NCBI RefSeq assembly: GCF_009914755.1
Contig: NC_060935.1
Length of the DNA stretch: 64,000 nt
Source of the DNA: the human T2T-CHM13v2.0 reference genome, Homo sapiens
Direction: 5' to 3' (one strand)
The stretch's first letter is position 1. Every line of letters starts with the position of its first letter. The notes below the pieces were generated by a model, which saw only the letters and a program-made list of their open reading frames with translations, was not told the origin of the DNA and ran no database searches. Made by a program: the position numbers and the translations under genes. Below, piece after piece: positions 1 through 64,000 of the stretch.

Positions 1-4565
<4,565 letters not shown>

Positions 4566-5015
4566 AATGCTACAGGAATTTCTGCCAGCTTAAACGTTGT
4601 AAGATAAAAACAGATCTACATAAAGAAAGGACGAACTCAGAAAAGAATAAGTTGTGGCAAAATAAAAAGGATTGGCTTTTTAAATTTTAATTTATTTGAA
4701 AAGAAAATGACTGAATCAATAATAATATTACTACAATATGTATCTATTATGTATAGAGAAATAAAATATATGAAAACAACAGCACAAAGAATAGGGTAAG
4801 TGGAATTGTACTATTGAAAGTTTTGTATATTTGTGAAATATAATTTTGGAAGGGTGAAGTGTAAAATATTTAATTATTAATATTCTAAGAAGACTCTGAT
4901 AATTTAAGACTGTGAATACCATATGATAATCACTAGAGTAGCCAATTAAAAGTGAATTTAGAAAGCAAGAAACAATAGAAATATCTGATGATAGGTGAAC
5001 GGGTAACTATTCTAT

Positions 5016-5519
5016 TCAAACTATTCTAACAGGGAAACAGCAAAGGAACTAACATAACTAAATACATTTTTGTTTAAGAAGCCTCTAGCCATGCCTACAT
5101 GTGGGCTAGGGTAATTTTAGAGCACTGAGATAATATGCAAAAAGACAATCACAGTTTTTAAAACTAACTCTGGGATTAAAGGGAAAGTGTGTAAAACATG
5201 TAAACAACTCTTTTGTTAAAGATTTATAGGAGCACTGGGACCTAACCAAGAAATTCCCAACCTCCTCAGGTCCTTGCTCATGCCCAGATGTCTGAGGTCA
5301 TGGGTTAGCTCTTGATCTCAACCCCTTTCTCTTCCCCCTGCCCTTAACCTAAAAATAGCCTAACATTTATGTTGACTTAACATTGTACTTTAGGATGATA
5401 GTCTACCATCATCTTGGTTTGCTGGCTTTCCAAATAGACTCGCTTTTCCTCCCAACAACTCTTGTCTCTCCAGAGCTTTATTCTCAAGTGGCAAGCAACC
5501 AAACCTGGGTTAGGTTACA
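5016..5519 (+). mobile_element. ERV1-class solo LTR (MER4/MER34-group, subfamily uncertain)
   Basis: Ends in 'gcaagcaaccaaacctgggttaggttaca', a typical LTR 3' terminus; 5' boundary approximate. Confidence 0.5.
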
Positions 5520-5767
5520 CTATGATCTATTTATATAATTGAATAATAGTTAGAAATTGAAAATAAGTAAATTTCTGACACATAAAGCACGATAGATAAA
5601 ATCCACAGACACTATTTTGACCCAAAGAAAGTAAACACAAATTCTAAAAAGTCTATGGTGATAGAAATAAAACCTGTGTTTTTGTGAGGTGAAGGGAGTA
5701 TTTCAACTGCAAGGGCACAAAGAGAATATTCAAAAATATTTATAGGAGTAATATTTTATGGTTTTAT

Positions 5768-7058
5768 AGAGCAGTTCTCAAAAAGTTCAGGAAAATGCAT
5801 ATTATAAAAAATTATGCATGAATTTTAATAATTTTTGCACCAAAATAAACTCATAATAACTTATTATAACATGTCTGAACAGATTCTATCTAGAGGCACT
5901 AAGAAGAATAAGACACCAGTTTGAAAACAGCCCCTATTGAGCAACATGAATTCTGCTAAACTTGAAGCAAGAATGAACAGCAAATATATTGTGAAACTTG
6001 GATGGAAGATTGGTGAAATCATTGATGATTTACAAAAGGTTTATTGGGACAAAGTCCCCCCAAAGTCAGCACTTTACAAATGGATAATTCATTTTAAGAA
6101 GGGATAAAATGATATGAAAGACAAAGCCCACAGTGGCAAACCATCCACATCAGTTTGCAAGAACAAAAATTAATCTTATTCTTGCCCTAATTGGAGAAGA
6201 CTGATGATTAACAGCAGAAACAATAGTGACCACCATAAACATCTGAATTGCTTCAACTTACACAATTCTGACAGAAAAATTACAGTTGAACAAACTTTCC
6301 ATTCAATGGGTGCCAAAAATGTTGCATCTGGATCAGCTGCAGAAAACAGTAGAGCTTTTAACAAAATTTTTTAAAAAGTAGTATTAAGATCCTGCAGCAT
6401 TCTTTGAAGAATTATAACAGGAGATAAAACATGGCTTTACCAGTATCATCCTAAAGACAAAGCACAATCAAACCAATGACTACCAAGACCTAAAGTGGTT
6501 CAATCAAAGTAAAGCCTAATCTAGACTGAAGGTCATGGCAAGTTTTTTTGGATGCTCAAAGCGTTTTGCTTGTTGACATTCTGGAGGAGCACAGAACAAT
6601 AACATCTGCTTAGATGAGAGTGTTTTGAGAAAGTTAGCCAAAGTTTTAGCAGAAAATGTCCAAGAAAGCTTTACCGGAGTGTCATTTTCCTCTATGACAA
6701 TGCTCCTGCTAATTCCTCTCATCAAACAAAGGAAATTGTATACAAGTTTTAAGGGGAAATCATTAGGATTCCACTGTACAGCCCTGATTTGGCTTTTCCT
6801 GAATTATTTTTATTTCTTAATCTTAAAAAAATATTTAAAGGATTCCCATTTTTCTTCAGTTAATAATGTAAAAAAAAAAAAAGACTGCATTGACCTGGTT
6901 ACATTCCCAGGACAGTTATTTAAGGATGGACTCTGGCTGATGTCACTGAGTACAAAAGTGTCTTGAACTTGATGGAATTTACGTTAAAAAGTAAAGTCTA
7001 TATTTTTTATTTTAATTATTTAATTCCATTTCTCCATGAACTTTTTGAGGTCCCCTCT
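5768..7058 (+). mobile_element. HSMAR2 mariner DNA transposon, full length, decayed
   Basis: TIRs 'gagcagttctcaaaaagttcagg' and 'ccatgaactttttgaggtcccctct', flanked by TA; ~1.29 kb. Confidence 0.93.
5946..6994 (+). pseudogene. Disrupted HSMAR2 transposase
   Basis: ATG at 5946 reads MNSAKLEAR...VKLGWK; IITGDKTWLYQY (~6411) is the degenerate TGDETW catalytic motif; multiple frameshifts. Confidence 0.85.
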
Positions 7059-8347
7059 TACACTTGTCAAAGCAGATTGATTAAACTGTGCACCTAAAAT
7101 CTTTGCATTTGACCATGTGTAAATTGCATCTCAATAAAGTTGATTTTTTAAGATAACACTTTTTACATGTAAGGGAAACTAAAAGAATCACAAACGAAAT
7201 GGAAAAATTACTCATAATTCCATCTCCCACAGATAATGATTTAAATTTTGATGTATGTATATTTTTATACTCACTCTTTCCATAAATTTCTCATATAGCA
7301 TTTTGTGGCCTTTTTATGTTAAACTTTAGCAATGGTAAAAGTGTTTTGTGTAAAATGTTTTCTTCCAGTATTTTTAAAATGATTACATAGTGTAAATATA
7401 GCTAGATTAAACATTCACACAGATGTACAAAAATATTAAATATAGCAATAAATCTCAAAAAGATTTTTTTTATTTTTTATTGCAAATCTCTTTTTATTGT
7501 TGAGCTTTCATATTTACTGAGGATTAAGCTTTAAATTTTGCCAATTAAAAATATCACCATCCTCCTGTTTAAAACACTCATGTCAGAGTAATTTCTCTGT
7601 CTTAGGGTTTCATCTTGCTGCTCTTAAATTCTCCAATGGTAACAGTCTCATGGCATTACATGGGGGAAAATGGGCCTTTTGATGTATTTTCAGGTCCTTG
7701 CAGTATTCACTAGAGTAGAGCTTAGCCTAACTGGCCACTGGTTGTTCTTCACCAGAATCTGGTATTAGGTACAGCTAGTACCATCTGGCCTTTTGAGAAT
7801 CATGCTATGACCAACTGCTGGGGACTGTGGACCTTGCCCTTGGATCCTCTTTGTTACTCTTTTATTTTCTCTATAATCAAGATTCTGGACATTGGTATAA
7901 AATATATTAAATCCTACCTATATGAGTTGAAAGTGTAGCTACTAATTTTAAGATAGAATTTTTTGAAACTCAAAGCAATGATTTCTTCTGTTTGTTTTCT
8001 TTCCATAGGCCTTAAGCTCAACCAGAAGGCCTGGCAGTAATGGAGGAAGGGTTTCAGGGGCAACACCAACCAAGAAGAGAAAATACATTTGATCAAATGT
8101 CAAAACAGCATCTGGTTTCAATAATATTCCATTGTACATCTGTATCAAAATGTGTTTAACCTACTTCCTATTGTCGTACATTTATGTCATTACCATTTTT
8201 TAACTATTATTATCTTAAATTCTAAAAGGGAATTTTGAAAAGACAAGCAATCAGGGCTTATAGAGAGGAGGTACAAAGATATGGATAGAAGAAAGCCCCT
8301 ACCACTGCTCAATCTTCTTTTTCCTCCGGATGACTCAATATTCTTAC

Positions 8348-8515
8348 TCTTGAGCCTTTGGCTTGCTTCACAATTAAGAATTCAGGGTAGAAATGTGTTT
8401 ATCCATATTCCATCACAAGCTCTCTAACAAGTTTATCAGTGCTCCTGATATTGTGCCCACTTCCTCAGATACAGTGCCCGAAATATCTTGGCAGCTTAAG
8501 TCAGCAGTTCCCTAT
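8348..8515 (-). pseudogene. Candidate exon of the decayed minus-strand gene
   Basis: Minus-strand acceptor tttttttctag| and donor AGA|gtaaga; 168 nt; non-repeat; stops in all frames. Confidence 0.4.
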
Positions 8516-8659
8516 CTAGAAAAAAATATATATCTTCAATCCAAAATGACTTACTATTTTTAATAAACTAAATGCCAAGCATAGACTTCATAGACATTTT
8601 TAAAGGCATTTCAGGCATTTACACTTCCTCTTATTAAAAACCTAATATCTATTCTTTTT

Positions 8660-10067
8660 CCCCTAATCACCACACCTAATCCCTCTCCAGGTCTTGTAAG
8701 CTCTGCTTTCAAACTCCCTATCAAATCTTGTCCACTGCTCTTCATATCCAATCCCTTTATTCTAGTGTCAGCCACATCTATTTCTTCTCTGAACTTTGCA
8801 AAGCCTGAAGACAGCATGTATTCTTAGCCCCTACAACTTTCACATAGCAGCTAATCATCTTTTAAAAATAAGGTAGATGATGTCCCTTTTCTGTGTCAAC
8901 CTGCAGTGTATTCTGAATAAGATCCAATTTACCAAGGTCTGTAAGGCAATGAGTGGCCTGGCTCCTGCCTACCTCACTTTATCCCTTATTTTCTTTGCAC
9001 AAAGTAAGGTTTCCTTGCTTTTCCTGGAACACTGCAGGTTCTGCCCTGCCTCTGGGACTTCATACTTGCTTTCCTCTCTCCTCAATCCCCTGTGGTCAAC
9101 ATAGACTCCTTCCCGTCCTCAGGTCTCAAATTGTTACTACAGTTTGGACCCCGGGTTCTTTGGCTCTGGTGTAAGTAGAAATGAACACCAAGTCAAACAA
9201 ATTTTTCTCAGGCAATGTTGCATAGGTATTTGTGGCTCAAATACAAAAGGGAGCGGCATACAGGAAAGAAATCTGGGTACCAGCTCCCTGAGGGGCTCAG
9301 CTCTTGTCATTTTAAGAAAAGTGAGGCTGGAAAAAGAATGCCATCCAAGCATGTTTAGGCAGGGTCTTTCCTGTGCTTGCACAGTGGGGTATCATGCTTT
9401 AACATGCATCACAGGACCAGAAAGTAGCAGATGAGCCCTGCCTTGGGCTGAAACTGTAGTACTACAATGAGATTACAATGAGGAAAAAGTCAGTGAAAGG
9501 TTGGCACTGGAGCCCATCTTGTCTTCAGGAAGCTGTATCTGGTGAGGTTCTTATCAGGAATGCCAAAGTCTTGCTTCAGCAACCTTGGAAGGCATCACTG
9601 AAAAGCTAGATGGTTATGTTCTTCCTTTTATGGCCAGAAATTCAACCTGGCCAGCTAAGTTAGGTAGAGGTCCCCCTTCCTGATCATGTGAGTTGGGTCA
9701 GCTTGTTAAGGGAGGCCAAAAAGTAGTGGAGGAATGTAAGAGCCATCAGGACATTGGTTACCCTGTCACTTGTCTACCAGGACTCAGTCTCTTCCTTGTA
9801 CTGTCTCAAAATCAAAGGTCACCTTCTCAGGGAGGCCTTTTGTCATCAACCTAATCATTGGCTCCCTAAGAAACTGTCTTATCTCCCTCACATTAATCCT
9901 AAGTTATTTTTGTTGGTTTTGTTGTTTATTGTTTTACATCTGTTTCCAAGAGATTTTTAAGGTCTCTGAGGAAATGAAATTTTACTTATTCACTCCTGTA
10001 TCCCTAATGCCTACCCAGAGCTGACACATAAGGGTCCTTAGTAAATACATGTTGAATGAATGTATGA
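8660..10067 (+). mobile_element. L2 LINE 3' portion interrupted by an LTR
   Basis: L2 motifs 'ggctcctgcctacctc', 'tcaccttctcagggaggcc' and terminal 'gttgaatgaatgtatgaa'. Confidence 0.7.
9132..9808 (-). mobile_element. ERV1-class solo LTR
   Basis: TG...CA ends with 4-bp TSD AAAT (9128-9131, 9809-9812); splits the L2 cleanly. Confidence 0.75.
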
Positions 10068-10091
10068 ACCACTTGGTTGTGATGATTCACA

Positions 10092-10250
10092 AGGTGTTGT
10101 ATTTCTCACCCTGCGCCCCTTGACCAGCAGCATCCGCATCACCAGGGAACATATTAGAAATGTAGCTCTTGAACCCCACCTCTCCCAGATGTACTAAATC
10201 AGAAATCCTGGTAGGGTCCAGCCATCTGTGTTTTAGCAAGCCCTGCAGTC
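10092..10250. mobile_element. MER5 (hAT-Charlie) fragment
   Basis: 'gaccagcagcatc...catcaccagggaac..ttagaaatg...aatcagaaa...ctgtgttttagcaagccct'. Confidence 0.7.
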
Positions 10251-10747
10251 ATGATTAGCTTTTCTATCTTCCCCATTTACAGATAAAGAATCTAAGAAAG
10301 TTTGAGTAATTGCCCACGTCAAAAAGTCATAGACCTAGGCTGCAACTCTGATTTCCTAGACCTTAACCACTGAACCATGGTTCCCTAGGGGGCTAAATAA
10401 TTTAAATATCAATAGAATGAGATTTTTGCCTTCAGGATCAGTGCAATGTGTGAAATACTTTGATCAATAATTGTAGAATTGTGTGAAAATGGCTATTATC
10501 TGAGTTAGGTACAAAGTTGTATGGGAGAGGCAGGACAGGGAAACTGCCTGGAGTGATGAGAGAAAGCTTATAAACCAAGTTTCATTTTATGCATGTCTTT
10601 CCTAATAAGATGAGGACGAGTTAAACAGAAAAGGAACGGAATATGTAATTCCAGCCACCTTGAAGTGGGGTTTGAGGTGAACTGGGGAGAGTGACAGAAG
10701 AATTCTGAAAGACCACTGGAGTGGCCAGCCTCTGAGTGCCCCTAAAC

Positions 10748-12851
10748 TATATCAGTCAGCTCAGGCAGCTATAACAAAATACCATAGACCAGGTGGCTGA
10801 AACTCTTCCCACAGTTTGGGAGGCTGAGAAGTTGAAGATCAAAGGGCTGGCTGATTCAGTTTCTCATGAGGGCTCTTTTCCTGGCTTGCAGATGGCTGCC
10901 TCCTCACTGTGTCCCCACATGGCCTTTCCTCAGTGCACACACATGGAGATGGAAAGACAGAAAGGCCTCTCTTTCTCTCTCTCTCTTCGTATAAGGCCAC
11001 CGATCCTATGGCATTAGGACACCGCCCCACCCCCACGCCCTGCTGCCATACAATCTCATTTAACCTTAATTACCTCCTAAAAACCATATCTCCAAATACC
11101 ATCACACTAGGGGCTAGGGCTACAACATATAAATTTGGTGGAGGGACACAATTCAGACCATAACATTCCACCCCTGCTCCCCAAATTTATGACCTTCTCA
11201 TGCACAAAATACAATTATTCCACTCCAGTAGCCCCCGAAGTCTTGACTAATTCCGGAGTCAACTCTAAAGACTGAAGTCCAGAGTCTCATCTAAATCAAG
11301 TATGGGTGAGTCTCAAGGTAAGATTCATCTTGAGGCAAAATTTTTCTCTAGCTGTGAAGCTGTCTTTCGTGCTTCCAAATGACAGTGGTGGGACAAGTAA
11401 AGGATAGAGATTCCCATTCCAAAACCTAGCAGGGCAAATTTCATTAGATATTAAGGCTCTAGAACAACCCCCTTTGGCTTGGTGTCCCACCTTCCAGGCC
11501 CACTAGGGTGGCAGCATCACTGCCACAGCCCTTTGAAGGCAGTCTCATTCCTTCAGCTTGGTGAGGTGCCACCCTGCTGCTTTCTGCTACAGCATCACCC
11601 ACACAGTTTTCCGCAGTGGCGCTTCTCTCTGAAACTGAACAGGAAACAGCCTTGCCCTGTGGACCTGTGAGGGGGGTGTCAACTCTGATGACCTTTGAAT
11701 TGTCTTTGGGGTCATTTTTTCCTTTCCTTGAAGAATAGCACACATTCACAGCCAAATAGCTCTGTGGTACATTCCCATAAAATCCAGGTCCAATGGCCTT
11801 CCTTCATTCGGTCTGACTTTCTCTGTCCACTTTAGTTCAAACTGGCAGTGGCCCTGCTGGCACAATTCCATCTGCATTCCTGGGTTCTGCTGAGATGATT
11901 GATTAACATTGTAGTTAATCCCTGTATGGAGTAATTGTCCAGCTACACCTTTGGTGTTCTCTCTAGAATAAGCTTCATCATTTTTTATAATATGGATTGG
12001 CTGAGAATTTTGAAAATCTTTAAGTTCAGATTCCTTTTGGCTTAACAATTCTTTCTCAATACATCCCACTCCTCTAACATTTTACTATTAGCAATCAGGA
12101 GGAAGTAAAGGAACTAAGCTGTTTCTTCAACACTATGCTTATAAATCTGCTCCACTAAATATCCAATTTCATTGCTGACAGTTTTACCTTTCACAAAACA
12201 ATAGAACAAACACAAGCCATGTTTTTCTTTTTACTTTATAATAGAGATTACCCTTTCTCCAGTTTCCCATAACCTATTCCTCATTCCTGTCTGAGACGTC
12301 AACAGAATAACCTTAAACATTATTTTTATCAACGTTATGTTCATGACAATATATGCTTTTTCTAGCATGCACCTCAAAACTCTTCCAGCCTCTACCCATT
12401 CCAGTTCCAAAGAAATTTCTACATTTTTAGTTAATTTGTTCCAGTAGCACCACTACTTCTTAATACCAAAATCTATAGTAGTATGTTAGGGTTGCCATAA
12501 CAAAATACCACAGACTGGGTGGCTTAAACAACATTTATTTCCTGCAGTTGTAGAAACTGAGAAGTCCAAGTTTAAGGTGCCAGCAAAATGGGTTTTATTC
12601 ATAGGCTTCTTTTCTGCCTTGCTTGTAAGCTCCTTCTTACTGTGTCCTCACATAGTGTGGTGAGAGTAGAAGAGAAAGAGCTCTTGTGCCTCTTCTTATA
12701 AGAATATCCATCTTATTGAATTAGGACCTTAGTCTTATGATTATATTTAACTTTAATTACCTCGGAAAGACTCTAACTCCAAAATACTGTCACACAGGGG
12801 CTTAGGGCTGCAACATATGGATTTGGGGAGGTCACAATTCAGTCCATAGCA
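10748..12851 (-). mobile_element. MaLR provirus: MLT1A-family LTR (10748-11165) + internal (11166-12473) + LTR (12474-12851)
   Basis: Two LTRs starting 'ataacaaaatacca(t/c)agac' and ending 'cacaattcag(a/tc)cata(a/g)ca', enclosing MaLR-int sequence 'ttccacccctgctccccaaattt...accaaaatc'. Confidence 0.85.
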
Positions 12852-14559
12852 CATTCCTACTGAGTTTGCCCTTGATCTCAAGGAAAATAGGAAATTATTA
12901 AATAATTTAGTAAAAGGGCAATGACCAACAATTCTTTTTTTTAAATTCCTTCCCACCGAGGATATAACATTTACATTGTTAAAGTGTTCAGTATAATTCC
13001 AAAGAGAAGATTATCCAGCAATGCAAACATGAAGACTTTTGCCCAGCTGGAGTATGAAGCAAAGTTCCTTCTGTGGCACCCTTCAGGGGTTCCTTCATAC
13101 TTTCAGTCCTTGACTACTCTCTCTCTATTTTTTATTATGCCCTGCTCTTAATTGGTAGACATATGGTATTTGGGGGTTAAGTTTGAATTAAATATCATTT
13201 CATAATAAAAGTGAAAACTGTTGATAAAGGGAAAGCTACCATTCTAAATTATCTAGCACTTACTTGTGTGCTAAGGCAGATACTAGAGACTAACTTTTCC
13301 AAATGGGCTTGGCATGAGATTAAGAATTTTTTTCCTTGCAATCATAAACTAATATATTTAAATATGTGTGTATAAAGAATTATATGTCCTTTGAAGATCA
13401 TTTGACAAATATTTGAACTTGCACATATAGACAAATCTTTAAGTGCCTATTTCTGGTTCTTAATATACAAATTTAGTCTATATAAGAAGCATCTCATTAA
13501 CATATATTGTATGCTCTGCCAATTAGAGAAATATCACACTATCCAGAAAATTGCTTGAAAAGATTTTGGAAAAACTCTAAACACACAGAGGATTTAAACA
13601 TCAGGCATTTCTGTACTCAACGTATTCTTCATAGATCACAGATCTCTCTGGTGCACCATGATTATGGCTGTATACAAATTGAGAAAAGAAATAACATCAT
13701 CTGATAGAAGTAAAAATATCTAATTTATGGATATTCAATTCAGTTGTAAAGAGAAAGCAATGAAAGACATTAAAGTATCTGGGACTCGGGACTGCATTGG
13801 CAATTGGAACACAACCGTAAAACTATCTACAAATTACAAGAAATTTCACCTCTAAATGCTGCAAAATACATGTTTCATCAAAGGCTATCCTCTTCCAAGG
13901 AGAAGTTCTTCAGATTTATACTAAGTTTCAATGCAATATGCTCCCAAACTGAGTAGCATAAACTTAAAATCAGTTTGCATGTGGACATTCTTGGGAATTT
14001 GCTAGTCTCTTGCATTGCTTTTTCATCTCATCCATACAACTTGTATAATGAGCAAATATATAATTGCTGATAGAAATTGTGTATGTAAATTATTGATTTT
14101 CAAATGTGTACACTTTAAGTGGAGATGTACTAACTGAATAAAATTTACATTTCTCCTCTCTAAATGTAAAATGAATCCAACATTGGTTTTAGGGGAAAAA
14201 AAAAGAAGCAGCAAAAAACCCTGATACACCTGAAGGACTCTATTTCCAGAGCAGGTTATAAGGATACTACAAGTTCAAAAATCAAGCAGGTGCCCCTACA
14301 CTTTCCTGTGAGAGTCTTTTCATTAGTCATAAAGCTTCATTTTATTCCATTGCCAAGCTTAAACCTTTTTTTTTTCTCTTTAAGTTTCTAAGAATAAGAG
14401 CCACAGTGTTAATAGCATGAGTTTAAACTGAATGAGAACTTGCTTTGTACCAGCCCCACCGCTAAGCTCATTTAATCCTTTAAGACATCCCTAAGAAGTT
14501 GGTGCTCATATTATAATATTTAACTGAATCTAAGATGCAACTAATTAATTTATGCACCT

Positions 14560-15183
14560 CTGTACTGAACCCAGCTGTGCTCTTCACTAGATCTAATATG
14601 TCTCACTGGTCTCCCATGTCTAGACTGCTTGTCCTCCTTCCAGCTCCAGTAACTCAAGCAGTCCCCTGGTTATAATGGCAGGGCCACCTAAGCCTAGGCC
14701 TTCCAATGTGCAAACAGCCACTGTATTCACTTAATAGTTGGGGGCTGTGGGGAGTTCCACAGCGTCCAACCCACCCAAATCCTTGTAGGCTCTCTCTTTC
14801 CCAGTGGCTGCCTGGAGGGTGTCAGATAACACAGCCCAGAAGTGGGTGAATTAAACCAAACTGTGACCAATGAAAGACAGGCAATGCGAAGGAAATTGTT
14901 CACCATTTTCTCACAGACAAGAAAATGTTCTGAGACACGGTGATTTCTTATAGCTTTTCCAGACATATCTTTTCTGGCTCATAACTGGCTGCTTTCCTCA
15001 TGAAGCTGTGGCCAGCCTGGCAATACATCTCCCATTTTTAAATCTCTCCTTTCATGATCCACTTGCATTTTCCTGTCACTCTTTGGGAATGCAATCTCCA
15101 CCTCACACCCCCACCCCTCAGTAAAGCATCAGTATGCAATCTTGGCCTCAGGCTCTGTTTTCTAGGATAATCCAGCTAATATA
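14560..15183 (+). mobile_element. LTR16-family (ERVL) solo LTR
   Basis: 3' end 'agtaaagcatcagt...ctcaggctctgttttctagg...agctaata'; 'tgaccaatgaaagacagg'. Confidence 0.6.
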
Positions 15184-15239
15184 GATGGACATGTAGTTGA
15201 TTTTAACATGTATCCTGAGTTCAGAGATGTTAACATCCA

Positions 15240-15480
15240 CTAATGCTTATATAGTTAATGCCAGGATCTGTTCTGAGCACCTTGCATATAATTAATTGAC
15301 TCTTCAGTCTCCCTCACAGACTGTTTTCCCTACAGTCTGCCAATTTTACAGGTAAGGCAGCTGATGCTCAGAGAATTTATGTAACTTGATCAAGATCGCA
15401 CAGCATGTAACTGGTGGAGTCAGATAGGAACCCAGTTCTTTCTGATGCTAAGGCACAGGACATTAGTCTGTACACTATGC
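15240..15480 (-). mobile_element. MIR
   Basis: Core 'attttacaggtaaggcagctgatgctcagaga...taacttg..caagatcgcacagc'. Confidence 0.7.
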
Positions 15481-16005
15481 TTTCTACATCTGCGTTTACC
15501 TCTACAAAGCTGGATTGACTTTAGGAAACAGTGTCAGTGTCTGCCACTAGGAAAGAGTGCCAGTGTCTGGTCAATGGGGCCCTCACTTCTTTCAAAGATA
15601 TATTCAAAAAATGTACTTATGTAGACCCCATCTTTCTCTTTTTAAAGCCCCACATCTTTAGCAAAGCTTTTTCTGACTACTTCATTATACAGAAATCTTC
15701 TCCTGAGCACCTTCAGCAATTACCATATATTATTTTACATTGCCATTTAAAAGGGTGAAGAGAAGTTAAGTTTACTAGATATCAGCCACTATATGGATGT
15801 ATAGACACATTGCTAAATGAATTTCAGCAAAAATCTTATTTGGCATACATTTACATCCATTGACAGACAAAAAATCTGAATATTGGAGAGGTTAAATAAT
15901 TTGCTATGATCAGCGAGTTAATAAACACCAACAATTTCCACTGGTCTGGATATCATTTTATTATCACTCTTTTTTTCCAGAGTATAAGAACCAGGTTTTA
16001 TGCAC

Positions 16006-16150
16006 TTTTGTTTGTTTGTTTTTGTTTTTGTTTTTGTAATGACAGGGTCTTATTCTGTCCCCTAGGCTGAAGTGCTGTGGTACAATCATAACTCACTATA
16101 GCTTCAAGCTCCTGGAGTCAAGTGATCCTCTCACCTCAGCCTCCTGAGTA
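16006..16150 (-). mobile_element. 5'-truncated AluJ/FRAM right arm
   Basis: T-rich tail then 'gacagggtct...cctcagcctcctgagta'; flanked by the repeat 'aggttttat'. Confidence 0.8.
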
Positions 16151-17249
16151 AGGTTTTATACTTCTCTACATTCACCACTGTGCCTAGCACAGCATTGTTT
16201 ATGTGAAAGACACTCATCCAATGGAAAGAATAAGGAATGAATATATAATTGCAAGTATGCCATCAAATATATTAGTGAAGGGGAAAGAAACATTATTTCA
16301 CTGCAATAGTGATTCTTTTACCCACAAAGTTTTCCAGTGCTCTATTTTTTTAAATGATCTAAAACTGCACTCTCTGTGATCACTTTTCTTGTATAAATGG
16401 GAATCCTTGGAAAGATTCAGTATATAACTGCCTTATTATATTTTACCTTCATAGAGAAACTGTTATTATAATTCTCATGTTTACATATAGTCAATCCTTC
16501 AGACTGTGAAAAACAATTTTTATCCTTATTAAAGCACCCATATATACCAGAAAGGACCTAATAAAAATCATTTGTAAGTAATCCATTATTAGGCATAGTC
16601 TATGGATATCAAGGTACAGTTGACAAATGATTTACCTGATTTTTTAAGTCAAATCAGAAGTTGAGAATTTCAATTTTTCAAATGCAGTTATTAATTTCTT
16701 AAGAAGGCAAGAGCACAAAATCAATGATTTTCAGACTCTTGTCTTTGCCACACACACAAAATCCTAAATCTCCTCCTACTGCCAATTGGCATTCAAATGT
16801 ACATGCAATGTATATGGGCTCATGTTGAGTCTTCTATGGAAAATGATCTTTTCCTATCCAGGATAAGGATATTTCTTCACATGTAACCTAGTAGGAAAAA
16901 GGGAATTACTTACTCCTGAAAAGATGGTTTTGCTTTCTTTTTTTTTTTTTCATTTTTTTAACAATTAAGTCATTTCTATCTCACTAAATGATGTATGTAG
17001 CTATGTAATGAGATGTCCCTAAAACAAAACCCCACACTCTGCAGGTCTCTCTCATACCACACGGGCAACCTTTCTTTCCAACATTACAGCAAAATCCAGG
17101 GAAGTGGGGCTGCTTAGATTGGGGAAAAGGGAACAGTAGGATAAGAATAATAGTTTTTTTTGTTTTTTTGTTTGTTTGTTTTGTTTTTTTTTTCAAAAAA
17201 AGACACTAGATTTGTATCATAAATAATATGGCACTTAACTTGGCCTCCA

Positions 17250-17480
17250 TAGCCAAAAATAGCATGAGCTCATTTAGCGTGCCCATTATAAACCCAAATA
17301 TAATTTGTCACCCTCAGCAAGACTCCAATGTCTTTTTCACCATCAGAGCTTTCCAGGTTTTTCTAATCCATTTAATATCTGTGTTTCACATTATTTTGTC
17401 CCATATGTATCAAGTTGCATTTGCCAAGACTGAATCTCATTCTATCAGTTCCTGCTCCTGTTACTGACCTTTTCAGATTC
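17250..17480 (-). mobile_element. CR1/L3 LINE RT C-terminal fragment
   Basis: Minus strand reads MRFSLGKCNLIHMGQNNVKHRY*MD*KNLESSDGEKDIGVLL, matching the CR1 motif MRFNxxKCKVxHxGxxNxxxxY...EKDLGVxV. Confidence 0.75.
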
Positions 17481-17995
17481 CTTCATATGACTTTTTCCAG
17501 ATAAAGCCCCCACTGCATTCTAGCACAAAACCCCTCTCCTTTTTGATACACTGTAATGTGTTTGATGAACGGTGACCCTGTATAATGGTAAGTATAATAG
17601 TAATTCAGCCTTTATACACACACTGAAATAATTCAAGTCCCTGGGTGCACATCACACATACAGAAATTCACCCTAGGCTATTTTCTTCTAAAGGTATGCA
17701 TGGGTATGCACCCTGGAATGAATTCTCTGCCAAACCACAGGGATTATTGGAATTGCAGTGCTCAGTTACAATCACTGACCTTGCAGACACATTAAGCTGA
17801 AAAAACAAAATGACTTTATTATAAGTTCCAAAATCCCAAAATTAAATATTCTACAAGCCTTCTAATTCAGGTCTCAAGTCTCAGTCCAAGTTCTAATACT
17901 GATTACAAGTAAACATTGACTTAAATATTTCCTTTCCACCCTACCCAAATATTAACTATGCAATACTCATAAAAACCAAATGATCTATTGATTAC

Positions 17996-18139
17996 AATAA
18001 TCTGTGAGCATAATAGAATGATTCAGGTGATCTGACAAGCTGGTACTCTGCAAATGCTCTAAACATAGCAAGTGATGTAAAATCTCCCAAATGTAAAAAA
18101 GTGTATCTCCACCACAGACACTTCTTGATTAGTAGGTAT
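17996..18139 (-). pseudogene. Candidate exon of the decayed minus-strand gene
   Basis: Acceptor gttttccacccgccaag|, donor ATT|gtaatc; 144 nt; one open frame (YLLIKKCLWW...YYAHRL). Confidence 0.3.
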
Positions 18140-18627
18140 CTTGGCGGGTGGAAAACAGCATCATTTAAAGGGAAAAAGAAAATCAAGACTGGGATTCAGG
18201 AAACTGGGATGTATTCCTAACCCTGACATGAACCTACTATTCCTTGCTGGGCAAGTTAACACTTCTCTGGGCTGTATTTTCACCGGTAGCTACAAAGTAG
18301 AGCTAGATCATCATAAAAACAGACAATAGTGTGGTATTCTACAATGTATTTTCGATTTATTGAATTCCAAAATAACTCAATAAAACTGGATAATTTTTCT
18401 TATACATGAACAATGAGAAGTAAAAGTATCTTCAAAATGTAGGCCTATCATCTTGTTCATAAAGCATTTGGCTTGTTTTATTAACCTAATTTTATAAGGG
18501 TAAATAATATTAATTTTTAAACCAGAGTGTAATGTGCTTCTGCTATACATAAAAGGTTTTTTTTTTTTTACTATTAACCAAACTGCAGATTTTACTAGGA
18601 TATTCTTTTTCTTTTTTAAAAAACAGT

Positions 18628-18746
18628 TTTTTATTGTGGTAAAATATATATAACATAGAAATTACCAATTTAATCATTTTAATAAGTGTAAAATTTAGTG
18701 TCAAGTACATTCACACTGTTGTGCAATCATTACCACCATCCATCTT
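18628..18746 (-). mobile_element. L1MB 3'-end fragment
   Basis: 'ttattgtggtaaaatatat...aagtacattcacactgttgtgcaatcattaccaccatccatct'. Confidence 0.75.
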
Positions 18747-18962
18747 AAGAAATTCAGAAAAAAATCTCGACCTTAAAATGTTCCCACTGATGAAACTTTC
18801 CATGTAAAACTCTTACTACAATTGATATTACAGGAACATGTTAAACATTAAGAACCAATATACAGTGCATCTATTTCAATTAATGACAGCAAAAATATTC
18901 CAGCTATACTATCTGTGAATTGAATAACATGAGATTAATTAGCATATAAGATTTATGTTATA

Positions 18963-19248
<286 letters not shown>

Positions 19249-19318
19249 CTAATATATTATACTGACAATTAATTATAAACTGTCATGTTTCTAATGGAGC
19301 CATCATCTAGTCCCTTAC

Positions 19319-20353
19319 TGAATACTGAAAGAGATCAAAAAATATTTGGAAAAAAACAACATCTTGCTGTTGTTCTGGACCTTCAAAGTAGACTCAATGG
19401 AAGACAGATCAGCTTGAATGTGATCCCCTTGTGTTTCCAGGTTCTATAGAAAAAGGAGCAAATCTAGTGGTTGGTGTTGAGACATTCCTTATTGCTAATG
19501 GCATACAGTGGGTAGGCCAGGGAGAACCCTTGGTGGGAAGGACTCTGAGGGAGCTTTGTCTCACTTTCCAGCATAGAAGGAAGCACAGGTGTCTTCTTTT
19601 CAAGGAACTCCTGTCTGGGACCCCTCTCCACATCTGACCTCTGACTGGAGGACAATGCAAAGGACCAGAGCCTGGGCTGGCTGCCCCACTATCTTGTGGG
19701 GAGGTTGAATCAAAGGAAGTTATTGAGCTTCTGCTTGCATGAGAAGCACCAAGATGAGCTGTCTTGCTGTCGTGGTAAACCTACTGACTAAGGATGGAAT
19801 TGGCCAGACTGGAGGGACTCCAGGGGCTGACAACAGATCAACAATGGTCATTGGGCCATTTGCACCTGCAACATCACAACATCACAGCCCGATGGTCTTT
19901 CTTCCTCAGGGATCTGATCATCCAGGAGATTCTAGATCATGCTTCTGCCAAATGTGCCACTTAGCACATCAAGAATGGAAGGATATTTTTCAGAACCTTC
20001 AAGTTCCTCCTCAGTCAACCTTTGGACATTTTCTTTTGTTATGTTGTCAAAGTTTCTCAGTTGACAGAACTCTCACTTTGAGATACTGTAAGTCAGTAAT
20101 TTCACCACATTCCAAACTCCTCTGGATCCATTATGTAAGAAGTCTCCATTAGATGCCTTCAGTATATTCAACTCCAAGTTTTCATGATCCATGCTGTATT
20201 CCCCTGAAAAAAGCAGCTCAATCACTCACCATTAGCAAGTGTTCATCTAAAACTTAATCTGACTGTCTTTATTATTAGGAACTAACTCCATAGGCAGTTT
20301 AGGGTTTTCTAAAGTTTTTCTTTCTCTTTAAGAATTGAGTCCATTCTTCCCTT

Positions 20354-20384
<31 letters not shown>

Positions 20385-21927
20385 GGTTCTTGTGAAAGCA
20401 GCTACCTGCTTCTCTGAAGACTGGAATTTTACTGTCTGCCAAAGCTGTTGTCCATTCTTTTGATGGGTTTTGAAGGACATTTTCTTTGTAGATACTTGAG
20501 GTTGGACTTGCTTTGTTGAGTCTTCTAAGGACTGAGTCTTACCTGTAATGTCAGTCACCAGCCAAACATGCGAACATTTAAATTTATCTTTTTTCCATAC
20601 TTTTAATAAGAGTTTAGGACAAAGTAAACAGTATAAGGTCTTTATCCTTGGTCATTACATTTGCTGGACCTCATAGTTAATTCTCAGTCTAACTTCCAGT
20701 ACAATTGATTTAAGGTCTGCAAATTCACTTTCAATTTAGCTAAACCTCTCAAAAACTTAATGTTTTTCCTCCAGAAGGGCAGAAACTCTAATGGATAGTT
20801 ATTTGAATCTCCTTGCTTTGTAATAAAACGTCTAAAGCACACAACCCCCCACTATGACTAAAAAGGTCAGCATGTTCCACCACATTCTTTGGATTTGGGC
20901 CTGGGCTAAGCTTCCCTGGAAAGGCTGTTACTGCCTGGCACTGAGCCTTCAAGAATGGTGTCATACAGAGCATCATGGCCATTAATGGACCCTCTATGGC
21001 TCCATGGCCACTGCTGAGTCATTTTAGGTTACTAGGATCTTGTGCCTACAATAGACAACAAACTGCTATGGTGAGTATTTTTCACATAACCTTCCTAGTG
21101 CCTGGCAACCAGGGCAGACCTCAGTGGAGGTGAGGGAGGGGACAAGGAAAACAGTGCCTCCCAACCTTCTGCACTTCTTGACCTACGAAACACTGATCAT
21201 GGCACACAATCTCTACTATGTAAGCCAAAGGGATGATCTGTGGTTCTGGCCACCCTCAGCTCTTCCTGGCTGCCCCAAGAACTAAGGAGTAAAAGTTTTT
21301 CTACATGTATAACCATTCAGGGTCACTGGTTGGGAAGCTCCCTGGTGGATAATTTGCAAGCCCCCGACACTGGCCACTGCGCTTCTTTCTCCTCAATAAA
21401 CTTTTCATTCTGTGGCCTTGGAGACCTAAACCAGCCCACAATGATTGGAAAAGACTCCACCTCTCAGTGCTCTTTTTTGTTTGTGTCTGGATTAACTTGA
21501 GTTTGTGTGAGGAAGTATGTGAGGAAAAATTATTAGGAGTTCCTCCATGCTGAACCTCCAGCTGAAATGAGGTTCCGGCTCATTTTACTAATTTCACCTT
21601 TAAAAGATGAAGAAGAAATACACAGAATTTTCACGTCTATTGCTGTTTGCAGTTGAAGAGTAGAAAGTTCAGAGAGGGTAAGTGACTTGCCTAAAAATAC
21701 GTGGGTATAGTAGGAACAGAATCCTACACTCAGGTTCAACATCTGTGCCTCTGCTCATCAAATAACCAAATTGTCTGCTGTAATCTCCTGTTAGCCATGT
21801 GATAAAGAAAAAGGAGCAATGAATGCTTTATGTTGATCACCTGGCTGCTTCCTGCCAGACTTATCCCAGAATTTAACAAGAAGAGCAGATTCTAAACTAA
21901 ATCCAAGCACCACGCCATAAGATTAAC
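19319..21927 (-). pseudogene. PDZPH1P: Core of an intron-containing pseudogene encoding a PDZ domain followed by a ~2.3-kb low-complexity exon; candidate PDZPH1P (PDZ and PH domain 1 pseudogene)
   Basis: Exon 21927-21767 (acceptor ccctctattttctag|) reads *SYGVVLGFSLESALLVKFWDKSGRKQPGDQHKAF...HG*QEITADNL. It splices in phase 0 to the exon at 21597 (acceptor ttcttcatcttttaaag|) reading VKLVK*AGTSFQLEVQ. Together these give PDZ hallmarks: LGF loop, GxxQPGD, alphaB/betaF. The end at 19319 (TCA|gtaagg) is tentative. The gene name is an inference from recall of domain architecture, not a search result. Confidence 0.55.
20356..20383 (+). repeat. Poly(T)28 tract inside the large pseudo-exon
   Basis: Direct count. 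Confidence 0.95.
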
Positions 21928-22185
21928 CTAGAAAATAGAGGGTCCAAACGTAGTGAAAACTGCATTGATTATAATTTAGAGTCCCTGCATTGATATCCCA
22001 GCTCCATTATATACTTATTTTAACTCCCACAAACCTCTTGCTTTGCTTATCTGTAAAATGGGACTATTGTGAGGAGCACCGGGCCTACAATTGGTCTTAA
22101 ATGGAATTTAGCTTCATTCCATTATTCACTTTTATACAAATGGAATCTGCACAAGATGGAATTTTATGTGCTAATAATACATTTT

Positions 22186-22370
22186 TACAGTCATTCTCAT
22201 TCTTGTTCACATGTTAGAATCACCAGGGGAGATTTTTAAAAATACTGATATCTGCATCTCCAATACCAGAGGTCCAGACGTGATTGATGTCAAGTGTTGC
22301 CTGAGTATTGGGATTCTTTTAAAGCTCTCCAGGTCATTCTAATGCACAGCCAATCTTGAGACTGTGGTCT
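22186..22370. mobile_element. MER5A
   Basis: 'ttagaatcaccagggggagatttttaaaaatactgat...aaagctctccaggtcattctaatgcacagcca'. Confidence 0.8.
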
Positions 22371-22399
22371 GTTAAAAACTATTATCAAATGATCATTTG

Positions 22400-22565
22400 T
22401 AGATACTAAGCATTGTCACATTGTAAAGCATTAATCCACACAACTACACAGCAAATACTATTATTCTACCTATGAAGAAATTGAGGCTCAAAGAGAGAAA
22501 AATTTTTTCTAAGGTTATACAGCTAGAAAATAGTGGTGGAGAGATTTGGATTTGGGTCTCTCTGT
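22400..22565 (-). mobile_element. MIR
   Basis: 'atgaagaaattgaggctcaaagag...ctaaggttatacagctag'. Confidence 0.7.
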
Positions 22566-24552
22566 CTTTGAAGTCCACGCTAATAGCTACCAGCCAATGC
22601 TGTGAAGGCAGAGCTCCCACAGGTCATTTCCATGACACTGTGTGGCACCTTTTTATTCTTCTCAGTCAACCCACTGTTTCTCTGAATTTTTACCATCACA
22701 TTCATACTATAGGGTCAAAAGTCATCCCACTTTGCTTTTAAAAGGAGCTAAGCCAGACAGCAGAGATTAAAATCCCAGCCCTGCTAAGAGTTAGAGGTGG
22801 AAAAATTTTCAGCTATTCACTAGCAGGGAACCCAACAGAAGCAGATTTTCTCCTAGTATTCAGCACGTTCCTCAGACTCTACTTGCTGATCACCTTTGAC
22901 CGCCACCTCATTCCTCGTTCAACCACATTGCCAAATAGATCGATGGAAAATTACCACTTGGATTCACTCAATATCATTCCAACTGTACTTGGCAGGAGGG
23001 AGGGCAGGGGGAAGGGAATTGGTGGTAAATGACATTAAATGACAGACAGAAGCCTTGTCAGAGAGGCTCAGAACCAGGAAGTAATTGATTAATACCCAAC
23101 TCTGGCAAGAAGCTAAGAGTAGAAGACACATTGCCTGACAGCGTGCAATAGGTCCTCATTACTTGCATCACCTCCCATTAAGCATCTGAGTCTCTCATGG
23201 GCTCACTCTTCCTGTTCATTTTCTAACACAGAGTACAGTCAGGGAAATTGTGTTATGGATTCAGCCACATTCAAGAAAACTTTGAGGTTTTCTCTCAGCA
23301 AGTTATCTCTTAATTTCTAACTGTGCCTTTAGACACCATTGTAAGACTAAATTAAAAACTTGCTAAGAGACAAAAGGCTACATCTGAAACCTGAGAGTTG
23401 TCAGGCTGGAGGTTAAACCCTGAGTTACTGAGGCTTCCTTCTCACTAACATTTGTATCCATCAACAAGAGAGAGAAAAAGGACTCCAATTCATCAGAGTA
23501 CTGAATCCATTGAAAGGCTGACATTCTTTAACAACTTTTATTGGTGAAGCCAGCATTAGTTAAAGAAATAATCTTCACCTTTGTCATTAGAAAAGGGTGA
23601 GCTGCATCACAGCTGACTACATGCTAGTCCTGTGCGCTTGGGCAAGCCACTTAAATTTCCAAACTTCAGCTTCCTTATAGAAATTGAACATAAAATTACT
23701 TCTTCACAGGGTTGTTGGGAGAACTAATGTTTTAGAAGGTCCTTGTAAAGCCCTTGACATCAGAAAGATTAGCTGGCTGTCCCCTGTTGCTGGTGAGAAT
23801 CATTACCTGTAGTTAAATTAAAAATCCCTGCTGCTAGTCACCCTGGAGCAGGCAACACAGAGATGTCCAATTGAGAAGCAGCCTTGACATAAATCAATAC
23901 TGACTATTTAAAGCACCTACCCCAGTGGCCTGACTTTCACTTTGGGGCTCTACTTGAAAGCATGCTCTGTTTTCTCATACATATGCCATGTCTCTCTGGA
24001 TCCAAAGTCACAGGGGCTCTTCATTGATCTTCAGTTTCAGCAACTCCAAAGGATGACTCGTTGAGTTTCTTACTAGGACCCCCTTCAAAACTAAATCTTG
24101 CATATGCTACACATTTTTTAAAATTTGTATCATACCATTCCACACGTATCATCAAAAATTTGTAAAAATTCATCTAGCCATTTTTTATGTGCTATGACCA
24201 TTGTCAAGGTTTAAAAAAATCTCAACTATGTAGACATTCTGTTAATTTTAATAAAACTCAATTGGTATCTCTGTGCTGGACATCCATCTTCAGGGGCTCC
24301 CAGTATAGCAGAGGACACATACAGGAAGAGATGATTTCATGCACTGTGGTATATTCTAGATCTATGTTCATCCAGGATGCTATGAGAACACTTAGGTGGT
24401 CGGAGAATACTGGGACAGAAAAGGAGCCAGCCTGGATTAGTAAGTTTTGCCTCACCTATCTCTGAACACTCTTTGAAGCACATAGTTGGGTACATCTAAG
24501 ATTCTGAGAAAGTCATTTACTTCCAAAATTTCAGGCATTTTTCTGCCATTTC

Positions 24553-24844
24553 CTTTTGCTTTGCTTTGCTTTTTTTTTTTTTTTTTTTTTTTTTTTTGAG
24601 GCAGAGTCTCGCTCTGTCGCCCAGGCTGGAGTGCAGTGGCACAATCTCGGCTCACTGCAACCTCAGCCTCCTGGGTTCAAATGATTCTCCTGCCTCAGCC
24701 ATGCCCTGCTAATTTTTTGTATTTTTAGTAGAGATGGGATTTCACCATGTTAGCCAGACTGGTCTCGATCTCCTGGCCTCATTATCCTCCCGCCTTGGCC
24801 TCCCAAAGTGTTGGGATTACAGGGGTGAGCCACCGTGCCTGGCC
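24553..24844 (-). mobile_element. AluS with ~30-bp internal deletion
   Basis: TSD tctgccatttc (24542-24552, 24845-24855); long T tail. Confidence 0.95.
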
Positions 24845-25233
24845 TCTGCCATTTCATCCACTCATTCAATAATAATACTGAGGATCTGCTAGGTGCCAGG
24901 CACTGTACTAGATCTGAAGGTAAAGAGAAATATAGCACTTTTCTTGCCTTCAGTGTCTTACTGTCAAAGGATAGCATGTAGTGTAATAACTGCAGTACAG
25001 TGTGATAGTGAAATAATAGAGAAATATGCAAAGAACATAGTTGGCCCAAAGAATTTTAAGATTAAGTCAACTTTGGTCAGGAAAGGCATTGCTGAGAAAG
25101 ACACATAAGATGCAGTGAGGAGCAGGACAGGAGGCATAGGGAGCAGAACAATGAAAGGATCAGAAACAAAGGCACACAGCATTTCCCAGGAAATGAGGGC
25201 CCCCACTCCAACAAGAGCATTTCTTTCACTCAC

Positions 25234-25295
25234 CTCACTCTTGGTAGCACTTTCCACTTTTCTAAGTGCATAACAACAGATCTCTTCCACAAAGC
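25234..25295 (-). pseudogene. Candidate exon of the decayed minus-strand gene
   Basis: Acceptor agtttttctag|, consensus donor GAG|gtgagt; 62 nt. Confidence 0.4.
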
Positions 25296-25949
25296 CTAGA
25301 AAAACTATTTTGAGCATTAACACTTGTGAGATTGTGTCCCTGCTTTGACCTGGTCAGTAGTGTGGCATAAAAGGTCTCTTTCCCCTTCTGAGCCTCAGTG
25401 GCTGATCATCCCTGAGACATCCTTAACTCTTCAACTCATCAAGTTTTAAAACAAATGTCATATTCTTAATAGATTGGAAAATGAAGGGCAGAGATACCTG
25501 AGCGCATGGGTAGTTAGTGGCAGAAAGACTGGAATCCAAGTCTCCTGACTGATAAGGCAATACTCTTTCCACCAGAGGTTATCAAACTGGAGTGCAAGCA
25601 TGACAAATATTCTCTGTTCACCTTCCTTGATCTCCCTCTACTCTGCTTCACTTTGCTCTCTCCAGACAGGCTGATTTCTATGGATGGGATCAACCAGGTT
25701 CTCCTGATGCCAGGCTTCTGATTGGCTTCAATGGGTCATGCAGAAAATATTAGAGGATTGAGGTATCTGCCTCCCCCACTGCACTCCACCCCAATCCCTC
25801 CTCTAGCAAAGGCCATAGCACTTGTCAAGTAGTCTTCTCCTAGGGCTTCAGCTAGGGCTGCAGCCACAGCACTGGTAGCCACTCCCTCCCTCTGACAATT
25901 CAGGCCTGATATAGGTAATGGCCCTTAGGATTGCTAGCCCAAGGGTGCT

Positions 25950-26376
25950 TATATTAGTTTCTTGTAGCTGCCCCCATATTGCCATGACATTGAGTGGTTT
26001 CCAGAGGATTTAGGAAAAAGTTCCTCCCTTCCCTTTTCAAGCTTCTGGTGGCTGTCTGCATTCCATAGTTTGAGGCCACATTATTCTAATCTCTACCTTC
26101 GTCTGTAAATTGCCTCCTCCCCTTCTGTTTGTGTTATCTCCTTTTGTTTCTTTCTTATAAGGTAACTTGTGAATGCATTTAGGATTCACCTGACTAATCT
26201 CAGATGATCTATTTATCTCAAATTTCTTAATTTAATTACATCTGTTACCATGTTTAATGGTATTTAAGTGAATACCATACTTATATTCACTCTTCTTCCA
26301 CTTAAGTAAATAGTCACAGTTCTAGAGATCAAGACATGGACATATTGTGAAGAAAGTTGCCATTCAACCCATTGCA
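25950..26376 (-). mobile_element. MLT1B/C LTR nested in LTR33
   Basis: 'tatattagttt...gcttctggtggct...gcatttagg...aagacatggacatat...ccattcaacccattgca'. Confidence 0.75.
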
Positions 26377-26434
26377 GTATGTTACTAATCTGTGATGGTT
26401 TTCCTTAGCTCTGCCTACTCCCATTTAGAATATA

Positions 26435-28231
26435 ATCACACTTGTAATAGCCACAAAAAAATAAAATACCTAGGAATACATTTATTCAAGGAGGTGAAAG
26501 ATCTCTATAAGGAGAATTACAAAACACTGATGAAATAAAGCATAAATGACACAAACAATTGGAAAAATATTTCCTGTTTATGGATTACAAGAATCAATGT
26601 CAATAATATGGCCATACTGCCCAAAGAAATCTATGGATTCAGCGCTGTTACTATCAAGCTACCAATATCATTTTTCACAGAACTAGAAAAAAAAAACTAT
26701 TCTAAAATTTATATGGAACCAAAAAAGAGCCCAAATAGCCAAAGCAATCCTAAGCAAAGAGAACAAAGCTGGAGACATCACAACACCTGATTTCAAACTC
26801 TAAGACCAGAGTAACCAAAATAGCATGGTACTGGTACACAAACAGACACATAGACCAATGGAACAGAATAATGAACCCGGAAATAAAACCACATGTCTAC
26901 AGCCATCTGGTCTTCAACAAACTTGACAAAGAAAGTGATGGGGAAAGGACTCCCTAGTCAATAAATGGTGCTGGGATAACTGACTAGCTATATGAAGAAG
27001 AATAAAACTAGATCCCCACCTTTCATGATATACAAAAATTTATTCAAGATGGATTAAAGATTTAAAGGTAAGACATCAAACTATAAGAGTGCTAGAAAAA
27101 TACCTAGGAAACACCATTCTGGACATCAGCCTTGGGAAATAATTTTTGACTAAGTCCTCAAAAGCAATTGCAACAAAAACAAAATTTGGCACATGAGACC
27201 AAATTAAACTAGAGAGCTTCTGCACAGCAAAAGAAATTATCAACAGAATAAACAGACAACCTACAGAATGTGAGAAAATATACTTAAACTATGCATTTGA
27301 CCAATGTCTAATATCCAGAATCTATGAGGAACTTAAACAATTCAACAAACAAAACACAAATAACATCATCAAAAAATGGGCAAAAGACATGAACAGGTAC
27401 TTCTCAAAAGAAGACATACAAGCAGCCAACAAAAATATGAAAAAATATTTATTATCACTAATCATCAGAGAAATGCAAATCAAAACCACAATGAGATACC
27501 ATCTCACACTAATCAGAATGGCTATTACTAAAAAGTCAAAAAAACAACAGATGATGGCAAGGCTGCAGAGAAAAGTAAACAGTTATTAACTGTTGGTGGG
27601 AGTGTAAATTAATTCAGCCACTATGGAAAGCAGTTTGGAGATTTCTTAAAGATCTTAACACAGAACAAACATTCAACCCAACAATTCCATTACTGGGTAT
27701 ATATCCAAAAGAAAATAAATAATTTTATAAGGAAGACACATGCACTTGTATGTTCATCACAGCACTATTCACAATAGCAAAGATATGGAATCAACCTAGG
27801 TGTCCGTCAGTGGTAGATTGGATAAAGAAAATGTGGTACATATACATCATGAAATACTATGAAGCCATTAAAAAATAAAATTATGTCCTTTGCAGCAACA
27901 TCATGCAGCTCAAGGTCACTATTCTAAGAGAATTAATGCGGGAACAGAAAAGCAAACACTACATGTTCTCACTTATAAGTGGGAGCTAAATATCGAATAA
28001 ATATGGACATAAAGATGGAAACAAGAGACACTAGGGACTACCAGAGGGGAGAATGAATGAGGGAAGCAAAGGTTAAAAAACTACCTATTGGGCACTATGC
28101 TCTGTGCCTGGATGATAAGATCAATCATTCCCTAAACTTCAGCATCGTACAATATACCAACGTAACAAACCTGCATATGTACCCCTTGTATATCAAATAG
28201 AAGTTGAAATTATAAAAACAAACAAAAAAAA
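26435..28231 (+). mobile_element. L1PA15/16-type 5'-truncated L1
   Basis: ORF2 C-terminal fragments ([21 protein letters not shown]); 3' UTR 'aaaactacctattggg...aaacttcagcatc...gaagttgaaatt' plus A tail. Confidence 0.92.
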
Positions 28232-28390
28232 GGTGTATTTTTTAGAACCTCCTCAATTACTCTATTTGACTGTGCCATGTTTTATACCCAATCTAATACA
28301 AATCCCCTTTGGGTATACATAGCAGTATGGGTATAGGAAGCCACCAAAAACACATAATGTATGTACCGATTTTATCCATTTCACTTAATA

Positions 28391-28710
28391 TTAGGTTAGT
28401 GCAAAGGTAACTGCAGTTTTTGCCCTTAAAAGTAATGACAAAAACTGGGGATTAGAGTTCAACATGGGATGTGGAGGGGACAATTATCCGAACCATATCA
28501 CATGGTGACAGCAACACCTCCAGACAATTTTACAAAAGGCTCCCTTCATTGCTTTACCATCCTCACTGAGAAACACTGATGGGAGGCCTGGAAAGCCATT
28601 TCAGAGGTTTTGGCATTTACTAGGAGCGATATGGAAAGCTACTGGAAGATGCACACTTTTAATCATCACTTTTAATGGCAAAAAATGCAATAACTTTTAC
28701 ACCAACTTGA
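28391..28710. mobile_element. MADE1 (Hsmar1 MITE) expanded by ~210 bp of captured local DNA
   Basis: TIRs ttaggttagtgcaaaggtaactgcagtttttgcc and ggcaaaaaatgcaataacttttacaccaacttga; TA at 28389-28390 and 28711-28712. Confidence 0.9.
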
Positions 28711-29834
28711 TAGAAAGTAATTTAAAATATGACCTTTCTATTAAAAATAATATAAAATAATAGAGAGTGAAATGTAAAATTTACATGAATTTTATGGATA
28801 AAATAAATAAATTACACATTGAAGGTCATTTTTAGCTATAATTCCTAATTCTTATATCCAACCACTGGGACAAGTTGATTCTTCTCTGCTGTAATGCTGT
28901 TATGTCCTTTGCAGCAACATCATGCAGCTGCATGTGAACAACAAAAATGTTCACTTTAAATTGTTGTTATATTTTCTGTTTTTAGTAATTAGTCTCTATG
29001 ACTGAAGTTTTCTGTCCATGAAAAACAGAGGATTTGTGCAGCTCTCACCCTATTCCCTTGAGGACTAGAAAACTTATTTCACCTTTTTCTTTAGTTTACC
29101 AGCTGTGCAACGGTAAGATGATCAGGTGGAATGAATATATTGGTCAGGTTAATGAGATTTGCAGTATTAGACCACAAGTAAGGCTTTATTAAAGAAATTC
29201 AGGATGAGTAACCATTCTAATGCTATAGTCAGAGCTCTGATCTCCAAAGAAGGCTTCTGGGTGACAAGTGAAAGGCAAAAGTGAAGGCCTTACAACCTTC
29301 CAGACTAGTGACAAGTGGAAGACATAGCTTCACAAAAACCAAAAACTTTGGATTGGACTTCATGCCAAGAAACCACTACAAAAGAATCATGGACAGTGCA
29401 TTAGAACACTGCCTCAGAGAAGCCCAGTACCTAATATTGCCATTCTTGAGTCATCCCTTTTTATTATTTTTCACATGAAATTCATCAGCAAATCCTGCTA
29501 GCTCTGCATAAAAAGATATCCACAATCCAGCTACTTCTCACCAACTGCCTGAGCTACGGCCACTCTGGCTGATTCCAGAGCCTCCAAACAATGCAACTGC
29601 TTCTGCCCTTTCCCCAAGTCTATTTTTAACACAACTAGAGAGGTCTTTAAAAACATGAGAAAAATCATATTTCTCTGATGAGCATCTTCCAGTAGCTTTT
29701 CATATTGCTCCTAGTAAATGCCAAAAACATCTAAAATGGCTTTCCAGGCCTCCCATCAGTGTTTCTCAACGAGGATGGTAATGCTATGAAGGGGGTCTTT
29801 TGTAAAATTGTCTGGAGGTGTTGCTGTCACCATG

Positions 29835-30255
29835 TGATATGGTTTGGATATTTGTCCCCTCCACTCTCATGTTGAATTGTAATCCCCAGTGTTGGAGGTG
29901 GAGCCTGGTGGGGGGTGTTTCAGTCAAGAGCACAGATCCCTCATGAATAGCTTGGTGCCGCCCTTGTGATAATGAGTGAGTTCTCATTCTGGTAGTTTAT
30001 ATGAGACACGGTTGTTTAAAAGAGCATGGCACCTCTCCCCTCTCTTTCTTGCTCCCCCTCTTGCCGTGTGACATGTCTGCTCCCACTTCACCTTCTGCCA
30101 TGACTGTAAGCTTCCTGAGGCCCTCACCAGGAGCCAATGTCAACACCATGTTTCCTGTACATCCTGTAGAAGCATGACTCAGTTAAATCTCTTTTCTTTA
30201 TAAATTACCCAGCCGAAGGTATTCCTTTATAATATCGCAAAAATGGCCTGACACA
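29835..30255 (+). mobile_element. MST (MSTA/MSTB) LTR inserted in a MER20-like hAT element
   Basis: 'tgatatggtttggatatttgtcccctcc...tttataaattacccag...ggcctgacaca'. Confidence 0.88.
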
Positions 30256-30789
30256 CTCTTCATCTCGTGAGCAGGGCAGGGTTGCTAGATATTCTGCAAT
30301 GAGTGGATGACCCACACAGTGAAGACTCTTCTTGTCTCTTGCATGACTTTTTGGTGTCCTCTGTGGACATCATATATCACTTCATTTTTAAAAACTTTAT
30401 CAATCATTGTTCTCTTCACAAATGCCACTCATATTTGAGTCACCACTATATCACACTTGTATCAGTCAACATTTTTATGCCACATTTATGATGATTCTGA
30501 CTAAGGGTAAAGAACTTGACTACTTCATTATATCTTCCACCGTAATCATACACTAGGGTTTACATATCTTTTTAGTAATTTCTTACATATATTACTATTA
30601 GAGGATAACATTAGGTTTTTTTTTTTTTTAGTTATGTGTGTGTGTAAGTAGGTTCTATTACCTACGGATTTCATTTCAAGGTAATATAGGAAACATTGCA
30701 AATTATTTGCTATGGTATAGGCCACTGGGTCTCATGGGTGCACTTTACAAAATCTGTACTGTGTCACCTCTATGTCCCCAAGGCCCTAT

Positions 30790-31185
30790 CACTTCCACCT
30801 CTACAAGCTTCCTTGTCTAGGAGCAAGGCGCAGTCCCACCTCAGGACATTAGCACTGGCTTTTCCTTCTGGCTGGAATGCTCCCCACTCAGAAATCCATG
30901 TGGCTTACCATCTGAGTTACTTCAGATCTCTGCACCAGTGTTACCTGATCACTCTTTACAAAAAAACAACCCTACTCCTGGTGCTCTTTCTTTTTCATCC
31001 CACTTTTCTTCTCCATAGAACTTGTCAGCCAGCTGATAGTCTCTCTGTTTTACTTGTAACTGCATTTGATTATGACCTATCTCTGTCTGATGCAATGTGA
31101 GCTGCCAGAGGGCAGGGCTTTTCATGTCACCAGTGCCTGGCATATAGCAAGCATTTAGTGCATATTTGCATATTTGTTGATTAAA
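30790..31185 (+). mobile_element. L2 3' end
   Basis: 'cctcaggacattagcactggct...ctggaatgctc...gagggcaggg...gtgcctggcatatag'. Confidence 0.7.
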
Positions 31186-31407
31186 TATATCTTAATTTCC
31201 ATTTAAAATGTTAATTTAAAACTTAAAATTTTATTTTTAGAAGCTGTTCTTTGCTAAATGCTTGGGAAATTTTGTTTTTTTTTTTTACAATATCTTTTTC
31301 TTGTTTCATGAATGCAATATATTTTCATGTTTCTTTAAATATATTAATGGTAGATTTTGTTTTTTAATATTTTGTTCTTTCTACATTTTCTCTCTCTCCC
31401 TCTCTCT

Positions 31408-31615
31408 CTTTTTTCTTTGAGACAGGGTATCACTCTGTCACCCAGGCTGGAGTGCAGTAACACGATCATGGTTCTCTGCAGCCTCAACCTCCCAAGCAAA
31501 AGCTATCTTCCCACCTCAGCTTCTCGAGTAGCTAGGACCGCAGGTGTGCACCACCATGCCTGAATAATTTGTTTTTTAAATTTTTTTGTAGAGAAGCGGT
31601 CTCCCTATGTTGCTC
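31408..31615 (-). mobile_element. AluJ, 5'-truncated
   Basis: 'gagacagggtatcactctgtcacccaggctgg...gtagagaagcggtctccctatgttgc'. Confidence 0.88.
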
Positions 31616-32767
31616 CAAATCTCTATCCTGTTTATTTTATTTTTAGTTTATTTATTGGCTACCTTAATCTCTTTGTTGCATGTTAGAGGCTTCCTTACAT
31701 ACTAATGACACCTGCCAGATTACATTTTCTTGAGCGAGACACTAAATTGCAGACTGAAGGTTCTGGGTCTAGGAGTGAAGCAAGGCTTTTGACTGACATG
31801 TGTCAATATGAGGTGACCTGATGGCCAGCTGCCTTTCCCAACAGGGATGCTCCCAGTCAGTACCTGCTAGTCTTTCCTGTTGGTGGTGCTAGCTTTCCAA
31901 GGAAGGCTTCTCTCAACTCCTTCTTGAGAAGTACCAGCATGGCTGATAAACTCTGGAACTGGGCACTGTTCAATCAGAAGACTTGCACTTGGTCTACTTA
32001 TTTTTGGTTCTAGGCCTCAGTATTCCATTTCTATGTGCCTGCCATTCCCTCTAGTTCCTCTGGTTCCATTCTGCCAGGGTTACTAGCTTATTCTCAGTAA
32101 GGAGTGAGTATCTAGGAATCTAACTGCTTCTTAAATAAACTTTAAAACAAATCTCTGCTACACACACAGACACATAACACTTTATCCATAACTTCCTCAA
32201 TGCTTGGAGCTTCCAATTCCATGACTATACAAGTTTGTGGGGTAAATGGTAGTGTTTCCCATTGGCGTCACAGTCTGCAGACACTTTAATTTTCTTCTGT
32301 GCCACAGATTTACTTACCATTCTTCCATTTATCATAGAGTTTCATTGAAGATGTTTGTGTTTTGACTTTTGTTCTCCTTATTTTGGGAGTGATTTTTGAA
32401 TATAGAAAAAAGTGGAAAGATGTCTTCTCTATCATGAAATTGCTTATATTCTACAATTATTTACAATGATACAAAAGGGTTTTTTTGTTTTAGTTTTTTA
32501 ACTAATCAAATCTCTGTCTTGGCTTGATGTGCTGTTTAATTCATTTGGCCTAATAGTTTTTGAGTGGCCAATGTGTGTGAAGCACTGCTTAGACACTAGG
32601 GGAACAGCAGTAAACTAGACAGACATGGCCTCCACTCTCATCTACATTGCGGTGCAATAATTAGACAGACACCAACTTGTAGTTATATGTGTGAGGATTG
32701 TTATGAAAAGAAAAGTTCAGAATGTTGTGCAATCATACTGAAAAGGTATTTAACATCATATAAAGTA

Positions 32768-33308
32768 GAGTAGTCCACTCTTATCCATGGAAGATACATT
32801 CCAAGACCCCAGGGGATGACTAAAATTATAGATAGTACCAAACTCTAATATACTATGATTTTTCCTATATATACATACCTATGGTAAAATTTAATTTTTT
32901 AATTAGGCACAGTAAGAGATTAACAACAATAACTAATATTAAAATAGAACAATTATAACAATATGGCAGCATCACTACTCTTTCACCTTGGGGCCATTAT
33001 TAAGTAAAATAGGGGTTACTTGAACGCAAGCACTGTGAGACCACAACAGTCTATCTGATAACTGAGATGGCTACTATGTGCCTAGTAGGTGGGTAGTGTA
33101 GAAATTGTGGAAATGCAGGACAAAGGGAAGATTCATGTCCCAGATGGCTCAGAACAGGACAGTGAAAGATTTCATCCTGCTACTCAGAACAGTGTGTAAT
33201 TTAAAACTTATGAATTGTTTATTTCTGAAATTTTCTAGGTAGTATTTTTGGACCATGCGGGTACCTGAAAGTGTGGAAAGCAAAACTGCAAATAAGAGAG
33301 AACTACTA
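32768..33308 (-). mobile_element. MER44 (Tigger7-derived), within an L2
   Basis: TIRs gagtagtccactcttatcc and aataagagagaactacta, flanked by TA; internal 'aatttaaaacttatgaattgtttatttctg'. Confidence 0.85.
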
Positions 33309-34262
33309 TATAAGAAATGATGATTAAGCTGGCTCAATAAATTGGGTTTAGAGATTGGAGAATGGGGGTGAGTTGGAGAGAAGAAATAGGCCTTTGACAC
33401 AAAGTAATAGCAAAGGCAAGCCAGCAAGCAGGACAGAGCATAGCATATTCTGGGAGATGAGAGAGGTCTGCCCATACCAGGGCAGGGCAGGCAGCAGTGG
33501 GAAAATGATTCTGGATGAGAATGAGAAATAGGAAGAGACCAGAAAATCTCTTGAGCTATAATAAAAATGTTAGACTTTTGCTGAAAGGCAATGGGAAGTC
33601 ATCTCTCCAATCAAAGATCAGATATTTGATCAAATGTGTTATCTTGTGTATGTACTTATATATATGTTTAATATTTGGATCTTAAACCACAGGGATTGTA
33701 TTTTTTACAGGCTTTGAAAAAAGAGCATATGTTGATTTTCTCATCCAAATAGCAAATTTCCCAATACAGTGTAATACACACTCTATTCTTTCTTTGTTAA
33801 TGTATGATGCCTCCTTTATCACACATGAAGTTGTTATATAAATTAGACACTGAATTACTCATTCTGTTTTATTTATCTATTCAACTATTCTTGCAGTAAT
33901 ATCATAAGTTGTAAATTGTTTTGGCTCTGTAATATTTCTTCATACGGATAGAACAAGTTTCTCTTCTGTTCAGCTTTGAATTGAATTATAAAATCCTGAT
34001 TTGGATGTGCATATATGTATATATATATGAATTTTCATTCTGTTACCAGAAGACCTTCAGTGCACATACAAAGTGAAATTCTGTCACAGTCAGTTCCATT
34101 GCAAAAAAATATAGAAACCAATACATGTCAAAGAATCATCTTTTTGGATGGTAACAATAGCAAACACCTATTCAATACTTCCCATTGTGCCCCAGTACCT
34201 AATACTGTGATTGAATTTCAGTGGCAATAAGTAAACACTTATTGATGGAATTAACTGTTTAC

Positions 34263-34526
34263 CTTTATCTAAGCTGTACCAGAAGGATGAGAAGATGATG
34301 ATGTCAGTCAAGATCAGGTATAATGAACAGCAAGAACAAATAAAATTTAACATCTTCTACACAATATTACCATGCATAGAATTGATTGGCCTAACTCCAG
34401 CAATTCTGACCCCAGTCTCATCTCCATGTTTTTGGTGGAAGTTAAGAAATGAGCGTCATCCACAGAAAGAGAAAGGATTGGAGAAGCTTCTTAGGGTCAA
34501 CATTTATGTGTTCCTAACAGCCAAAC
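34263..34526 (-). pseudogene. Candidate exon of the decayed minus-strand gene
   Basis: Strong acceptor ctccttttgcttttcag|, donor AAG|gtaaac; 264 nt; partial frame GDETGVRIAGVRPINS. Confidence 0.4.
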
Positions 34527-37268
34527 CTGAAAAGCAAAAGGAGACTTCATGTTGTGACAGTTCAGTTCTGGCCAACACTGGGAATGTCCTGTGATTGGCA
34601 GCTGCAGACAGAGTTTATCTAAGTTTAAATCCTAGGTAATGTTACACCCTTCATGAATCTCTGGTGCCCTACACAGCTGTGACCCACAGTGAGAAAGGAA
34701 CATATTATCTTCAGTTTAGATGTGTGAGTTACATTAGTTTCAGTGGTTTTTTACAAAACTTCCATTGCCTCGCAATCACAGCCACTTTATCCCCTCTTCA
34801 GAGCCCACCATTGTCCTATTAAAGCCAATTATCAGTTTCGATATCACAGGAAATCTCCATCAGCTCAATAAATATTTGAGGGGAAATTCAAAGATGGCAT
34901 CACATTTATTTATTTCTAAGAATATTTTTCTATTCAGTTCAGACCAGAAATCAAATTTATGGATAAGGGGAAATTACTATATGAAAGTTAATTTCATCTG
35001 TCTTCCTGTTTTTGATTTTTATTAATATGGCTAGTAGAAAATTTAAAATTACACATGTAGCTCCAGAGATGACAAGTATGAGTACAGAGATGCCCTCCAA
35101 GTTGCCTTGCAGCCCAGGGAAGGAGATGGGGCTGTACAATGCAGTACAATCCAGGACAGTATGTGATCATTTCCAAAGGAAGTGCATAAATACAGTTATT
35201 TAAGAGTTATCAAGAGACACGAATTCCTTCTGACTAGGATAATTAGATATTTCTACTGGCTTGGTTACAACTAAATTTTCACAGAATTCCAAATCTAAGT
35301 ATTTTCTGTAACCTGCATGTTATCATAGAAATATGACGAAGCCCCAGTGCCCACAGGAAAATCTCTGATTATGAATTCTGAGACCCAATCAGTTACCTGC
35401 ATAGAGACTGAGAACCAAATGGGCTCACAAAACTCATGGCAACTCCAGAACTCAGTTAGTCTAGATCTGCTAACAAATAGCAGATTTCCTTTATCTGGCA
35501 AATATTTCATAAATGACTACCAAATACTGAGACTAAGATCTTAGATTACAATGATAGCTAACTTACTGGGTCATTTTTCCTTCTTTACCCATACATTACT
35601 AAAAATAGTTAAGCAGGGAATTGACCCAAAGGTTGACAGTTGGGTATATGAGGGAAAGCAAGGGCCCTGAGAAGACCACAAATTAGCAAGTAGCCTCCGA
35701 ATAATCAGAATTAATTACATCAACATAGCCTCATTGGGACTCCACTGGATTTTCATTTCTGATTCAGTTTAAGAATTTAAATCTATTTTATGAACCAGCA
35801 GGATGTTTTGAAAGATAAACAAAGCTGTCTGCAGTTTGAATTTCTCCTGACTTTGTCTAGCTCCAATTTCATATTTACCTCATTCTCTCAATTGTTATGG
35901 ACTACTTACTCTTTGACAACTCAAAGAACCAGATGTGTTTCAAACCAAGAGGCCAAATTCTTCTCCTGAGAATTCTCTTCCCCGGGAATTTCTATAAAAG
36001 GTGCTATAAAAAGTGAATCTTCCTGGCAGCATTTTGAAGGCGAGCTCTTTGCTCTGCATGGCATCAAGTTACCTGGAGGCTGTTCAGCATTTATGGTTCC
36101 GGAGCTATAACTTTCAAATGCAAATGTGATACAAGCAAGACCACTTGAGACATGAGAACATATTGAGATGTCATTGTAATTACACAGGACTCAGACCTGG
36201 CCAGCAGGCCAGGACTACGTACGTGCAGGGGTGATTTGCTTCAAGCCAGTTCTTCTTTCTCCTCAACTCCCAGAGGCCCAGCCAAGATACAGACAAACCA
36301 ATATGCTATGAGAGCCGTTCTGGAATTGTAAACACTGACAACAAACTTCCCAGTGGATAAGGCAGCATTGAGTCTCTAACCACATGCCAGACATGCTGTT
36401 AACTTCAGTTCTTACAGCAGTGATCATTTAAAATTATTAATTTCCATTTACAAAATCAGAAGCGGAGGCACAGAATGACCAGGAACTCACATAGTGATTA
36501 GCAACTAGTATCAGAACCAGATGAGTTAAGTCACTTGCCCATAATGAAGCAAGGATTCAAAGACAGGGTTATTTGAATCCACATCCTAGTTCTCAAATTC
36601 CATGACACACTTCCTACCATAGAATATTTTATTTTAACAATGTATAATGCATCTTCTCCATCATCCTTCAAAGTATTTGATATAATTGGGCAAATCAAGC
36701 CATGATTAGTAACCATGTTTTCTCCTCTGTAAAATGAGTTAATGGTAACAGTATCACCATAACATCTGGTTATTAAGGGGTGATATGGGGTGCTTTGTAA
36801 AAGTCATGTTTTACTTTGTCTAATGACTGCCCACTTCATTCCACAGAGGATTTGAAATGACTTGGCCCAGTAAATAACTCCTCTAGACATCCATTTATTC
36901 CTCAACAAATGAGGATAATAACATCAGCCATGTGCTGATTGGGGTTGAATCCAAGCAGCCTGGGGTTGCTGGAGTGAAAGGGTGGATCTGCAAACACTAT
37001 TTATTGCTAGGTGCTATAACAATGTGACTTTGCAAGTACGAGAGCAAAAGAAGAGTTACAGAATCCAGGACCTTGTTATGTTTTGTTTTTTCTCTTAACC
37101 CATATAAGGGTATAGTGAAAGGAAACAAAACACTTCATTTTCTTGTTTCTTTCTGTTCCCCACAAACTTGGGACCTGCTTATTTTAATTAAGCCATCATG
37201 TTCCTAGTACTCACAGCTTCAAGGGTCCAAGGAAAGATGGCAGTGGCCCTCATCCCAGAACTTGCTAC

Positions 37269-37356
37269 CTGGGAGAATGTTTCTGGAAAGGAGTGCTCCG
37301 CTTTTGGGGATACTTAATAGTACTCTCCAAGGTATCATTTTCTGGACAGCTCCATT
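37269..37356 (-). pseudogene. Candidate exon of the decayed minus-strand gene
   Basis: Branch-like ctgac plus acceptor ctttcttgcag|, donor CAG|gtagca; 88 nt. Confidence 0.35.
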
Positions 37357-38499
37357 CTGCAAGAAAGGTCAGAGGGCAAAATGAAGCCCTCACAGGTAAA
37401 TATTGAACCAGGTGTTTAAACACCACCAGACACCATACACAAATAGCAGCTGCTAGAGGGAATGTGAATATCTCATCACCTGGCAACAACTCTGATTAAG
37501 GTTTCTTCATGAGAGATCATAGGAGAAGGAAAATCAAGCATCCATGGTGTGTGGCCAGGCCTCTATGTACTCACACATCAAACTTTCCTGAGCAAGGCAA
37601 AAGGGATTACTCAGGCACTTAACAGTAACGGAAAAACCATGCAAAGGAAAGTGTGGTTCTTCTGAAAGAGGAGGTGGCAATGGAGTTAGCCTAGATTCTT
37701 TTCCTGCAATTCTAATCTTCGTGTAATTGTTCTATGGTCCACAGATGTCATCTGGGGAATATTTTACAGATATGTCTCAGACTTTTATGAAGTGTAAGCC
37801 AGTGTCACATATATAGAGAAGGGAGGAGGAGGGAATTAGCATTTATCATCTGCTGTGTGCCATGTCATGTGCTGGCTGGTTAGTTCTCATTATCTCATTT
37901 GATTCTCACAAGAGCCTCACAATTACTCCCAATTTACAAAGCAAGAAATTGAGACTCAGAGTTATGCTCAGTTTATGTAACTAGTAAATGATCAACCCAG
38001 AATTCAAATTAAAATTTATGTTATTCAAAAACCATATTTTTCTAATTTACCATGATCCAACGTGTCTCAGTAGTGGCTATTACTAATTGAACTTTCCCAG
38101 TTCTCACTCATCTGTCATGAAATACACGATGCTGGAACTAGACTCAGCACTTGAACTAAAACCTAGTAAGCCGTGAGTTCTGGTCCCCTAAAGGTTTCCA
38201 CTGGTGCAATTCAAGTCTCTATTTACTCTATTTTATTTATTTGTACCCAAATAAAGGTTCAAGTAGAAGTTCTTATTCATAAGCTTTACATGGACACAGA
38301 AGACTAGTACTTGAATGGGTTGTTGAAAGCTAATAGCCAAAATCTCCTAATTTTACAAATTAGAAAACTGAGATACTGAAGAGTTGAGCATTTGCTTAAA
38401 TTCACACAGTTCGTACTGAAGCCAAGAAGAGAGCCCAAGCCTGTGTCTGTCTCAGGTTATCCAAAAATTGTGGATCTTGTCATCTAAGAGTCATATAAA

Positions 38500-38862
38500 T
38501 TATTTATTTATTTATTTATTTTTTATTGTTATTATTTTTTTTTGAGACAGAGTCTCTCTCTGTTGCCCAGGCTGCAGTGCAGTGGCACCATCTCGGCTCA
38601 CTCTAACCTCTGTCTCCCAGATTGAAGGGATTCTTCTGCCTCAGCCTCCCAAGTAGCTGGCATTACAGGTGTACATGACCATGCTAGGCCAATTTTTGTA
38701 TTTTTAGTAGAGACAGGGTTTTGCAATATTGACCAGGCTGGTCTTGAACTCCTGACCTCAGGTGATCCACCCGCCTCAGCCTCCCAGAGTGCTGGGAGGA
38801 TGGATGTTGATATAGTTCTTCATCCCAGAACCTACTACAGGCATGAGTCATTGCCCTGGGCC
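38500..38862 (-). mobile_element. AluSx/Sz with 38-bp foreign insertion
   Basis: (TTTA)n tail, 'cctgacctcaggtgatcc'. Confidence 0.93.
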
Positions 38863-38904
38863 AGAAATAAGTCTTAAATATGTGTTACATATAGGTGTAG
38901 GGGC

Positions 38905-38918
38905 GTGTGTGTGTGTGT

Positions 38919-38950
<32 letters not shown>
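38905..38950 (+). repeat. (GT)n microsatellite
   Basis: ~23 units with one interruption. Confidence 0.95.
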
Positions 38951-38955
<5 letters not shown>

Positions 38956-39370
38956 CAATCAGATAATGTTGTTTATTGTTCCCATCTAAAGGGATGACAA
39001 GATGAAGCAAGCACTTACAATAGTAGAGAAAGGCCTAGAATGTAAAGACAAGGAATATGAATTCATTGCTCAGCTTTGCTTTCTTTGTGACCTTGAACGA
39101 CTTATTCAGTCTCTCAAAACTTTGGTTTTCTTACCTATACAATGGAAATGTTAATCCCTACCTTAAAAACTTTAAGGATTTAACAAATAACAGGCAAAAT
39201 ACCTGGCACAGACTGACATACACTAGCCATGCAATAAGAATTAATCTTGTCCCCATACTTCTTACAAATTATAAAAATAAAAGAACAAAAAACAGTAATG
39301 GCACTGCCACAGTGATTCTTAACTCATTTTTTGGGACATATTTAAATTCTAGAATTACGGGTACAGACTT

Positions 39371-39373
<3 letters not shown>

Positions 39374-39401
<28 letters not shown>
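39374..39401 (+). repeat. (AAC)n microsatellite
   Basis: Direct reading. Confidence 0.9.
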
Positions 39402-40535
39402 GAGACTCAGCACAAAGTTAGACCTGTAAGCAAAAACTGCAACCCAATCACTACAATAGCATAAAAATGCCACATTAAATCATCCACAGTTGTCACATTA
39501 CTTATTCACACTGTCATCTGCACATCAGCATCATGTCTATGTGTAAGTAAAACTGTTCACTGCTCTGTGCTCATCCCACACTCACAAGGCCGAGGTCCCA
39601 CCTGATGCAATCAGTGCCACTCTTCCTTTGGTACCAGTTTGGTATCTAACTGTGCCTCTTCTTTCTTGCAACACATTGCACCCAACCCTATACCATGTCC
39701 TAAACCAATATCCATATCCCTAAAACTATATATATATATATAGAGAGAGAGAGAGAATTATATATATTCAGTTGTAGCAAAAACAAACACGCATTAGTTA
39801 AAATGCAGCAGTGCACCCATGAAAGCAACCAGGTACATGACTATGACCAAAGCCCTTGCATTTAGGTAATCTGCAAGCTCAGCCTGCTGCTGGGCTCCAG
39901 ACAGCTCAAGAGTGAGAAGTCTTTTGTATCCCTGATGTTCCCCTTGAAATCTTAAAGTCTGAGTCCTAGCTACCCAAGCTGGAATACAGGAAACGCATCT
40001 CTTCCTCCCTTCCTACTTCCTTTTGGAGTGAGGGAGAATCTGTTGTATGATTAAATAAACATTCCAAAGACAAAGTTTTTTAAGGACATATTTTAGAATT
40101 AAGGTTTAAGATTTGTTTACGATTATTATTATATGGATTATATCTCCAATTGACACTGCCTTCTTTAATCAGAATCTCTGCATTTGACTCAGAAAGTGGC
40201 AGGCCACTCTTTGCATTCTAGGACATTAGTTCAAATCTGTCAGTGCTGATAATGACAAGCAATTGTCTCCAACCGTGTGTGCTCTGTCTGTTGGTTTTAA
40301 TTGAGTGTATGTTGAACAAATATTCATTGTCACTAAGCTAATTCTGCTCAAGCTTTCTGAGACTTTCAGCAGGGGGAATAGAGATAAAAAGAAAAACAGG
40401 TAGAGGGAGAAAGGGAGAGAGAGAGGGAGGGAAGGAGGTGGAGAAAATGAAGGAAGGAGGGAAGAAAGGAAAAAATTAAGTTCTTCTCACATGCCAAGAC
40501 CCACAAAATGTTGGATGTCATCAGGAAAGATATTA

Positions 40536-40910
<375 letters not shown>

Positions 40911-41826
40911 TCACTTTATAGGGATCTTGTTAGTCCCCCAGCTCTGCATCACCTGTGCCCACCAACCTGAGGGCATTGGGGTCCACCTTCAGAACCTCCC
41001 TTCTGGGAATTTAGCATTAAGGCAAATCACTGTAAATACTCTCATCTTATATCTTAGTTATAGAGTTTATTTCTTCTTTCTATGATTAAGTTCCACCCTT
41101 GTCTTCTAAACCTAGAATTGAGATTCATATTATTTTTCATGATTAAGCCCCTGCCCCTGCCTTACTGTCACCCAATATGTCATTTATTTCAAGAACACAA
41201 TTGAGTCATTATGAACTAAGCATCAAGTAAACTAAATTTTCATACTTTATTTTAATCCTTACAAAATTCATTCATACAGGTGTAATTATCCCCATGTTAT
41301 AAATAAGGAAACTGAGATGTAGAGTGGTAACTCACCTAAGGTCATGCCACAGCAATTAGTAAAATGAATTTTAATATAGTTTTTTACCCCAGAACCAATT
41401 CTTTTAAAACAAACTAAACACTACACAGGAGTGTTCAGTGTTTAGATTTTTTTAACACTAAATACTCCTGAATTCTTGCCTTTCAGGTATTCATAATCTA
41501 GCAGTGTATGGAGACAAGAAAATTAATAGCATTGGAACATGATGACAGAAGCAAGTAAACAATGTTACATTAGCAGAGGAGAAAACAGTTTATTCTTCCT
41601 GAGGCTTATCTGTATAAAGAGAAAGAGGAAGTGTGGGGATGGGCTTTCAGAAAAATGAAAATGCATGAATGGCCAGTAGTAGCTTATAGTCAGAAATAAG
41701 GTGTTTGGTAGGAATATGGCAATAGAAAAAACTAAAATATTGTTAGAGATTGATTAGAGAAGAATTTGAATGCAAACTAGTAAGTTAGGACATTGCCTTT
41801 GGACAAGTATGCTTTCAATAAAATTT

Positions 41827-41861
41827 TTATTAGCACCATGCTCTAACCAACTGAGCTAACC
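41827..41861 (-). pseudogene. 5' half of tRNA-Ile(AAT) retropseudogene
   Basis: Reverse complement GGTTAGCTCAGTTGGTTAGAGCATGGTGCTAATAA matches the tRNA-Ile-AAT D-arm through the anticodon loop, with one mismatch. Confidence 0.85.
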
Positions 41862-41862
41862 T

Positions 41863-41950
41863 GCATGGCACATGTATACATATGTAACTAACCTGCACAT
41901 TGTGCACATGTACCCTAAAACTTAAAGTATAATAATAATTTAAAAAAAAA
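41863..41950 (+). mobile_element. Young L1PA (PA2-PA3-like) terminal ~90 bp
   Basis: gcatggcacatgtatacatatgtaactaacctgcacattgtgcacatgtaccctaaaacttaaagtataataa plus A tail. Confidence 0.92.
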
Positions 41951-42218
41951 CCTTAGCAGAAAAAAAGAGTTTTATTTTCCCAAGTTTGAAAAATGGATGA
42001 GAGCAGAGAGAAGCAGAAGCAGAGAGGATTTATAGTCCAGACTGAGATGATAAAAAGCCTGATCCAGGTTTGTATGGCATGGCAGAAACAGCTAAGAAGT
42101 AGGATTTAACGTCCTATTATTGGTAGCCAGTCAGGTTATGAGGATTGAGAGTAAATAATTACTTGAAGATTCCAGTTCAGGGAACGGTTCCAGAAATCTC
42201 ACTGTCTTCCAACCAAGG

Positions 42219-42667
42219 TGTATGACACCATTCTTGCACTGCTATAAAGAAATATGTGAGACTGGGTAATTTATATGAAAAGAGGTTTCATTGGCTCAGA
42301 GTTCTGCAGGCTGTATAGGAAACATAGTGGCATCTGCTTCTGGAGTGGTCTCAGGAAGCTTCCAATCATGGCATAAGGCAAAGCAGGAGCGGGACATCAC
42401 ATGGCTAGAACAGAAGTAAGAGCCAGTGAGTCAGGGCAGTGGGGTGGGGTGGTGGGGGCGGGAGGGAGTGCTGCCATACACTTTTAAACGACCAGATCTC
42501 ATGTGAACTCAGAGCGAGAGTTCACTTATCACCAAGGAGATGACCCAAGCCATTCATGAGGGATCCACCCCCATGATCCAAACACCTTCTACCAGGTCCC
42601 ACCTCCAATTTGGGGGCTTACATTTCAACATGAAACTTAGGTAGGGACAAATATCAAAACTATATCA
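42219..42667 (-). mobile_element. MSTA solo LTR
   Basis: TG...CA ends; TSD caagg/taagg. Confidence 0.9.
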
Positions 42668-42781
42668 TAAGGGATACATCTTGAAGCATTAAAAAGGTAA
42701 AATTAGAATAATATGAACAAGTACTGAATAGTCACATAATATGCTCATGATATGTATAAGCTTGTGAGCAGATAGTCTAAA

Positions 42782-43033
42782 ACAATGCTTCTAAAATTTT
42801 AATGTGAATTCAAATAACCCAGAAATCTCATTAAAATGCATATTCTCAGTAAACCCCATCTCTATCGAAAATATAAAAAATTAGCCGGGCATGGTGGCAC
42901 ATGCCTGTAGTCCCAGCTACTGGAGAGGCTGAGGCAGGAGAATCGCTTGAACCTGAAGACCAAGAACCTGCATGTATAACAAGCTCCCAATGATGTTGAT
43001 GCTAGTGCTGGTCCATAGACCACATTTTCAGTA
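42782..43033. mobile_element. MER5A containing an internal Alu fragment (42851-42955)
   Basis: MER5A motifs 'ttaaaatgca.attct' and 'taacaagctccca.tgatg...ggtccatagaccaca' flank Alu middle sequence. Confidence 0.8.
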
Positions 43034-43046
43034 TAAAATACAAAAA

Positions 43047-43180
43047 TGACCAGGTGCAGTGGGTCATGCCTGTAATCCTAGCACTTTGGGAGGCCAAGGC
43101 AGGAGGATTCCTTGAGCCCAGGAGTTCCACACGAGCCTGGGGAACACAGTGAGACCGTCTCTATGAAAAATAAAAATTAA
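43047..43180 (+). mobile_element. FLAM_C Alu monomer
   Basis: Monomer with 14-bp TSD ataaaatacaaaaa (43033-43046, 43181-43194). Confidence 0.9.
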
Positions 43181-43869
43181 ATAAAATACAAAAAAAGGAG
43201 ATCTTTAAGACACTCTTAGACAGATAATAACTGTTTAATAGGTCAATAAAAAAACTGGCAATGGAGGATTTGGGGGTGTGAAAGGGGATAGAATAAATGT
43301 TTTAATTTTTTTTAGAGTGCTGCTTGGAGGCTAGCCATGCCTTCCACAAAGTGTCCTTGGTGTTGCTTGTAAAAGCCACATGAACCTAGGATGTCTTTGC
43401 AGCTCTTCCTGGGAGGTCTTTTCAATGCGCTAGATAGAAAAAATGAGCCCCATGTAACTGCAGAGTTTCTTCCATCACAGCCAAGAATGTTCACCTTCTA
43501 TAGAGTAAAGAGTCCCTTGGCTTTTTCCTTTGCTAAAACTTAAAGACTCATACTAGAGATGGGGATGAAAACATTTAGCAGTTAGCTCCCTTAAAGAATG
43601 TTGAAAATATACACCAGAGATCTTCATCCAAAAGTAAATAATTACTGTTTGGTGAGTGTTTAGAATACTGATTGGAACATACTTAAATCCTGTTAGCTCT
43701 CTTCTTACCAACAACTGCCTGCCTATCTTAACTTGCAGGTGCTGTTGCTGTTGTTTGCTTGTTTGTTATTTTAATCTGGTTGCACATTAAAGGTATCCAA
43801 AAAAATTATTTTTTAAGAAATGTATGCTTTCACACACTAAATATACTGTTGTTTCTACAAAATTAAGGC

Positions 43870-45315
43870 TCCAAATATTGAAGGGAACCTTAAAAGTTAG
43901 CTACTAGCATTTCTGTACCAATATCCAGCTAGGTGGTCAACTATGCTCTGCTTGAACACCTCCAGCGCTGGTCAGCTCACCGCCACTCGGAGATCTCAGT
44001 ATACCTTTAGACAACAGTGTTAGAAAATTCAAACTTACTTATTCCAACCTGGCTTCATACCCTTTCATTTATTAGTCCTACTTCCACTCTATGAATACAA
44101 AGAAAAATGTAACTCTTTTTCAAATAATCGTTCTTCAAATGTTCAATACCACTAGTATGGTCCCCTAGAGTCCTCATTTGTTCCAGGTCAACAATTCTTT
44201 GTTCTTCTGACTGCTCCTCATATAAAATGAATTCAAATCTCTTCTATGTTTAATTACTTGTACTCTAAAATTGTTCCTTTTTTTTCCTCTTAAACTGTGG
44301 TATTCTCAATCAAAGGTAAAACTGCAAGTGGGACTCTGAGTAGCTTAGATAAAAATGTGCCTATCACATCCCTTACATCAGTTAATTTTCCACCTTAATG
44401 TATTCTGAGGTCATACTTGAGAGGTAGAAAGAGAAAAAAGAGTATGGATTCAGAGAGAAAGAGATCTGAGATTGGTAATCCAGCCCCAACACTCACTACT
44501 ATGTAGGCAAGTTATTTAACCTCTGAGCTGAAAACTTCAATTTCCAAAATGAGAAAATTAAATTTAAACATTAAGGATGTATACAAGATTTACAGATAAA
44601 TGTGTACAAAGTCTCTAGCAATGCCTGACACATAGTAGACATTCAACACGTTACTATTATTTTTGGTATTTTGGTAATGCATATTAGTGATTAATCTACA
44701 TTGCAATTGTTGTGACCTAAAAATCCAAAATCCATTATATGACACATTTTAGTAGCACAACTATTTTATTGTGAAACCAGTGACATAAATATACCTTCAC
44801 TTATATGCCTTTACTTCTTTCAAAAATTAATCTACTGTTTCAGTTTCTTGAGTTCTTTATGGATAAAAATTCTGGAACCAAATATTTTAAATAATCTTCT
44901 CAATTTTGAACAAGGTAAAATTCTTATGAGCATGACACTTGTTTAAATAAGAAACACGGGCACTCCCCAGTACACACACAGGTTGAAGGAAGAGTCTAAT
45001 GTCTCTAGATAAATATTGCCAAAAGTTGATCCTTCAAATCCAGCCCTTGGACTTCCTGTGAATTAGCTTATTTATTATAAATCATCCTCATATTGTTCCA
45101 CCTAGTCAAAAAGATGTCGTAAGAGACTCTGTCTCACATCATGTTGAAATCCAAACATGTACTGTCTATACCTAGCCCATCAAAGAAGGAAATGATTGCA
45201 GCATTGGTGGTTCATTCTTGATGAACCCCTGAATTCTAATAATTATGATTACTTCCTTTTCTAAATGCTTACAAAATGTCTTCCTAATAATACTTTTCTA
45301 TTCTTGCCTAGAATT
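43870..45315 (-). mobile_element. CR1/L3 LINE fragments, interrupted by a MIR at ~44420-44655
   Basis: 'ctctgcttgaacacctccag...agctcacc', 'gttagaaaattc', 'tgttgaaatcca', 'ttcttgatgaaccc'. Confidence 0.6.
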
Positions 45316-45327
45316 TCAAAAAGCAGG

Positions 45328-46402
45328 TGTGATGGTTAATACTGAGTGTCAACTTGATTGGACTGAAGGAGCAAAGCATTGATCCTGGGTGTGTCTGTGA
45401 GGATGTTGCCAAAGGAGATTAACATTTGAGTCAGTGGGCTGGGGAAGGCAGACCCACCCCTAATCTGGTGGGCACCATATAATCAGCTGCCAGTGAATAT
45501 AAAGCAGGCAGAAAAACGTGAAGGGGTGAGACTGGCCTAGCCTCCCAGCCTACATCTTTCTCCCGTGCTGGATGCTTCCTACCCTGGAACATCGGACTCC
45601 AAGTTCTTCAGTTTTGGGACTCGGACTGGCTCTCCTTGCTCCTCAGCCTGCAGACGGCCTATTGTGGGACCTTGTGATCATGAGCCAAGGAATGCTCCAC
45701 CAATTTTCTAGGATGGAGACTAACAAAATCTGGCCTATGTTTACACACTTTACTCAAACAAGATCACAGCTATGCAAGCCAAAGACGCATATTGACCTTG
45801 CCCAGTGGAAGAACCAGGAAGATGTGGTCATTCATTCAACTCTGTGTGTAGTATTGGTGCTGTGTCCAAATTAGAAGCTAGCTGAGGCAGCTTGCACCAT
45901 CTTTTCTAGTTGAAATGGTGAACTGATAGGAAAACTAATGAGTAGAAAGAGTTCACAAAGAGGCCCTCCTCTGCCTTTCAAAAGGAAGGTCACCTGCACA
46001 TGTTTAAGGTGTCTCTGCACATGTCTCCACCCATTCATAAGAAAGCAAGTACAGTGTGGATTTCAAATGATGGGTAACTTCAGCTCCAGCTGATTTTTGA
46101 CAGCTGTGTTGTTGCTGTGGTATCCTTTTTTACACATGACGGTGACGGTTTCTGCTTCTCCCCATCCCCACAAAGGCTGTTGAACCACAGCACCAGGAAG
46201 CCTGAGAATGCTTAGGGCTCTAGCCCAGGCTTTGTACCAGGCTTTCTGGTGTGTGCCCTCCTGGTGACAGTGAAATTGAAGCTACTTATTCTCAGTGGTT
46301 TTTTTCTCTGGTCTTGAGTGAATGTGTCCACAGTTCATTATTTTCCAGTAGGAATGATTCCTTTTCTGCATTCACACTCCATAGAGAACCCTGACTAACA
46401 CA
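45328..46402 (+). mobile_element. MLT2A (HERV-L) LTR carrying a 700-bp foreign insert (45682-46381)
   Basis: Starts tgtgatggttaatactgagtgtcaac, ends tagagaaccctgactaacaca; TSD gcagg/gtagg. Confidence 0.9.
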
Positions 46403-47990
46403 GTAGGACTGTCTATTACTATGTACAACTAAGGGATGATGAGAAAATGGTTTCACATATCCCATTAACAGAATTTCTAATAAAGTAAGGAAGTATTTTT
46501 CAAACACATGTTATACAGAAAACTATTCCAGGACGATGCACATTTTTAAAACTTTTTATGTTTTTCAAATAAATTTGGGAATGGCTGAAACCATGAGAAT
46601 GTCTTGAAGATTTTAGCAGAGTTTTGCAGTTTTGCTTGTAGAGATCTTTCACCTACTTGGTTAGGTATATTCATACTTTTTGTTTGTTTGTTTGTTTGTT
46701 TGTTTTGCAGCTGTTGGGAAGGGGCTGAGCTCTTGATTTGATTCTTAGCTCAGTCACTGCGGGTGTATAGCAGTGCTACTATTTTTTGTACATTAATCCT
46801 GTATCCTGAAATTTACTGAATTTATTTATCAAATCTAGGAGTGTTTTAAATGAGTCTTTAGGGTTTTCTAGGTGTAAGATCATATCATCAGAGAAGTAAC
46901 AGTTTGATTTCCTCTTTATGGATTTGGATGCTCTTGATTTCTTTCTCTTGTCTGATTGCTCTGGCTAAGACTTCCAGTACTATGATGAATAGAAGTGGTA
47001 AAAGTGGGCACCTTTGTCTTGTTCCATTTCTCAGGGTGAATGTTTTCATCTTTCACCATTCCCCATAGTTGGCTGTGGGTTTGTCATACATGGCTTTTAT
47101 TACCTTAAAGTATGTCCTTTCTATGCTGATTTTCCTGAGGCTTTTAATCATAAAGTGATGCTGAATTTTGTCAAATGTTTTTTCTTTGACTATTGAGATG
47201 ATCACGTGATTTTTGTTTTTAATTCTATTTATGTGGTGTATCACATTTATTGACTTGTATATGTTAAATCAACCCTGCATCTCTGATATGAAACCATTTG
47301 ATCATAGTGTGTGATATTTTTGATATGCTATTTGATTTGGTTAGCTAATATTTTGTTGAGGATTTTTGCATCTATGCTCATCAGGGATATTGGTCTATAC
47401 TTTTCTTTTTAATTATGCCCTTTCCTGGTTTCAATATTAGGGTAATACAAGCTACATAGAATGATTTAGGGAGTATTCCCTCTTTATCTTTTGGAATCAT
47501 TTTAGAAGGATTGGTACCAATTCTTTGAATGTCTGATGCCATTCTGTTCTGAATTTATCTGGTCCTAGACTTCTAATTTTTGGAAATTTTGTAATTAGTC
47601 TTTTAATCTTGCTACTTGTTATTGGTCTCTTCACAGTTTCTATTTCTTTCTGGCTTAATCTAAGAGGGTTGTATATTTCCAGCAATTCATCCATCTCCTC
47701 TAGGTTTTCTAGTTTGTGTGCATAAAGATGTTTATAGTAGCCTTGAATGATCATTTGTATTTCTGTGGTATCGATCATAATATCTTCCATTTCATTTCTA
47801 ATTGAGCTTATTTGCATCTTCTCTCTTTTCTTGGTTAATGTGGCTAATGGTCTATACATTTTGTTTATCTATTTTAAGAACCAGTTTTTTGTTTCATTTA
47901 AATTTTGTATTTTTGGTTTGTTTCAATTTCATTTAGTTCTGCTATAATCTTTATTTCTTTTCTTCTGCTGGGTGTGGGTTTCGTATGTTC

Positions 47991-48063
47991 TTTTTTATTT
48001 TTTATTTTATTATTTTTTTTAGATGGAGTCTCACTCTGTTGCTCAGGCTGGAGTGCAATGGCG
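47991..48063 (-). mobile_element. Very short 5'-truncated Alu in L1PB
   Basis: T-rich tail plus agatggagtctcactctgttgctcaggctggagtgcaatggcg. Confidence 0.85.
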
Positions 48064-48263
48064 TTGGTTCATTCTTGTTTCTCTAGTTCCTTGAGTTGTG
48101 ACCTTAGATTGTCTATTTGTGCTATTTCAGACTTTTTGATGTAGGCATTTAATGCTATGAACTTTCCTCTTAGCACTGCTTTTGCTGTATGCTAGAGGTT
48201 TTGATAGGTTCTGTCACTATTATCATTCACTTCAAAGAATTTTTTAACTTCCATCTTGATTTC

Positions 48264-54432
<6,169 letters not shown>

Positions 54433-57400
54433 TCCATCTTGATTTCATTGTTGACCCAAAGATCATTCACAAGCAGAATATTTAGTTTCCATGTATTTGT
54501 ACAGTTTTGAGGATTCCTTTAGAGTTAATTTCCAATTTTATTCCACTGTATTCTGAGAGTGCACTTGATAAAATTTCAATTTTCTTAAATTTATTGAGAA
54601 TTATTTCGTGGCCTATCATATAGTTTATCTTGGAGAATGTTCCATGTGCTGATGAAAAGAATGTATGTTTTTCAGTTGTTGGGTATAATATTCTGTAAAT
54701 ATCTGTTAAGCACATTCGTTCTAGCATACTCTTTAAGTCTAGGGTATAGTTTAAGTCTACTGTTTCTTTGTTGACTTTCTGTCTTGTGACCTGTCTAGTG
54801 CTGTCAGTTGAGTACTGCAGTCCCCCACTATTATTGTATTGCTGTCTGTCTCATTTCTTAGGTCTAGTAGTAATTGTTTTACAAATTTGGGAGCTCCAGT
54901 GTTAGGTGCCAATATATTTAGGATTTTGATATTTTCCTGTTGGCCTAATCCTTTTATCATTATATTATATAATGTCCCTCTTTGTCTTTTTTTAACTTTT
55001 GTTGCTTTAAAATTTGTATGGTTGATATAAGAAAAGCTACTCCTGCTCGCTTTTGGTTTCCATTTGTATGGAATATCTCTTTTTATCCCATTATCTAAGT
55101 TTATGAGAGTCCTTATGTGTTAGGTGAGTCTCTTGAAGACAGTAGATACTTGGTTGGTGGATTTTTATCCATTCTACTTTTCTGTATCTTTTAAGTGGAG
55201 CATTTCACCCATTTATATTCAATGTTAGTATTGACATGTGAGGTACTGTTCTATTCATCATGCTAGTTGTTGCCTGAATATCTTGGTTTTTATATCATTA
55301 TGTTATTGTTTCATAGGTCCTATGATGTTTATGCTTGAAGGGGGCTCAATTTGGTGTATTTTGAGGTTTTGTTTCAATATTTAGGATGCTTATTAGCATT
55401 CCTTGTAGTGCTGGCTTGGTAATGTTGAATTTTCTCAGCATTTGTCTGAAAAAGACTTTATCTCTCTTTCATTTATGAAGCTTAGTTTTGCTGAATACAG
55501 AATTCTTGGCTGATAATTATTTTCTTTAAGGAGGCTAAACTTTGGGCTGATACTTTCTGGCTTGCAGGGTTTCAGCCAAGAAATCTGCTGTTAATCTGAT
55601 AGAATTTCCTTTAAGGTTGCTTGATCCTTTTTCCTCATAGCTCTTAAGATTATTTTCTTCACTTTGACTTCAGATAACCTGATGACTATGTGCCCAGGTG
55701 ATTATCTTTTTACAATGAATTTCCTGGGTGTTTTTTGAGTTTCTTATGTTTGGATGTCTAGATACCGAGCAAGACCAGGGGAGTTTTCCTCGATTATTGC
55801 TTTAAATAAGTTTTTCAAGCTTTTAGATTTCTCATCTTCCTCAGGAACACCAATTATTTTTAGGTTTGGTCATTTAATATAATCCCAAATTTCTTGAAGG
55901 CTTTGTTCATTTAATTTTTTTTCTTTGTCTTTGTCAAATTGGGTTAATTCAAAAGCTTTTCTTCTAGCTCTGAATTTCTTTCTTCTACTTGTTTGATTCT
56001 ATTGTTGGAGTTTTCCAGTGTATTTTGCATTTCTCTAAATTTGTCTTTCATTTCCAGAAGTTGTGATTGTCTTTTCTTTATGAAATGTATTTCTCTGGAG
56101 ACATTTTCATCCATATCCTGTATTTTTTAAAATTTATTTAAGTTGATTTTCATGCTCTCTTTGAGTAGCTTAATACTTCACTTTCTGAATTCTTTATCTG
56201 GCAATTCTGAGATTTCTTCTTGGGTTGGATCCATTGCTGTAGTGCTACTGTGATTTTTTGGGGTTGTTACAGAACCTTGTTTTGTCATATTACTATAATT
56301 ACTTTCCTTGTTCCTTTTAATTTGGGTAGACCATTTCAGTGGAAAAATCCAGAACTCAGGGGCTGCTGTTCAGATTCTTTTGTCCTGTTAGGTGATCCCT
56401 TTATGTGGTGCTTTCCCCTTCCCCCTAGGAATGGGGCTTCCTTAGAGCCAAACTGCAGTGATTGTTATTGTCTTTCTGTGTCTAGCCACCCAGCAGGGCT
56501 ACCAAGCTGGTTTAGGGGAGTGTCTGCAAAGAGTCCTGTGATGTGATCCATCTTCAGGTTTCCCAGCCATGGATACCAGCACCTGCTCTGGTGAAGGTGG
56601 CAGGAGAGTGAATTGGACTCTTTGAGAGTCCTTGGTTGTAGTTTTGTTTAGTGTACTGGTTTTCTTGATACTGTTTATGCTAGCAGCGATGTTGTCATGT
56701 GGACAGACTCAAGACATTTAGTTAGCCAGGGTGTTGCAAGCAGTGGAATTAGCTGTTTTCTCCTTCTTTGGATCAGGGTTGTTCTTTCATGAGTTGCTGT
56801 AATGGCTTGAGTTGGTTGGCCTCCAGCCACGAGGTGATGCTTTCAAGAGATCAACAGCTGCAGTAGTTGAAGGGGAATATAAACTCACCCTGCGTGCGTT
56901 GGCCAGTATAAGTACTCAGGTTTCTCAGGTAATGGACAGGTTCATAGAGCTCCCAAGATTTTATGTCTTTTTTCTTTGGCTACCAGGGAGGGTAGAGACA
57001 AACTATCAGGTGGGTGCAGAGTTAGGCATCTCTGAGCTCATACTCTCCTTGGGCAGGCATTGCTGTAGCCACTATGGGGGATGGGGAGGTAGTTCTCAGG
57101 CCAATAGAGTTATGTTCCAGGGGGATTATCGTTGCCTCTGCTGTCTCATACAAGTCATCAGGGAAGTGCGAAAAGCTGGCAGTGACAAGCCTCATGCAGC
57201 TCCCAGGTAGCCAGTAAGGCCAGGCTTATTCCCTCTGTGCCCCACCACCAGCACCAAATTTATACCTAGGGAGCCAGAGAGCAGGGCTGGGATCTTGTCC
57301 AAGGCCACAAGCTTCCAGATAAGAAAGCAAGCAGATCTCTCAGACCTTGCCCCTCCTTGCCTTCCAGCACTGTCAGCTGTGGCTTCTTTGCTAATATCTG

Positions 57401-57721
57401 CACCTGCAATTCACCCCTGCCCTCAACCCCAGATTTTGCTCAGTAAAATTCATGCTCGGTTGAAATTATTACAAAGTTCAGTTGGAAGCTTCCTTTACCC
57501 TGTGCCCCTTCCCCAATTCTCCTGGCTAACTTTTCCAGGGACCTCTTATCCCAGGGATGGCTATCCTGGGGCTTTAGTTGGGGACTGGAAGTGCCTACAG
57601 GGCTCTTCCTACTGCTTCTTCTACTTTTATATTTCACCCAGCTCCCTAAATCTGTTTTAGCTCTAGGTAAGATTAAATCCTTCTCCATGATCTGGATTTT
57701 TCAGGTTTCCCAGTGGGAATG

Positions 57722-57866
57722 TGTATTAGTCTTCCTGAGACTGGGTAATTTATAAAGAAAAGAGATTTAATTGACTCACAGTTTCACACGGCTAGGGAGG
57801 CCTCAGGACACTTCCAATCATGGTGGAAGGAGAAGGGAAAGCAAGACATGTCTTACATGGCAGCAG

Positions 57867-57898
<32 letters not shown>

Positions 57899-58080
57899 AA
57901 GAGAGAGCAAAGGAAGCCACACATTTTTAAATCTCAGATCTCATGAGAACTCACTCACTATCACCAGAACAGCATGGGAGAAATCATCCCCATGATCCAA
58001 TCACTTCCCACCAGGTCCCTTCTTGACACAAAGGGATTACAATTCCAGATGAGATTGGGATGGAACATAGAGCCAAATCA
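57722..58080 (-). mobile_element. THE1D/MSTA-type LTR inside the L1PB 5' UTR
   Basis: tgtattagtc...gagactgggtaatttataaagaaaaga...catagagccaaatca; internal (GA)n. Confidence 0.88.
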
Positions 58081-58345
58081 AAGATGTGTGTTCAGAGGTG
58101 GACATTTCCCCTTATCACACTTTGGGAACTCACAGTTTTCTACTGTCTAGTGAGTTTGCAGGAGCAAGCCACTCCTTTCAAAGGGTCTGTAAATTCTTTT
58201 GGTTGTTCTAGTATGTTCCTTCAGTGGTTCTTGGAGCAAAAGTTCACAATGTGAGTCTCCACATGCTGTTCTGTCTGTCCAAATGGGAGCTGCATGTTAG
58301 TCCTGTCTCCTATCCATCATTTTCCTCCTGTCTTGAAGATTTTAA

Positions 58346-58684
<339 letters not shown>

Positions 58685-58799
58685 TAATAATTCTTACTAA
58701 AATATTTGAATTTGTTGAAATTGAAGGTACTCGATATCTGGCCACAAAATCATATTATTTATGTTACCCATAGAAGCACCATTAGATTTCTAATTTAAT

Positions 58800-60430
58800 T
58801 TTGTTTGGCTAGATAGCATACTCTGAAATGTTTTAAACCTTGTAAATTAATTGAGGCATTTTATGGACAAGCATATAATCTATCTTGGTAACTATAACTT
58901 AAACAATTGTAAAGATAAATATTCTGCCTTTATTGGGTGGAGCGCTCCATAAATGGCACTTAAGTCACATTCAAGTCTTCTGTATTCTTTCTGATTTTCT
59001 TTCTGCTTTTTGTCTGTCAGTTACTGAGAGAGACTTTGAAGTCTACAAATACAGTATTATCTTTAATCTATTTCTTTTTTCAGCTCTGTCAGTTTTTTGC
59101 ATTATGCATTTTGAAGCTCTATTATTAAGTGCATTGAAATTTGTTCTGCCTTGATAATGATCTAGTCTCTTAATCATCAGGAAAATCTCCTTATCATGAG
59201 CAATAGTCTCTATTTTGGAAAATACTTAGTCTGATACTAATAAAAGTCATTCCTGCTTTCTTTTGATTCATATTTGCTTTTTCATTTACTTTAAAATCAT
59301 TTTAAAATTCATATTTTAGTTTTATTGTACATAGCATATTTTTAATCCAATAATCTCTGCTATTGGATAGTCTGATAATCTCTGCTTTTAAATGGAATGT
59401 TTAGACAATATATAGTTAATGTAATTATCAAGATAATTTCTAACTATAATTTTGTTTTCTATTTATCTCTTCTATTTTTAATTTTTTCTTTTCTTTTCTG
59501 CCTTCCTTCAGATTAAGGGAATTTTCTATGATTTAATTTTATCTCCATTATTGTTTTGATTGGTTTGTTAGCTACATGACTTTTTTTAACATGAAAGTTT
59601 TAGGGTTTACATATTCATCTTTAACTTATAATGTTATACCACTTTACATATAATGTAAACATTTTCAGCATATCTTTTTATTTTCCCCTCCTTTCTTTAT
59701 GTTAACATTTTAATATGTTTTGCTTCTCATGTTATGGCCATATAATATACTGTTATTAATTTTAAAGAAACAAAAAAGAAGAAAATTCTCTAATATTTAC
59801 TGTTTCTGCTGCTTTTATTTTTTTTTTTCTGTAGATATATGTTTCCATCTGGTATTGTTTTCCTTCTGTCTGAAGAACTTCCTTTCATATATTTTATAGT
59901 ACAGGTCTGCCAGCAATGTATTCTCTCAGCTATTGTTGTCTAAAGAACTTTCATTTTGCATTCATTCATTTGTGAAATACAGTTTTGTTGGTTATAGGTT
60001 TCTAGGTTGAAAAATGTTTTTTCTTCAATCACTTTTAAAATGTCTTTATTGTTTTCTGACTTCCTTTGTTTGGGATATAAAGTATGAGGCCATCCTTAAT
60101 CTCCCCGCCCCCATGTAATTTATCTTTGGTTATTTTTCTGGGATTTATCCTGCTAAGAGTGTGTATGTATAGTTTTCTTGAAATATGGAAAATTTTCTGC
60201 TCTATCTTTTCTAATATATTTTCTACCCTCCTCCTTCTGGAGTTTCAATTACTTATTGGTAAAGTTAGACTCCTTCATTGTCCACCAAGATGCCAAGGCT
60301 CTCTTAAATGTTTTGGAATGGTTTTCTCTCTGTGCTTCATTTGGATGTTTCTATTTCTATGATTTTCAGTTCAGCAATCTTTTCTTCAATAGCATCTAAT
60401 CTTCTGTTAAGTACCTGATCTGAATTTGGC
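58800..60430 (-). mobile_element. Old L1M fragment (ORF1 to ORF2 start)
   Basis: T-rich, with 'cattttgaagctctattattaagtgca', 'tttccatctggtattgttttccttctgtctgaagaacttcc'. Confidence 0.65.
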
Positions 60431-60599
60431 ATTTCACAACATAGCAAGACCACCATGCTCTACCTGCCCTCTACCTCTCATAAATTGCTTCCAGGCCTAA
60501 GGCCAACATGATTGATTCTAGAGCATATATGTGGTCCCTTCACTCAGGGATCATAGCCCTAATTGGCTTCTTCTTGTACAATGTCAGAAAACAGTTATT

Positions 60600-60851
60600 A
60601 TTATTATTTTTAATACTTTAAGTTCTGGAGTACATGTGCAGAATGTGCAGTTTTATTACATAGGTATACACGTGTCATGGTGGTTTGCTGCACCCATCAA
60701 CCCATCACCTACATTAGGTGTTTCTCCTAACGTTATCCCTCTCCTAAACCCCACCCCCTAACAGGCCCCAGTGTGTGATGTTCCCCTCCATATGTTCGTG
60801 TGTTCTCATTGTTCAACTCCCACTTATGAGTGAGAACATGCGGTGTTTGGT
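60600..60851 (-). mobile_element. L1PA7-like 3' end
   Basis: 14-bp TSD agaaaacagttatt (60586-60599, 60852-60865). Confidence 0.92.
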
Positions 60852-63292
60852 AGAAAACAGTTATTTCATGCATTTTCCCCAAGGTTCTAGCAGTTTACAG
60901 TGGAAAGGCAACTGTCATATTAGTTTCTCCATGATCAGAAGCAAAAAATTTGTCCTGTGTAATTTGAAAAATTCTAAACTAGAGAAATTGTGTAGATGTT
61001 TCAGACTTACTTTTATACTTGAGTCATTAATTTCCAATAATTAATTGAGAGAATGATAATTAATTCATAAGAGTTTAAAAAATTATAAGTCTCTAAGTTA
61101 AATTGGTATTTAGTATCCAGGAGACAAATAGTATGCAAATCATTTGAGAAGGAAGAAGCTTAAATTAAGTAGAATATTTTAAATACAGTTGAATCAAGAC
61201 ACAATGAGTAATATTATATTGTGTTTAATTTAGCAAAAATTCTTACTTGGCTATTAAAGAAATGGTCCGTACCTAGTTCCTCAATTAAAACATTAAAATC
61301 AGGCATCAAAAAGATCATCCAATATTAGAACTGGAAGAAAAGTATATATCATCCTTGCCAACCCTCACATTTTACAGCTTTGGAAAGGAGAGTTGGAAAA
61401 GTCAAGGAATTTTTTTCATTCACCCAAAGAAGCATAACTTGTTATTGGAAGAGCTGGTGTTACCACATTCCTAGTGCTGTGAGCCACATACTTTTCCCTT
61501 CTCCCTCAGAATTCAAAGTGTGCTGAAATATACGGTGCTACAAAACTAATCAATATCAATAAACAGGATGTTATCTTTCTAAAAATTAGATTTTTAAATT
61601 ATCTTTATGTCATATTATTTTTAAATTGTTAATTAAGCAAACACTAGATTAAATTTTACTACATATTGCATTATTTGTGGTCAGTTATTACTTTTCTAAA
61701 AATTGAGCAGCCAAATTATGATGCAAAGGAAGTGGGGAAGAGTTATAACTTTCTGAAACCATTTGTTTCACCTGTCTACTCTTTAGCCCTGTGCAATATT
61801 ATATTGAGTTAATGTCTTAGAAAATAGTTATTATTTGAGCTCATGGAGATTTTGTAAAGAATCGTATCGCTTATCAAAAATCCCAAATCCCCATAACATA
61901 TTTGATCACCTCAAGAGTTCCCTTAAGGTTTTATTTTTACGATCTTACTTAGCAAGCATTTAAGCAAATAACTCATCTAAGTTGTCTATAGAGTTGAATT
62001 GAATCTTCCACAAGCTTGTGTTAAAATAACATTTTGAATGATGTTCAAATAATTTTGAATTAGCTTTTGTAAAAGAAGTGTATAATTCCTATCACTTACT
62101 ACTAACACTGTTATGTACCTTCCCTGCTTTAAAAACTGGGCCTTGAGTTCAAAAAGAGGAAGTACCATAATAGATGTAAGCTATAAAGTGACCCAAATCT
62201 TCTGAACTCCAAACTGCTTCCCACTGGCTTTATCTATGCTCTATTTCAGTGTCTCCCTCTGGTATAGCATTAACCAAATAACTGTTGTTAAAATGCACAT
62301 TTGCAGCAAAATACATTAGTTCAAGTGAGTTATCAGTTGGGGAAAGCAGAATGTTGGCCTAGAAGAAAAGGGTTTTGAGATATGCATTTATACATTTAGT
62401 CAGCAGATAACTATTGAGTACTTACTGTATGCTAGACATTGTGTTAGGGGAATATACTGATAAACAAGCCATAGCAAGCATAGTAATCTTTATAAATTGT
62501 CTGTTTGTCTATTTCATTGTTGACAGTTTCCCCCACCCATTATCACCAGCAAACACTGCAATTGAAACTCCATTAGGACCTCATGTCTTGTTCATCACTG
62601 TAGCCCTACCTACTAGATTGATTCCTGCCATATAATACAGACTCAGTAAATATTTTTAGATTGAGTGAATGATTGAATGAATGGCACTGTCCCTGCTCTT
62701 AAAAGAGCTTGATGTTTGAGAGATGGTTGGGAGAGTTGATGGCATGAAATAGTTCATATGATGGAGTAGTTGGAAGATTTCAGAATGCTTTTACTGATGT
62801 ATCAGTACTATAATTCTGAATTTTCTAGTTCTTCAGGTCAGTAGTAAAAATAGAAATATTTATTTATCTATATTTATCAATTTATATTTTAGTGGTTTCT
62901 CCACATCTGTTCATTTTATTTCATTCTTACAGCAATAAATATGCCAGAAAGATATAATGTCAGAACCTAAGAATTAGAAGGGGAAAGAGGAAGAATCTAG
63001 TACAATCTGAATGGGACCAGGCCCCTGTGGTAGTCTCTGCTCGTACATTGAGCCCACTTTGAGTTCAGATTCACCAGTGTGTTTCTCCTCCAAAAACAAA
63101 CAAATCCAAATTCAAGAGAATTGGAGGCTAATATAGTGTTGGTTATTTGGAGAAAAATCAAAAAAGAAATATACATGACACAGCAAAGCTTCATCACCGT
63201 TACCATCATCACTTAATATTATACCTCTTCCTTTATGGAAAGTATTCCTTCATCCAAGATACTCATTGTCCTGACCCTGCTGTTTTTCTTAC

Positions 63293-63367
63293 CTTACTCA
63301 GCCTCCAAAATGTACCCCTTCTATTGTGCTGGGTCATTCATTTTTTTACCCTCAATTTGCATGCCCA
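63293..63367 (-). other. Candidate exon (pseudogene or lncRNA)
   Basis: Acceptor gttgtttttgttgttttag|, consensus donor AAG|gtaaga; 75 nt. Confidence 0.4.
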
Positions 63368-63469
63368 CTAAAACAACAAAAACAACATCTGTTTACCTGA
63401 GGATCTTCTTGGAGAATATCCAAGTAATCTTGCCGCATGAGAATATATGGAGAACACACTAGGGCAATG

Positions 63470-63935
63470 TTCTATATATTTGTTTTCATATTTCTTACTC
63501 TAAACAGCCTTCTAAAATAATAACTATTAATATCTGTACTTTTGAGCTAAGGAAACTGATGCTCAGAGACCATAGGTAACTTAGTCAAAATGGCATAACT
63601 GGCAAATAGTGGTGGGGATTCAAAACCACATGTACCTCTCTCCAAATCCTGTGCTATTTACAGGTCGTATCTGCCTCATAATATAGTAGTAGCTACTATT
63701 TATTGAACACTTGCCTGTGCCAGGTATTGTACTACACATTTCACAAATATTGTGTAATTTCTCACTGTGAGTCAGCTATGAGTACTGTGATTATTCCCAC
63801 TTTATAAATGAAAAATCTGAGGCTCAGGAAAAATAAGTCACTCGCCCAAAATCACATAACAAGAAAGTTGTAGTGGGAGAATATAATCAGGTACACCTGG
63901 CTGATTTGTCTGTTTCTTTCCACCATGTCACACTA
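63470..63935 (-). mobile_element. Two tandem MIRs
   Basis: Cores 'aaggaaactgatgctcagaga' and 'atgaaaaatctgaggctcagga'. Confidence 0.75.
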
Positions 63936-64000
63936 TTGAAATAAAACATATTGATGCCCCAATTCAATATTCCTCATCAATATAACAGGTCCCTTCACAG

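What the first reader, a model, noticed from the sequence alone, without database searches (positions are those of the whole stretch)
45328..46402. MLT2A LTR with 700 bp of foreign sequence joined at its splice-donor position
Seen: LTR sequence runs to ...ccttgtgatcat (45681). Then 700 bp of non-LTR sequence follows, then the last 21 nt of the LTR; the whole unit has TG...CA ends and a 5-bp TSD (gcagg/gtagg). The LTR's own gtgagt donor and AATAAA segment are missing. Known: MLT2A LTRs are early-embryo promoters that splice from this donor into chimeric RNAs. Inference: cDNA of a spliced chimeric or co-packaged cellular RNA recombined into the LTR. The insert strikes me as a cellular mRNA 3' UTR, but I cannot name the parent. 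The 5' junction could alternatively be 'tgag' microhomology.
Basis: partly seen in the sequence, partly recalled or inferred. Interest (0 to 1): 0.75.

Follow-up and report, generated by a model that had tools for sequence, protein, structure and literature searches.

The report
HERV-L LTR carrying a spliced-in AK4 exon
A solitary retroviral end-repeat (HERV-L, MLT2A1 type) on chromosome 11 has 700 bases of the last exon of the adenylate kinase 4 gene joined exactly at the repeat's own splice donor, so it preserves an ancient virus-to-gene spliced RNA that was copied back into DNA.

Summary
Window 45328-45681 is the first 354 bases of an ERV-L LTR, 91-92% identical to 39 other scored copies. 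Bases 45682-46381 come from AK4 on chr1, about 90% identical to the gene. Bases 46382-46402 are the LTR's last 21 bases. The unit has TG..CA ends and a 4-of-5 flank repeat.

The 5' junction is an exon-exon junction.
- The LTR stops where 18 of 29 relatives read GTAAGT or GTGAGT. This is the MLT2A1 donor published "around position 350" (PMC8559712).
- AK4 starts at the first base of its last exon, just after the intron's ...TTTTTCAG.

The 3' junction is a 5-base overlap (TAGAG) with no poly(A).

Private divergence is 0.049-0.061 for the insert and about 0.034 for the LTR. The difference is not significant (p=0.27). Both fit the family's published age of 45-65 My.

Best reading (0.55): HERV-L reverse transcriptase copied 21-26 bases of U5, jumped onto an LTR-initiated, spliced LTR-AK4 RNA, ran to its 5' end, then made the normal R-mediated transfer. 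The provirus later collapsed to a solo LTR.

Main rival (0.25): repair of a resident LTR templated by the same chimeric cDNA.

It is single-copy, and no donor LTR remains at AK4. I class it as a new member of LTR-mediated retroposition.

The parts
45323..45327 (+). Left copy of the 5-bp flank repeat (GCAGG).
   Evidence: 4 of 5 bases equal to the right copy. Chance of this is 0.016.
45328..45681 (+). LTR bases 1-354 of an ERV-L (HERV-L, MLT2A1-type) LTR: U3 plus the 5' part of R. It ends at the exon side of the LTR's splice donor.
   Evidence: 39 other scored copies at 91-92% identity; 18 of 29 relatives continue with GTAAGT or GTGAGT. PMC8559712 passages: donor 'around position 350' in MLT2A1.
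45498..45503 (+). TATAAA in the LTR, at LTR position 171-176, upstream of the transcription start.
   Evidence: PMC8559712 passage: TATA boxes lie upstream of start sites at consensus positions 205-215.
45528..45681 (+). Inferred LTR first exon (transcription start to donor, about 154 nt). This is the part the chimeric RNA would have carried.
   Evidence: four other genomic loci hold LTR-like DNA only from relative-LTR position 196-208 to 356-366. Two of them begin with the bases that sit at window 45528-45529 (my reading). The bounds are inferred, not measured at this locus.
45682..46381 (+). AK4-derived segment. It runs from the first base of AK4's last exon for about 700 nt: the end of the coding region, then 3' UTR. 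It is cut off in the 3' UTR and has no poly(A).
   Evidence: K2P distance to AK4 is 0.094. There are 34 private substitutions in 689 compared sites.
46382..46386 (+). TAGAG, shared by the AK4 3' UTR and the LTR's U5 end. This is the 3' junction overlap.
   Evidence: AK4 and three pseudogenes read ...CCATAGAG. (relatives read ..TAGAGAAC..). Chance of an overlap of 5 or more bases is 0.0046.
46382..46402 (+). Last 21 nt of the LTR (end of U5), ending in CA.
46403..46407 (+). Right copy of the 5-bp flank repeat (GTAGG).

Best explanation
This is a solo LTR left by a HERV-L (MLT2A1-type) provirus whose LTRs already carried the AK4 piece when it integrated.

Shown:
- The LTR stops exactly at its own canonical splice donor.
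- AK4 starts exactly at the first base of its last exon.
- The other junction is a 5-base overlap 21 bases from the LTR's end.
- There is no poly(A).
- The unit has intact TG..CA ends and a 5-bp flank repeat.

Inferred:
1. An LTR of this family sat upstream of AK4's last exon in an ancestral simian germ line or early embryo. It made an RNA running from the LTR start site to the donor, spliced to AK4's last exon.
2. Inside a HERV-L particle, minus-strand synthesis started at the primer-binding site and copied the last 21-26 bases of U5.
3. It then switched template at TAGAG onto the AK4 3' UTR of that RNA, and ran back through the splice junction to the RNA's 5' end, which is R.
4. It made the ordinary first-strand transfer through R onto U3 of a genomic RNA. 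One non-homologous switch is enough.
5. Both LTRs of the product read U3, 5' R, AK4, end of U5. They lacked the poly(A) signal, which fits the lack of daughter copies.
6. Integrase made the 5-bp repeat, and LTR-LTR recombination later left the solo LTR.

A variant gives the same product: the spliced RNA was the read-through genomic RNA of a provirus lying in AK4.
For: - 5' junction. The window reads ...GTGATCAT|GAGCC. After ..CAT or ..CCT, relatives read GTAAGT (13 of 29) or GTGAGT (5 of 29). The AK4 gene reads ...TTTTTCAG|GAGCCGAGG, while AK4P1, P2 and P3 carry the previous exon before GAGCC. The exon map puts the last intron at chr1:65102861-65104051.
- Print. In passages of PMC8559712, MLT2A1 starts lie at consensus 205-215, donors 'around position 350', with GT-AG sites, in 4- to 8-cell embryos of three simians. 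The window's LTR stops at its base 354.
- Chance. The rough chance that two random breakpoints hit both the donor and an exon start is about 1.5e-5.
- 3' junction. It is a 5-nt TAGAG overlap, with chance 0.0046. There is no poly(A), and no AATAAA in the unit.
- U3 is present. LTR bases 1-354 are continuous with relatives. By contrast, four other loci that carry the same start-to-donor exon lack U3.
- Ends. TG..CA ends and a 4-of-5 flank repeat, with 9 of 15 relatives showing the same.
- Age. The insert's private branch is 0.054-0.061 by my three-point arithmetic on the distances, and 34 of 689 = 0.049 by parsimony. The LTR's is 0.034, with a relatives' mean of 0.048. The difference is not significant, p=0.27. 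So the LTR is not older than the insert. Both fit the 45-65 My given for MLT2A insertion (PMC8559712 passages).
- Copy number and context. It is single-copy and solo, with no ERV-L internal DNA beside it.
- Family. DNA just upstream of a related 3' LTR encodes RNase H-like (E=2e-11), weak integrase zinc-finger, and dUTPase (E=2.3e-7) pieces, in that order.
Against: - No LTR of this family lies in chr1:64955001-65112000, which covers 70 kb upstream of AK4 through the gene's end. The donor LTR must therefore have been lost, never fixed, or farther away.
- No sister copy and no orthologous locus could be examined. The order 'LTR first, insert later' is therefore not excluded.
- The age comparison is weak. 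It rests on about 12 inferred changes in 354 nt against 34 in 689, and the 29 relatives are the closest of 4516 candidates, which biases the LTR estimate low.
- Packaging of the chimeric RNA and the exact step of the switch are inferred, not shown.
- No G-to-A excess marks the insert: 7 G>A against 6 C>T.
- Repair of a resident LTR from the same chimeric cDNA would give the same sequence.
Confidence: 0.55

Rival explanations
1. Later repair. An ordinary solo MLT2A1 LTR was already at this site. A break between its donor and its last 26 bases was repaired using cDNA or RNA of an LTR-AK4 spliced transcript from another LTR copy. The roughly 150-nt LTR exon gave homology on one side. The other side was closed by the 5-base TAGAG overlap, with loss of about 55-75 nt of LTR.
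For: - It yields the same junctions, the same lack of poly(A) and the same flank repeat.
- Spliced LTR-exon RNAs of this family were reverse-transcribed in the germ line by some route. Four loci hold the start-to-donor exon without U3.
- No sister copies exist.
Against: - It needs a break in a short target, homologous invasion by a cDNA, and microhomology joining. That is more steps than one template switch.
- The LTR is not measurably older than the insert: 0.034 against 0.049-0.061, p=0.27.
- The 3' joint keeps just the U5 end that an integrase needs. That is expected if integration selected the product, and incidental under repair.
Confidence: 0.25
2. No splicing. An ordinary co-packaged AK4 RNA, or pre-mRNA, was captured by two microhomology template switches, as in published LTR-mediated retroposition. 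The 5' switch happened by chance to fall at the exon start and at the LTR donor.
For: - One base (G) is shared at the 5' joint. The intron end TCAG resembles the LTR's TCAT, which is why blastn ran the gene match back to window 45678.
- LTR copies that natively read CATGAG.. exist. One is an 81%-identical relative. Another is one MLT2A1-like copy among the 23 LTR-like rows. With such a source, GAG would be a 3-base overlap.
Against: - None of the 29 closest relatives reads CATGAG; 18 of 29 read GTAAGT or GTGAGT.
- With those sources the joint would need an added 2-base loss.
- The double coincidence has a rough chance of about 1.5e-5.
- The position is the published, used donor (PMC8559712).
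Confidence: 0.08
3. An L1-made processed pseudogene fragment, or a DNA-level duplication of AK4 or an AK4 pseudogene, landed in an old LTR.
For: AK4 has at least six L1-type pseudogenes annotated by RefSeq.
Against: - The insert has no poly(A), no AATAAA, and no long flank repeat around it.
- LTR bases were lost rather than duplicated at the site.
- The processed pseudogenes have no AG acceptor before GAGCC, so they could not give this joint by splicing.
- No other AK4-like locus has LTR flanks.
- The window copy lies about as far from the gene (0.094) as from its young pseudogenes P1 and P3, and farther from P2 (0.123). It is not nested with any older pseudogene.
Confidence: 0.03

Closest known systems
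LTR-mediated retroposition (Tan et al. 2016, PMC5131818; abstract, section 6 and passages read)
   Same: - A host mRNA piece lies between discontinuous parts of one LTR element.
- It is truncated at the 3' end, with no poly(A) and no L1 hallmarks.
- A fusion point shows microsimilarity.
- The integrase-recognised ends are kept.
   Different: - The published model uses two microsimilarity switches, with the host piece usually inside the element. Here one joint is a canonical exon-exon junction made from the LTR's own donor, so only one non-homologous switch is needed.
- The whole capture lies inside one LTR.
- The paper reports three human cases, listed in its Supplemental Table 8. I could not see that table, so I cannot say whether this locus is one of them.
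HERV-K capture of FAM8A1 (Jamain et al. 2001; seen only as cited in PMC5131818)
   Same: A human endogenous retrovirus carries a piece of a host gene, with microsimilarity at the fusion points.
   Different: It involves a different retroviral class and a different host gene. I did not read that paper, so junction details cannot be compared.
Classical retroviral transduction of cellular genes (5' joint by read-through and splicing, 3' joint by non-homologous recombination during reverse transcription; recalled textbook model, no paper read here)
   Same: The logic is the same: a viral donor spliced to a host acceptor at the 5' side, and an illegitimate template switch at the 3' side.
   Different: The captured piece is a non-coding-sized exon fragment inside the LTR of an env-less endogenous element. 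It is not a gene in the viral body, and it was fixed in the germ line.
MLT2A1-initiated chimeric RNAs of 4- to 8-cell embryos (PMC8559712 passages; review PMC13690279 passages; PMC10616205 passages)
   Same: The start region, the donor at about LTR position 350, GT-AG joints, and the 'conserved LTR head plus variable tail' layout are the same.
   Different: Those are RNAs. This is a DNA copy of one such joint, with U3 and the U5 end restored around it.
Retroposed LTR-first-exon fossils found here (L065, L067, L068, L070)
   Same: They carry the same LTR exon, from about position 196-208 to about 356-366, followed by foreign sequence.
   Different: They lack U3 and have unrelated DNA upstream. 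The tails tested in L065 and L068 are high-copy repeats. Their ends were not reached within 1 kb, so their mode of insertion is not shown.

Membership tests
ERV-L / HERV-L LTR of MLT2A1 type | TG..CA termini and a 5-bp target-site repeat. | tested here: met
   The unit begins TGTGATGG and ends CTAACACA. The flanks GCAGG and GTAGG agree at 4 of 5. Nine of 15 relatives with both ends found show at least 4 of 5.
ERV-L / HERV-L LTR of MLT2A1 type | Close similarity to a multi-copy LTR family. | tested here: met
   39 other scored copies at 91-92% identity over bases 1-354, from 4516 first-look candidates of which 40 were scored.
ERV-L / HERV-L LTR of MLT2A1 type | Relatives flank an internal region whose pol ends in a dUTPase after integrase, which is the ERV-L layout. 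| tested here: met
   Six of 29 relatives share about 500 bp of upstream DNA. Open pieces upstream of one of them hit RT_RNaseH_2 (2e-11), Integrase_H2C2 (0.003, below the cut-off) and dUTPase (2.3e-7, above the cut-off), in that order. The layout is from passages of PMC1224870 and PMC5753468. A first try on another, truncated copy gave 0 of 10 pieces with a hit.
ERV-L / HERV-L LTR of MLT2A1 type | Length near 444 bp (MLT2A1) rather than 549 bp (MLT2A2), and a single donor near position 350. | tested here: met
   Eleven of 15 relatives with both ends found measure 427-469 nt. Four are longer, with TA-repeat growth visible in some. The donor follows base 354. The published lengths and donor positions are from PMC8559712 passages.
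ERV-L / HERV-L LTR of MLT2A1 type | Assignment by RepeatMasker or Dfam against the curated family model. | not testable with these tools
   No repeat library was on hand. The subfamily name rests on length, donor position and print.
LTR-mediated retroposition (Tan 2016) | A host mRNA piece flanked on both sides by parts of the same LTR element, with a gap of more than 20 bp in the element. | tested here: met
   LTR 1-354, then AK4, then the last 21 nt of the LTR. About 55-75 nt of LTR are absent.
LTR-mediated retroposition (Tan 2016) | No L1 hallmarks: no poly(A) tail and no long target-site duplication around the insert. | tested here: met
LTR-mediated retroposition (Tan 2016) | Microsimilarity at both switch points. 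| tested here: inconclusive
   The 3' joint has a 5-nt overlap. The 5' joint shares only 1 nt and coincides with donor and acceptor. I read it as a splice joint, not a switch.
LTR-mediated retroposition (Tan 2016) | An RNA intermediate shown by loss of the parent's introns. | tested here: not met
   The piece lies within one AK4 exon, so no parental intron is spanned. The evidence for RNA is the LTR-to-exon junction instead.
LTR-mediated retroposition (Tan 2016) | The whole locus is absent from outgroup species. | not testable with these tools
   No other mammalian genome was available.
L1-made processed pseudogene | A 3' poly(A) tail and flanking target-site duplications of about 7-20 bp. | tested here: not met

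The most novel reading that the evidence does not exclude
HERV-L particles used the family's own LTR-initiated, spliced 'LTR head plus host tail' RNAs as templates. The shared R sequence let host exons ride into new LTRs with a single illegitimate switch. This locus would then be the first recognised fossil of a route that moved host exons next to a DUX4-type early-embryo promoter. It would also date use of the MLT2A1 donor to the time the family was spreading. A census of donor-joined LTR copies, with and without U3, might show it to be a class rather than a singleton.
Probability: 0.3. Interest if true: 0.7.

Novelty: new member of a known kind. Interest (0 to 1): 0.6.

Why it matters
Germ-line capture of host RNA by LTR elements is rare in humans: three cases were reported in PMC5131818. 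This locus adds a clean example from a different retroviral class.

It also carries something the published model does not require: a canonical splice junction between the LTR's own donor and a host acceptor, fixed in DNA. That gives physical evidence that the MLT2A1 start site and donor, now known from 4- to 8-cell embryo RNA, were already making LTR-to-gene RNAs tens of millions of years ago. It also shows that such RNAs were reverse-transcribed.

The locus offers a simple comparative test of whether the joining happened during retroviral reverse transcription or by later repair. It also adds an unannotated AK4-derived fragment to the gene's family.

Tried and rejected
- Donor LTR at AK4. 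Local blastn (word size 7, E<=0.01) with the window LTR and with one whole relative against chr1:65005001-65112000 and chr1:64955001-65005000 gave no LTR hit. The only hit was AK4's own sequence against the junction probe.
- Cytidine-deaminase signature in the insert. G>A 7 against C>T 6, with 2 of 34 changes at CpG. No signal.
- Different origin of U3 and R. The private branch is 0.039 for LTR 1-204 and 0.027 for 205-354. No contrast.
- Family naming from a first provirus. Ten open pieces from L052 gave 0 Pfam hits; that copy keeps under 1 kb of internal DNA. Another copy worked.
- 'Part of a described LTR' and 'a known repeat with its own poly(A)'. Rejected: the insert is AK4.
- The 'tgag' microhomology idea. 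Rejected as the simplest reading.
- The one-mismatch hit of the junction 21-mer on chr10. It is a chance 19-nt match with no LTR likeness.
- Papers. No paper holds both 'AK4' and 'MLT2A1'. PMC104094 is not held.
- Absolute dating. My conversion of 5-6% private divergence into roughly 40-60 My uses a recalled primate neutral rate and comes from no call. The 45-65 My figure is the paper's.
Full report
WHAT IS THERE.

I read window 44900-46900. RefSeq's masking marks only 45323-45697 as repeat and lists no gene or functional element nearby.

The unit 45328-46402 (1075 bp) has three parts.
- Bases 45328-45681 (354 nt) begin TGTGATGG. They match 39 other scored copies in the same genome at 91-92% identity over their whole length. 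The first look found 4516 candidates, of which 40 were scored.
- Bases 45682-46381 match ten other places. By the RefSeq gene table these are the AK4 gene on chr1 (90%) and the annotated pseudogenes AK4P3, P1, P2, P5, P4 and P6. There are also unannotated fragments on chr19 and chr20.
- Bases 46382-46402 match the last bases of related LTRs and end in CA.

The five bases on either side are GCAGG and GTAGG. The chance of at least 4 of 5 equal is 0.016. Nine of 15 relatives with both ends found show a 5-bp flank repeat with at least 4 of 5 equal.

THE 5' JUNCTION.

A local blastn of window 45200-46600 against the AK4-like loci places the homology at 45678/45683-46385/46386.

Aligning the junction with the gene and three processed pseudogenes gives these readings:
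- the gene reads ...GTTTTTCAG then GAGCCGAGG;
- the pseudogenes read the previous exon (...TATACAA) and then GAGCC;
- the window reads ...GTGATCAT and then GAGCC.

Mapping AK4P1 on chr1 gives five blocks. The last intron is at chr1:65102861-65104051, and a last block runs from there for at least 1.2 kb. The AK4 piece therefore starts at the first base of the last exon, after a normal acceptor.

On the LTR side, I printed 29 relatives as they stand. After ..CAT or ..CCT they read GTAAGT (13) or GTGAGT (5), and GT is present in 20 of 29. AATAAA follows within 40 nt in 20 of 29. Then comes a TA-rich stretch and an end like the window's.

The window's LTR therefore stops at the exon side of a canonical donor. 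The part carrying the intron side of the donor, the poly(A) signal and most of U5 is missing. The unit has no AATAAA or ATTAAA.

One base (G) is ambiguous at the joint. The rough chance that two random breakpoints fall at both sites is about 1.5e-5.

PRINT.

Passages of PMC8559712 (Genome Res 2021) give the following.
- Repbase lengths are 444 bp (MLT2A1) and 549 bp (MLT2A2).
- Start sites lie at consensus 205-215, with a TATA box upstream.
- Splice sites lie 'around nucleotide positions 350 in MLT2A1' and at 350 and 450 in MLT2A2, with GT-AG dinucleotides.

The window has TATAAA at LTR position 171 and stops at LTR base 354. Eleven of 15 relatives with both ends found measure 427-469 nt, which fits MLT2A1.

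Passages of a 2026 review (PMC13690279) and of PMC10616205 describe MLT2A1 chimeric RNAs with a conserved LTR head and variable tails in human embryos.

FAMILY.

Six of 29 relatives share their 500-bp upstream flank, so they are 3' LTRs. Open pieces upstream of one of them, each scanned apart, hit Pfam RT_RNaseH_2 (2e-11), Integrase_H2C2 (0.003, below the cut-off) and dUTPase (2.3e-7, above the cut-off), in that order just before the LTR.

A dUTPase after integrase is the ERV-L layout (PMC1224870 passage). Repbase pairs HERVL with MLT2A1 and MLT2A2 (PMC5753468 passages). No repeat library was available, so the subfamily name rests on length, donor position and print.

The window holds no ERV-L internal DNA next to the unit and no second copy of the LTR. 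It is a solo LTR.

THE 3' JUNCTION.

AK4 and its pseudogenes read ...CTCCATAGAG and then go on. Relatives of the LTR read ...TAGAGAACCC.... TAGAGAAC is found downstream of the donor in 11 of 29.

The window reads ...CTCCATAGAGAACCCTGACTAACACA. The overlap is 5 nt, with chance 0.0046. There is no poly(A). AK4's exon continues for more than 0.9 kb past this point in the gene and in AK4P1.

AGE.

K2P distances over the insert are:

| Pair | Distance |
|---|---|
| window - AK4 | 0.094 |
| AK4P2 - AK4 | 0.095 |
| window - AK4P2 | 0.123 |
| AK4 / P1 / P3 among themselves | 0.004-0.010 |

Three-point arithmetic on those distances gives a private branch of 0.054-0.061 for the window's insert and 0.033-0.040 for AK4 since then. 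This is my arithmetic. Parsimony within the AK4 family gives 34 private changes in 689 sites, or 0.049.

For the LTR I used pairwise distances only. The mean window-to-relative distance is 0.082 and the mean relative-to-relative distance is 0.096. The private branch is 0.034, with a relatives' mean of 0.048. The relatives are the closest 29, so these values are biased low.

Twelve of 354 against 34 of 689 is not significantly different, p=0.27. The LTR is therefore not measurably older than the insert. Both fit the family's published time of spread.

COPY NUMBER AND DONOR.

None of the other AK4-like loci has LTR flanks. The junction 21-mer is unique at 0 mismatches.

No relative of the LTR lies in chr1:64955001-65112000. 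This counts against a simple story, because the LTR that made the RNA is not there today.

A COMPARATOR FOUND ON THE WAY.

I ran a pattern of the 14 bases before the donor plus two filter positions. It gave 39 hits:
- the window itself;
- 7 Alu-like strings and 23 LTR copies with altered donor hexamers (both counts by my eye);
- 8 that I fetched.

Four of the eight have no LTR likeness. The other four hold LTR-like DNA only from relative-LTR position 196-208 to 356-366, with unrelated DNA upstream and foreign DNA after the donor. In L067 the likeness is 75% and runs a few bases past the donor.

The tails of L065 and L068 are high-copy repeats. These four look like retroposed copies of LTR-first-exon RNAs without U3. 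They show that the start site and the donor were used, and that such RNAs were copied into DNA.

They also sharpen what is special about the window's unit: it has U3 and the U5 end.

MECHANISM.

The best reading has six steps.
1. A spliced LTR-AK4 RNA existed.
2. In a HERV-L particle, minus-strand synthesis copied the last 21-26 bases of U5.
3. It switched at TAGAG onto the AK4 3' UTR.
4. It ran through the splice joint to the RNA's 5' end.
5. It then made the normal R-mediated transfer to U3.
6. Integration gave the 5-bp repeat, and LTR-LTR recombination left the solo LTR.

This needs one illegitimate switch. It explains the presence of U3, the retained U5 end, the lost poly(A) signal and the absence of daughter copies. 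The sequence facts are shown; the steps are inferred.

The main rival is repair of a resident LTR from the same chimeric cDNA. It gives the same sequence and cannot be excluded without orthologues.

A no-splicing double switch needs a rare LTR variant or an extra 2-base loss, plus a double coincidence. L1-type insertion is contradicted by the missing poly(A) and flank repeats.

COMPARISON AND VERDICT.

The closest described kind is LTR-mediated retroposition (PMC5131818). That paper reports three human cases, which are listed in a supplement I could not see. No paper in the library holds both 'AK4' and 'MLT2A1'.

This locus works like that kind. It differs in that the 5' joint is a splice junction from the LTR's own donor and the capture lies inside one LTR.

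I class it as a new member of a known kind, real and well preserved, with interest 0.6.

Noticed in passing
L065 (chr1:13437540-13439040), L067 (chr3:97648780-97650270), L068 (chr6:71962750-71964250), L070 (chr12:123247400-123248900): These four loci hold only the start-site-to-donor part of an MLT2A1-like LTR (relative-LTR position 196-208 to 356-366). Unrelated DNA lies upstream and foreign DNA follows the donor. They look like retroposed copies of LTR-first-exon spliced RNAs. The tails of L065 and L068 are high-copy repeats. In L068 the tail is in two blocks that lie about 530 nt apart at other loci.
   Followed up: partly
L009/L010 (chr19:10468981-10469689) and chr20:18400880-18400953: These are AK4-like fragments, 82-85% identical to the insert. 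The chr19 copy is in two pieces. No AK4 pseudogene is annotated within 20 kb of either in the RefSeq gene table.
   Followed up: no
window 45682-46381: This AK4-derived fragment is itself not annotated: RefSeq lists no gene in the window, and masking stops at 45697.
   Followed up: yes
L002 (AK4P3, chr12) and L004 (AK4P1, chr17, inside NF1): AK4P3 and AK4P1 differ from AK4 by only 0.004 and 0.010 over the 700 nt, so they are very young retrocopies. AK4P2 (0.095) is about as old as the window's piece.
   Followed up: partly
L023-L051 (related LTR copies): Many relatives carry expanded TA or CA/TA dinucleotide repeats just after the poly(A) signal, stretching some LTRs to 491-714 nt.
   Followed up: no
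L053 and L055 (DNA upstream of related 3' LTRs): In both, a second copy of the LTR lies only about 2.2-2.5 kb upstream of the 3' LTR. The shared internal DNA is 1.0-2.1 kb. These look like internally shortened proviruses.
   Followed up: no
L064 (chr11:92968500-92969300): This LTR relative is about 81% identical and reads CATGAGTCAAT at the donor place, with no GT directly after CAT. It also has extra sequence between LTR positions of about 295 and 284-361. It may belong to the longer sister subfamily.
   Followed up: partly
window 46683-46706: A short (TTTG)n run lies about 280 bp downstream of the unit.
   Followed up: no
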